From an uncultured Gemmatimonadales bacterium (GTDB lineage Bacteria > Gemmatimonadota > Gemmatimonadetes > Gemmatimonadales > GWC2-71-9), in contig CAVUAK010000002.1 in NCBI GenBank assembly GCA_963739455.1, positions 432,641 to 496,640 on the forward strand: 64,000 nt of DNA, read 5' to 3'. The notes under the pieces are model-generated. The model did no database searches. It saw only the letters and a program-made list of their open reading frames with translations, and was not told the DNA's origin. Of the stretch, positions 1-64,000 are shown piece after piece (positions within the stretch are counted from its first letter, which is position 1; each line of letters starts with the position of its first letter). Position numbers and translations under genes: made by a program.

Positions 1-2010
<2,010 letters not shown>

Positions 2011-2054
2011 TCGGCTCGGCCCGGCGATTGGGGAAACTCAGGAGCGGCTTGCAC

Positions 2055-3576
2055 TTAGGGAAGATAGGAAGGCGCAAGCTCCCCCGCTAGCACCCTCGAG
2101 GCCAACCGCTCCAGGTCGGGAGCCGGCGGCCGATCGGCGCCCAGCGGGGGAACGCCGCCAACCGGCGAGCGGACCTTCTCGTACAGCTCGATCACGCCCT
2201 TGCCTGGCTGGAGCGGCTTCAGGAACTCGAGTCCCTGGGCTCCGCACAGCAGCTCGGCACTGATGACATGGGCGGCATTGTCGGAGGATCCGGGACGCCT
2301 TGAAGGCCGCCGCCATGCCCATGGGGACGAAGTCCTCCTGGTTGGCGTCCGTCGGAATTGAGCCGATGCTGGCCGGCATGGCGATGCTCCGAGACTCGGC
2401 CACCAGGGACGCCGCGGTGATCTGGACCATCATGTAGCCGGATGAGAGCCCGGGGTTGTCCGTGAGGAAGGCCGGCAGTCCCTGCGACAGGTCGGGGTTC
2501 ACCAGGCGCTCCACCCGTCGCTCTGCGATTGCCTGCAGCGTCGTCAGGGCGATCGCCAGGAAATCGAGGGCCTGCGCCACCGGCTGTCCGTGGAAGTTCC
2601 CGCCGGAGAGCACCTCGCCCGACTCGAACACGAGCGGATTGTCGGTTGACGCATTGAGCTCGATGCGAGCCACTCCCTCGACGAAACGAATCGCATCGAG
2701 CACGGCCCCGAGCACCTGGGGCGAGCACCGCAGGCTGTAGGCGTCCTGCACCCGGTCGTCGTTCTCGCGATGTGACTCCCGGATCTCACTCGCCTCGAGC
2801 AGCTGCCGCAGGAGGGCGGCGGCCTCGATCTGCCCCGGGTGCGGACGGTTGTCGTGGATGCGGGGATCGAGCGGCACCGGTGTGCCGCGAAGGGCCTCCA
2901 GCGACATCGCCGCGGCGCCGACGGCGGTGCGCCAGACCAGGTCGGCATCGTGCACCAGGAGCGCGAGCATCGCGGTCTGTGCCTGCGTGCCGTTGATGAA
3001 GGAGATGCCTTCCTTCGGCGCAAAGCTGAATGGCTCGAGTCCCGCGGCCCGGAGCGCGGCACCGGCGGCGCGCCCATCCGACAGGGATCCCTCACCCATC
3101 AGGACCAGTGCGATATGGCTCAGTGGCGCGAGATCGCCGCTGGCACCGACGCTTCCCTGCTCCGGCACCGCCGGCACCAGTCCGCTGTTGATGAGTGCCA
3201 CCAGCGCGTCCACCAGCTCAGGTCGTACACCACTGGTGGGGCGGATCAGTACGTTGGCCCTGAGCACCATCACCCCGCGCACGACGTCGGCCGGCATCAG
3301 CGCCCCGACGCCGGCAGCATGGCTCCGAATCAGGTTCACCTGCAGCTGCTCCAGCTGGTCAGGCGCGATGCGGACGTTGGCGAGCTTCCCGAACCCGGTG
3401 TTGATGCCGTAGATCGTGGCACCCGATGCGACCGCCGCATTCACCCGCCCCCGGCTCGCGGCAAGTGCCGCACGCGCTTCGGGAGCTACTGCGATCGAGG
3501 TGGCGGGATCGCGCGCAACCCGGACCACATCGGCGATGGTGAGGGACGAGCCGTCGAGAATGAGGTTCTGGGGCAT
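2055..3576 (-). CDS. hutH: Histidine ammonia-lyase (frameshifts near the C-terminus, ~2280 and downstream)
   Basis: YGINTGFG, LIRSH, GSVGASGDLAPLSH (MIO-forming ASG), DRVQDAYSLRC, GGNFHGQP and ANQEDFVPMG motifs. Likely ATG at 3576; probable true stop TAA at 2055-2057 after frame correction. Confidence 0.9.
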
Positions 3577-3606
3577 GGGCCAAAATAACCGGGCGGACAT
3601 GAGGCG

Positions 3607-3670
3607 ACAGGCACGGCAGGAGATGAACCTGGTACCTGCTGCCTGACTTCCTGCCGCCGACTTCCTGCCC
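3607..3670. repeat. Short tandem repeats with an imperfect hairpin in the intergenic region
   Basis: cctgctgcctgactt / cctgccgccgactt / cctgccc in tandem, partly complementary to upstream aggcacggcagg. Confidence 0.45.
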
Positions 3671-3671
3671 G

Positions 3672-4802
3672 CTAGCGCATTCGAATCAGCTGCGGATTTC
3701 CCGGATCCGTCTGGAACGACCAGTCGATGATCGTGAATTCAGTGCCCACGTGCGTCGCTCGCACGGCACCGTAGCGCAGGAAGCCATCCGGCGACCCGGT
3801 GATCTGGATGACGTAGCCGTATCCCGGCAGCAGCTGGACAGGGGTGTGACTGTACCCGCCCACCGGTGCGATGTCGATGCTCGTCAGGTCGGGAATCGGA
3901 CCGCCAGAATAGAGCGCCACCGAGGCCTCCGCGCGCACCGGCGTCAGCCAGAGCTGGCCGGCCCCATCGCGCTCGATGGAAAAATCGGCGCTGGGTGATG
4001 CGCCCGCGAGTACGAGGCCCAGTTCACTGTCTTGTGCCAGGCCATCGTTGTTCTGGTCGCGCCAGAAGCGGAAGCCGCTCTGCGCCGCGTCGAACTGTGA
4101 GGAGGTGATCGCAATGTTGCGCGCGTCAGGACGCGGGGTGTCGTCCACAATCGGCGACCAGAGGCTCTCGAAGCCCTCGATGGTCACCGCCGACACACCG
4201 AAACAGCGTGGGAAGCCATTGGGCAACGCCCCGGCAATGAACTCCGGGGCCACCGTGGTACCCTCGAGCACCCAGCCGGTATCGAGGCAGAGACCGGTGT
4301 CGAGGTTGAACGGGGTGCTGAATATGCGATAGGTCCGGAAGCCGGCGGGGTCAGCCTCAAAAGGATTGTCCGTCCACGCCAGCGCCACCGCGCCGTTGAG
4401 GCTCGTACTGAACAGCTGGTTGACGCGTGGCAGGGTCAGCCGTTCGTCTACCGTCACGACATTGCTGCCCACCGACTCGAATCCGTCGAAGTCCACGGCC
4501 GTGACGTAGTACTGCAATTCCGGCACACCCTGGTCGTGGAAGCTGTTCGACGTGGTCGTGCCCCGCAGCACGAAGGCCTGTGACGTGTTGCTGCGCGAGT
4601 AGATGTTCCACACGTTGACGCTTCCATCGGTCACCTGGTCCCACTCCAACAGTGTCGCCACCGGGATCGTGGCCGGCCCGCCCGAGGTCACGTCATAGAA
4701 CAGGTTCGTGGGAGGTGGCAACGTTCCCCCTCCCGGCGCCACGATGTTGTTCGTGGTGCAGGCCGCGAGCAGCAGGAGCGCGAGCGAGAGCCGGCGGGGC
4801 AT
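3672..4802 (-). CDS. Hypothetical lipoprotein with fibronectin-III-like beta-sandwich repeats
   Basis: Start MPRRLSLALLLLAAC (lipobox LAAC) with GGAG RBS; two repeats ending YYVTAVDFDGFES and CFGVSAVTIEGFES resemble FnIII C-terminal strands. Confidence 0.7.
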   Translation of the reverse strand: MPRRLSLALLLLAACTTNNIVAPGGGTLPPPTNLFYDVTSGGPATIPVATLLEWDQVTDGSVNVWNIYSRSNTSQAFVLRGTTTSNSFHDQGVPELQYYVTAVDFDGFESVGSNVVTVDERLTLPRVNQLFSTSLNGAVALAWTDNPFEADPAGFRTYRIFSTPFNLDTGLCLDTGWVLEGTTVAPEFIAGALPNGFPRCFGVSAVTIEGFESLWSPIVDDTPRPDARNIAITSSQFDAAQSGFRFWRDQNNDGLAQDSELGLVLAGASPSADFSIERDGAGQLWLTPVRAEASVALYSGGPIPDLTSIDIAPVGGYSHTPVQLLPGYGYVIQITGSPDGFLRYGAVRATHVGTEFTIIDWSFQTDPGNPQLIRMR

Positions 4803-4839
4803 GGCGTTGTTTCTCCGAGAGGTGATGCAAGGAGCGCTG

Positions 4840-4855
4840 AGCAGGGAGTATGCCA
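4840..4855 (-). promoter_or_regulatory. Putative sigma54 (-24/-12) promoter
   Basis: Minus strand TGGCATA-CTCC-CTGCT: GG-N10-GC spacing, about 38 bp upstream of the lipoprotein ATG. Confidence 0.55.
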
Positions 4856-4967
4856 ATGAGGGTGTGAAGACGTGAGGGCGTGAAGACGTGAGGCCTATCT
4901 TACGCGATACCAATGCCTTTCAGCATTCGGTCACCTCACCTCCTCACGTCTTCACGTCCTCACGTCT
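4856..4967. repeat. Inverted arrays of tandem octamers (GTGARGRC-like) around a ~36-bp spacer
   Basis: Left 4856-4895 atgagggt|gtgaagac|gtgagggc|gtgaagac|gtgaggcc; right 4932-4967 cacctcac|ctcctcac|gtcttcac|gtcctcac|gtct, the reverse complement. Confidence 0.8.
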
Positions 4968-4996
4968 CCGAAGGGCGTCGCCGCCCAAGGACAGCG

Positions 4997-7900
4997 TCAC
5001 TGCTCGAACGTCGTCTGCTGGTAGTCATAGCGCAGCTCGGGCAGATCCGTCAGGAACACCGAGAAGAAGAACGCGAAGTTGCCGTTGGCATTCCGGACGA
5101 ACCGGAATGACGCCCGCCATTCGTGAAGCTCGCGCGCCAGCGACACCGTCTGCGACTCGAAGCGCCCCTGGCTGAAGTTGTACTGCGCCTGCCACGACAC
5201 AGCCCAGAACTGCGTGGGCGTGAATTGCAGCGAGTAGTTCAGGGAGACCTGGTCCTGCGGCGTGACGAGCGGCGCAGGCAGCGGCCGGAATCGCTGTACC
5301 GTGACGGCGAAATTCGAGGTGAAGCCACGCTGCCCCCCCGCCCCCGTGTTGCTGTAGCTCGACGCCGGCCGGATCGGCCGGCTCCCCTGGTTCTGCAGGT
5401 AGTTGTCCCGGTTCGGGTCGTTCAGGGTGCTCTGCAGTGCGCCCTGCGGCTGCCCACCTACTCCCTTCATGGAACCGCCGAACAGTGAGCGCAGTGTCGC
5501 GCTCGAGATGCCGAAGGTCGCATTCAGGTTGCTGAGGAAGGGCGAGAACTGCGAGGTATCCACGCCGGCCAGGCCACGCCACAGGTCGATCCCGAACCCC
5601 AGCGTGAACCCCGGCAGCAGGTCGCTGAGCACCGAGTTCGTGATCTGCTGCGTGACCCAGCCGCTGCCGCCGGGCTCTCCCGCCCGCTGGAAGTTGTAGC
5701 TGAATGGGCTCGTCTGGATGCTCAACAGGCGAAACCGCCTCGTCTGGGTGCCGAGGGTATCGTCCGGCGCGGGCTTGACCTTCACCTCGAAATTCTGGTT
5801 GAGTGCGAGGGTGAGGAGGTTCTCCGGCTGGCTGCGGAGCAGTTGTTCCTGGCCGGGCAGGGCGATCGCCGCGGCATACGCCGCCGGCACGGTCGCCGCC
5901 GGCGCAAACGACCATGTCAACAGCGGATTGATGCTGTGCCGCATGCGGCTCAGCCCGGGGATGAAGCCGACGTTGAAGAAGGCGAAGAATGTCGGCGTCA
6001 TCGACAGGCTGAACCGGGCGCGCTTTCCCTGCACCACCCAATCGCCGTCCGTGTTCCGGTTGCGGATGGCGAAGGGCCCCGACGTCACGTTCTGCACGCC
6101 GATGCTCGGCTGGATTTTCCAGGTGCCGTGCAACAGGAATGGCAGGTTGATGCCGGTGTCCCAGTCGAGCGAGCCCTGAAAGCGGTTGGCAAAATACCTG
6201 ACCGTCGTGTCCGCCGGGTTGTCCGGGTCGGGCCCGAATGTGGAGTCCCGTCCACTGACATTGGCGTCGGAGTAGCTCACCGAGTTCTGCCAGTTGAAGC
6301 TGCCGAAACGAAACGGCGTGGAAAGCCGGGCCGAGGTGGTGCGCGAATCGACCGTGAGTTGCACCGAGTCGATGGCGCCGCTCGGGGTCACGAACCTGAG
6401 GAACCCCCGAGGCTGGTCGAACGTCTGGTCCTGGCTGAAGGCAAACGCCGGCGACCAGGTCGAGTTGGAACCAAGGGCAATCGGCCTGGGCGTCACGTCG
6501 AGCGAAGGCAGTGTCTGCGTGACGCTCCCATTCGTGATGTCCTGCCGGCGGTTGCCGCCGATGTTGACGGCGCCCCAGCGGTACTGCTTGGTGAAGCGCA
6601 ACTGGCTGCTGATCTGCTGCGTGTTGATGAGTGGGTCGATGGCGTTGTTGTTGATGACCTGGGTATTGGTCGCATAGCCGATCGACAGGGCGATATTCGT
6701 CGTCAGGCTGAACTTCTGCGCATGGTCCCAGCGCAGCTGGAGGCTCGAGCCCCCGTCCGTCTCCCACTGCTTGTTGATGGCGAAGGTGCCACTGAGGAAC
6801 CGGTTGAGCCAGCGGTAATCGGTCTGGAAGCCGAGGGCCACGTAGCGTCCCGAGAACCAGTTGATCCGCCCGGTTATGTCCATGTAGTCGTTGGTGGCCC
6901 AGTAGTAGCCCAGGTTCGTGATCTGCCGGGAATAGCTGGGGGACGGGCGGATGATGTCGGAGAATCCGAAGGCCGGGATGAGCAGTCCCGAATGCCGCCC
7001 GGGCCGCAGGTCCTGGAAGATGAACGGGAGCCAGAGGACCGGAACGTCCTGGATGTAGAGCACGACCGGCCGTGCCACCAGCACGGTGTTCGACACCCAC
7101 TTGATCTCGCGCGCGCTGAAGTGGTAATGCGGAATCGGGAGGTCACAACTGGTGATGTCGCCGTGGCCGGCGAAGATACGGTTGTTGACCGAGTCCTTGG
7201 CCACATCACCGCGGAGGAACCAGGTGGTGCTGCCTTGCTGGAAGTTGGTGAGGGCGTCCTTGAAGACGCCGCGCTTTTCGCAGGTGTTGTACGCCATCTC
7301 CTCGCCCACCAGGACCTGGCCCTCGTTGAACACCCTCGGGTCACCGGTCGCCTCCAGCGAGCACTGCCGCTCCTCGTAGGTGATGTCCTCCGCCTCCATC
7401 GTCGTCCCCTCCCGCTCCGTCATCGCGTGACCGTTGAGCATGAGCTGACGCTGCTCCGCCAGGATGGCGGCGGAGTCGGCGCGGTACTTGGTGACGGTGT
7501 AGCCGGGGCGCTCGAGCAGGGACCGGTAAGCGGAATCCTCCGGCGCGAAGGATTGTGATGGAGCGGTGGGAAGGCCGAGCCGGCGGGCCTGCGCTGTGTC
7601 GAGCGCCTGGCCCGGCGCGCGGGCCGGGGGAGCGCGGGTCGTGTCCTGCCCCGCCACGCGTGCCGGCGGGACCGGGATACCCTGCCCCGCAGCCGGCGTC
7701 GCGAGTCCGCCCATCAGCAACGCAAGCAGGATCATCGGCAGCATGGCCGCCCGCTCGCTCCGGAGCCGGCGGCGCGCAATCAGGGCGGCGCCGGCCACCC
7801 CGATCTCGTACAGCAGGAGGAGCGGCGCCGTCATCATCAGCATCGAGAACACATCGGCGCCCGGCGACAGCACCGCACCGGCGATAAACGAGAGCACCAC

Positions 7901-8494
7901 CGCGTAGCGCCGGAAGCGATGGAGGTCGGCAGGGGTGACGACACCGAGCGCCGCCAGGATGATGATCACGAGCGGCAGCTCGAACGAGACGCCCAGCGCG
8001 AGGATGATCTGGAGCGCGAAGCCGAACCAGGCGTCGAACGTGATCATCGGCAGCAGGGAGTCGGCCTGGAAGCTGAAGAACACCTTCAGCGCCTGCGGCA
8101 CCACGAAGACGTATCCGAGCGTCGCACCGACCAGGAACAGCCCGAGACCCGCCACGAGCGCCGGCAGGATGACCTTGCGCTCGCGATCGTAGAGTGCCGG
8201 CGAGAGGAATGCCCACGCCTGGTAAATGAGCACCGGCGACGCGAGCAGGAGCCCGACGACGAACCCGAGCTTGAAGACGATCATGAGCGGCTCGGTTGGG
8301 CTCGTGAACACGAGCTTGCCACTCGGCAGGAAGGGCTCGATCGGGGCCTTGAGCAGCTGCACCAGGTTCAGCCGGTCCACCAGCCAGAGCCCGACGCCGA
8401 ACCCGACCACGACAGCCCCGAGGGCCCGCAGCAATCGCGTGCGGAGCTCCTCGAGGTGGTCGAGGAAGGGCATTTCGCCGCCGGGTGCCGTCAT
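4997..8494 (-). CDS. tatC: Fusion ORF: TatC (aa ~1-240) + internal signal-peptide-like segment + LptD-like LPS-assembly outer-membrane protein
   Basis: N-terminal TatC motifs (MPFLDHLEELRTRL, YQAWAFLSPALY, GVSFELP, SPGADVFSMLMMTAPLLLLYE). C-terminal LptD-like ITSCDLPIPHYHF, PVLWLPF, RHSGLLIP, NLGYYW and amphipathic beta strands. No stop in 1165 codons. Confidence 0.85.
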   Translation of the reverse strand: MTAPGGEMPFLDHLEELRTRLLRALGAVVVGFGVGLWLVDRLNLVQLLKAPIEPFLPSGKLVFTSPTEPLMIVFKLGFVVGLLLASPVLIYQAWAFLSPALYDRERKVILPALVAGLGLFLVGATLGYVFVVPQALKVFFSFQADSLLPMITFDAWFGFALQIILALGVSFELPLVIIILAALGVVTPADLHRFRRYAVVLSFIAGAVLSPGADVFSMLMMTAPLLLLYEIGVAGAALIARRRLRSERAAMLPMILLALLMGGLATPAAGQGIPVPPARVAGQDTTRAPPARAPGQALDTAQARRLGLPTAPSQSFAPEDSAYRSLLERPGYTVTKYRADSAAILAEQRQLMLNGHAMTEREGTTMEAEDITYEERQCSLEATGDPRVFNEGQVLVGEEMAYNTCEKRGVFKDALTNFQQGSTTWFLRGDVAKDSVNNRIFAGHGDITSCDLPIPHYHFSAREIKWVSNTVLVARPVVLYIQDVPVLWLPFIFQDLRPGRHSGLLIPAFGFSDIIRPSPSYSRQITNLGYYWATNDYMDITGRINWFSGRYVALGFQTDYRWLNRFLSGTFAINKQWETDGGSSLQLRWDHAQKFSLTTNIALSIGYATNTQVINNNAIDPLINTQQISSQLRFTKQYRWGAVNIGGNRRQDITNGSVTQTLPSLDVTPRPIALGSNSTWSPAFAFSQDQTFDQPRGFLRFVTPSGAIDSVQLTVDSRTTSARLSTPFRFGSFNWQNSVSYSDANVSGRDSTFGPDPDNPADTTVRYFANRFQGSLDWDTGINLPFLLHGTWKIQPSIGVQNVTSGPFAIRNRNTDGDWVVQGKRARFSLSMTPTFFAFFNVGFIPGLSRMRHSINPLLTWSFAPAATVPAAYAAAIALPGQEQLLRSQPENLLTLALNQNFEVKVKPAPDDTLGTQTRRFRLLSIQTSPFSYNFQRAGEPGGSGWVTQQITNSVLSDLLPGFTLGFGIDLWRGLAGVDTSQFSPFLSNLNATFGISSATLRSLFGGSMKGVGGQPQGALQSTLNDPNRDNYLQNQGSRPIRPASSYSNTGAGGQRGFTSNFAVTVQRFRPLPAPLVTPQDQVSLNYSLQFTPTQFWAVSWQAQYNFSQGRFESQTVSLARELHEWRASFRFVRNANGNFAFFFSVFLTDLPELRYDYQQTTFEQ

Positions 8495-8510
8495 GCTGGT
8501 CCGGCCAGGC

Positions 8511-9296
8511 TCAGCGCCCGATGGCCTTCAACCGGTCGCGGGCAAGGGCCGCCTCGTCCGACTTGGGATAACTCTTCAGGAGCTGGTTGTACGCGTCACG
8601 CGCCTCGGCCTTGTCACCATGACGCTCCGCCAGCAGGCCCAGTCCGTACAGCGCCGCGGGTGCCCGCGAGGACGTGGGATACTCCTTCACCACCTTGCGG
8701 TAGTACGCGGCCGCGGAATCGGGATTCTCCGACGAGAAACTCTGCCCCACGAAGTAGAGCGCATCGGGAACGAGTTCGCTCTTCGGATAGGCCTGCAGCA
8801 TTTCGCGGAGGCCGGCCCGGCCGGTCGCCGCGCTGCCCCGACGCAGCTGGGACAGCGACGCATCGTACATCTGCTGCGCCGAGGCGGAAGCGGCCGGTAC
8901 CGCGCCAGCCGAATCGGCCGGGGCGCCAGGCCCGGCCGGCATGGGACCGCCACCAACCGACTCACCGCGCGCCTCCAGCTGCGAGCGCAATTCGGTGAGG
9001 CGACGCTGGCTTTGCCCCGTCAGCTCCTGCAGCTGCAGCAACTGCTGCTGCACCGCCAGCATGTCGTTCGCCGTGCTCCCCTTCATTTCGTTGAGCGAAC
9101 GCCGCGTGGCCGCCAGGGAGTCCATCATCTGCTGCTGCAGTACCAGGATCTGGCGCAGCTGTGCCGCGCTCGCCGAGTCGGCGCGCCGGCTATCGGCGCG
9201 CAGTACGTTGACCTGGGTCTCTACCTGCTGCACCTGCGCCGGCGTCGCACACGCAGCGACACCGGCGAGGCACGCAGCAGCGATGGCTCGTCTCAC
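8511..9296 (-). CDS. cpoB: Tol-Pal system protein CpoB/YbgF (coiled coil + TPR), lipobox present
   Basis: Downstream of pal; coiled coil, then TPRs (YPKSELVPDALYFVGQ, APAALYGLG); N-terminal GVAAC. Confidence 0.85.
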   Translation of the reverse strand: MRRAIAAACLAGVAACATPAQVQQVETQVNVLRADSRRADSASAAQLRQILVLQQQMMDSLAATRRSLNEMKGSTANDMLAVQQQLLQLQELTGQSQRRLTELRSQLEARGESVGGGPMPAGPGAPADSAGAVPAASASAQQMYDASLSQLRRGSAATGRAGLREMLQAYPKSELVPDALYFVGQSFSSENPDSAAAYYRKVVKEYPTSSRAPAALYGLGLLAERHGDKAEARDAYNQLLKSYPKSDEAALARDRLKAIGR

Positions 9297-9866
9297 TGGG
9301 GCGAGACGAGGTTCGCCCCGCCGGCCGTGACCGTGAACTGGTCATTCCGGTTCTGGGCCCACGCCGCCTCGGACTGGCCCGTGGCGATCGGACGCTCCGA
9401 CCCATAGGAGACGGTCTCGATGCGGCTGCCATCGATGCCCTTGCCCACCAGGTACTGCTTCGCCGCCAGCGCACGACGGTTGCCAAGGGCGAGGTTGTAC
9501 TCGGCGGAGCCGCGCTCATCGGCGTTGCCGGCCACCTGGATCTTGACGCGCCGGGTTGGCCGCGAGAATCGCCGCCTTGCGGTCGAGGTTCGCCTTGTCG
9601 CCCGGCTGGATGTCCGACTTGTCGTAGTCGAAGTGGATCAGCGCCGTCAGGTCAGCGTTCAGGGCCCGCGTACGCTCGGCCGCTGCGCGTGCCGCCGCTG
9701 CTGCCGCATCGTCGGTCGGCGCCGGAGCCGGCGCCGGGGCGACGGGAGCCGGGGCCGGTGCCGCGGCCGGCTTCGTTTCCGGCGCCGGTGCCTCGGGTGG
9801 CTTCTTGCCACCACAGGCGGCGACGAAAGCGAAAGCACAGACCGCAAGCAGCGAGGAACGTGTCAT
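9293..9866 (-). CDS. pal: Peptidoglycan-associated lipoprotein Pal (frameshift ~9550)
   Basis: FVAAC lipobox and IHFDYDKS in ORF 9516..9866; GNADERGSAEYNLALGNRRA and SYGSERP..NR in ORF 9293..9535. Confidence 0.9.
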
Positions 9867-9893
9867 GAGACTTCTCCTGTTGTAAGTGAACTG

Positions 9894-11180
9894 CTACGGG
9901 AGCCGGCGCGACCACGCGGGGAGCCGGGATGCCCCGCCCGTCGTGATCGCACGCACGCGCCCGGTTTCGATATCGATGACCCACACCTGCCGTTGTCCGG
10001 TGCGATCCGAGACAAACGCGATGTGCTTGCCGTCGGGTGCCCAGGTCGGGTCCTCGTTCCGGCCCGACGACGACAGCTGCTTGAGCCGGCGTCCCGCAAT
10101 GTCGAGCACGAAGATCTGCGGCCCGCCTGACACTTCGCGATGGAACGCGAGCGACACCCCATCCGGGGACCATTCCGGCGCATTGGAACTGCCGGTGACG
10201 CCGAAGTCGAACGGCACGAGCAATTCGGCGTTGGTGCCGTTCGCCTCCATGACATAGATCTGCGGCGGGCCGGCACGCGTCGAGACGAACGCGATGCGCT
10301 GGCCGTCGGGCGCATAGGTCGGTGAAAGGTTGTCCGCGAAGCGACCCGTGGTCAACCGCTGGACACAGCACATGTCTGAAACGTTGGCAACCTGGATGTT
10401 GGTGCCCTGCTCACCAGCCTGCGCGTAGGCGAGGAACTGGCCGTTGGGCGAGAACATCGGCGTGATGTTGAGCGCCGATTCCGTGCCCGGTACCACCTGC
10501 GGTGCCCCGCCCGAGAGACGCTGGATCAGGATCGGACCCTTGCCCTCGCCGAGCCGTGTATAGGCGATGCGATCGGCCGTCGGCGACCAGGCGGGCGACA
10601 GCGCCGTCTCGCCGGCCGGCGTAAGGGCGGTGATGGCGGCCCCGTCGAAATCCATGTACATGATCCGGCCGCCACTCACGTACGCGATTCGCGTCGCGGC
10701 AACGCCGGGCGTGCCGGTCACCCAGCGCACGACCTCGTCACTGGCCCGGTGCACCTGCATGCGGAGCGCCGGATCGGAGGCGTCGGCGAAGCGGGTCTCC
10801 ATGGTATTGAGCACCTTGCCGCCGGCGACGTCGTGCAGCCGTATCGTGGTCTGGGTGCCCGCCTGCGACAGCTCGAGGGCGAAGGCAGCACCGAAATTCT
10901 TGTAGAGCGCGTAGTTGAGCGGGCCCGATGGGCCCGCGGGTGCAGTCGCGCCGTCCGGCTGGATGATGGTCTCGAAGCGGTCGCTGAAATCGAGGTCGCG
11001 CTTCAGGATCGCGCGCACGGAATCGAGGCCCGCACCGGGAACGATGACCAGCGATGGCCTGTTACCCGGGTCGTAGCGCAGCGTCAGCCGCACTCCGCCC
11101 GCCTGCGGCACCGAGTCCTGCGCAGCAGCCGGCACGGCAACACCGGCCATCGCCGCGAGGAGTACCAGCGCGCGGCGCAT
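9894..11180 (-). CDS. tolB: TolB, periplasmic beta-propeller
   Basis: Signal peptide, DLDFSDRF, TRIAYV, repeated PD40 motifs (SPAWSP, PEWSPDG, PTWAPDG); operon context. Confidence 0.9.
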   Translation of the reverse strand: MRRALVLLAAMAGVAVPAAAQDSVPQAGGVRLTLRYDPGNRPSLVIVPGAGLDSVRAILKRDLDFSDRFETIIQPDGATAPAGPSGPLNYALYKNFGAAFALELSQAGTQTTIRLHDVAGGKVLNTMETRFADASDPALRMQVHRASDEVVRWVTGTPGVAATRIAYVSGGRIMYMDFDGAAITALTPAGETALSPAWSPTADRIAYTRLGEGKGPILIQRLSGGAPQVVPGTESALNITPMFSPNGQFLAYAQAGEQGTNIQVANVSDMCCVQRLTTGRFADNLSPTYAPDGQRIAFVSTRAGPPQIYVMEANGTNAELLVPFDFGVTGSSNAPEWSPDGVSLAFHREVSGGPQIFVLDIAGRRLKQLSSSGRNEDPTWAPDGKHIAFVSDRTGQRQVWVIDIETGRVRAITTGGASRLPAWSRRLP

Positions 11181-11905
11181 CACTGGCGCGGCTCGAAGAC
11201 GAATGTCACGGGGAGGACGTTGGCATCCCACCCGTCAGGCAGCGGGCCGAATGCCTTCCCGTTCCCTGCCGCCTCGATCGCACCCTGCGCCTCGAGGTCG
11301 AAACTGAAGTTGCCTGAACGCTTGAGGAATCGAATGTCAGCCACCGAACCGTCCTTGAGGATCAGGAACGCGACCTCGGCGCGAAGCCGGTTGTTGGGCG
11401 CGTTCCATCGCCGGAGCACTTCGTTCATGATGTTCCGGAGATACTCCGGATAGGGAAACTCGATCCCGGGAATCTTGATGTTCGCGACGTCAGTGCCGGT
11501 GCCAGGCGTCTCGCCGGGCAACGGCTGCGCCTCACTCTTCGTGACCGGCGTCTTCTCCACCGGCTTCTCCGACGCCTGCACCGGCTTTGTGGGCGTCGGC
11601 GCCGGTTCCGCCTTGGCCTTCGGCTTCACCGCTTCAGCCTTCGTCGGCTTCGCGGGCGCCGGGGCCGGCGCCTCAGCCGGCGGCGCAGGTTCGGGCGGTC
11701 GGGTGACGGCCTCTGGAGCGGCACGACGTGCCGTCGTCGGCAGCGGTGCCGCCACCAGCTCGACGGCATACACCGGCGGGCCGATGACCGGCTTCGGGAT
11801 CACGACAAAGAAGAGCAGGACGGCCGCCACGTGAACGACCAGCGACCCGGTCATGCCGACCGTGGCCGAGGGTCCGTCAACGGCGTACGCGCCCCTGCCC
11901 TTCAC
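11180..11905 (-). CDS. tolA: TolA/TonB-family energy transducer
   Basis: TM helix with SLVVH (SHLS-like), Pro/Ala/Lys-rich linker, TonB_2-like C-terminus (SGNFSFDLEAQGAIE..FGPLP). Confidence 0.8.
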   Translation of the reverse strand: MKGRGAYAVDGPSATVGMTGSLVVHVAAVLLFFVVIPKPVIGPPVYAVELVAAPLPTTARRAAPEAVTRPPEPAPPAEAPAPAPAKPTKAEAVKPKAKAEPAPTPTKPVQASEKPVEKTPVTKSEAQPLPGETPGTGTDVANIKIPGIEFPYPEYLRNIMNEVLRRWNAPNNRLRAEVAFLILKDGSVADIRFLKRSGNFSFDLEAQGAIEAAGNGKAFGPLPDGWDANVLPVTFVFEPRQ

Positions 11906-12324
11906 TTCGATTCCTCATCCTCGGCCACGAGGCCCAGGTTGCGCACGCCGGAGTTCCGGATGATGGCCACAACGCGCACGACGTCGCCGTATGAGGCCCG
12001 GTTGTCGGCGCGGAGATAGACGGCTTCGGGCTTCCGCGTCGCCACGATGGAGCGGAAGGTTGCCCGGAAGTCGCGGTAGCTCACCGGCGTCTCATCGAGG
12101 AAGATCTTTCCCGTCCGGTCGAGCGACACCACGATGCCCTGCTTGGCGTTCATCGGCTTCGCAGCGGCCTTTGGCAGGTCCACATCGACGCCGCCCTGCA
12201 TGATCGGCGCGGCGATCATGAAGATGATCAGCAGCACGAAGGCAACGTCCACCAGCGACGTGACGTTGACCTCGGCATTCAGGGCCAGGTCGTCGTCGCC
12301 GCGGAACCCGCTCAGCGCCCCCAC
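11902..12324 (-). CDS. tolR: TolR/ExbD family protein
   Basis: EVNVTSLVDVAFVLLIIFMI, VDLPKA, LRAD..YG.V motifs. Confidence 0.9.
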   Translation of the reverse strand: MGALSGFRGDDDLALNAEVNVTSLVDVAFVLLIIFMIAAPIMQGGVDVDLPKAAAKPMNAKQGIVVSLDRTGKIFLDETPVSYRDFRATFRSIVATRKPEAVYLRADNRASYGDVVRVVAIIRNSGVRNLGLVAEDEESK

Positions 12325-12325
12325 G

Positions 12326-13033
12326 TCAGACCATCCCCTCGCGTGCCATGGTGCCGATCAACTCGGCGGCAAATCCCTCGAGCTCACCCGCCAGCATGCG
12401 AACCTTGTTGACGTAGAGGTTGTACGCGATGACGGCAGGGATGGCCGCGGCCAGTCCCGCGACGGTGGCAATGAGCGCCTCGGCCACACCGGGCGCCACT
12501 GCGCTGATGTTGCCGGACCCCTTCGACGAGATGCCGATGAAGGCATCCATGACGCCGAGCACCGTGCCCATCAGCCCCATGAGCGGCCCCACCGCACCCA
12601 CCGTGGCGAGCCACGGGATGTAGCGACTGAGCATGTCCTTCTCGGCCGAGACTTCCTTCATGAGGACCAGCTTGAGCGACTCGAGCTGCGTGGACGTCAG
12701 CGGCGTGCGCGCCACTTCCTCCTTGAGTGCACCCGGCCGCAGTTCGCTGTAGAAGTTGATCGCCTCGCGGAACAGCCGGTTGTACGGCGACGGCGGCTGC
12801 TTCATGGCGGCGTGATAGCCTTCCTGCAGGCGCGTGGTGCGCTCCAGTTCGGCGAAGAACTTTCCGCCCTGACGGTGCAGGCGGCGGAATTGCCACCACT
12901 TGAGCACGATGATGAACCAGGCGATCAGCGAGAAGACCAGCAGGATGGCGAGCACCACCTTGGTCTCGACACTCGAGATGAGCAGGAGCTCGAGCGGAGT
13001 GGTTGGCAGGGCGCCGCCGACCTGGAGCATCAT
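12326..13033 (-). CDS. tolQ: TolQ/ExbB (MotA family) proton channel
   Basis: LATVGAVGPLMGLMGTVLG, VAPGVAEALIATVAGLAAAIPAVIAYN. Confidence 0.9.
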   Translation of the reverse strand: MMLQVGGALPTTPLELLLISSVETKVVLAILLVFSLIAWFIIVLKWWQFRRLHRQGGKFFAELERTTRLQEGYHAAMKQPPSPYNRLFREAINFYSELRPGALKEEVARTPLTSTQLESLKLVLMKEVSAEKDMLSRYIPWLATVGAVGPLMGLMGTVLGVMDAFIGISSKGSGNISAVAPGVAEALIATVAGLAAAIPAVIAYNLYVNKVRMLAGELEGFAAELIGTMAREGMV

Positions 13034-13980
13034 GCGTTCTCCTTCTTGAACCAGTCGATGAGCTGGGGCAATCCATTCTCAAAACTGTATTCCGGGGTCC
13101 AGCCGAGCTGCGACCCCGCCTTCCGCACGTCCAGCGCGCTCCGCTGCAACTCACCCGGGCGCGTGGGCGCAAACTCCAGCACGGGGGTCACCCCCATGAC
13201 CTTCCCGACCGTCGCCGCCAGTTCAAGCACTGAGGTTTCCCGCGAGGTGGCGATGTTGAAGGCCCGCGCTTCATGCACACCAGCGGGCGGGAGGGGATTC
13301 GTACCGGCGAGCAGGTTGGCCCGGGCGACATCGCGGACGAACACGTAGTCGCGCGTCTGGGTACCGTCGCCGAAGATCGTCAGCGGACGCTTCTCGAGCA
13401 GGCGCGACACGAAGATCGAGACGACGCCCGCTTCCGACTTGGGATCCTGCCGCGGACCGAAGACGTTGGAGTAGCGCATCGCGACGGCATCGAATCCGTT
13501 GAGTGCGCCGAGCATGCGGACGTAGTGCTCGCCCGCAAGCTTGCTCGCGCCATAGGGAGAGATGGGACAGTTGGGCGCGGTCTCCGGCGTAGGGATCTCG
13601 AGTGGATCGCCGTACACGGTACCACCGCTCGAGGCGAACACTACCCGGCCGACTCCGCCTGCTCCCGCACCCTCGAGGAGGTTCACGAAGCCGACGACGT
13701 TGATGGATGCATCGAAAGCGGGCTGGTCGACCGACACACGAACATCGATTTGCGCAGCATGATGGCAGAGCACGTTGAACCGGCCCTCGGCCAGCAGCTT
13801 CCGGGCTTCGGGCGAGCGAATGTCAGCCTGAACCAGCGTCGCCCTGGCCGGCACGTTGTGCGCGTGACCGCGGGAGAGGTCATCCAGTACGACCACCTCC
13901 CAGCCCGCCCCGAGATAAGCCTCGGCGATATGGGATCCGATGAATCCCGCTCCCCCTGTCACCAGCACCCGTCCGCCCAT
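13030..13980 (-). CDS. NAD-dependent epimerase/dehydratase (GalE-like extended SDR)
   Basis: VLVTGGAGFIGSH, YGASK, RYSNVFGPRQ, IFGDGTQTRDYVFV. Confidence 0.85.
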   Translation of the reverse strand: MGGRVLVTGGAGFIGSHIAEAYLGAGWEVVVLDDLSRGHAHNVPARATLVQADIRSPEARKLLAEGRFNVLCHHAAQIDVRVSVDQPAFDASINVVGFVNLLEGAGAGGVGRVVFASSGGTVYGDPLEIPTPETAPNCPISPYGASKLAGEHYVRMLGALNGFDAVAMRYSNVFGPRQDPKSEAGVVSIFVSRLLEKRPLTIFGDGTQTRDYVFVRDVARANLLAGTNPLPPAGVHEARAFNIATSRETSVLELAATVGKVMGVTPVLEFAPTRPGELQRSALDVRKAGSQLGWTPEYSFENGLPQLIDWFKKENA

Positions 13981-14112
13981 TTGAGGATCCTTCCCCGGGT
14001 TGAAAGTGCCACGGTCTGCCGCCCTGAACAGGGCGTAAACCATGATCGCCCCGCAATATAGACGGGCGAGCCGCGAGCGGGAGCGCGCTGGGTGACCATC
14101 CTCACAAAGACA

Positions 14113-14143
14113 TGAGCGGCGCCCCGGGAAGGGGCGCCGCTCA
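14113..14143 (-). terminator. Rho-independent terminator after the LysM gene
   Basis: 13-bp perfect stem tgagcggcgcccc/ggggcgccgctca, followed on the minus strand by tgtctttgt. Confidence 0.7.
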
Positions 14144-14172
14144 GGCCGAATTCGTGTGTGCCGCGGGAGGTG

Positions 14173-15394
14173 CTATTGCGGCAGCTTGGCCACCTGAACG
14201 GCCGGCGTACCCATCGGGAAGGTCGCGAACTTGACGTTGAGCAGCAGCCCGGTGGCGCTGTGGTCACGCACGTTGACGATCTGCATGACGGCCATCGTCT
14301 CGGTCGTCAGCACGGTGCCGTTGTTGGCGATGCCGCCCGACGCCCGCTGCACTTCCCACATGTCGCCCAGGGCGACGCCATCGAGCTTGCCCTTGTCGAT
14401 GAAGAGGTAGCCCTGCGGCAGCTTGAGGTACTCGACCCGCGGCCAGCCAATGACCCGCGCCGAGATGCCATCGGTGATGGGCACCGCGCGCGCCTTGGAG
14501 CTGCCCGGGAACTTCTCCAGTGGCAGCAGCCACTGGCCCGGGTAGATGCCCCAGAAGATCTGGGTGATGGTCATGATCGGCCGGCCATCGTCGATGCGCT
14601 TCACCACGCCGACGCCGGTGGGGAGCACCATGAAGCCGAAGCCGTTGACCGGAGGCCCCTTCTCGAGCGTCAGCAGCGTGTCACCGATCTCGTATGAAGC
14701 ACCCTTGGGAGGTGAGATGGCGAGCTCGGTCGCGAGCTTGGCCACGCCGAAGTTGCTGATCGAGGCGATCATCGGTGATGCCGTGCGACCCACGATGCGG
14801 CCGTAGGGAAGATCCTGGCCCTCAGTGAGGAAGCCGCCGGAATAGAACTCATCGCGCCGGATGGCCCGGTAGTTCTTCTCGGAGTAGGCCTTCACCGTTG
14901 CGCGGGCCGCCTGCGACATCTCACCCATCTGGGGGAACAGGGGAGCATTCGGATCGTAGTCGTCCGAGGTCTCCTCGATGGTTTCCTTGAAGTTCGGGTC
15001 CTCGACCGCGTCAACCTTGGCGCCCGGAGCCGCCGGAGCCGCCGGATCCAGCCTGTGCCACCGCGGACGGTGGAGGCGGCGTATCCTCGGCCGGCACCGA
15101 CTTCACGCCGTCGCCGGCAGCCAGGCGCAGGTTCTCGCCCGGGTAGATCCAGTGCGGATCCTCCACCACGTCGGTGTTGAGGCGGTAGATCTCGGGCCAC
15201 AAGAGCGGGTCACCGAGATACGACTGTGCGAGCGACCAGAGCGTGTCTCCCGGCCGCACGGTGTGCGTCTGGGGCGTTGCCGGTGCCTGCGCGAGCAAGG
15301 CAGAGGGCAGCGCCAGCAGCACACCGATGGCGACGTGCCAGCGGCGGGGTGACATGCGGTCAGTCCGCGACGCAACAGGATCGAGGTGCGGCAT
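14173..15394 (-). CDS. LysM peptidoglycan-binding protein, TsaP-like architecture (frameshift ~15010-15040)
   Basis: Signal peptide; [38 protein letters not shown] LysM; C-terminal beta domain with [26 protein letters not shown] before the ATG at 15394. Confidence 0.75.
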
Positions 15395-15483
15395 CGGATC
15401 TCTCCCAACGGCGTTCGAGAACGGAAATGGGTGTTTGTCGAGGCTGCGAGGCGTAATACGCCTCAAGTCTCCGCCAACGGAAA

Positions 15484-15499
15484 AGCAAGATCAGCGCCA
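15484..15499 (-). promoter_or_regulatory. Putative sigma54 (-24/-12) promoter for the LysM gene
   Basis: Minus strand TGGCGCT-GATC-TTGCT, close to consensus TGGCACG-N4-TTGCW. Confidence 0.65.
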
Positions 15500-15525
15500 C
15501 GGATTGCAGCCGACATGGCCTGCCA

Positions 15526-15550
15526 CAAGTTATTGATTTTCAACAAGTTG
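15526..15550. promoter_or_regulatory. IHF-binding site(s)
   Basis: Minus strand AATCAATAACTTG is a perfect WATCAANNNNTTR (15526-15538); plus strand TTTCAACAAGTTG (15538-15550) has one mismatch. AT-rich island in GC-rich DNA. Confidence 0.6.
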
Positions 15551-15563
15551 CCTGAACGCAACC

Positions 15564-15598
15564 GCGCCGGCAACACCCCAGGTGGGTGTGGCCGGCGC
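15564..15598. terminator. Hairpin downstream of ssb (terminator or activator-binding dyad)
   Basis: gcgccggcaacaccc / gggtgtggccggcgc inverted repeat; no strong U tract. Confidence 0.45.
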
Positions 15599-15629
15599 AG
15601 AGTCATGCATGGCGTCTGGGCGTCCTGCC

Positions 15630-16112
15630 TCAGAATGGAAGGTCGTCGTCAGCGCTGTCCAATGCATCGGGGAAGTCATCGAAAGACTCTTCCTTGCCCT
15701 TGGCGCCACCGGCCGGAGCGCCGGCAGCGGCCTTGGCGGGGGCAAAGCTCTCAGCTCCCTGTCCACCACGGCCCCCGAGCAGGATCAACTCGTTGCCCCT
15801 GATTTCCGTGGTGTACCGCGTCTGGCCTTCCTTGTCCTGCCAGGAGCGATACTCGATGCTGCCCTCGACGAAGATCTTTTCGCCCTTGCGGCAGTACTTC
15901 TCGGCGATGTCGGCAAGCTTGGCATAGTTCGAGTTCCAGAAGATGACGCGATGCCATTCCGTCTTCTCCTGCATCTGCCCGTCCTGCCCCTTCCACTGCC
16001 TGCTGGTTGCAACCGAGAGCGTGGCCACGCGGCCGCCGTTCTGGGTGCTGCGAACTTCGGGGTCCGCCCCGAGGTTGCCGATCAGGGTGACCTTGTTGAG
16101 ACTGCGGCTCAC
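15630..16112 (-). CDS. ssb: Single-stranded DNA-binding protein
   Basis: SLNKVTLIGNLGADPEVR, KTEWHRV, acidic C-terminal DDDLPF; GGAGG RBS before GTG. Confidence 0.97.
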   Translation of the reverse strand: MSRSLNKVTLIGNLGADPEVRSTQNGGRVATLSVATSRQWKGQDGQMQEKTEWHRVIFWNSNYAKLADIAEKYCRKGEKIFVEGSIEYRSWQDKEGQTRYTTEIRGNELILLGGRGGQGAESFAPAKAAAGAPAGGAKGKEESFDDFPDALDSADDDLPF

Positions 16113-16217
16113 GGGTGCCTCCACGGTACAAGAGTTCGAGCAACACGGTGGACGTCACCCATGGTATCGTCAGGGCCCGTCCGAGAATTCATCAATTTGC
16201 CGCCAGGGCGACCGAAG

Positions 16218-16718
16218 CTACGCCAGCCCCACGAAGCCCAGCCGCAACACCAGCGCATCCTCGCGTGGATTCCGGTAGTAGTCGGATCGCACGCCCACCG
16301 GACGGAAGCCCGACGCCCGGTACAACTCTATGGCCGCTGAGTTCGAGGCGCGGACCTCGAGGAACACTTCCTCAGCACCGCGCTCACCGAGCGTCCTGAG
16401 TCCCTCGCGCAGCAACGCACTCGCAATACCGGTTCGTCGCTGATCCGGGTCGACGGCGAGGTTCAGTACCTCACCCGACCCGGCGACGTCCCTGCCGATA
16501 AGATAGCCCGCGATCCTGCCGGCGTCGTCGGCGACGAGGCCGAAGGTCCATGGCGTCTCCAGGGCCTCGCGAAACGAGGACTCCGCCCAGGGATCACCGA
16601 AGCAGGCGCGCTCGAGTGCCACAAGCGCCGACGCATCAGCCGCCACCGCCCGACGAATGCGGTAGGGTGCGCCCGTGTCGGGCTTCCCAGAGGGCCTGGG
16701 CTTCTGCGGGACGGCCAT
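16218..16718 (-). CDS. rimI: Ribosomal-protein-alanine N-acetyltransferase
   Basis: F.DPW, VLNLAVDP, FLEVRASN..AI.LY..GF, YY.NPREDAL; follows tsaB. Confidence 0.9.
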   Translation of the reverse strand: MAVPQKPRPSGKPDTGAPYRIRRAVAADASALVALERACFGDPWAESSFREALETPWTFGLVADDAGRIAGYLIGRDVAGSGEVLNLAVDPDQRRTGIASALLREGLRTLGERGAEEVFLEVRASNSAAIELYRASGFRPVGVRSDYYRNPREDALVLRLGFVGLA

Positions 16719-17343
16719 AGTCCGGTTCCCATGCAAGCGGATCGGCGACGCGACGCGCGCCGCCGGGTCGGCCGACGAGGTCGAGCATCACGCGCGCATC
16801 CACCTGATGCGCGAGGTCAAGATACGGTGCCCAGTCGGCGAATAGTGCCGCCGTGGCCACGGGCAGGAGTCCCACTACCGCATCGGGCCGCGGAAGCGCC
16901 GCCCGGAGGCTCGCGGGCGTCCTGGCCTCGGGCGGCAGGATGGTCTCGATGCCGTCTGGCAGCCAGAGCCATGCACCGGCGTAGCATTGCCCGCGCAGCG
17001 CGTCCGACACGCCCACCGTGATACGGCCCGGTCCGGATCCTGTCACGGCCTGCGTGAGTAGCGATGGTACCACCCAGAACTCCACCTCGCTCGCCGTCAC
17101 CAGGGCCTTGCCCACCGCCGCACCCACCCTGAGCCCGGTGAAGCTACCGGGGCCATCAGCGATGACAACCGACGTGATGGCGTCCCGGGTCACACCGGCC
17201 CGCGCGAGCAGGCGATCGACGACCGGAAGGAGCGCCGCGGCATGCTGCCGGGCGCCCTCGACCACCTCATGCAGCGCACTGGAAGCCGTGCGACCCAGTG
17301 CCACCGACAGCCGGCTCGTCGCGGTGTCGATCGCGAGTCGCAT
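16636..17343 (-). CDS. tsaB: tRNA threonylcarbamoyladenosine biosynthesis protein TsaB
   Basis: LAIDTAT, HAAALLP, GPGSFTGLRVG. Confidence 0.92.
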   Translation of the reverse strand: MRLAIDTATSRLSVALGRTASSALHEVVEGARQHAAALLPVVDRLLARAGVTRDAITSVVIADGPGSFTGLRVGAAVGKALVTASEVEFWVVPSLLTQAVTGSGPGRITVGVSDALRGQCYAGAWLWLPDGIETILPPEARTPASLRAALPRPDAVVGLLPVATAALFADWAPYLDLAHQVDARVMLDLVGRPGGARRVADPLAWEPDYGRPAEAQALWEARHGRTLPHSSGGGG

Positions 17344-17750
17344 CAGCCGAGTTCCAGACCACGCACCGAGGGATCCGAAAGGTGTGACAGCCGCACCCGG
17401 ACGGTGGCAGGCGGTGCCCAGCCGATGGCATGCTCCGGCCACTCAATGAGCAGCGCGTCACCATCCGCGGCAAGTCCCTCCCAGTCTACATCGGCCGACT
17501 CGTCGGGTTGCTGGAGACGGTAGCAATCGAGGTGGAAGACCGGCCCGCGCCGCCCGGCATAGCGATGCACCAGCGCGTACGTCGGGCTGGTCGTGGCCTC
17601 GGCGACGCCCAGTCCCCGGGCAATTGCGCGCACCATCGTGGTCTTCCCGGCACCCAGTTCGCCCTGCAGGTGGACCACGGCGCCCGGATTGAGTGCCCGT
17701 CCGATGCGCTCTCCCTCGGCGGCCAGCTCAGCCTCGGTCAGCGTCCGCAT
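17343..17750 (-). CDS. tsaE: t6A biosynthesis ATPase TsaE
   Basis: GELGAGKTT, TSPTYALV, HLDCYRL, LIEWPE. Confidence 0.95.
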   Translation of the reverse strand: MRTLTEAELAAEGERIGRALNPGAVVHLQGELGAGKTTMVRAIARGLGVAEATTSPTYALVHRYAGRRGPVFHLDCYRLQQPDESADVDWEGLAADGDALLIEWPEHAIGWAPPATVRVRLSHLSDPSVRGLELG

Positions 17751-19817
17751 CAGCGCCGACCACGCCGCTGGCGGACTGCCGTACCTCCACCACCACCACG
17801 CCGAACATTGGGCGCCCCCATGGCCCGGAGCTCGTTCAGCTGATCACGCAGCAGCGCCGCCTCCTCGAACTCGAGGTTGGCTGACGCCTCACGCATGCGT
17901 CGCTCGAGCTGCTCCATGAACTTCTCGCGCTGCTTCGGGATCATGCGGATCGACATACATCTCGGTGCGCCCCGGCTCGGGCTTCACCCGCTCGGTGCGC
18001 GCGTCGGCCACGTGCGTCGACAGGCGCACCTCTTCCAGCGACTTCACGATCGACTGCGGCGTGATGTTGTGCTCGATGTTGTACGCCCGCTGGATGGCAC
18101 GCCGCCGGTCCATTTCCGCCAGGGCGCGCTGCATCGACCCGGTGATCCGGTCGGCGTACAGGATGCCGCGGCCGTGCACATTGCGCGCGGCACGACCGAT
18201 CGTCTGCACCAGGGAACGATCCGAGCGCAGGAAGCCTTCCTGGTCGGCATCGAGGATCGCGACCAGCGACACTTCGGGCAGGTCGAGTCCCTCGCGCAGC
18301 AGGTTGATCCCCACCAGCACGTCGAAATCGCCGAGCCGGAGGCCACGAAGGATCTCCATGCGCTCGATGGCATCGATGTCGGAGTGGAGGTACCGCACCC
18401 GCACGCCGGCCTGCTGCAGGTAGTCGGTGAGGTCCTCGGACATCCGCTTGGTGAGCGTGGTGACGAGCACACGCTCCTGCGCCCTGACCCGCTCGCGGAT
18501 CTCGTGGAGCAGGTCGTCCACCTGGCCCTTCACCGGGCGGATTTCGACCTCGGGGTCGACCAGCCCCGTGGGCCGGATGATCTGCTCCACGATGACGCCG
18601 CCCGACAGGCGCAGCTCCTGGTCGCCCGGAGTCGCAGAGACGTTGATCATCTGGGGCACGAGCCCCATGAACTCGTCGAACTGCAGCGGACGGTTGTCGA
18701 GTGCCGACGGGCAGCCGGAAGCCATACTCGACCAGCGTCGTCTTTCGCGCACGGTCGCCGTTGAACATGCCGCCGATCTGCGGCAGCGATACGTGCGACT
18801 CGTCCACGATGACGAGGTAGTCCTCGGGGAAGTAGTCGAGGAGGCAGGCCGGCCGTTCGCCGGGCAGCCGTCCGGTGAGGTGCCGCGAGTAATTCTCGAT
18901 GCCGGCGCAGGTGCCCACCTCGAGCAGCATCTCGATGTCAAAGCTGGTGCGCGACTCGAGCCGCTGTGCCTCGAGCAGCTTGCCGGCCGTCTTGAGCTCG
19001 AGCAGCCGCTCGGCCAGTTCGGCCCGGATTGCCTTCACGGCGCGCTCGACGGTGGCCCGCTGGGTGACGAAGTGCTTGGCCGGATAGATGGCGCACTGGT
19101 CGAGCACCGCGATGGTGTTGCCGGTGAGCGGATCGATGCGGCTGATACGCTCCACGGTGTCGCCCCACAGCTCGATGCGATACGCCTGCTCCATGTAGGC
19201 CGGGTGGATCTCGATCGAGTCGCCGCGGACACGGAAGGTGCCCTGCTCGAACGCGGCGTCGTTCCGGCCGTACTGGATGCGCACCAGGTCGGCGAGGATC
19301 GCGTCGCGCCCGCGATCCTCCCCGGTCTTCACCGTGACCATCAGGCGTCGGTACTCCACCGGGTCACCGAGGCCGTAGATCGCGCTCACCGTCGCCACGA
19401 TCACGACGTCGTCCCGCTCCATCAGGCTCGAGGTGGCGCGAAGCCGCAGCGCCTCGATGTCCTGGTTGATCGACGCGTCCTTCTCGATGTATACGTCGGT
19501 GGCCGGGACATACGCTTCGGGCTGGTAGTAGTCGTAGTACGAGACGAAGTACTCGACGGCATTGGCCGGCAGGAACTGCCGGAGCTCGCCGTACAGCTGC
19601 GCCGCAAGCGTCTTGTTGTGGGAGAGGACGAGCGTCGGCTTGCCGTAGTCGGCGACAGCATGTGCGCCAGCGTCAGCGTCTTGCCCGATCCGGTGACGCC
19701 GAGCAGCGTCTGGTACTTGTCCCCGCGCACGAGGCCCGCCGTCAGTTCGACGATGGCCTTGGGCTGGTCTCCTGCGGGCTCGAATGGGGCAACAACCTGA
19801 AAGGCGGTACGAGGCAT
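17750..19817 (-). CDS. uvrB: Excinuclease ABC subunit B (frameshifts ~19655, ~18715, ~17960)
   Basis: [50 protein letters not shown]-terminal UVR domain [11 protein letters not shown]. Confidence 0.95.
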
Positions 19818-19859
19818 GGACGGAAGATAACGAGATTCGGCATTTGTTCGGTAGTGGTC

Positions 19860-20264
19860 TCAGGCTCCCATCTTGAGGAGGCGGGCCCAGAGTGGCGCCG
19901 GGACCGGGACCACCGACAGGCGGCCCTGCCGCACCAGGGCCAATTCGGCAAACGCCGGGTCGGCCTTGATCTCCTTCAGCGTCACCGGCGACCTGAGCGG
20001 CTTCCCCGCCTCGAGATCCACCACCACCAGCCTCGGGTCGTCCTGCTTCGGGTCCGGGTATGCCGCCTTCACCACGCGCGCGTGGCCCACCGCGGCCTTC
20101 TCGTCGCCAGTGTGATAGATCAGGACGTCATCACCCACCGCCATCTCGCGCAGGTGCTTGAGCGCAACGGGGTTCGCGACGCCGTCCCAGACGGCGCGAC
20201 CGGCCTTCTGCAGGTCGGCAAAGGAATACGTCGACGGCTCGGTCTTGAGGATCCAGTAGGCCAT
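19860..20264 (-). CDS. EVE domain protein
   Basis: [41 protein letters not shown]. Confidence 0.9.
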
Positions 20265-20266
20265 GG

Positions 20267-22457
20267 CTAGCCGGTCGACTTCGAGGCGCCAGGCTGGCCT
20301 TCCTCGTGACGGTCGACCTGCTGCACGCCCTTCACCCTTCGCATGGCCTTCATGACCTTCTCGAGGTGGGGGAGGTTGTCCACCTCGATGAAGACGTTGC
20401 CGAACACCGCGCCGTCCCTGGTGTTGATGTCGGCGGCCTTGATGTTGGTGCCGGATGCGCTCACGGCCTGCATCAGGTCGGCATAGAGACCGCGCCGGTC
20501 ATTGCCGTTGACGTCGAGGCGCACCACGAACGACTCGCCGGTCGTCTCGTGCCAGTCGATTTCCACCCGGCGGTCGTCGGCCGACAGGGTGAGGAGGTTG
20601 GGACAGTCGAACCGGTGAATCGAGATGCCCCTGCCCTGGGTCACGTAGCCCACCACCTTGTCGCCCGGCACCGGCTGGCAGCATTGGGCGTACCGCACCA
20701 TGAGGCCGTCGACGCCCTGGATCTTGATGCCACGTCCCAGGCGGATCCGGTCGATGACCCGGCCGAACACCGTCGGCTTCGGCTCCTGCAGTTCCTCCAT
20801 GGGCGCGTCGGGAAAGAGCGCCCGCACCACCTGGCCGATGGCCACGTCGCCCCGGCCGATCGCGATCGTGAGGCCACGGGCGTCAGCGAGCGACAGGGCG
20901 GCCGCCGCGCGCTCCATTCGGGCCTCGTCGGCGCCGGTCAGCCGGCGCTTCTTGAGCTCCCGTTCGAGGATCTCCTGGCCCAGCTGCAGGCTGACCGTTT
21001 CCTCTTCGTGCTTGATCCACTGCTTGATCTTGTGGCGCGCGCGCGCCGTGCGCACATGGTTGAGCCAGTCGCGGCTCGGCTTGGCCGACGGACCAGTCAG
21101 GATCTCGACCGTGTCGCCGTTCTTGAGCTCCCGGTGCAGCGGCGCGATCCGGCCGTTGATCTTGGCCCCCTGGCACTTCTCGCCGACCTTGGTGTGCACG
21201 TGGTAGGCGAAGTCGATCGGCGTCGCTCCCTTGGGCAGCTGCTTCACGTCGCCCTGCGGGGTGAAGACGAAGATCTCGTCCTGGTACAGGTCCACCTTGA
21301 GGAACTCGAGGAATTCCTCGGGACTGTGGGTGTCCTGCTGCAGCTCGAGGAGCTGGCGGAACCATCCGAGATGCTCGGCGACCTCGTCGGTGCTCCCGTC
21401 GGTCTTGTAGATCCAGTGGGCCGCGATCCCGTACTCGGCCGTGCGATGCATCTCCTGGGTGCGGATCTGCACCTCGAAGAGCTGGCCGCCCGGGCCGAAG
21501 ATGGTGGTGTGCAGCGACTGGTAGCCGTTCGACTTGGGACTCGCGATGTAGTCCTTGATCCGTTCCTGCAGCGGCGTCCAGTTGTGGTGGATGATGCCGA
21601 GCGCGTGGTAGCACTCGGGCACCGACTTCACGATGACGCGCAGCGCCATCAGGTCGTAGATCTCGTCGAAGCCCTTGTTGCGGCGCTTCATCTTCTGGAA
21701 GATCGACCAGAGGTGCTTCGGCCGGCCGGTGATGTCGAAACTCTCGATGGCCGCGCGCCGCAGCTCGTACTCCAGCGGCGTGCGCAGCTTGACGATCATC
21801 TGCTCCCGCGCCGCCTTCTTGGCCGCCACCTGGACCACCAGGGCGCGGAAATCTTCCGGCTCGAGGAACTTGAACGCCAGGTCCTCGAGCTCCGCCTTGA
21901 TGCGCGCCATGCCGAAGCGGTGCGCCAGCGGGGCGTAGATCTCGCGCGTCTCGAGGGCGATCCGCTGGCGCTTCTCGGCGTTGAGCGGTTCCAGGGTGCG
22001 CATGTTGTGCAGCCGGTCGCACAACTTGATGATGATGACCCGCGCGTCCTTGGCGATCGAGAGCAGCAGCTTGCGGTAGTTCTCGACCTGCTCCTCCGCG
22101 GACGACCGGAAGGTCAGGTGGGAGATCTTCGTGAGGCCGTCCACGATGCCCGGCGATCTCGGTACCGAACTCGCGGGCGATATCCTCCACCCGGACGTCG
22201 GAGTCCTCGACGACATCGTGCAGCAGGGCGGCGGCGATGGACGTGGTGTCGAGCAGCTGCTCGGCCAGGATCTGTGCCACCGCGATGCTGTGCGAAATGA
22301 AGTCCTCGCCCGACATGCGCTTCTGGCCCCGGTGGGCGGCCGCGCTGAAGCGGAGCGCACGGTCGAGCAGCTCGAGGTCGAGCCGGTCGCGGTGCGGCTC
22401 CAGCAAGCGCCGAAGTTCCGGCGATGCGTCGGCGAGGTCAGGACGGGTGACAGTCAT
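20267..22457 (-). CDS. rel: Bifunctional (p)ppGpp synthetase/hydrolase Rel (frameshift ~22150)
   Basis: Intact HD motif (AALLHDVVED), DRLHNMRTL, RIKD, YQSLHT, EVQIRT; TGS (TPIDFAY), CC and ACT domains. Confidence 0.95.
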
Positions 22458-22576
22458 CGAAACCTGGGCTTCGGGTACACAATCCCCACGATGTAGGATG
22501 CCGCAACACCGGGGCCGGTGCAAGTTGCGGCCGCCGTGTCCTGCTTCCCCCCGGTTTTCCGCGTATCGTAGGCAGG

Positions 22577-23218
22577 ATGCCGATACTCTTCCGAGGTTCC
22601 CCTGCGCTGGCAGGCTTGGCCGCGCCTGCGTGGCGTGCATCCGTCAGCTGGCTTGCGTGCAGCATGCTCACGGGATGCACCGGGCTGGGGATGTGGCTCT
22701 ATGAGGATCCGCGTATCAACCTTGTGGAGATCAGTATGGCTGGCGACACCGGCAAGGCGGAGCTGCAGTTCGTGCTTTCCGGCTGTAACACCAACGATTT
22801 CGACCTGCAGGTGGACAGCCTGGAGATGCTTCTTGTGGTCGCTGGGCACTCGGAGGAGGAGGCTCAGGACGCCAATAGCCTGGTGCTTCCCTCGCGCGCC
22901 TCAATTGCCCTGCCCGTCCGGCTGCACGCCGCCGCGCCAGATTCAACCAGCGGGATGACCCAGTTGCCGTTCACTGTCACGGCCAAGGGCAAGGTGCTTT
23001 CTCCAACGGGACCGCGATACGTCACGGGAAGCGAGAGTGGCGTGCTGACAATGACGAACGGCAAGCCGGCCGGCTGGAAGCTGAAGGGGAATTCAACGGA
23101 GTGCCATCCGGGCGGGTCCAAGCTTCCCCCTGCGGCGGGACGCGGTGCCCCGATCGTCTCGGAAAGCCCCGCGCCCCCACCCGCCCCGCCTCCCACCAGG
23201 ACCTCGTACGGGAAGTAG
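22577..23218 (+). CDS. Hypothetical exported protein, LEA_2/WHy-like
   Basis: Hydrophobic N-terminus with LTGC; NTNDFDL resembles the NPN-x-F motif of LEA type 2; fills the rel-radC gap. Confidence 0.55.
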   Translation: MPILFRGSPALAGLAAPAWRASVSWLACSMLTGCTGLGMWLYEDPRINLVEISMAGDTGKAELQFVLSGCNTNDFDLQVDSLEMLLVVAGHSEEEAQDANSLVLPSRASIALPVRLHAAAPDSTSGMTQLPFTVTAKGKVLSPTGPRYVTGSESGVLTMTNGKPAGWKLKGNSTECHPGGSKLPPAAGRGAPIVSESPAPPPAPPPTRTSYGK

Positions 23219-23220
23219 GC

Positions 23221-23904
23221 TTAGAGCAGGCCTGACTGGGAGAACGAGAGCCAGCGATCGCCCGCGACGATGACGTGGTCGTACACCGGCAGGTCGAGCA
23301 GCTGACCAGCCGCCACCAGCTGCCGGGTCACGGCGCGGTCTTCTGCCGACGGCGTCGGGTCCCCGCTGGGGTGGTTGTGCACCACGATGATCCCCGCCGC
23401 AGCCTCGGCGATGGCGGGCCGGAAGACTTCCCGGGGGTGCACCAGCGAACTGTTCAGGATGCCGCGCGTGATCAGCACCTCCCTCAGCACCTGGGACTGG
23501 GTGTCGAGGGCAAGCAGGTGGAACTCCTCGACACTGAGGTCGCGCAGGCGCGGGGCGAAGATGCGGACCACGTCCTCGGGCTCGCGGATCCGAACGACCG
23601 GCGGGCGCTCTTCCTGCGCGAGCCGCAGCCCGAGCTCGAATGCCGCGAGCAGGCGGGCCGCCTTGGTTGGACCGATGCCGCCTTGCCGCTGCCACTCGGA
23701 CGCGGGACGCGCGGCCAGGCGGCGCAGGGATCCGCCGGTGCTTGCCAGCAGTGATTGCGATGTCGTCAGGACATCATCGAGTCGGGTACCGGTGCCCAGC
23801 ATGATGGCCACGAGCTCCGGTGTCGCGAGCGCGGCCGCGCCCAGCGCCCAGAGGCGCTCCCGCGGACGATCGGCGGTGCGGAGGGACTCAAGAACCGCAG
23901 GCAT
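23221..23904 (-). CDS. radC: RadC family JAB/MPN protein
   Basis: DRPRERL, GIGPTKAA (HhH), VHPREVF, HNHPSGDPTPSAED, DHVIV. Confidence 0.95.
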   Translation of the reverse strand: MPAVLESLRTADRPRERLWALGAAALATPELVAIMLGTGTRLDDVLTTSQSLLASTGGSLRRLAARPASEWQRQGGIGPTKAARLLAAFELGLRLAQEERPPVVRIREPEDVVRIFAPRLRDLSVEEFHLLALDTQSQVLREVLITRGILNSSLVHPREVFRPAIAEAAAGIIVVHNHPSGDPTPSAEDRAVTRQLVAAGQLLDLPVYDHVIVAGDRWLSFSQSGLL

Positions 23905-24026
23905 TGGACACAATACTGCGCCGTGGCGCCGTCGACGTATCCGGATAGCGCCGGCAGGCGCGAACGACCGGCGCGTGTAACTTTCGGAAGAGTTCCCTGC
24001 CGACATGCCTAACTGAGCGGAGCCTA

Positions 24027-24752
24027 ATGTCGAAGCGCAACATCATCATCGGCCTCATCGTGCTCTGGCTGGCCACGGCGTATTTCGCCCTGCCCCTCAT
24101 CTGGCGGCGGAAGGAAAAGGTGGCCGCGGCGGCCGCTCCCACCACGGGCGAGAAGCTGCCGCGCCACTCGGAGACCGCGAACGGCATTCCCGGTGACCCG
24201 ATCAACCTCGTATTCGTCGGCACCAGGAATCAGGTAGTCGGTGCAATGCTCGCTGCGGGCTGGCACCCGGCGGACCCGATTACCCTCAAGAGCAGCCTCG
24301 AGATTGCCGCAGGCACCGTGTTCCATCGCTCCTATGACGATGCGCCAGTGAGCCCGCTCATGCTCTGGGGCAAGAAGCAGGACCTGACGTTCGAGTTCCC
24401 GTTCGGCGAGGACCCGAGCGAGCGGCACCACATCCGCTTCTGGCTGGCGCCCGAGACGGACTCGCAAGGCCGGACCCTGTGGGCTGCTGGCGCAACGTTC
24501 GACCGCTCGGTCGGCCTGAGCCACACGACGGGGCAGATCACCCACCATATCGCGCCGGGCACTGACGCCGAGCGCGACAACGTACTCGAGGACCTCCGGA
24601 GGGCCGGCGCCGCGTCGGAAATTTCCTGGATCGATGGCTTCCAGCACGAGCGGACGGGAAAGAACGGCGGTGGGGATCCCTACTTCACTGACGGACGCCT
24701 CGTGATCGTGGTGGTGGGAGCGCCGGCCACGCCAGCGCCCGCGACGAAGTAA
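24027..24752 (+). CDS. LssY-like C-terminal domain protein with N-terminal TM anchor
   Basis: GDPINLVFVG, AAGW, APVSPL, QDL, RHHIRFW, ATFDRSVG, GQITHHI, DAERD, FTDG motifs; GGAG RBS. Confidence 0.75.
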   Translation: MSKRNIIIGLIVLWLATAYFALPLIWRRKEKVAAAAAPTTGEKLPRHSETANGIPGDPINLVFVGTRNQVVGAMLAAGWHPADPITLKSSLEIAAGTVFHRSYDDAPVSPLMLWGKKQDLTFEFPFGEDPSERHHIRFWLAPETDSQGRTLWAAGATFDRSVGLSHTTGQITHHIAPGTDAERDNVLEDLRRAGAASEISWIDGFQHERTGKNGGGDPYFTDGRLVIVVVGAPATPAPATK

Positions 24753-24753
24753 G

Positions 24754-27899
<3,146 letters not shown>

Positions 27900-27903
<4 letters not shown>

Positions 27904-28486
27904 CCTGCTCCGTCCCGGTACAGCCCGCGCGCGGCAATGAACTCCGCCACCGCATCGGGCACCCAATAGCGAATGGATTGGCCACGGCGCACACGCTCGC
28001 GAATTGCCGTGGAACTGATTTCGACCGCCGGCACCGAGATCACCTCGATACCGGGCGGCAATACCTTCGCCTGTGTCCCCGGCACGCCCGAAGGCCACGA
28101 CGCGCGCCAGCCGACTCACCTCGGGCGCTTCGTGCCAGCGCGGCAGTCCCGTCGCCGCATCGCTGCCCACCAGCAGCACAAAACTGGTGCCTGGTTCACG
28201 GGCGCGGAGCGCACGAAGCGTATCGACCGTGTACGAAGGCCCGGCGCGATCCAGTTCGATCCGCTCGAGGCGCATGCCCGCCGTCTCCCCGATGGCGCGT
28301 TCCACCATGGCGGCGCGATCCTCGGCGCTCGCCGCGTGCTCGCCCAGCCTTGAACGGCTGTTCCCGCGCCGGCACAAACCGGACTTCGCCCAGTGCCAGG
28401 ACCTCGGCGGCGGCCTGCGCCACCAGCAGGTGGCCATGGTGGATCGGGTCGAACGATCCGCCGAACAGACCCACCACCCCGCTCAC
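27900..28486 (-). CDS. nadD: Nicotinate-nucleotide adenylyltransferase (frameshifts ~28350, ~28070)
   Basis: [41 protein letters not shown] spread over three frames. Confidence 0.92.
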
Positions 28487-29272
28487 GACTTGCCCGTGCT
28501 ATCCACTGGCAGCGGGCACAACTTGTTGATGTCGTGCGTGCTCGCATGGAACCGTCGAATATAACCGCACGTCTCCTTCACGTCCTCCTCGTAGTCCAGC
28601 GCCTTGTACGCCTTGACCAGTTGCACCAGCGCACTCGGGGCGATCGTGGACCGGGGGTACGTGGCCACCACGTCCCGCAGGTACAGGATGGACGAGTCGT
28701 ACGCCTTGATGCGGTAGTAGTACAGGCCGGTGCGATAACCCTTGTAGGCGAAATCGTCCTGCAACTCGTTGAGGCGCACCTGGCCCTGCAGCGCCGCCGG
28801 GGTGCCGGGGTAGCGGCTGACCAGTTCCTGGAACGTGGAGAGCGCGGTCTGCCCGTAGGTGGGATCGAGCTGCGGCTTGCGCCACAGCTTCGCGTAGGCA
28901 TCGCCCGCGCGCAGAAGGGCCTGCGGCGCGAGCGGATCGGTCGGCGATTCGTCGGATACCCGGCGGAACTCGCGCACCGCCTGGAGTTCACTGCCCTCGA
29001 CCGCCAGCACCTCGCCCAGCATGAAGTGCATGCGGGAAGTGCGGGGATCGCCCGGCTTCATTTCGAGATTGAGCCGCTCGAGATCGGTTTGCGCCTCGCG
29101 CCACCAGCCGCGGCGGAACGCCAGTTCGGTCTTGGCCCAGAGGCGAGTCGATCGATGCACCGGAAACCGCCGGGGCGGCGGGAGCACCCTTCGGGAGCGC
29201 ACTCAAGTCGGGCTGCTTCTTGGAGCATGCGAGCGCCGTCGCCGCAAGCGCGCACAACAGGAGCTTCCTCAT
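28483..29272 (-). CDS. bamD: Outer membrane assembly lipoprotein BamD (frameshift ~29170)
   Basis: ALAC lipobox; TPRs, P.LDPTYG..AL..FQELVSRYP, YYYRIKAYDS. Confidence 0.8.
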
Positions 29273-30117
29273 CGGGCAGGGGCCCCGCTGTCGGGGAGCG
29301 CCGCCTTGTATCGATCTGCCACCGACTGCACGAGTGTCCCCCCCACTGTATCGCCAAGCGCCGTGAGCGCTGTTGCCATCGCCTCGAGCGCCGTCACCCC
29401 GCGCCTGGAAGCCGAATCTGCCTTGATCGCCTCATCGAGCCACACGAGCGCGTCCGCAGGCGCCCCGGCCTCGATCCGGGCCTGCCCGACGCGCAACGCG
29501 CAGTCCTGCCCGGCCTGCCCCGCCGCCACCGCACGCTCGCGAAGTGTCGAGCGCATGGCAACAGCCTGGTAGATGTGCGCCGCGTGCTCGCAGTCGTTGG
29601 CGTCGCGCAGGATGGCAGCGTACTGCAGCAGCAGCGAGTCGGCGGTATCCGCATCGGGCGCCGCTGCCAGTGCGGCCGGCGTCAGCTCGAGCCGGGCCGC
29701 CGGTGTGAGCGCACCGCGTGATTCGAGCGCGAGTACGTACCGGCCGACCGGCCGGCCCGGTGCCACGTCGCGCAGGCCCTCGACCGCCATCCGCAGGGCC
29801 GTGGTGTCACCCGCGCGGTCGGCGGCCCTCGCCACCGTCTCCATGCCATCCGCCGCCTCGTTCCGGCGGGACGGGTCCTCCCGTCCCATGCGCCCGAACG
29901 CGGCAGCGGCCTCCCGCAGGTTCCCGACCCGCAGGGCCGCACCACCAAGCTTGTTGAGCACCCGGCCATCGGGCTGTCGTTCAGCAGCCGTCCTGTACGA
30001 AGCGAACGCCTCACTCCAGCGCGAGTCTGCAACCTCGGCATCCGCCCGGCGTTCCACGGTGGTGGTACCACGGCAAGCGGACGTCATCGTCAGGACGAGC
30101 AGGCCCACCCATCTCAT
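29269..30117 (-). CDS. Hypothetical Ala-rich TPR-like (lipo)protein
   Basis: N-terminal TSAC, helical repeats; start/stop overlaps with both neighbours. Confidence 0.65.
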   Translation of the reverse strand: MRWVGLLVLTMTSACRGTTTVERRADAEVADSRWSEAFASYRTAAERQPDGRVLNKLGGAALRVGNLREAAAAFGRMGREDPSRRNEAADGMETVARAADRAGDTTALRMAVEGLRDVAPGRPVGRYVLALESRGALTPAARLELTPAALAAAPDADTADSLLLQYAAILRDANDCEHAAHIYQAVAMRSTLRERAVAAGQAGQDCALRVGQARIEAGAPADALVWLDEAIKADSASRRGVTALEAMATALTALGDTVGGTLVQSVADRYKAALPDSGAPAR

Positions 30118-30830
30118 GTACCGGCGCGCTCGACCATGGCGAGGTACGCCTCGATCCGCGCGCTGGCCGGGCGCCGCGCCAGGCAGTCACGCCAGACCCG
30201 CTGCGCTTCGCCAGCGTCGCCACTCAAGTAGAACGACAACCCCAGGGCGGCCTGTGCGTCGACGAAGTGCGGATGCGCCGCGACCACCGCGCCGAAGACG
30301 TCGCGCGCCTCGAGCACCTGCCCTGACTCGAGCAGCAGGCGGCCCAGCTTGTACCGGAGGTCATGAAAGCGGGGCCCGAGCTCCAGCGCGCGGCGATACT
30401 CGGCGATGGCGCGGTCTCGCGCGCCGGCCTCGGCGTATGCCTGCCCAAGCTCGGCATGCCGGTTCGCCAGCTGGGCCGCGACGGCAGCCGGAAAGCCGGC
30501 CACCGGTGCGGGCGTGATCTCCGCCGCGCGACGCAGTGCCGGCGTCACCTCGTCCACCCGACCCAGGGCCGCCAGTGCAAGCGCCCGGTGGATAGTGGCC
30601 TCGAGATAGCGCGGGTTGAGCGCCAGGGCCGAGTCGAAGGCGGCCAGCGCGCGCTCCTGCTGTCCAAGGAGCGCATACGAAACACCCATCAGGTGATGCA
30701 CATCGGGGAAGGCACAGCCGGCGTCGAGCACCCGCATGCACAGGTGAATGGCGCCGTAGTAGTCCTGCAGCGCGAAACGATCGCGCGCCTGCCCCAGCTG
30801 GCGTTCGATGGATTCCGGGGCGTCGATCAT
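30114..30830 (-). CDS. Tetratricopeptide repeat protein
   Basis: [36 protein letters not shown] motifs. Confidence 0.8.
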
Positions 30831-31765
30831 GTCGCGGGATGACGTCGGAAAAACTCGATGGTGCGCTGCAGCCCCTCTTCGAGCTGGACCTTCGGCTCCC
30901 AACCGAGACGCTCGCGCGCCCGCGTGATGTCCGGCTTCCGCACCTTGGGATCATCCTCCGGCAGCGGCAGCGAGATGATCTCCGACTTGGAACCGGTCAT
31001 GGCGATGACCGCGCTCCGCCAGTTGCCGCACCGTGAACTCACCCGGGTTGCCGATGTTGATCGGATCGCTCTTGTCGCTCTGGAAGAGGCGGTAGATGCC
31101 ATCGATCAGGTCGGACACGTAGCAGAAGGAGCGGGTCTGCGAGCCATCGCCGTACAGCGTGAGCGGATGGCCCCGCAGCGCCTGCACGATGAAGTTCGAC
31201 ACCACCCGTCCATCGTTCGGCCGCATCCGCGGGCCGTAGGTGTTGAAGATCCGCACGATGCGGGTGTCGACGCCGTGGTAGCGATGATAGGCCATCGTCA
31301 TCGCCTCGGCGAAGCGCTTCGCCTCGTCATACACGCCCCGGGGGCCGATCGGGTTCACGTGGCCCCAGTAGCTCTCCGGCTGCGGATGCACCTGGGGATC
31401 GCCGTACACCTCCGAGGTGGACGCGAGGAGGAACCGCGCGCCCTTGGCCTTGGCCAGGCCCAGCGTCTTGTGCGTGCCCAGCGACCCGACCTTCAGGGTC
31501 TGGATGGGCTTCTCGAGGTAGTCGATCGGGCTGGCCGGCGAGGCGAAATGAAAGACGCCGTCGAGCGCGCCCTCGACGTAGATGAAGTTCGTGACGTCGT
31601 GCTGGACGAAGTGGAACTTCGGATTGCCCGATCAGGTGCGCAATGTTGTCGGGATGCCCGGTGAGGAAGTTGTCCATCCCGACCACCGAGTGTCCCTCGG
31701 CCAGCAGCCGGTCGCGTCAGGTGCGAGCCGAGAAACCCCGCCGCGCCGGTGACAAGAATTCGCAT
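30827..31765 (-). CDS. UDP-glucuronate decarboxylase (UDP-xylose synthase family; several frameshifts)
   Basis: [62 protein letters not shown]. Confidence 0.9.
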
Positions 31766-33074
31766 CAGATCCGCCTTCCAATGGCGTCATACTGGAAGCC
31801 GAGCGCAGCGAGCCGGGACGGCTCGAACAGGTTCCGGGCGTCGACCAGGACGGGCTGCTTCAGGCTGCGCTTCGAGCGCGCTCGAAATCCGGGTTGCGGT
31901 ACATCAGCCACTCGGTCATGATCACGAGCGCATCCGCGCCCTCGGCGGCCGCATAGTTGTCCGCAAAATAGCGGATCCGCGTCGCCGAAGATCTCCCGGG
32001 TCGTCTCCAGCGCCTTGGGGTCGTGCACGTGGACCACAGCCCCCTCGGCCAGCAGCGCCTCGATGAGCACGATCGCCGGCGCTCTCCCGCATGTCGTCGG
32101 TTTCCGCCTTGAAGGCGAGCCCCCAGACCGCGACCGCGCGCCCCGCGGTGTCGCCACCCAGCGCGCGCCGGACCTTGGCGAACGGCACCCGCTTCTGCCG
32201 GCGGTTCACTTCCTCGACGGCCTCGAGCAGGTCGGGCTCGAGCCCAAACTGGCGCGCCGAGTGAATCAGTGCCTGCACGTCCTTGGGGAAGCAGGAACCG
32301 CCGTACCCCGGGCCCGGGAAAGAGGAACGCGGTGCCGATCCGGCGATCGGAACCGATGCCCCGGCGCACCTCGTTCACGTCGGCGCCCGACGCGCTCGCA
32401 GAACTCGGCCACCTGGTTCATGAACGAGATGCGCGCGGCGAGCATGGCATTGGCCGCGTACTTGGTCACCTCGGCCGACGCGATGTCCATGAAGAAGATC
32501 GGGTTGCCGGTACGCACGAAGGGCGCATACAGCTCGCGCATCACCTCGCGCGCATGATCGTTGTCCACACCGACCACGACCCGGTCGGGCTTCATGAAGT
32601 CGTCGATCGCCGCCCCTTCCTTCAGGAACTCGGGGTTGGAGCAGACGTGCGCCTCGTGGGGCGAGAACCGCGCGATCGCCGCGCGCACCAGGTTCGCGGT
32701 CCCCACCGGCACGGTGCTCTTCGTGACGACGACCGTGGGCCGTCCATTGCGCGACCGATGCCCTCGGCCACCGCGATGACGTGCTGCAGGTCGGCCGAGC
32801 CGTCCTCGCCCGGCGGCGTGCCGACCGCGATGAAGATGACCCGTGATTCCCTCACGGAGCCGGCCAGGTCGGTGGTGAAGCGGAGGCGACCGGCGGCCTG
32901 GTTGCTGGCCACCATCGGCTCGAGCCCCGGCTCGTAGATCGGAATCTCGTTTCGGCGGAGCCGCTCGATCTTGCCCGCGTCCACGTCCACACACCGCACC
33001 GTGTTCCCGGTCTCGGCCAGGCACGCCCCCGCTACCAGCCCGACGTAGCCGGAGCCGACGATCGTGACATCCAC
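31765..33074 (-). CDS. ugd: UDP-glucose 6-dehydrogenase (several frameshifts)
   Basis: [52 protein letters not shown]. Confidence 0.9.
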
Positions 33075-33078
33075 TCGA

Positions 33079-34373
33079 TCAGGCCTTCCGGGACGCGAGC
33101 GCGTTGCGCGTGTCGGTCACCGCCTTCGCCTCACGCCGGATCAGGTCGTAGTCGAGGCTGGTGTGATCGGTGACGATCATCGCCGCGTCGGCTGCGCGCA
33201 GCGTCTCCGCGGTGAGCGGGACCGACGCGGCGCGTGTGCCCTTCCTCCGTGAACTCCTTCACGTACGGGTCGTGGTAGCGTGACGTCGGCGCCACGCTCC
33301 TCGAGCAGGCGCAGGATATCCAGCGCCGGGCTCTCGCGAAGGTCGTCGATGTCCTTCTTGTACGCCACGCCGATGACCAGCACCTTCGATCCCTTCACCG
33401 ACTTGCCGCGCTCGTTGAGCGCGTCCGCCAGCTTGCGTACCCAGAAGAGCGGCATCTCCGAGTTGAGTTCGCCCGCGAGGTCGATGAAGCGGGTCTTGTA
33501 GTTGAGCGCGCGCATCTTCCACGCGAGGTAGTGCGGATCGATCGGGATGCAGTGTCCGCCCAGCCCGGGGCCCGGGGTGAACTTCATGAAGCCGAACGGC
33601 TTGGTCGCGGCGGCGTCGATGACTTCCCAGACGTTGACGCCCAGCTTGTCGCAGACGATCGCCATCTCGTTGACCAGGCCGATGTTGACGCTGCGGAAGG
33701 TGTTCTCCAGCAGCTTCACCAGCTCGGCCGCCTCGGTGGTGGAGACCGGCACCAGGGTGTCGATGGCCGGCTGGTAGAGCGCCACCGCCACCTCGAGGCA
33801 CGCCGGCGTGATGCCGCCGACCACCTTGGGCGTGTTGCGCGTCTGGTAGGTCGGGTTGCCGGGATCGACGCGCTCGGGGCTGAAGGCGAGGAAGAAGTCC
33901 TCACCCACCTTGAAGCCCGGTGGCCTGCAGCGCGGGCAGCATGATCTCCCGCGTCGTGCCGGGATACGTCGTGCTCTCCAGGATGATGGCCTGCCCGCGG
34001 CGCAGCGATGCCTTCACCGCCTCGGTGGCGGCGACGATGAAGCTGACGTCGGGATCCTTGAACTTCGAGAGCGGCGTCGGGACGCAGATGGAGATCGCAT
34101 CGGGCTCCTTGAGCCGCTTCGGGTCGGTGGTGGCCGAGAACCGCCCGGCCTTCACCTGCTCGCCGAGTTCGCGCGTCACTCACGTCCTTGATGTGCGAGT
34201 CGCCCGGCGTTGAGCCCGTCGACCACACGCTGGCTGACATCGTAGCCGAGGACCTTGAACCCGGCCTTCGCCAGCTCGACGGCGAGCGGCAGCCCGACGT
34301 AGCCGAGCCCGATGATGCCGAAGAGCGCCTCGCGGCGCTCAGCCTTCGCGATCAAATCCTTCGCAATGCTCAT
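33079..34373 (-). CDS. UDP-N-acetylhexosamine 6-dehydrogenase, WbpA/WecC-type (frameshifted)
   Basis: [63 protein letters not shown]. Confidence 0.9.
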
Positions 34374-34378
34374 TTGGT

Positions 34379-35442
34379 TCAGTACTCCAGCGGAAGTGCC
34401 ACCCGGCGCCCATCGCGCGCCGAGAGGTAGGTCGCGACAAGTATCTCGAGGGAATGCAGTCCTTCACGGCCATCTGTCTCGGGCGAGGCCTGCCCTCGCA
34501 GCGACTTGATCACGTTCTCGTAGTAGGGCTTGTGCCCGTGCCCGTACACCGATGTGGTCTGGTAGCTCGCCTGCTGAACCTGTTCGTCGTCCGCATGGGG
34601 CTCCGCGAACTCCCAGTGGTCGATCCGGTTCACGGCCACGCCCCCGATGCGCACGGTGCCCTTCTCGCCGAGGATGGTGATCGAACCCTCGAAGTTCTTC
34701 GGGTACGTGAGCATGGTGACGCTCATCGTGCCCAGCGCCCCGGTGCGCCATCGCACCGCGACGACGCCGGTATCCTCGACCTGGATGTTGCGCGCCAGGG
34801 TGGCGGTGTACGCCTGCACGCTCTCGACCGGCCCGATCAGCCAGTCGAGCAGGTCGACGTAGTGACTCGCCTGGTTCATGAACGCGCCGCCGTCGAATTC
34901 CCAGGTGCCACGCCACGCCGCACTGTCGTAGTACGACTGGGGCCGCGACCAGAACACGTTCACGTTCACCATGTAGATCCGCCCGAACCGTCCCGCCTGA
35001 CACTGCGCGCTTGAGCAGCTGCAGCGTCGGATTGCGGCGGTTCTGCTTGACGACGAACAGGTGCACGCCGGCTGCGTCGCAGGCCGCGACCATCCGCTTC
35101 CCATCCTGCCAGTGCGTGGCCATCGGCTTCTCGGTCATGACGTGCCGGCCGGTCGCGGCGACCCGGATCGCCTGCTCCGCGTGCAGCCCGCTCGGCGTCG
35201 CCAGGATGACGCAATCGGCATCGGTGCCTGCCAGCATCTGCCTCGAGCGAGCGGAAACCGGGCGCACCGGTCTTCTGCTGCGCCGCCGCGAGCGCCACCG
35301 GATCCACGTCGCACACACCCACGAGCTCGCACTCGGACGCGTGCGCAGCGATGGCCTCGAAATGATTGGCCGAGATGCGACCGCAGCCGACCAGGGCAAA
35401 CCGGATGCGGCGATTGGCAACCACAGGCTTCGTCACGAACAT
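34379..35442 (-). CDS. Gfo/Idh/MocA oxidoreductase, WlbA/WbpB-like UDP-GlcNAcA 3-dehydrogenase (frameshifted)
   Basis: RIRFALVGCGRIS, TPSGLH, TEKPMAT, VVKQNRRN, WRGTWEFDGGAFMNQASHYVD, SVYGHGH. Confidence 0.85.
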
Positions 35443-35471
35443 CGGCCCGCCGGCCGGGGAGGTGGATCCTG

Positions 35472-36588
35472 TCACGAGTAGAACCTCCGAATCGCGTCCA
35501 CTACAGCGGCCTGCTGCGCCTCGGTGAGCTCGGGATAGATCGGAAGTGACAGCACCTGCTCCATTGCCCTCTCGGTGACGGGAAGGCTGCCGAGCTTGTA
35601 GCCGAGATCGGCGAAGCAGGGCTGCAGGTGGAGCGCGATCGGGTAGTAGACGGCACACCCGATGCCCTGGCTCTTGAGGTGGGCCAGCAGCTCATCACGG
35701 CGCTCCGCCCGAATCGTGTACTGGTGGTAGATGTGCTCGTTCGCGGCATCAGTCGGCGGCGGCGTCACTCCCGGGACTCCGGCGAGGGCCTTGCCATACC
35801 AGTCCGCCCGCGCCCGCCGCGCCACGTTCCACTCCTGCAGGTGCCTGAGCTTCACGAGCAGGATCGCCGCCTGGAGGGAGTCGAGCCGGCTGTTGTACCC
35901 CACTTCCTCGTGGTGATACTGCCGGGCACCGCCATGCAGCCTCAGCTTGGCCAGTCGCGCTCCCAGCGCGTCGTCCTGTGTCAGCATCATGCCGCCGTCG
36001 CCCCAGCCACCGAGATTCTTGCTGGGGAAGAACGACAGGGTGCCGACGGAGCCAAGCTCTCCCGGCGACGCGCCAGGTCCCGTCGATGCGCCGCCGCGCG
36101 CCGATGGACTGCGCCCCGTCCTCGATGATGGCAAGCCCATGCTTCCGCGCGATCGGGAGGATGCGCTCCATCGGCGCCATCTGCCCGAAGAGGTGCACCA
36201 CAACGATGGCCCGCGTCCTCGGCGTGATCGCCGCCTCGATGGACTCGGGCGAGATGTTGAACATCGCCTCGTCGATATCGGCAAATACCGGCCGGCCACC
36301 GGCATTGTGAATGGCGCCGGCCGTGGCGAAGAAGGTGAACGCCGGCGCAATGACCTCGTCGCCCGGCTTCAGGTCGAGGGCCCGGATCGGCAGGAGCAGC
36401 GCGTCGGTGCCGCTCGCGCAAGCAATTGCATGCCGGGTGTGGCACAGCTCGGCGATCGCCTGCTCCAGGGCAGGGATCTCGGGACCCATGACAAAGGCCT
36501 GCCGCTCGATGACAGAACGGAGGGCCGGCTCGATCTCGTCGCGGATCGAGCTGTACTGGGCCACCAGGTCGAGAAGGGGAACACTCAT
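35472..36588 (-). CDS. DegT/DnrJ/EryC1/StrS aminotransferase, WbpE/WlbC-like (frameshift ~36065)
   Basis: ASGTDAL, VHLFGQ, IEDGAQSIGA, SFFPSKNLGGWGDGG, GYNSRLD, LSLPIYPEL. Confidence 0.9.
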
Positions 36589-36686
36589 CGGCACGTCTCG
36601 CGCGTATTGGCAAGGACCAAGCCGATGAATCGCGACGTGCGGCGAAGCCTCGGCGTGAAATAGCTAAGTTTTGACAAGTCTTGAAG

Positions 36687-37277
36687 TTAGCCGGTGCTGG
36701 CGGGACGGTCAATCGGGGTGAGAAAACCATCGTTTTCGGCGTATGTCGATCCGCACGCACCACACACGGCGCGTCCCTGCTCCACCTTCAGCCGCACCCC
36801 ACACTGGCACATCCAGCCGATGCGCCGGGCCGGCACACCGACCATCAGGCCGTAGGCAGGCACGTCGTTCGTGATGACCGCTCCTGCCCCGATGAAGGAA
36901 TACTCGCCCAGGGTGACCCCGCAGACGATGGTGGCATTGGCCCCGATCGTGGAACCCCGGCGCACCAGGGTCGCCTTGTACTCGGCCTTCCGCGACACAT
37001 GGCTGCGGGGGTTGATCACGTTGGTAAACACGCAACTCGGGCCGCAGAAGACATCGTCCTCGAGCGTCACGCCCTCGTAGATCGACACGTTGTTCTGGAC
37101 CTTGACGTCGTTGCCGAGGCGGGTCTTCGGCATCACGACCACATTCTGGCCGAGGTTGCAGCGCTCGCCGATCACCGCCCCGGGCATGACATGGGAGAAG
37201 TGCCAGATCTTGCTCCCCGCCCCGATAACGGCACCATCATCCACGTAGCTCGACTCGTGCACGAAGTAGTCAGCCAT
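36687..37277 (-). CDS. Left-handed beta-helix N-acetyltransferase, WbpD/WlbB-like
   Basis: [49 protein letters not shown]. Confidence 0.9.
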
Positions 37278-38219
37278 GCAGGTACTCCCCTCGCATTCCG
37301 ATGAGCTTCACTTCCGTTTCCAGCATTGCCCCGAACTGCTCATGCACGCGCGCCTGCGCCAGCGCAATCAGGCCGCGAACGTCGGCTGCCGATGCGCCCC
37401 CGGTGTTCACGAAATAGTTGGCGTGCATTGGTGAAATTTCCGCGCCACCGATGCGTGACCCCTTGAGCCCGGCGGCCTCGATGAGCTGCCCGGCCGTCCG
37501 CGGTCCCTCACGGTGCTCCCAGCTGGGGCCACCCGGATTCTTGAACACGCTGCCGCAGCATGGCTGGTTGAACGGCGTGCCCTCCTGGCGCCAGCGGAAG
37601 AGCTCGGCCACTTCCTCGGAAAGTGCCTCCTTCCGCTCCGCGCGGAGCGTGACGTCAGCTTCCAGCACCACCATGCCATCCAACCCACTCCGGCGGTACG
37701 TGAAGGGCACGTCGGCCCGCATGAGCCATCGCTCCTGCCCGTGCGCATCGACGACAAGTACCCGGGTGACGACCTCGGCCCACTCGCCACCATGGCACCC
37801 GGCATTCATGTACACGCCACCACCCACCGTGCCGGGAACCCCGACGAACTTGTGCAGCCCGGCCCATCCCGCCTCCGCCGTGCGACGAGCGGCGAGCGGT
37901 CCGGGCAGCCCTGCCCCGAGTCGCCAGCTCTCCCCCGATGACTCGACGCGGTCGAGGCCCTTGCCCAGGCGAATGACGAGCGCGTCGAGTCCACTGTCTG
38001 GAAAGAGGAGGTTGGATCCGAGACCAAGCGCGAACCAGGGAATGCCCGCCTGCCCCGCCGACTGCAGCGCGATGGCAACGTCCTCGGGGCTCGACGGCAG
38101 GAGCACGGTGGCGGGGCCGCCGATGCGGTAGGTGGAGTAGCGCGCGAGCGGCTCGTTCTCCCGGACCTCGCCGCGAACCAGGGCTCGAAGTGCGCCAGCG
38201 AAACCCGGCTCGCGCGCGG

Positions 38220-38232
<13 letters not shown>
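37270..38232 (-). CDS. murB: UDP-N-acetylenolpyruvoylglucosamine reductase
   Basis: [47 protein letters not shown]. Confidence 0.95.
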
Positions 38233-41469
<3,237 letters not shown>

Positions 41470-41486
<17 letters not shown>

Positions 41487-42422
41487 TCATCCCCCGCTCC
41501 GCATGTTCGACATACCACTGATAGGTGGACTTGATGCCCACTTCGAGCGAAATACCCGCGCGCCAGCCCAGCGCCGCCAGTTTCGACACATCCATCACCT
41601 TGCGGGGTGTTCCGTCGGGCTTCCGGGCATCATGGGTAAACCGTCCTTCATAGCCCGTCGCCGCCGCCACGATGGTGGCCAGTTCACGAATCGACACGTC
41701 CGTCCCGGAGCCGACATTGAGGAAGCCCGGCTGGCTGACGTTGTCCATGAGGAAGCAGGCGGCGTCCGCGACGTCATCCACGTGCAGGAACTCGCGGCGG
41801 GGCTGGCCACTGCCCCAGATCACGACCTCCTCGAGCCCTGCCAGCCGGGCCTCGTGGCACTTCCGCATGAGCGCGGGCAGTACGTGTGACGTATGCAGGT
41901 CGAAGCTGTCGTTCGGCCCGTACAGATTGCATGGCATGGCCGAGATGAAGTCCGCCCCGTGCTGCGACCGGTAGGCATCGCAGAGCTTGATGGCGGCAAT
42001 CTTGGCGATGGCATAGGCCTCGTTCGTCGGCTCGAGCAGGCCGGTGAGCAGCGACTCTTCCTGCAGCGGCTGCGGCGCCAGTCGCGGATAGATGCACGAG
42101 CTGCCCAGGTTCAGCAGCTTGCGCACACCATGCCGGTGCGCCGACGCCAGGACATTCAAGGCGATGCGCATGTTGTCATCGAGGAAGTCGACCGGCGCCT
42201 CCACGTTGGCCAGGATGCCACCGACCTTCGCCGCGGCGAGGAAGACGAACTCCGGCTTCTGGTCGCGGAAGAACCGGTCAACCGCTGGCGCATCGGTGAG
42301 GTCCAGCTCGTCGCGCGATGCGACGATGAGCGCCTCGTGGCCCCGGCCAGCGAGGGCCCGGGATATGGCGCTGCCCACCATTCCGCGATGACCGGCCACG
42401 AAGATGCGCGACCCTCGCTGCA

Positions 42423-42426
<4 letters not shown>
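41470..42426 (-). CDS. fcl: GDP-L-fucose synthase
   Basis: [46 protein letters not shown]. Confidence 0.95.
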
Positions 42427-43471
<1,045 letters not shown>

Positions 43472-43475
<4 letters not shown>

Positions 43476-44420
43476 CGTCCCTCCGCGCCCTTCGTCGAGG
43501 GCCCCCACGAGATCTGCCAGCGTCTGGTCCAGCCCGAACTTCGGCGCCCACCCGAGGGCCGCCAGGCGGCTGCCGTCACCCACCAGGTAGTCGAGGTCGG
43601 CCGGCCGGAACAGCGCGGGATCGACCACCGATTCAACCTCCCAGCCCACCGCGAGCGCAATCCGCCGGAGCAGCTCCTGCAGCGAGACCCCCCGGCCACT
43701 GGCGACGTTGTAGACGGCCCCGGCCTCACCCTGGCTGAGCAGGAGGGTCAATGCGCGCGCCACGTCGCGGACATCCGTCAATTCGCGAACAGGCGTCAGG
43801 TTTCCGGCTGGGACCGTTCGAGCCCCGGCTCTCCTGGCCGCGAGGACCCGCTGCGCCAGTGCAGGCACCACGAACGCGTCGCGCTGGCCCGGGCCCGTCT
43901 GCTGGAAGCATCGCGCAATGACCCCGTTGAAGCCGGAGCGGCGATGTGATTCCTGCAGGGCCAGCTCCGCCGCGAGCTTGGAGGCGGCATAGGGAGAGCA
44001 TGGTGCAGTCGGGTCGCTCTCGCTGATGGGGCGGGCATAGCCACGGCCGTACACTTCGCCCGTCGACGCGAACACGACCCTGGTCCCGGGACGGAGGCGC
44101 TCTATTTCATATACCAGGGCGCACGTGCCCATGGCGTTGGTGGCCCAGGCGGTGAGCGGGTCGCGTCGTGCCTCCGCCCCGGAGGCGACCGCAGCCAGGT
44201 GCGCCACCGCGTCCGGGGCGTGGTCGAGTGCCGCCTCGATCGACACGGTCGACCCGAGCTCGAACCCGACCCACTGCACTCCGGCAAGGCCGCTCCGATG
44301 CGCCTCATCCAGGACTTCAGCGGTCCGGAGGGCTCCGACCACCTGGTGCCCCTGGGCCAGTAGCTCCCGGCAGAGCGCGCCCCCCACGAATCCGCCGGCG
44401 CCGGTCACGAGTACGCGCAT
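43472..44420 (-). CDS. Extended SDR, Rmd-like GDP-4-keto-6-deoxymannose reductase (read in frame with gmd in this assembly)
   Basis: [28 protein letters not shown]...FVVP, GNL..VRE.TDVRDV. Confidence 0.7.
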
Positions 44421-44431
44421 CAACAGACCTC

Positions 44432-44460
44432 TTGTCGCACAGGGCCAAACCTGATAGGTT
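44432..44460 (+). promoter_or_regulatory. Putative sigma70 promoter for rpmB
   Basis: TTGTCG-17 bp-TAGGTT with an extended TGn. Confidence 0.55.
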
Positions 44461-44518
44461 TCAAGGCTTTCCGACTATTGAACCGCGTCTGGTTTCCAAC
44501 ACGTTTGAGGGGTGTCCG

Positions 44519-44710
44519 ATGTCTCGCGTCTGCACGGTATGCACCAAGGGTCCGGTGACTGGCAACAATGTCAGCCACGCCAAGAACAAGACGAAGCGTC
44601 GGTGGTACCCCAACCTGCAGACGGTGCGGGTGATGGTCGAGGGCGCCCCGCGCCGGGTGCGCGTCTGCACGCGGTGCCTCAAGAGTAATCGCGTCAAGAA
44701 GGCGTCGTAG
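44519..44710 (+). CDS. rpmB: 50S ribosomal protein L28
   Basis: [34 protein letters not shown]...CTRCLKS; GAGGGG RBS. Confidence 0.97.
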
Positions 44711-44725
44711 GCTCCAGTCGGGCTC

Positions 44726-44760
44726 AAAAAAAGGGGACCCTTGGGTCCCCTTCTTCGTTT
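44726..44760. terminator. Bidirectional intrinsic terminator between convergent rpmB and rplQ
   Basis: A7-ggggaccc-tt-gggtcccc-ttcttcgttt. Confidence 0.85.
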
Positions 44761-44784
44761 CCGCTACCGCCAGCAGCATCACCG

Positions 44785-45141
44785 TCACTCTGCCAGCAAC
44801 TCGATCCGCGCCAGATCAGCGCCATCACCGGGGCGGTGCCCCAGCTTGAGGATGCGGGTGTAGCCGCCGGGACGGCTGGCGAAACGGGGACCGATCTCGG
44901 TGAACAGGCGACCAAGCGACTCGCGGTCGCGCAGCTTCTGCTCGGCCTGACGGCGGGCGTGCAGGTCACCGCGACGCGCCAGCGTGATGAGCCGCTCGGC
45001 GTACGGCCGCAGCTCCTTGGCCTTCGCTTCGGTGGTGACGATCTGCTCGTGGGTAAACAGGCTGGTCGCCATGTTCCGCAGGAGCGCCTTGCGGTGCTCC
45101 GAGGTCCTGGAGAGCTGCCGTCCCTTCGCGCGATGCCGCAT
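44785..45141 (-). CDS. rplQ: 50S ribosomal protein L17
   Basis: [31 protein letters not shown]. Confidence 0.98.
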
Positions 45142-46187
45142 TAGACCCCCTCACCCGCCGCAGGAGCGGCCGCCACTTCGGACTTGCTGCGGACGCGAAG
45201 CTCGCCATCGACGTCCTCGAACTGCAGGGAGAACGTCAGGCCCTCGCGCTCGAGCAGCTCGCGAATTTCGGCCAGCGCCTTCTCACCAACGTTCTTGACC
45301 TTGAGGAGCTCATCCTCGCTGAACGCGACCAGGTCGCGGAGCGTACGGATGTTCGAGTTCTTGAGCGAGTTGAGCGAGCGCACCGAGAGACCGAAGTCGT
45401 CGATGAGCCGGCCCAGCAGGTTCTTGAGGCTCTGGCTCGCCACGGAACCCTCGGCGACCGGCTCGCGCGCGGCCGGCACCTTGCCGAACTCGACGAAGTA
45501 CCGGAAGTGCTCCTGCGCCAGGGCTGCGGAGTAGGCCAGCGCGTCCTCGGGCGAAATGGTGCCGTTGGTTTCGACGGTGACCGTGAGGCGATCGTAGTCG
45601 GTGCGCTGGCCGACGCGGGTCTCGGCCACCATGAAGTTGGCGCGACGAACCGGGTTGTAGATCGCGTCGATGCGCACGACGTCGACCGGCATGGAGCGGT
45701 CGACCGGGTGCATTTCGGACTCGACGTAGCCCCGGCCCTTGTTCACGTAGAGCTCGGCGTTCACGTCGCGATCGTCCTGCAGCGTGAAGAGCAGCTGGTC
45801 GGGATTGATGACGCGCACCGAGCCGTGCGGCTGGATGTCGCGGGCGTACACCGGGCCGGCGCCATCGCGCTTGATGTGCAGCACGGCCTCGTCGACTTCG
45901 GGATCGAGGACGAGCGTCAGCGCCTTCAGCCGCTGGATGATCTGGTGCACGTCCTCGAGCACGCCCTGCACCGTCTGGTGCTCGTGCACGACGCCATCGA
46001 GGCGGAACGCCCAGACCGCGCTGCCCCGGAGCGAGCTCAGCAGGAGGCGGCGGAGCGAATTGCCGAGCGTGTACCCGAAGCCGCGCTCGAGCGGCTGGAG
46101 GCGGAACTCGGCGACGTTTGGATTGTCTTCGCGCTTCGTCATTTCGACGAGGTGCGGACGGACCAGACCTGTAAGATCGATGCTCAT
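45141..46187 (-). CDS. rpoA: RNA polymerase alpha subunit
   Basis: [47 protein letters not shown]. Confidence 0.98.
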
Positions 46188-46191
46188 GGTA

Positions 46192-46830
46192 TCACTTGGA
46201 ATACAGCTCGACGATCAGCTGTTCCTGCGCGTTGATCGGGATCGCCTCGCGAGTCGGACGCTCGAGCAGTCGGCCCGAAGCCTTCTCGGTGTCGATGTTG
46301 AGCCAGGAGACCGGCTGGCCACGTGACGCGTACTCCTGCGCCATGTGGACCGACACCAGCTCGCGGCTCGACGGGGCGACGCGGATTTCCTGGCCCGGGA
46401 GTACACGGAACGACGGGATGTCGACCCGCTTGCCGTTCACTTCCACGTGACCATGGCCGATGAGCTGGCGCGCGGCCTTGCGGCTGGAGGCAAATCCCAG
46501 GCGGTACACGATGTTGTCGAGACGGGTCTCGAGCGCGACGAGCAGGTTCGTGCCCTTCACGCCGGCCTCGTGGCTGACGCCATCGAACAGGTTGCGGAAC
46601 TGGCTCTCGGAGAGGCCGTAGATCCGCTTCACCTTCTGCTTCTCACGCAGCTGCTTGGCGTACTCGGACGTCTTGCGGCCGCGACCCTGCGTCTGCTGGC
46701 CATGCTGGCCCGGCGGATAGGCGCGGCGCTCCACCGGGCACTTCTCGGTGAGGCACTTGGGCCCCTTGAGGAACAGCTTGGTTCCCTCGCGGCGGCACAG
46801 CTTGCAGCTTGCTCCAGTATACCGTGACAT
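46192..46830 (-). CDS. rpsD: 30S ribosomal protein S4
   Basis: CKLCRREG, PGQHG, QLREKQK, ETRLDN, LIVELYSK. Confidence 0.98.
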   Translation of the reverse strand: MSRYTGASCKLCRREGTKLFLKGPKCLTEKCPVERRAYPPGQHGQQTQGRGRKTSEYAKQLREKQKVKRIYGLSESQFRNLFDGVSHEAGVKGTNLLVALETRLDNIVYRLGFASSRKAARQLIGHGHVEVNGKRVDIPSFRVLPGQEIRVAPSSRELVSVHMAQEYASRGQPVSWLNIDTEKASGRLLERPTREAIPINAQEQLIVELYSK

Positions 46831-46833
46831 GGC

Positions 46834-47277
46834 TCAGACCCGACGCTTCTTGGGGGGACGGCAGCCGTTGTGCGGAATCGGCGTGACATCGCGGATGGAC
46901 ACGACCCGAAGTCCGACCGACGCGAGCGCCTGGATGGCCGACTCACGTCCACTGCCGGGACCCTGCACCCGCACGTGAACCCGGCGCAGGCCCATGTTCA
47001 TGGCCTCGCGCGCGCAGTTCTCGGCGGCGACGGTGGCGGCGAACGGGGTGGACTTCTTCGAGCCCTTGAACCCGGCCTTGCCCGCGGTGCCCCACGCCAG
47101 CGTGTTGCCACGCATGTCGGTGAGCGTAATCAGCACGTTGTTGAAGGTCGCGGAGATGTGCGCGATACCCTCGGACTCGACGGCCTTCTTGCCCCGCTTC
47201 GCTGCCGACGCCTTGGGGGCGGCGGTCGGCGCGGCGGCTTCCGGTTCCTGCTCGGTCGGCTGCGTTGGTGTCGTCAT
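46834..47277 (-). CDS. rpsK: 30S ribosomal protein S11
   Basis: [36 protein letters not shown]. Confidence 0.98.
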
Positions 47278-47658
47278 TTACTTCTTCGTCGCCTTCTTCT
47301 TGCCAGCAATGGCAACGCGACGGCCCTTCTTGGTCCGCGCATTGGTATGAGTGCGCTGTCCGCGCAGCGGGAGCCCACGACGATGCCGGACACCGCGGTA
47401 ACTGCCGATGTCCATGAGCCGCTTGATGTTCATGGCGGTCTCGGTGCGCAGCGCACCCTCGACCTTCACCGAGCGCTCGATCATCTGGCGCAAGCGCGCG
47501 ACTTCCGCGTCGGTCAGGTCGCGCACCCGCGTGTCCGGACTCACGCCCGTTTCGGCCAGGAGCTTGGTGCTCGTCGAGCGGCCAATGCCGAAGATGTATG
47601 TCAGAGCGATTTCGACGCGCTTCTCGCGCGGAAGATCGACGCCAGCGATACGTGCCAT
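47278..47658 (-). CDS. rpsM: 30S ribosomal protein S13
   Basis: [36 protein letters not shown]. Confidence 0.98.
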
Positions 47659-47660
47659 AT

Positions 47661-47777
47661 TCAGCCTTGCCGCTGCTTGTGCTTGGGATTGCGCTTGCAG
47701 ATGATCCGCACGACGCCTTGCCGCTTCACGACCTTGCAGAACTCGCAGATCGGTTTGACACTCGAACGAACCTTCAC
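47661..47777 (-). CDS. rpmJ: 50S ribosomal protein L36 (not in the ORF track)
   Basis: Manual translation from [51 protein letters not shown]. Confidence 0.97.
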
Positions 47778-47818
47778 GATCAGTCTCTCCCAAAGGCCAG
47801 TTTAGACCGCAGCTCGAG

Positions 47819-47847
47819 AAAGTAGCATCGCCCGCATCCCGACGCAA
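47819..47847 (-). promoter_or_regulatory. Putative sigma70 promoter for the rpmJ-rplQ operon
   Basis: Minus strand TTGCGT-17 bp-TACTTT with an extended TGn. Confidence 0.6.
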
Positions 47848-47861
47848 GGGAACGGGTTAGC

Positions 47862-48543
47862 CTACCCGGCGGCGGCCACCAGCTCGTCCAGAACCCGGGC
47901 CGGATCGGGGGCCTGGAGGATCGGACGGCCCACCACGAGGTGGGTCGCCCCGGCCCGGATGGCGTCCTCCGGGGAGGCCGACCTCGCCTGATCGCCCGCG
48001 GCATCGCCCGGGCGCCGGATTCCCGGTACCACAATGGTCGCCCCAGGGCGCAGGACCCCCGCAACGGTCCTCACCTCATGGGGAGAACAGACCACGCCCG
48101 ACAGGCCGGCGAGCCGCGCCTCCCCCGCGAGACGACCCACCTCGGCTTCGAGCGGAACAGACGGCCGGCCCACGGCCCGGGAGTACGAATCCGGGGAGTG
48201 CGAGGTCAGCACCGTTACACCGACCAGCAACATCGCCCCGCCGCGACGCCTCCGTCGCGGCCGCCATCATCTCCGCGCCGCCCAGCGTGTGAACCGTCGC
48301 CATGGACACCTGCAGCTCCCTGGCGGAACGCACTGCCCCTGCCACCGTGTTCGGGATGTCGTGCCACTTGAGGTCAAGGAATACCTGCAGGCCACGCGCA
48401 CGACACTCGGCGATGAGGGCCGGGCCCGCCGCGGTGAAGAGCACCGATCCCACCTTTACCCAGCGGGCCGAGGGCACGCGGTCCAGCAGGCGGTAGCCGG
48501 CGTCCGCGGTGGGGACGTCGAGGGCAATGATGATTTCAGGCAC
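47862..48543 (-). CDS. pyrF: Orotidine-5'-phosphate decarboxylase (frameshift ~48240)
   Basis: IIALDV, FLDLKWHDIPNTV, VTVLTS, VVCSPHE, PGIR, DQ.R, VVGRPI. Confidence 0.95.
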
Positions 48544-49403
48544 CGTCACGCTCCAGGCCAGCGATGACTCGTTCGGGAACCCGGGGATCGGCAAGGCCGG
48601 CGGTACCGATGGCCACGAGGGTCGCCCCGGCCCGGAGGTACTGCCGGGCATCGGCCGCGGTCGTCACGCCGCCCACCCCAATGACCGGCACGCCCCCGGT
48701 CCGTTCGAGCACGCGATGCACGGCACGGACGCCGATTGCCAGGAGCGCCGGGCCGCTCACCCCACCGGTGCCGTGACCGAGGCGGGGCGTCCCGTCATCG
48801 TATGTCAGGCTGCCCGGCACCGTGTTCACGACGGAGATCCCATCGGCGCCGGCGTCGCGCGCGACCAGGGCCATGGCGCCGATGTCGGGAAGCACGGGAG
48901 ACAGCTTGGCGATGAGGGGGCGCTTCGTGCGCGCGCGGCACCCGGCTGAGGATCCGCGCCACGCATTGCGGATCAGCGCCGAACTCGATGCCGCCGGCGC
49001 TGGTGTTGGGGCAGGACAGGTTCAGTTCATACGCCGTGATGCCCTCGACCGTCTCGAGCCCATCGATGACCGCGGCGTATTCGTCGGTCTCGAAGCCCAC
49101 CACGTTGACGATGACTCGGGCAGGGCCCGCATTGGCCACGAGCCACGGGAGGTGTTCGTCGCGCACCGCGACGAGGCCCGGGTTGGCCAGCCCGATCGAG
49201 TTGAGCATGCCGCCGCGATACTCCGCGACGCGCGGCGGGGCGTTGCCCGCGCGGGGCGCCAGCGAGACCGCCTTGCTGATGATCCCGCCGAGGCGCTGCA
49301 AGTCCATCACGCCCGCGAGCTCGCGGCCATAGCCCGCGGTGCCGGCGGCGAGGACGATGGGATTCTGGAACCGTGCCCCGAAGACCTCGCGCGTGCTGTC
49401 CAC
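48536..49403 (-). CDS. pyrD: Dihydroorotate dehydrogenase family 1 (frameshift ~48945)
   Basis: NPIVLAAGT, GNAPPR, MLNSIGLANPG, ELNLSCPN, GGVSGP, IGVGG. Confidence 0.93.
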
Positions 49404-49405
49404 TA

Positions 49406-50871
49406 CTACTGCGGGGGTGGGGCGGCGGTGGCGCCCGTCGTGCCGCGGGTAGACGGCGTACTGCGGGGCCGCTGCTGGCGACGACGCGCGGGGTTGTCGG
49501 CATCGTCGGGGTCGACGGTCCCATCCGCGCGCTTTGTCCCGGGCGCGCGCGCTGGCTTGGGCTTCGAGGCGGCGGCGAGGGAGCGGGCGAAATTGGCGAG
49601 GGAGTCCTCGAGATGGGCATAGGTGTCCCCCTCTTCCCCTCGCAACACCGCCAGGTATGGGCTCGTCGCAAAATGACTGTCGGGGCCCGTCGTGTCGCCC
49701 GTCAGCTGACGCCCGGCGAGCCACGCCTTCGCCGCATAGGGCGATTCGGGCCACCCCTGCGGGATGCTGGCGAAGATCGACGCGGCGAGCGGGCGCGCGC
49801 CAAGCGTGTCGCGGGCATACTCCGCCGCCAGGAACCGTCGCATGTCTCCTTGTGGCTCGCCGGGCGCGGTGGAGTCCATGAGGTGCTGTAGCTGTACGAT
49901 CTGGTTGCGCAACGGTGCCATGGCTCCCGCCACCGCACCGTCGCCGGCCGCGATCGTCTGCATGGTGGCGAGGGTCGCTTCGAGATCCGCCATGCTGTCG
50001 GCGCGGCGGATGCTCATCCGCGTCATGTCGAACCGCGCGCGATCGGCGAGTTCACCCGAGCCTGTCATGAGTATGATGTCGGCGTACCGCTGGCGCTGCA
50101 GGGCGGTATCGACCGACGCCAGGCGGTCGGCATCGGCGAACGACAAGGCCGCCGAGCGCTCCAGCGAGAGCGTCTTGCTCGTGGCAAGTGTGGTCGTCAG
50201 CTGGGACGCGAGACGGGGATCGGAGCGCCCCGTGATCGTGAGCAGCGAATCCCACGGAAGCGTCGAATCGCGCAGCGCCACGAGCGAGTCGAAAGCGCTC
50301 GTGGCCGCCGCCTCGTCGTGCAGTCCGGCGTAGGCCAGGGTGCGCTGTGCCAGCGCGCGGGTACCCGGCAGGCCGGACAAGGCGAGTCAATGCGGCCGAG
50401 TCACGGCCCGGCCCGGCGTTCAGCAGTCCCGAGCAGGAGGAGCGCCTGGCGCCGGCGTGTCTCGTCCTTGCTCTCGGTAACGGGACGCACGGTGCTCGAC
50501 GCCAGGTCCGCGGAGCCCAACCGGAGCTGACAGTACCCGAGCGCCAGGGTGGCCTGCTCACGACTCTCCTCGTCCTTCAGGCGCTCGATGGCCGGCGGGA
50601 GCACTCGGGTCGCCTGCCCGCACTGGCCCGCGGAGGCGTAGGCCTCGCCGCGGATGGCGAGCGCACCGGGCGCGTACTTGCCGTCGGGGCTGTGGACGAG
50701 CAGCGACTCGGCCTTGACCGATGCGCGCGACCAGTAGCTCCCGGCCTCGAGGGTGCGGCCTTCGCGATCCAGCCGGCGCGCCTCATCGGCGTACTTGTTG
50801 GCCTTGTAGTTGGCGTTGAAGGAGGCACAACCCTGCACCACGAGGAGCGCCGCCACCAGGGCGCGCCTCAC
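49406..50871 (-). CDS. Hypothetical helical/TPR-like lipoprotein (frameshift ~50380-50400)
   Basis: VQGC lipobox; helical repeats (SPDGKYAPGAL, WPESPYAAKA); ORFs 50401..50871 and 49406..50380 abut. Confidence 0.6.
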
Positions 50872-52077
50872 GAGTCGTCTCCCATCTTCCGTTCATAGTC
50901 GGCGAGGTAGCCGACGATGGCATCCGCGATCGCCGATGCCATGCGCTGCTGCGACGTCTTGTTCGTCATGATGCGCGCGTCAGCGGGGTTGGTGCTGTAG
51001 CCCATTTCCACCAGGACCGCCGGTCGCCGCGCCGTGGTCAGCACCATGAAGCCGGCCTGCTTCACACCGCGATCGCCTCCCGGATTGACGCTGCCGAGCT
51101 GGACCTGGATCAATTCGGCGAGGCGGGCCGACTCACGCAGGTACTCGTTGGTCGCGAGGTCCTTGAGGATGAAGCCAAGTCCCTGTTTTTCGGCGGCGGC
51201 CTCGGTCTCCGGCTCGAAGCGGACCGCCTCATTCTCCATGTTCGCCACGCGCTCGGCGTCTTCCGTCTTGGCCTCGGCCAGGAAGAACGTCTCGTATCCC
51301 CTGACGTCGGTGTATCCGCGACGCCGGGGGAGCGAGTTCACGTGAAGGCTGACGAACAGGTCGCAGTCCTCGGTGCAATAGGCGCCGCGGTCGCCCAGCG
51401 CGATCAGCGTGTCGCGCGTGCGGGTCATGCGAACGGTGATGCCGCGCGCCCGCAACTCCTCCCGGAGCAGCAAGCTCATCTGGAGCGTGACGTCCTTTTC
51501 CTTCATGCCGGCGGGAAAGAACACCCCGGGATTGCCGGGGTCCACACCGCCGTGTCCGGCATCGACCGTGACCACATGCTGGCGCCGCAGCGTGCCGCCC
51601 GGTGCCACCGTCCCCCGGACGCGCGGCTTGGCCACCGGCGTTTCGGGGGCGGCGGCATCGCCGGAGCCCTTTACCAGCTGCCAGCCCGCATCCATGAGGC
51701 GACCGGCGTCGACGTCGTACCGGTATCGCTCGGAGAAGAGCCGGGGGAGCACATCTGACACCAGCTGGAGCGGGAGATATGCGGTGTCACGCTGCACGAT
51801 GGCGCCGGAGACCAGTGGCTGCGGCTTGCCGTCGAAAACCACGTACGGCGCAGCGAGGAGAAAGCGAAGCTGCTGCCGTGCCACGAAGACGTCGAGCCAC
51901 GCCTCTTCCTGCTTGAACGTGCCGCCGAGGGCGGCGAGCAAAGCGCGGGCCTGCAGAAGTGGTGTTCCGTCGACCCCGAAGGATCACCGGGATGCGCTGC
52001 TCACCCCGCACCGATGCGATGGTGATCGCGCTCGGGGCGCCAACTGCCATGGCGAGGGCGAGCCAGAGCCCGGTCAT
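50868..52077 (-). CDS. N-acetylmuramoyl-L-alanine amidase, Amidase_3 (frameshift ~51960)
   Basis: VDAGHGGVDPG, EKDVTL, FVSLHVN, VKQAGFMVL, PAVLVEMGY; signal peptide in ORF 51787..52077. Confidence 0.9.
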
Positions 52078-52560
52078 TCGCGGCTCCGGTTCGAGAGGGC
52101 GCGAGCCACGTCACGCTCCGCCGTGCGTTTCTTCACGTCCTCGCGGCGATCATGGTGCTTCTTGCCGCGGCCCAGCCCGACGAGCGAGCTTGATGCGCCC
52201 GCGCCGGAAGTAGAGCTCGAGCGGCACCAGCGTCAGCCCCTTCTGTTCCGTGGCCCCGATGAGGCGCTCGATCTCCTTCCGGTGCAGGAGCAGCTTCCGG
52301 GTGCGCATCGGGTCATGGTTGTAGTGCCCACCCTGGGCGTACGGCGTGATGTTCAGCCCGTCCACGAAGACTTCCCCGTTCCGCACCCGGCCGTAGGCTT
52401 CCTTGATGGACGCTTTTCCGGACCGGAGCGACTTGACCTCGGTGCCGGTCAGGACGACGCCGGCCTCCCAGGTGTCGAGGATGTGATAGTCGTAGGACGC
52501 CCGGGGATTCCGGGCCACGAAGAGCTTGTCTTCCGCGGGGGACTTCGAAGGCGTAACCAT
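52074..52560 (-). CDS. smpB: SsrA-binding protein (frameshift ~52185)
   Basis: NPRASYDY, EAGVVLTGTEVKSLR, RTRKLLLHRKEI, KGLTLVP. Confidence 0.95.
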
Positions 52561-52610
52561 CGTTGCGAGTGAAGGATAGGCCCCCACTTCGGCATGGTCA
52601 ACCAAACTGC

Positions 52611-52639
52611 TTGCCGCGTCACACACGGCATGATACGTT
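52611..52639 (+). promoter_or_regulatory. Putative sigma70 promoter for tRNA-Leu
   Basis: TTGCCG-17 bp-TACGTT with an extended TGn, 11 bp before the tRNA. Confidence 0.6.
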
Positions 52640-52650
52640 TACCGCCCTTC

Positions 52651-52734
52651 GCCGGAGTGGTGGAACTGGTAGACGCGCTGCGTTCAGGGCGCAGTGGGCG
52701 CAAGCCCGTGGGGGTTCGAGTCCCCCCTTCGGCA
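52651..52734 (+). tRNA. tRNA-Leu (anticodon CAG); CCA not encoded
   Basis: Acceptor stem GCCGGAG/CTTCGGC, D loop with TGGTAGAC, anticodon arm CTGCG-TTCAGGG-CGCAG, long variable arm, T arm GGGGG-TTCGAGT-CCCCC. Confidence 0.97.
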
Positions 52735-52757
52735 CTCGAGACAGCTCAATTGGTTGT

Positions 52758-52797
52758 GAAACGGGCCCGGTCGCCAATGCGACCGGGCCCGTTTTTC
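52758..52797. terminator. Bidirectional terminator between tRNA-Leu and the Rrf2 gene
   Basis: gaaacgggcccggtcgc-caat-gcgaccgggcccgtttttc. Confidence 0.85.
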
Positions 52798-52823
52798 ATT
52801 GATCGGCGAAGATGAAGGCGGTG

Positions 52824-53285
52824 TCAGTTCACGCTGGACGTGAGGGTGACAAGTTCCTGCACATGGGCCTCGTCGCGCAGCAGGTCGGCGAGGCTCACGC
52901 CACTCAGGAAGTCATCGATGCGATGCTGCAGCGCAAACCAGATCGGCCGGATGCTGCATGAGGCGTCACCGGCACAGCGCTCGCCATCCACCTGGTGCGT
53001 ATCGCAGTTGACCTCGAAGGTCTGGTGCTCCGACGCCTGCATGACGTCACGCACCGAGATTTCCGAGGGCTGCCGCGCCAGGGTATAGCCGCCACGCGCA
53101 CCCCGGACGCTCTCAACCAGCCCCGCCCGCCTGAGCCGGAGGAGGATCTGCTCCACATAGTCGGGAGGAAGCCGCTCGGCGTCGGCCAGCTCGCGGGCCG
53201 CCACCGGCGATGAGCTGGTGCGGCCTCGCTTGGCGAGGTGAAGCGAGATGATCAGGGAGTATTCGGTCCAGGTGGTAACGCGCAT
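52824..53285 (-). CDS. Rrf2 family transcriptional regulator (three Cys, IscR/CymR-like)
   Basis: YVEQILLRLRRAGLVESVRGARGGYTL; C..C..C cluster before IW. Confidence 0.92.
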   Translation of the reverse strand: MRVTTWTEYSLIISLHLAKRGRTSSSPVAARELADAERLPPDYVEQILLRLRRAGLVESVRGARGGYTLARQPSEISVRDVMQASEHQTFEVNCDTHQVDGERCAGDASCSIRPIWFALQHRIDDFLSGVSLADLLRDEAHVQELVTLTSSVN

Positions 53286-53330
53286 GGCGCCAATATCACC
53301 GAATTCCGGGGAACCGACAAGAACAGGGCA

Positions 53331-54749
53331 TCAGCCGCCGCCAGGCAGGGGCTTGCCGCCGGGAATGCCAATTTCCGTCATGGCCCTGAGGTCCAGCACT
53401 TCCTCGAGTTCCCTGCCCTCGAGCAGGCCCTTCTTCACCACCAGTTCCTTCACCGTCAGGCCGGTGGCGATCGCCTCCTTGGCGAGCTTGGCAGCCTCGG
53501 CATACCCCAGCTTGGGCGCCAGTGCCGTGACCAGCGCCGGGCTTCGCTCCAGCCAGTAGGCGCAGGCCTTTTCATCGGCTTCGATGCCGTCGATGCACTT
53601 CTCGGCGAAGACGCGTGACGCATTCCCGACGATCATCAGGCTGAAGACGATGTTGTGCGTGATCACCGGCATCATCACGTTGAGCTCGAGCTGCCCCGCC
53701 TCGGAGGCCATCGCCACGGTAGTGTCGAGGCCGAGCGCCTGGTAGCAGACCTGGTTCACCATCTCGGCGATCGACGGGTTCACCTTGCCAGGCATGATGC
53801 TGGAGCCGGGCTGCACCGCGGGGAGCATGATCTCGGCGAGTCCGGTGCGAGGACCTGAGGCAAGCAGCCGGATGTCATTGGCAATCTTGTTCAGGTCGAG
53901 CACGAAAGCGCGCACCACGCCGCTGAACGTGGCGATGTCGCCCATCGACTGCATGAGCTGGATGCGGTCCTCTCCCAGTCGCAGGTCGAGGCCGCTCACT
54001 TCCTCGAGGTACTTCCACATCAGCTCGGGGTACTGCGGTTCCGCATTGAGGCCGGTGCCGACGGCCGTACCGCCGATGTTAAGGTCGCGCAGCCATTCTG
54101 CCGCCCGGGTGAGCTTCTCGCGATGGCGCGCGACGGTGGCACCGAAGGCGGTGAACTCCTGGCCCAGGCGAATCGGCGTGGCATCCTGGAGGTGCGTGCG
54201 TCCCGACTTGACGATGTGATCGAATTCCACGCCCTTCTTCAGCAGGGACTCGGCGAGGGCATCGATGCTGGCCAGGAACGGCCGCAGCGTGGCAAGTGTG
54301 GCCAGGCGCATCGCCGTGGGGATCACGTCGTTGGTGCTCTGCGCCATGTTGACGTGATCGTTCGGGTGCACCGGCGCGTACTTGCCGCGCGCGCCGCCCA
54401 GGAGCTCGTTGGCCCGGTTCGCCAGCACTTCGTTAACGTTCATGTTGTGACTGGTACCGGCACCCGCCTGGTACACATCCACGATGAACTGGTCGCGATG
54501 CTGCCCACCGAGCACTTCGTCGGCGGCCTGCACGATCGCATCGGCGAGTCGCGCCTCCAGGCGGCCGGTCTCGCGATGCGTCATGGCGGCGCTGCGCTTG
54601 ACCCACACGACGGCGTCGACGAACTGCGGAAGCGGGCGGAGCCCCGAGATCGGGAAGTTCTCGGCCGCGCGCAGGGTCTGGATGCCGTAGAGGGCGTCGG
54701 CCGGCACGGGCTTCTCGCCCAGCGGATCGTGCTCGATGCGCGTGGTCAT
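53331..54749 (-). CDS. aspA: Aspartate ammonia-lyase (fumarase/aspartase superfamily)
   Basis: YGIQTLRA.ENF, QAGAGTSHNMN, HPNDHVNMAQSTND, GRTHLQDA, GSSIMPGKVNP. Confidence 0.8.
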   Translation of the reverse strand: MTTRIEHDPLGEKPVPADALYGIQTLRAAENFPISGLRPLPQFVDAVVWVKRSAAMTHRETGRLEARLADAIVQAADEVLGGQHRDQFIVDVYQAGAGTSHNMNVNEVLANRANELLGGARGKYAPVHPNDHVNMAQSTNDVIPTAMRLATLATLRPFLASIDALAESLLKKGVEFDHIVKSGRTHLQDATPIRLGQEFTAFGATVARHREKLTRAAEWLRDLNIGGTAVGTGLNAEPQYPELMWKYLEEVSGLDLRLGEDRIQLMQSMGDIATFSGVVRAFVLDLNKIANDIRLLASGPRTGLAEIMLPAVQPGSSIMPGKVNPSIAEMVNQVCYQALGLDTTVAMASEAGQLELNVMMPVITHNIVFSLMIVGNASRVFAEKCIDGIEADEKACAYWLERSPALVTALAPKLGYAEAAKLAKEAIATGLTVKELVVKKGLLEGRELEEVLDLRAMTEIGIPGGKPLPGGG

Positions 54750-54811
54750 GCGGGGAGTGCCAGTCGGGAAGGATGATCGCGAGGCGAGCCTCACGAACGG
54801 GGAGCAGCAGC

Positions 54812-55135
54812 ATGCCGAGTCATTTCTCCAATATTGCCGACGCGATCCACTTCGATGCCGCCAAGGCGACGAAGGCCGACCTGGCTCGCGGCTCCACCCT
54901 CTTCGCCGGGCTCAACTGCTTCGAACCGGGGCAGTCCCAGCAGCTTCATGCCCACCGTGGAGCGGACAAATTCTACCTTGTGCTATCCGGAAAGGCGAGA
55001 ATGACAGTGGGTGAGGAAACACTGGTCGCGGAGGCCGGCACACTTGTGTGGGCGGCAGCCGGCGTGCCGCACGGCGTTGACGAGGCCCTTGAGCGCACGG
55101 TGATGCTCGTATCGATGGCCCCGCCACCCGGCTGA
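54812..55135 (+). CDS. Cupin domain protein
   Basis: FEPGQSQQLHAH..ADKFYLVLSG, AGVPHGV. Confidence 0.85.
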   Translation: MPSHFSNIADAIHFDAAKATKADLARGSTLFAGLNCFEPGQSQQLHAHRGADKFYLVLSGKARMTVGEETLVAEAGTLVWAAAGVPHGVDEALERTVMLVSMAPPPG

Positions 55136-55137
55136 AC

Positions 55138-56019
55138 TCAGGGAGCGCGACTGCCGAACGTCCGCCCGACCCCCTCCTTCACCGCCGGCCACCCATAGTG
55201 GCGGATCGCCAGCCAGATGCCGAGTGCAGTGCCGATCCCGTTGGCGTAGACGCGCCAGGCGAGCAGTAGCTGCGACCCGTCGTTCCCGAGATCGCCCGCC
55301 GCACCCCCGAGGAAGCCGAACTCGACCGCCCCTGCACCGCCCGGCGTGGGCAGGATCAACTGCGCGTAGATGAGCGCAAACGACCCGACCACGAGCACGG
55401 GAAGCGCCGGCGGATCGGGGAGCGTCAGCGCCAGGACCGGAAGCAGGGCGATGCGGGTGACGACGTTCACGAAGGACAGTGGCAAGCTGGCGATCAGCGG
55501 CCAGTGCGGCATGCGCCGCCAGTAGACCCGGATGCGGCTGAGCGGGACGCTTGAGCTGGCGCGGCAGGGCGTGCGCCACCCGGCGCCCGCCGATCCATGC
55601 CGCCAGGCTCGCGACGACGATGGCGAGCGCCCACGGCCACGCCTTGTGCAGGGACGCCGTGAGCTGGGGCCCGGCGCTCGCCCACCACTCCGGCGCGTAG
55701 CCAAGGAAGATCCAGAGCCCCACCGCGATGAGCACCGGCCAGGCCGTGATGACCTCGTACGCGATGGCGACGAATGACGCCGTTGCCGGGACGCCGCAGG
55801 CAAGCATGCCGGCGAGCCGTGGCCGGCTCGCCGCCCACGCGCATCGGCGTGAGGGTCGAGCCCGGCGTCGGCAAAGGCGTTGATGCGCAGGCTCTCCGAA
55901 AACGTGAGCCGTGACCCGACGCCGAGGGTGAGCCACTGGAGCCGGAAGGTGCGCGCCACCAGGTCGGCAACGACGAGGGCGAGGCAGATGGCATGCGCGA
56001 CCGGCACGGAGAGGTGCAT
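55138..56019 (-). CDS. Lysylphosphatidylglycerol-synthase TM (MprF flippase-like) membrane protein (frameshifted)
   Basis: Multiple TM segments, TLTPMRVGGEP, LPTPGGAGAVE, LLAWR..Y motifs typical of LPG_synthase_TM/UPF0104. Confidence 0.75.
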   Translation of the reverse strand: MHLSVPVAHAICLALVVADLVARTFRLQWLTLGVGSRLTFSESLRINAFADAGLDPHADARGRRAGHGSPACLPAASRQRRHSSPSRTRSSRPGRCSSRWGSGSSLATRRSGGRAPGPSSRRPCTRRGRGRSPSSSRAWRHGSAGAGWRTPCRASSSVPLSRIRVYWRRMPHWPLIASLPLSFVNVVTRIALLPVLALTLPDPPALPVLVVGSFALIYAQLILPTPGGAGAVEFGFLGGAAGDLGNDGSQLLLAWRVYANGIGTALGIWLAIRHYGWPAVKEGVGRTFGSRAP

Positions 56020-56021
56020 CG

Positions 56022-56744
56022 TCACGCGAGGAGCGAGGCGTAGGAACGCGACTCGCGATTCGCGGTCCATCGCGCCAGGGACTCTGCCACCGACCGGGCG
56101 ACCGACCGGGTGGCTGAGGTCGGCCGGATGCAGCGCCACGCGCATCACCGCCGCAGCGCCGCTGGCCGCGCCAGCGCCACTCGGCGACCAGCACCGACAC
56201 GCGGGCCCGGAACGCCGTGCGCGCGCTCCAGCGCAGTGCCGGTGACGCGATGCGACGTCCGCTCGCCAGGTAGATCGCGGCCTCATCCTCGGTGAAGGCG
56301 AGGCCCGGCGGCATAGATGCCCGGCCGCGCGTCCGGCCCGCATCAGCCAGGCCGGCGGCACGAACCCCCGTGCCGCAAACCCGAGGGCCCGGAGACGCGC
56401 GAGGCCCGCGTGCGACCAGCGCCTCGAGTTCCGGCGCGTCGAGCGTGAGGCACTCACCCTCGCGAGCGGTCCGTCCCGCGGCGCGGAGCTCGTCACCCAA
56501 GCGCGCGCGGTCGCCCCGCCTCGTCGTGACGCTCGCCGTGCAGGATGATCTCGGCACCCTCGCGATACGGCGCCGCGCAGCCACGCCAGGAACTCGGCGT
56601 CACGCTCGATGGGCGCGCGCCGTGCCAGTCGGGAACGACGAGGAGCGCGGGCACGACACCCGCCTCACGGCAGAGCTGCCAGAGTTGCCGCACCGCCGGG
56701 AGGTTGGGAGGGGCCACATCGTGAATGGAGACGAGCAGGGTCAC
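56022..56744 (-). CDS. Polysaccharide-deacetylase-like protein (DUF2334/CE4; frameshifted)
   Basis: LLVSIHDVAP, LLVVPDWHG, LHGERH, GFVPPAW, RVALHPAD. Confidence 0.75.
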
Positions 56745-57998
56745 CGGCCGAGCAATCCCTCGTAGACCCCGAAGATGCGATCGAACACGCTGTCCCAGCT
56801 GTGTTCACGCTCCGCATGCGCGCGCGCGCGACGGCTCAGGGCCGCGCGATCGGCCGCCATCATCGACTCGACGCCGCGGAGCAGTGCACCGGGCTCATCG
56901 GAGTGGTAGAGGAACGCCGGCGCCGGAGCGCGTGACCTGTTCCGACACCCCGCCGTCGTCGGCCGAGAGGACCGGCGTGCCGCTCGCGAGCGCCTCGAGC
57001 GCTGCGAGGCCGAAGGTCTCGTACGGGACAGGGCGACACGTAGAAATCGGCGGCGGCATGAAGATCTGCGATGGTCTCGCGCGTCCGGGTGTAGCCCAGC
57101 ACCACGAGTCCCGGTCCGGCGAGCGCCTCGAGCTTCGGGCGAAGCGATCCCTCACCCACCATGACGAGCGTGACCCCGGTACGGCGGTAGACCTCGCCCC
57201 AGGCCGCCGCGAGCCGTCCCGCATGCTTCTCGGGCGCGAACCGCCCGACGTACAGTGCCACCTGTCCCTCCGGCAGCCCCAGCCGCGCACGGGCCGATGG
57301 CATCGGCGGCGTGGCGGGCCGGATGGAACAGGTCGAGGTCGACGCCGAGCGGGACGTACGCCACGTTGGTCACGCCGACACGCTCGAGGTCGCGTCGCGC
57401 GAAGTCGGATGCCACGATCGTGCAGTCCACCGCGGCGGCGATACGCCTGGTGTACCAGCCCACGACGCTCGCCAGCGCGCGGCGCGGCGCCGGCTCGCGG
57501 TCCTGCCGGGGCGCCACGAGGCGAGGCAGGTTCGCGTGATAGAACCAGACCGCCGGGGCCTGGTACTGCCGCCGCGCGCGGAAGATCAGCCACGGGGCGA
57601 AGTACGCACTGCCCACCTCGATGACATCGGGCCGCTCGTGCGCCACGATTCGGCTCGTCGACCGCGTGGCCAGCATGAAGCGATAGGCCGGATTGAACGG
57701 GAATGGCCGGGCCGCGCAGCCGATAGCAGCGCACCCCGTCGGACTCCACGATGGCATCGTGCGCGCCTGGAATCAGCAGCACCTGCCGGAGCTGCGGCCG
57801 CCGCGACACGTAGCGCGCCTTCTCGGCGAGGTAGGTACGCACGCCACCCGTGAAGTCACCGACGTACTCGGAGATATCGAGCACGCCCAGGGAACTGTCG
57901 GGACGGAGCGGTGGCGGGAGGGGAGAACCTGCGATGTCGATCGGCGTGCTGGCCGCCGAGGAGAAGATGCGCTGCTCGACGAGCGCACCGGACGTCAT
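56741..57998 (-). CDS. Glycosyltransferase family 4 (GT-B; frameshifted)
   Basis: DISEY...GGVRTYL, PDVIEVGS, PLGVDLDLFHP, YVGRFAPEK, ETFGLAALEALASGTPV (EX7E). Confidence 0.88.
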
Positions 57999-58017
57999 TC
58001 GGACCCCGGGCGCGCGG

Positions 58018-58665
58018 TCATCCGGCGCGGACTTCGCCGGTGATGAAGGGATTGGTGGCGCGCTCGATCCCGATGGTGGAATCGTCGCCATGGCCGGCGT
58101 AGAGCACCGTGTCGTCGGCGAGTGTCAGCAGGTGCGTATGGATGCTGCGCATGAGCGTGAAGAAATCGCCGCCCGGAAGGTCGGTGCGCCCGATGGACCC
58201 GCTGAAGAGTACGTCACCCGCGACCACCATGCCCGGACCCACGAAGCTCACGCTGCCCGGCGAATGACCCGGCGTGTGGCGCACGACGAACCGATGGGGC
58301 CCAACGCTCAGTTCCTGCCCATCGAACAGCTCCCCGTCAGGCACGGGCAGCGCGGCAGATGCGAAACCCATCCATGTGGCCTGCTGGGGCACGTTCGCAT
58401 ACAGCGGATGGTCCTCGGGGTGGAGCAGCACCGGCGCCGACGTGAGTTGCGTGGCCTGCGGCACGCCAAGGACGTGATCGATGTGCGCGTGCGTGAGCCA
58501 GATCGCCTCGACACGCCACCCGCCGCGCGTCACCTCCGCAAGCAACTCACCAGGATCCTCGCCGGGATCGATGAGCACCGCCGCGCGTGACGCCTCGTCG
58601 CCAAGCAGGTAACTGTTCTGCTCAAAGCGGCCATTGGTGAACTTCCCCACCACCAGCTCAGACAC
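58018..58665 (-). CDS. MBL-fold metallo-hydrolase (glyoxalase II/YcbL-like)
   Basis: LIDPG, THAHIDH, HTPGHSPG, GDVLF.GSIGRTDLPGG, GHG..STIG.E..NPF. Confidence 0.92.
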   Translation of the reverse strand: MSELVVGKFTNGRFEQNSYLLGDEASRAAVLIDPGEDPGELLAEVTRGGWRVEAIWLTHAHIDHVLGVPQATQLTSAPVLLHPEDHPLYANVPQQATWMGFASAALPVPDGELFDGQELSVGPHRFVVRHTPGHSPGSVSFVGPGMVVAGDVLFSGSIGRTDLPGGDFFTLMRSIHTHLLTLADDTVLYAGHGDDSTIGIERATNPFITGEVRAG

Positions 58666-59637
58666 CGGCGTGGGCTCCCGCGCCAGCACGAACGGCCGGC
58701 CTGCCGGCGCTCCGTGAGGTATTTCTCGACCGCGATGGCGGCCGTCGTCGCGTCGCCCACGGCGGTGGTGACCTGGCGGGTGAGCTGCACGCGAAGGTCG
58801 CCGGCCGCGAAGAGACCCGGAATGGAGGTCATCATCCGGTCGTCGGTGATCATGTACCCGCTGGCGTCGTGCGCGAAGTGTTCCTGTACGATGCCGGAGT
58901 TGGGACGAAATCCGATGAACACGAAGCACCCGGTCACCTTGAGCTCGGAGAGCTGGCCGTTCTCGGTGTCCTCGAGCGCCATGGTCTTGAGGCCCGACGG
59001 GTCGCCGAACAGTTCCAGCACTCGCTTGTTCCAGACCATCTCGATCTTCGGGTTCCGGAACAATCGCTCCTGCAGGATCTTCGACGCGCGCAATTCGCCG
59101 CGGCGATGAACCAGGTACACCTTCTCGGCGTAGCGCGTGAGGTAGTCGGCCTCCTCGACCGCAGCATCACCACCACCCACGACCGCGATTGTCTCGCCCT
59201 TGAAGAACGCACCGTCGCATACCGCACAGTAGGAAACACCTCGCCCGGCGTATTCGAGCTCGCCCGGAACCTCCAGCTTGAGCGGCGTTCCGCCCGGCCG
59301 TGATGATGACCGCCGGCGCCTCGAAGATGGTGCCGAGCGACGTCGTCACCTCGAAGGTGCCGTCCGGCCGCCGCGCAATGGACTCGGCATTCTCCTGCCG
59401 GATCTCCGCGCCGAACTGCAGGGCGTGCTGGGTCATGAGGGCCGCGAGCTCGCGGCCCTTCACCTTCGGGAAGCCCGGATAGTCCTCGATCCACTCGGTA
59501 TTGAGCAGCTCGCCACCAGGCACACCGCGCTCGAGCAGCACCGTCCGGAGCATGCCGCGACCACCATAAAGCGCCGCGCACAACCCCGCTGGCCCGCCAC
59601 CCACGATTACCACCTCATACTGCTCACGAACTGCCAT
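58658..59637 (-). CDS. trxB: Thioredoxin reductase (frameshifts ~59295, ~58700)
   Basis: GGGPAG, IEDYPG, manually read SYCAVCDG near 59215-59240, GGGDAAVEEA, VHRR, FAAGD. Confidence 0.92.
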
Positions 59638-59671
59638 GAACCACTCCGAAAAGGACTGGATGAAATATAGC

Positions 59672-60404
59672 CTACCGAAGAACCCGGCCCCCGTCGACCA
59701 CCAGCACGTCACCAGTGACGAAATCGGCCCGCTCCAGGAGGTAGAGCATCGCCTGCACGACATCGTCCGGCTGCCCCAGGCGACGCAGCGGGGTTGATTC
59801 CGCGAGGCGGATGCGCTCGGCCTCGGAATAGTCATCGGGAACCAGTACCGCACCCGGCGCGATGGCATTCACCGTGACCTCCGGTGCGAGGCTCCTGGCG
59901 AGGACGCGCGTCAGCATCACCACGCCGGCCTTGCTGACGGAATGCGCGGCATAACCGGGCCACGGCTCGAGACCCCCGAGATCGGCGAGGTTGATGATCT
60001 TGCCACGTGCCTTCCGGAGGAACGGTGCGGCGCCCTGCGAGACGAAAAAGACGGAGCGGAGATTGAGGCTGAGGACCTGGTCGTAGAGTTCGGGCGTCGT
60101 GTCGTCGAAGGCAACGTGGTGCATCACGGCCGCCGAGTTGACCAGGACGTCCAGTTGGCCGAACTCGGTCGCAACTCGGCCTGCCAGCGCACGCGCGGCC
60201 TCGGCATCGCCGAGATCGGCCTGGAAGCAGACAGCACGGCCACCGCGGGAGGTCGATCTCCTCGCGAAGCGAATCCGCGCCGTCCTTCGAGGCATTGTAG
60301 TGAAGCGCCATCATCATGCCGCGCCCGGCGAGGGCCTCGGCGAAGGCCCGCCCGAGCCGCCGCCCCGCGCCCGTGACGAGGGCGACGCGGCCGGCGAGTT
60401 CCAT
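59672..60404 (-). CDS. SDR, pteridine reductase/FolM-like (frameshift ~60255)
   Basis: TGAGRRLG, ALHYN.S, LVNSA, SKAG, LAPEVTVNAIAPG, FVTG..LVVDGG. Confidence 0.8.
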
Positions 60405-60406
60405 GG

Positions 60407-61129
60407 CTAGACGGCGCCTCGCGAAATCGGGAGCACCAGGCCGTTGATGGCCTCGGCCGCGGCACTCGCGAGGAACAACACCCCGTCGATGATGTGCTGC
60501 ATCTCCACGTACGTCGCGTCGGCGCCGGAAGCGCCCACGTTTTCCGGGGTGCGTACCATCGCCGGCGCGATGGCGTTGACGCGCACGAACCGCGGCTGCA
60601 GCTCCACAGCCAGGCTGCGCGTGAGGGCCGCGACGCCCGCCTTCGCCGCGGCGTAGATCGCCATGTTGGCCTGCGGCTGGAAGTACGCAATCGATGCGAC
60701 GTTCACGATCGACCCGTGCGTCTTCGCCAGCTCATCGATGGCCGCCTGCGACATCATGAAGGTGGTCTTGAGGTTGATCCCGACCTCGCGATCAAACGCC
60801 TTGACCGTGGTGTCGGCGACCGGGCCGTACGTCGTGAGCCCTCCGGCAATATTGACCAGCGCGTCCAGCCGCCCGTAGTACTTGATGGCCGTCTCCACCG
60901 CGAGGCGGGCGATGTCCGGTTCGGTGAGGTCGCCAGCCGCAGGGCGGGCCTCGAGTCCAAGCGCCTGGAATTCCTTTGCGCGCTCGGCGACGCCGGTGGC
61001 ATTCACGTCGCAAAGGACGAGCTGCGCGCCGGCGCGCGCAAAGGCCAGGGCCATCGCATGGCCGATCTGGCCAGGGCGGCCCACACCGGTGACGATGACC
61101 ACCTTGCCGCGATAGTCGAACGTCAGCAT
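60407..61129 (-). CDS. Short-chain dehydrogenase/reductase
   Basis: TGVGRPGQIG, LDALVNIAG, YAAAK, RVNAIAP. Confidence 0.9.
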   Translation of the reverse strand: MLTFDYRGKVVIVTGVGRPGQIGHAMALAFARAGAQLVLCDVNATGVAERAKEFQALGLEARPAAGDLTEPDIARLAVETAIKYYGRLDALVNIAGGLTTYGPVADTTVKAFDREVGINLKTTFMMSQAAIDELAKTHGSIVNVASIAYFQPQANMAIYAAAKAGVAALTRSLAVELQPRFVRVNAIAPAMVRTPENVGASGADATYVEMQHIIDGVLFLASAAAEAINGLVLPISRGAV

Positions 61130-61130
61130 C

Positions 61131-62000
61131 TCAGCTCCCCGTCATGGCTGGTCGCAACGCCTCGAGATCGGCCACCCAGTCGAGCGGCACCTGTTGTGAC
61201 CCCAGCGCCCCATGGTTCCACCCATCCTCCGCCTCACCGTGCCAGTCACTCCCGCCGCTGCGCCCGAGTCCAAGCGCGAGCACCAGCTCGGTGAGCCGTG
61301 CACGCGTGTCGGGGTCGTGACTCGGATGCCGCGTCTCCACGGCATCGAGGCCATCGGCCCGCAGGCGCACCAGGGTGGCGCGATTGCCACGGTCCTTCAG
61401 GTGCGCCGCCGATACCACGCCGCCGAGCCGATGGACGAGCGACGCCACACTGGCGAAGGTGGGCAACGCCTTGTCGACGAAAGCCGGGCGACCACGGCCG
61501 AGGTACTTGTCGAATGCCTCATCGAGGGTGCGAACGACGCCGGCCTTCCGGAGCGCCCGGGCAACGTGCGGCCGACCCAGTGCGCCGCCGGCCGACTCCG
61601 CCAGGACCGATTCCTCGTCGATCGCGACACCCAGCTGCTGGAGCAGCCGCACCATCTCCATTCCGCGCCGGTTCCGGTCTGCCCTGCAGCGCGTGAGGAA
61701 TTCCTCGAGCTCGGGAGCGCCCTCCGGGAGGAAGTACCCGAGTACGTGCATCTCTCCCCACGGCGCCAGCACCGAGAACTCACAGCCGGACACGACGCGG
61801 ATGCCGAGCTTCGCCCCGGCGGCGAGTGCCGCTGGCACCCCGGCTACGGTGTCGTGATCGGTGAGCGCGACCGCCGCGATACCGGCAGCCGCCGCGCGCG
61901 CGATGACCTGCTCCGGCGGCAGGGAGCCGTCGGAAGCGGTCGAGTGCATATGCAGGTCTGCGAGGGGCCCGATGCCACCGCCTTCTTCCGCGGGGGTCAG
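61131..62000 (-). CDS. PHP-domain phosphoesterase (TrpH/YciV-like); start uncertain
   Basis: DLHMHSTASDG, LTDHDT, HVLGY, GRPHVA, AH, GGSDWHG. Confidence 0.88.
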   Translation of the reverse strand: MTPAEEGGGIGPLADLHMHSTASDGSLPPEQVIARAAAAGIAAVALTDHDTVAGVPAALAAGAKLGIRVVSGCEFSVLAPWGEMHVLGYFLPEGAPELEEFLTRCRADRNRRGMEMVRLLQQLGVAIDEESVLAESAGGALGRPHVARALRKAGVVRTLDEAFDKYLGRGRPAFVDKALPTFASVASLVHRLGGVVSAAHLKDRGNRATLVRLRADGLDAVETRHPSHDPDTRARLTELVLALGLGRSGGSDWHGEAEDGWNHGALGSQQVPLDWVADLEALRPAMTGS

Positions 62001-62263
62001 CGGTGGTACCCGGATTCCGGCGCCGTCCAGGCCGGTTGCGAATGGGTGAGCAGCCGCGCGAGATCGGCATCACCGAGGGTGGCGAGCGAGGTCTCACGCG
62101 CCTTGCTGCCGAGCGGCGTGTAGCGCGCGAAGCGCTCCTCCCGGGGGCCGCCCGCGATGCGCACGAAGCGGAGGCCGAACTCGTCCTTGGTGGACTGGGT
62201 GCGGGCGCCGTTCACGGCGACCTCCCAGCGCTCGCCCCGCACATCGATGATCCGTCGTGGCAC
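61997..62263 (-). CDS. Small hypothetical protein
   Basis: 88-aa ORF in operon position with plausible composition. Confidence 0.6.
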   Translation of the reverse strand: MPRRIIDVRGERWEVAVNGARTQSTKDEFGLRFVRIAGGPREERFARYTPLGSKARETSLATLGDADLARLLTHSQPAWTAPESGYHR

Positions 62264-62280
62264 GTGGAGCGTTCCGATCA

Positions 62281-62592
62281 GTCAGGGTGGGCGGGGAAGC
62301 GGTGGTCTCAAGCCACAACGCGTCCGCCGACGGGTCGCGGCGGCGCGAGTGCACGAAGGCGCCCCTCCAGCATCGCCTCGCGCCCTTCAGCACGTGCCAC
62401 GACGCGATGATCCTGCACTGCGCCGGACTCACTGAACTCCAGGAAGAGGTCCGGGTCGTCGCCGCTCCGGAACACCCAGAGGTGGCGCCCGCGCGCTCGC
62501 CCGAGACCGTCAAGCTCGGCCAGCACCGCGAAGTACTCCGGTTGCTGCGACACGGCGACGCGCACACGCGCCACCGTGAGCGCGCGCCCCAC
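62281..62592 (-). CDS. Small hypothetical protein (3' end probably frameshifted)
   Basis: Starts just after the E2 stop; HLWVFRS..DPDLFLEFSE resembles a dimeric alpha/beta-barrel (ABM-like) pattern. Confidence 0.5.
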
Positions 62593-62594
62593 TG

Positions 62595-63956
62595 CTATAC
62601 CGCGCCTTCCGCGAACGACTCGATGGACTTCTTCACGTCGGCCATGAATCGATCGGCATCGGAGCCGTCGACGACCCGGTGGTCGAACGAGAGCGAGAGC
62701 ATGCCCTTCGTGCGGATGCCGAGCGTATCCACGCCGTCCACCGTCATGACGGTCGGCTGCTTGGTGATGGAGCCGACCGCGAGGATCGCCACCTGCGGCT
62801 GGTTGATGATCGGGATGCCGATTGTGGAGCCGAAACGCCGGGGTTGGTGATGGTGAAGGTCCCCTTCTGTACCTCGTCGGGGCTCAGCTTCTTCGAGCGC
62901 GCGCGGTCGGCGAGGTCACTGATGGAGCGGGCCAGGCCGAGCATCGAGAGTTCGTCCGCATGCTTGATGACCGGCACGATGAGGCCCCAGTCGAGCGCCA
63001 CCGCGATACCGAGGTTGATGTCGCGACGGAAGATCGTGGTCTCGTGCCCGACACGGCGGCGTTGACGACCGGGTGCTTGCGAAGGCTGTCTGCCACCGCC
63101 TTCGCGATGAACGCGAGGAAGGTGAGGTTGACGCCGCGCTCGGCATATTCCGCCTTCTTCTTTGCCCGCAGGGTTGCGACGCGACTGTAGTCGATCTCGA
63201 AGAACGTCGCGACATGCGCCGAGGTGCGCCGGGACATGATCATGTGCTCGGCGGTCAACTTCCGGATGCGCGACCACGGCTCCGTCCGATCGCCTTCCCA
63301 CGGGTCGGCGGCCTGGTAGCCTGGCTGGGCCGAGGGCGCAGCGACGGCAGCAGGGGCAAGCACTGGCGCAGGCGCCGGGGCTGCGGCTGGTGCGGGCGCA
63401 CCGGCCGCCGGGGGGCCTCGATGTACGAGAGTACGTCGTTCTTGGTGACCCGTCCCGCCATGCCGCTGCCGGCGATCGCGGAGATATCCAGGCCGTGCTC
63501 GGCGGCAATCTTGCGCACCAGCGGAGTAGACCGCCGGCGAAGGCGCTCCTCCAACGTCTCCGAACCATTCGACGTTCGCGGGGCCGGAGTGGGTGCGGCG
63601 GGTGCCGCAGCGCGAACCGGTGCGGCAGCGGGAGCGGCTACCGGTGCCACGACCGGGGTGGGCGCCGGGGGAGCCGCAGCCGGGGCCGGAGCGGGGGCCG
63701 CCGCAACCGCACCAGCCTCCGTCTCGATCCGCGCCACGATCGCCTGCACGGCGACGGTCTGGCCCTCCTGCACCAGGATCTCGGCAAGCGTGCCGGCCAC
63801 AGGTGCGGGGATCTCTGCATCCACCTTGTCGGTGGAGATCTCGAAGATCGGCTCGTCGCGCTTGATCGGTTCGCCGACCTTCTTCATCCAGCGCGAGATG
63901 GTGCCCTCGGCGATGGATTCACCCATCTGGGGCATGATGACGTCGATGCGGGCCAT
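62595..63956 (-). CDS. 2-oxoacid dehydrogenase E2 (dihydrolipoamide acyltransferase; frameshifted)
   Basis: Lipoyl domain ([24 protein letters not shown]), E3-binding domain ([18 protein letters not shown]), catalytic GTFTITNPG and FDHRVVDG. Confidence 0.95.
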
Positions 63957-63971
63957 GTGCTCAGCTCCTTA

Positions 63972-64000
63972 CTAGTACGCCGATATCCAGCACGATGACG
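63972..64000 (-). CDS. 3' tip of the upstream gene, probably 2-oxoacid dehydrogenase E1 beta
   Basis: One frame ends ...ISAY* followed by the AAGGAG RBS of E2; identity inferred from context only. Confidence 0.35.

Follow-up and report, generated by a model that had tools for sequence, protein, structure and literature searches.

The window analysed here, a stretch of 64,000 nucleotides, contains a confirmed, real in-frame fusion of tatC and lptD: positions 8494-4997 of the minus strand form a single stop-free frame of 1165 codons, in which the ORF listing and translation place tatC first and lptD after it. An earlier reading made from the DNA letters alone (the sequence-only reading) had proposed such an uninterrupted ORF for a TatC followed by an LptD-like protein, and matches to both Pfam domains within one frame bear this out. 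Most likely the cell cuts the fused chain, releasing two working proteins. On the features described below, it is quite probable that Sec inserts TatC, that the linker is used as an internal signal and that signal peptidase I frees LptD at G270/Q271. A literature search found no paper describing a TatC–LptD fusion. The locus has the following features:

4997..8494, minus strand: tatC-lptD fused ORF, 1165 aa (stop-free frame with Pfam and NCBIfam matches)
7775..8494, minus strand: TatC moiety, aa 1-240 (Pfam TatC at aa 12-224)
7751..7774, minus strand: basic patch, aa 241-248 (RRRLRSER), the post-TM6 positive-inside flank of TatC, apparently reused as n-region (RR after TM6 in fused and unfused forms)
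7700..7750, minus strand: h-region, aa 249-265 (hydropathy)
7682..7699, minus strand: c-region and predicted signal peptidase I site A268-A269-G270/Q271 (site pattern, invariant Q271)
5000..7684, minus strand: predicted mature LptD, aa 271-1165 (Pfam LptD_2, model, Foldseek)
8511..9296, minus strand: cpoB/ybgF-like gene, last of a tol-pal-type cluster, directly upstream of tatC (TIGR02795 at 89.6 bits, cut-off 90.1)
3672..4913, minus strand: downstream ORF of 413 aa, no known family (found downstream in fused named loci)

Judged by its residues, the TatC moiety is intact. It matches PF00902 with an E-value of 1e-61 (208.8 bits) over model positions 1-208, i.e. the full six-helix core, and TIGR00945 with 202.1 bits, above the cut-off of 132.7. 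Residues H13, F96, E105, E172, D214 and E230 align with H12, F94, E103, E170, D211 and E227 of PDB 9DZZ chain A; H13, F96, E105 and E230 are invariant across 49 fused proteins and D214 is at least 90% conserved. The RR-binding residues of TatC are given in passages of PMC13673990 as F94 and E103 (E. coli numbering), and their equivalents here are the invariant F96 and E105, pointing to a retained RR-binding site. The host genome further encodes a single TatA-family protein, its gene lying 2 kb outside the window, and 7 Tat-motif candidates.

The C-terminal part is predicted to fold like LptD. PF19838 (LptD_2) matches aa 473-936 with an E-value of 2.7e-33 and 115.8 bits against a cut-off of 22.5; the proteobacterial NCBIfam LptD models match this part weakly, far below their cut-offs, and PF04453 has no match anywhere in the host genome. 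A fold search was needed because a sequence search of this part against the PDB recovered nothing at E 0.1. Its structural model (pLDDT 83) shows a short disordered N-terminal stretch, followed by an all-beta region that matches LptD structures over their full length. Among the Foldseek matches listed, every one down to rank 37 is an LptD (best E 8.7e-24), with a TM of about 0.5 and 9-12% identity. One LptE-family gene was recovered by profile match elsewhere than at the fused locus. The proposed check for further copies in profile searches of the host genome found no second tatC or lptD; as this genome is 84% complete, extra copies could be missing. Among the homologues listed, the named database entries are labelled TatC, with one labelled hypothetical, and the LptD of these genomes is concealed by that label.

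The sequence-only reading had cautioned that the contig is rich in indels. Frameshifts are indeed seen next to the fused gene, with pal split into 9866-9516 and 9535-9293, but tatC-lptD itself is free of them. These neighbouring frameshifts would be in keeping with an assembly artefact, in which an indel deleted a tatC stop. This is refuted for the family and has a negligible chance of being correct: over 100 independent genomes share the fusion, and contigs of relatives, distinct from the host strain and assembled independently from two sequencing runs, read through the junction ungapped (78 substitutions and 0 gaps over 7485-8367 for run X2; 0 gaps over 7680-7861 for run X4). In a search of sequencing runs with sampled words, no RNA run was listed and none of the runs contained half the words.

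The fusion is the majority state among the sampled genomes of a large uncultured Gemmatimonadales family. A frame of at least 1000 aa with a TatC match is present in 109 of the 139 host-family genomes that have a TatC match, and 118 of 119 other homologues among the matches listed, from a search that admitted proteins of 640-2039 aa, possess both TatC and LptD domains. The earlier suggestion to look for proteins with both matches is thus answered positively. In unfused relatives from the Gemmatimonadota tatC and lptD are adjacent, the lptD start usually overlapping the tatC stop, with the first candidate start overlapping it by 4 nt at 15 of 27 stand-alone LptD loci; in many relatives the genes are separate, and in some they are far apart. 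The other Gemmatimonadota with separate tatC and lptD (LptD_2) genes show the same proteins in the same order after the tol-pal-type cluster. Their LptD also has the same type of signal as the fused linker, ending in small-x-small/Gln (Gln follows the h-region in 25/26 stand-alone signals). They differ in having a tatC stop and an own lptD start, mostly with a 4-nt overlap, whereas the host has one ORF and no conserved second start. These comparisons show that tatC and lptD, ancestral neighbours with a usually overlapping stop and start, merged in frame. In the host family most of the TatC tail and the LptD start codon are gone, and the post-TM6 arginines occupy the place of the LptD n-region. 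By its sequence features the linker is the former signal peptide of LptD itself, now joining both proteins.

The fused and unfused states flip within genera, and a second set of fusions occurs in another family (8 genomes), with a long acidic spacer and yet the same kind of cleavage site, which we count in favour of cleavage by signal peptidase I. A quick tree was used for TatC. An AU test rejects a single clade of all fused forms, a result that does not on its own tell reversions apart from gains made independently. At least two origins of the fusion and several reversions are probable, as might be expected if the fused arrangement is close to neutral. Any benefit of the 1:1 stoichiometry named in the sequence-only reading would be hypothetical: stop and start overlap already in the ancestral genes, and the state changes within genera.

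The junction (nt 7777-7682) consists of A240, R241-R243, a stretch ending in E247 and R248, the hydrophobic segment A249-A265, T266-P-A-A-G270 and Q271. By our own heuristics for signal features (n-region, h-region and residues at -3/-1), the predicted basic patch, hydrophobic core and small-x-small/Gln site, which the sequence-only reading had discerned in the host, recur in 49/49 fused loci of the family from 36 genera. The best 10-residue hydropathy of the h-region is 2.75 in the host and averages 2.84 in the 49 fused loci and 2.69 in 26 stand-alone LptD signals. The cleavage-site pattern, found in all 49 loci, occurs in a mean of 12.1 and a maximum of 22 after shuffling, a comparison that overstates the case because the pattern was defined with the sequences in view and the loci share ancestry. 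At position -1, 43 loci have Ala and 6 have Gly; at position -3, Ala (27) and Leu (17) predominate, with Ser (2), Val (2) and Thr (1) in the others. Linkers range over 35-53 aa, with R242 and Q271 their only conserved residues; Q271 is invariant in the 49 fused proteins. Mature LptD probably begins at Q271, as proposed earlier. The host genome has one SPase I (Peptidase_S26) gene. By a rough count, Gln follows A-x-A in 34% of its 136 heuristic signal peptides as against 3.5% in ORF bodies. The 34% lies below the Bacteroidetes mean of 71%. PMC5837995 describes the Q-rule signal peptides of Bacteroidetes, with Gln right after the signal peptidase I site, as here, and does not mention Gemmatimonadota. 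A heuristic scan of the host genome for multi-helix proteins that run on into an internal signal with a terminal Gln recovered none besides tatC-lptD. The glutaminyl cyclase family PF05096 has no match in this genome; Peptidase_M28 has 15.

Certain features of the linker count against cleavage. It is hydrophobic enough for a lasting helix in many loci: its uncharged runs extend over 13-32 residues and its best 19-residue hydropathy has a median of 1.77, near the 1.95 of TM6. Lys or Arg is found within 7 residues before the site in 16/49 fused loci, and AlphaFold models aa 215-262 of TatC plus linker as a single straight helix rather than a hairpin, producing no seventh helix folded back on TatC. 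This prediction has no membrane and is thus uninformative on topology. The linker might be cut slowly or not at all and stay as a seventh helix, with LptD in the outer membrane tied to TatC and bridging both membranes, which the disordered stretch following the site (pLDDT <50 at aa 270-292) would accommodate. We regard such a tether as unlikely: the -3/-1/+1 pattern is kept in 49/49 loci while the remaining linker drifts, no helix face is conserved in it, and many relatives function with the genes separate or far apart. Similarly unlikely is late or partial cutting, with BAM folding LptD while it is anchored through TatC; if true, a physical link through the periplasm would join the LPS insertase to the Tat translocase and bring LPS insertion to Tat sites, with the gene for both closing a tol-pal-type operon.

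Cutting by a different enzyme, of the rhomboid or site-2 type, would draw on proteases that cut single helices. It is very improbable, given that the conserved site is as expected for signal peptidase I and of the same type as in the host's ordinary signals. LptD might also be made mainly from a start codon in the linker, with read-through as a by-product. M251 and M254 are present in the host, with a GGAG 13 nt ahead of the M251 ATG; an in-frame ATG, GTG or TTG precedes the h-region in 15/49 fused loci, and 2 of the 8 second-family fusions retain a Met in the h-region. We reject a conserved internal start and consider this route improbable, in agreement with the sequence-only reading: 34/49 loci have no such codon, a short SD-like word is found in only 2 of 49, an LptD begun at M251 would lack a basic n-region, and TatC would still be produced only as a fusion.

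The sequence-only reading had also speculated that the RRR next to TatC acts as an in-cis twin-arginine-like motif, which would hand LptD from Sec to a Tat machine built by its own TatC. An RR 10-12 residues past the TM6 Glu in 45/49 fused loci, the Lys/Arg near the site and the intact RR-binding residues are compatible with it. However, the pattern [ST]RRx[FLIV] or RRxF[LI] occurs in 0/49 fused loci, 4 loci lack the RR, and the idea is unsupported because the arginines are an ordinary post-helix flank of TatC, present in 32/36 unfused TatCs. The mean h-region hydropathy of 2.84 resembles that of the Sec candidates of the host genome (2.74) and not that of its Tat candidates (2.08). LptD is an outer-membrane barrel; such barrels cross unfolded, and Tat transports folded proteins. 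Dual Sec-Tat membrane proteins such as the actinobacterial Rieske proteins are comparable in having arginines and then a signal-like helix after Sec-inserted helices. According to passages of PMC5449189, they require at least about 8 residues ahead of the RR and a helix of weak hydrophobicity; their cofactor domain is folded. None of these features is apparent in the host fusion, where the RR is flush with the end of TM6. We therefore reject an in-cis twin-arginine signal on motif, RR position and hydrophobicity and hold such a hand-over to be highly improbable. Of the earlier interpretation, the real fusion, a linker with Sec and signal peptidase I features, a probable mature start at Q271 and the likely unimportance of an internal start are supported.

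In the preferred reading of cleavage by signal peptidase I, the ribosome would be targeted to SecYEG/YidC through the TatC helices, six of which would be inserted, leaving the C-terminus cytoplasmic. Next, the basic patch and h-region would serve as an internal signal of N-in/C-out orientation and open Sec export of unfolded LptD, and signal peptidase I would cut at G270/Q271. Released LptD would take the normal chaperone/BAM route and pair with LptE, while TatC would stay in the inner membrane with the spent signal as a C-terminal stub, possibly trimmed. The single SPase I, LptE and TatA-family genes, the F94/E103 equivalents and the 7 Tat-motif candidates are counted in its favour.

A comparable layout is known in FbcH of Bradyrhizobium japonicum, the cytochrome b/c1 precursor, in which a polytopic inner-membrane protein is followed by an internal signal in one chain and signal peptidase yields two proteins. 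The host has the single ORF and the internal signal, and its two mature products are predicted. They differ from the FbcH products, two subunits of one inner-membrane complex, in being functionally unrelated and destined for different membranes, one of them as a BAM-dependent beta-barrel. The haloarchaeal 14-helix TatC discussed in passages of PMC13673990 is likewise a natural TatC fusion, but is TatC-TatC and kept whole; the words LptD and Gemmatimon- are absent from the text of that review.

In the textbook view, outer-membrane barrels carry their signal at the N-terminus and reach Sec post-translationally; LptD is among the largest of them and normally essential. Here the signal from which LptD is apparently exported follows 240 residues of a polytopic inner-membrane protein, and export is therefore probably co-translational. 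The fusion offers a natural setting in which to ask if co-translational export is tolerated by BAM substrates, if signal peptidase I cuts efficiently beside a six-helix protein and if TatC functions while its tail bears a spent signal. Its repeated gain and loss make it a clean case of translationally coupled genes becoming polyproteins.

Promoter and terminator scans of 3400-14200 gave results at chance level. The cpoB/ybgF-like gene lies upstream of tatC in 77/77 named loci with enough flank. The 413-aa downstream ORF, with no Pfam or NCBIfam match, recurs downstream in 55/60 fused named loci with enough flank.

The fused gene occupies the following position in the window:

8494-4997, minus strand: tatC-lptD fused ORF, a single open frame of 1165 aa

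Pfam profiles recovered a TatC domain (aa 12-224) and an LptD_2 domain (aa 473-936) in its product, and the junction is as the sequence-only reading had described it, with a basic patch, a hydrophobic h-region and a predicted cut at G270/Q271 (nt 7685/7684). The TatC half aligns over its full length with solved TatC structures, its H13, F96, E105, E172, D214 and E230 being equivalent to H12, F94, E103, E170, D211 and E227 of 9DZZ chain A, which we take to be E. coli TatC. The equivalents of F94 and E103, named as the key RR-binding residues of TatC in a passage of a 2026 review (PMC13673990), are invariant across 49 fused proteins. A sequence search of the PDB with the C-terminal part returned no match; a structure search with its model (pLDDT 83) recovered, with a best E of 8.7e-24, solely LptD among the matches listed down to rank 37. 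By these sequence and model comparisons both the TatC and the LptD half look functional. The genome, which is 84% complete, yielded one TatC match, one LptD_2 match, none to PF04453, and one match apiece for TatA, LptE and signal peptidase I. A single gene of the TatA/B/E family was found (82 aa; L053:1405-1653 in an extracted record, about 430.5 kb on source contig G000:C2, 2 kb outside the window); it lies a few genes downstream of the fusion in the same orientation, and the system is probably a minimal TatA-TatC one.

The TatC-LptD fusion is real and widespread. Both domains are present in 118 of 119 other homologues listed by a length-filtered search, and 139 of 141 sampled genomes of the same family (GWC2-71-9) have a TatC match, the frame being at least 1000 aa in 109, 500-999 aa in eight and below 500 aa in 22. 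The 109, which include the unpublished genomes G098 and G213 (107/137 without both), are a lower bound because contig ends cut some fusions to shorter frames (G187, G033, G066, G503). Among the 150 listed of 406 matches in a phylum-wide search (unpublished G213 and G133 included), frames of at least 1100 aa account for 42/52 in this family, 2/31 in a second family and 0/67 in ten others. Of 80 named records of relatives, 79 are Gemmatimonadota MAGs, mostly Gemmatimonadales; the remaining one (L122, 55% identity, with the fusion) is labelled Bacillota and is probably a mis-binned Gemmatimonadota contig. These loci comprise 67 full-length fusions, five frames open through the junction with a later stop and eight running off a contig end. 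Contigs of related organisms from two public runs span the junction without gaps, and one from a third run has an in-frame 6-nt insertion downstream of it. The probability that the fusion is an artefact is negligible.

The linker was compared between 49 fused loci of the family, from 36 genera chosen non-randomly, and 28 loci with adjacent separate genes. In the latter, 15 of the 27 loci with a candidate start show a 4-nt overlap between the first in-frame lptD start and the tatC stop, and LptD has its own signal, with a Gln after the h-region in 25/26 (one locus with an apparent frameshift being left out). A [AGSVLTC]-x-[AG]-Q pattern, 7-28 residues past the start of the h-region, is present in 49/49 fused loci. 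When the same windows were shuffled 1000 times, it turned up in 12.1 loci on average and in no more than 22, a contrast that is overstated because the pattern was picked post hoc and the loci are related. The spacing between the TM6 Glu and this Gln ranges over 35-53 residues, and R242 and Q271 alone are conserved within the linker of the 49 proteins, as expected for a signal peptide and not for a packed structural helix. The linker descends from the signal of LptD. Of 136 heuristic signal peptides of the source genome, 34% carry a Gln after A-x-A, versus 3.5% in ORF bodies, which recalls the Q-rule of Bacteroidetes as outlined in a section of PMC5837995; a partial Q-rule in Gemmatimonadota is possible on this pattern. 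No glutaminyl cyclase was identified in this genome.

With one ORF, intact halves and a conserved signal-like linker observed, established Sec biology would have TatC inserted co-translationally, after which the internal signal in the linker would direct export of unfolded LptD. Signal peptidase I, acting as it is known to elsewhere, would cleave at G270|Q271, and the released LptD would undergo normal BAM-mediated assembly with LptE. We regard this joint reading as likely. The B. japonicum FbcH precursor is said to be a precedent that works alike. Counted against this reading are a Lys/Arg just ahead of the site in 16/49 fused loci, a median best 19-residue hydropathy of 1.77 for the linker, near the 1.95 of TM6, and an AlphaFold model in which aa 215-262 are predicted as one straight helix. 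That the linker stays uncleaved and tethers LptD to TatC is improbable, and cutting by a protease other than signal peptidase I is less probable by about half. Translation of LptD from an internal start is also a poor candidate, slightly ahead of the other protease: an in-frame start codon lies between TM6 and the h-region in only 15/49 fused loci, two of which have an SD-like word.

The suggestion that the arginines next to TatC act as an in-cis twin-arginine signal was not borne out. RR is found 10-12 residues past the TM6 Glu in 45/49 fusions (missing from four), and is equally usual after TM6 in unfused TatCs (32/36); a Tat-like motif occurs in 0/49 fused loci. Tethered Tat signals, according to a portion of PMC5449189, require about 8 residues ahead of RR and a weakly hydrophobic helix. 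The h-region hydropathy of the fusions (2.84) is close to those of stand-alone LptD signals (2.69) and of the genome's Sec candidates (2.74), versus 2.08 in its seven Tat-motif candidates. The missing motif, the RR of unfused TatCs and the Sec-like hydropathy rule out the linker arginines as a Tat signal, and Tat export in cis has as little probability as the other-protease alternative.

Trees of TatC (a quick tree), LptD (FastTree) and both combined place the second-family fusions inside that family, apart from those of GWC2-71-9, to which a split third family is sister in the combined tree. In the second-family genus a TatC match is present in 55 genomes (unpublished G458 and G473, both unfused, included), eight of which have a frame of at least 1000 aa. 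All eight junctions (L045, L143, L184-L189) have a long acidic TatC tail ahead of the h-region and still terminate in Gln preceded by a small residue. The second-family fusion is probably independent, and tree placement together with the acidic-tail junctions points to at least two origins. Among these genomes, G047 has a second, unfused tatC in addition to its fusion. Within GWC2-71-9 split forms fall inside groups of fused ones, both states occurring within genera g5, g8, g11, g13 and g14. A single clade of fused forms was rejected by the AU test (p 5e-34), which did not separate gains from reversions. Since the fused or split state is labile, near-neutral merging of coupled genes is suggested over selection for fixed stoichiometry. 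In two genomes (G018, G023) lptD directly follows cpoB, with tatC located elsewhere; their tatC groups with that of the second family, and those of G106, G203 and G255 also group with another family's TatC. In these genomes (L031, L033, L034, L036, L135-L137) tatC has likely been replaced by a transferred copy.

In the portions covered of the open-access literature (including PMC13673990, PMC5449189, PMC5837995 and PMC9360617) neither a TatC-LptD fusion nor a bacterial polyprotein feeding both membranes is described; a domain-architecture table in a subscription journal or supplement could list such a fusion.

Upstream of the fused gene is a tol-pal-type cluster, encoding MotA_ExbB, ExbD, TonB_2, a PD40 propeller, an OmpA-domain protein and a CpoB-like protein. 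In its pal-like gene (9866-9293, minus strand) a frameshift, probably an assembly indel, separates a lipoprotein-like stretch (9866-9516) from the OmpA-domain stretch (9535-9293). Immediately 3' of the fusion, an ORF at 4913-3672 on the minus strand has a lipoprotein-like signal (LLLLAAC) and matched no Pfam or NCBIfam family; of the 60 named loci whose flank is long enough, 55 have a counterpart directly after the fusion, and the ORF is possibly an envelope partner of the operon. An aromatic amino acid lyase gene (3600-2038) and a TPR gene (2010-1057) show apparent loss of frame near their ends.
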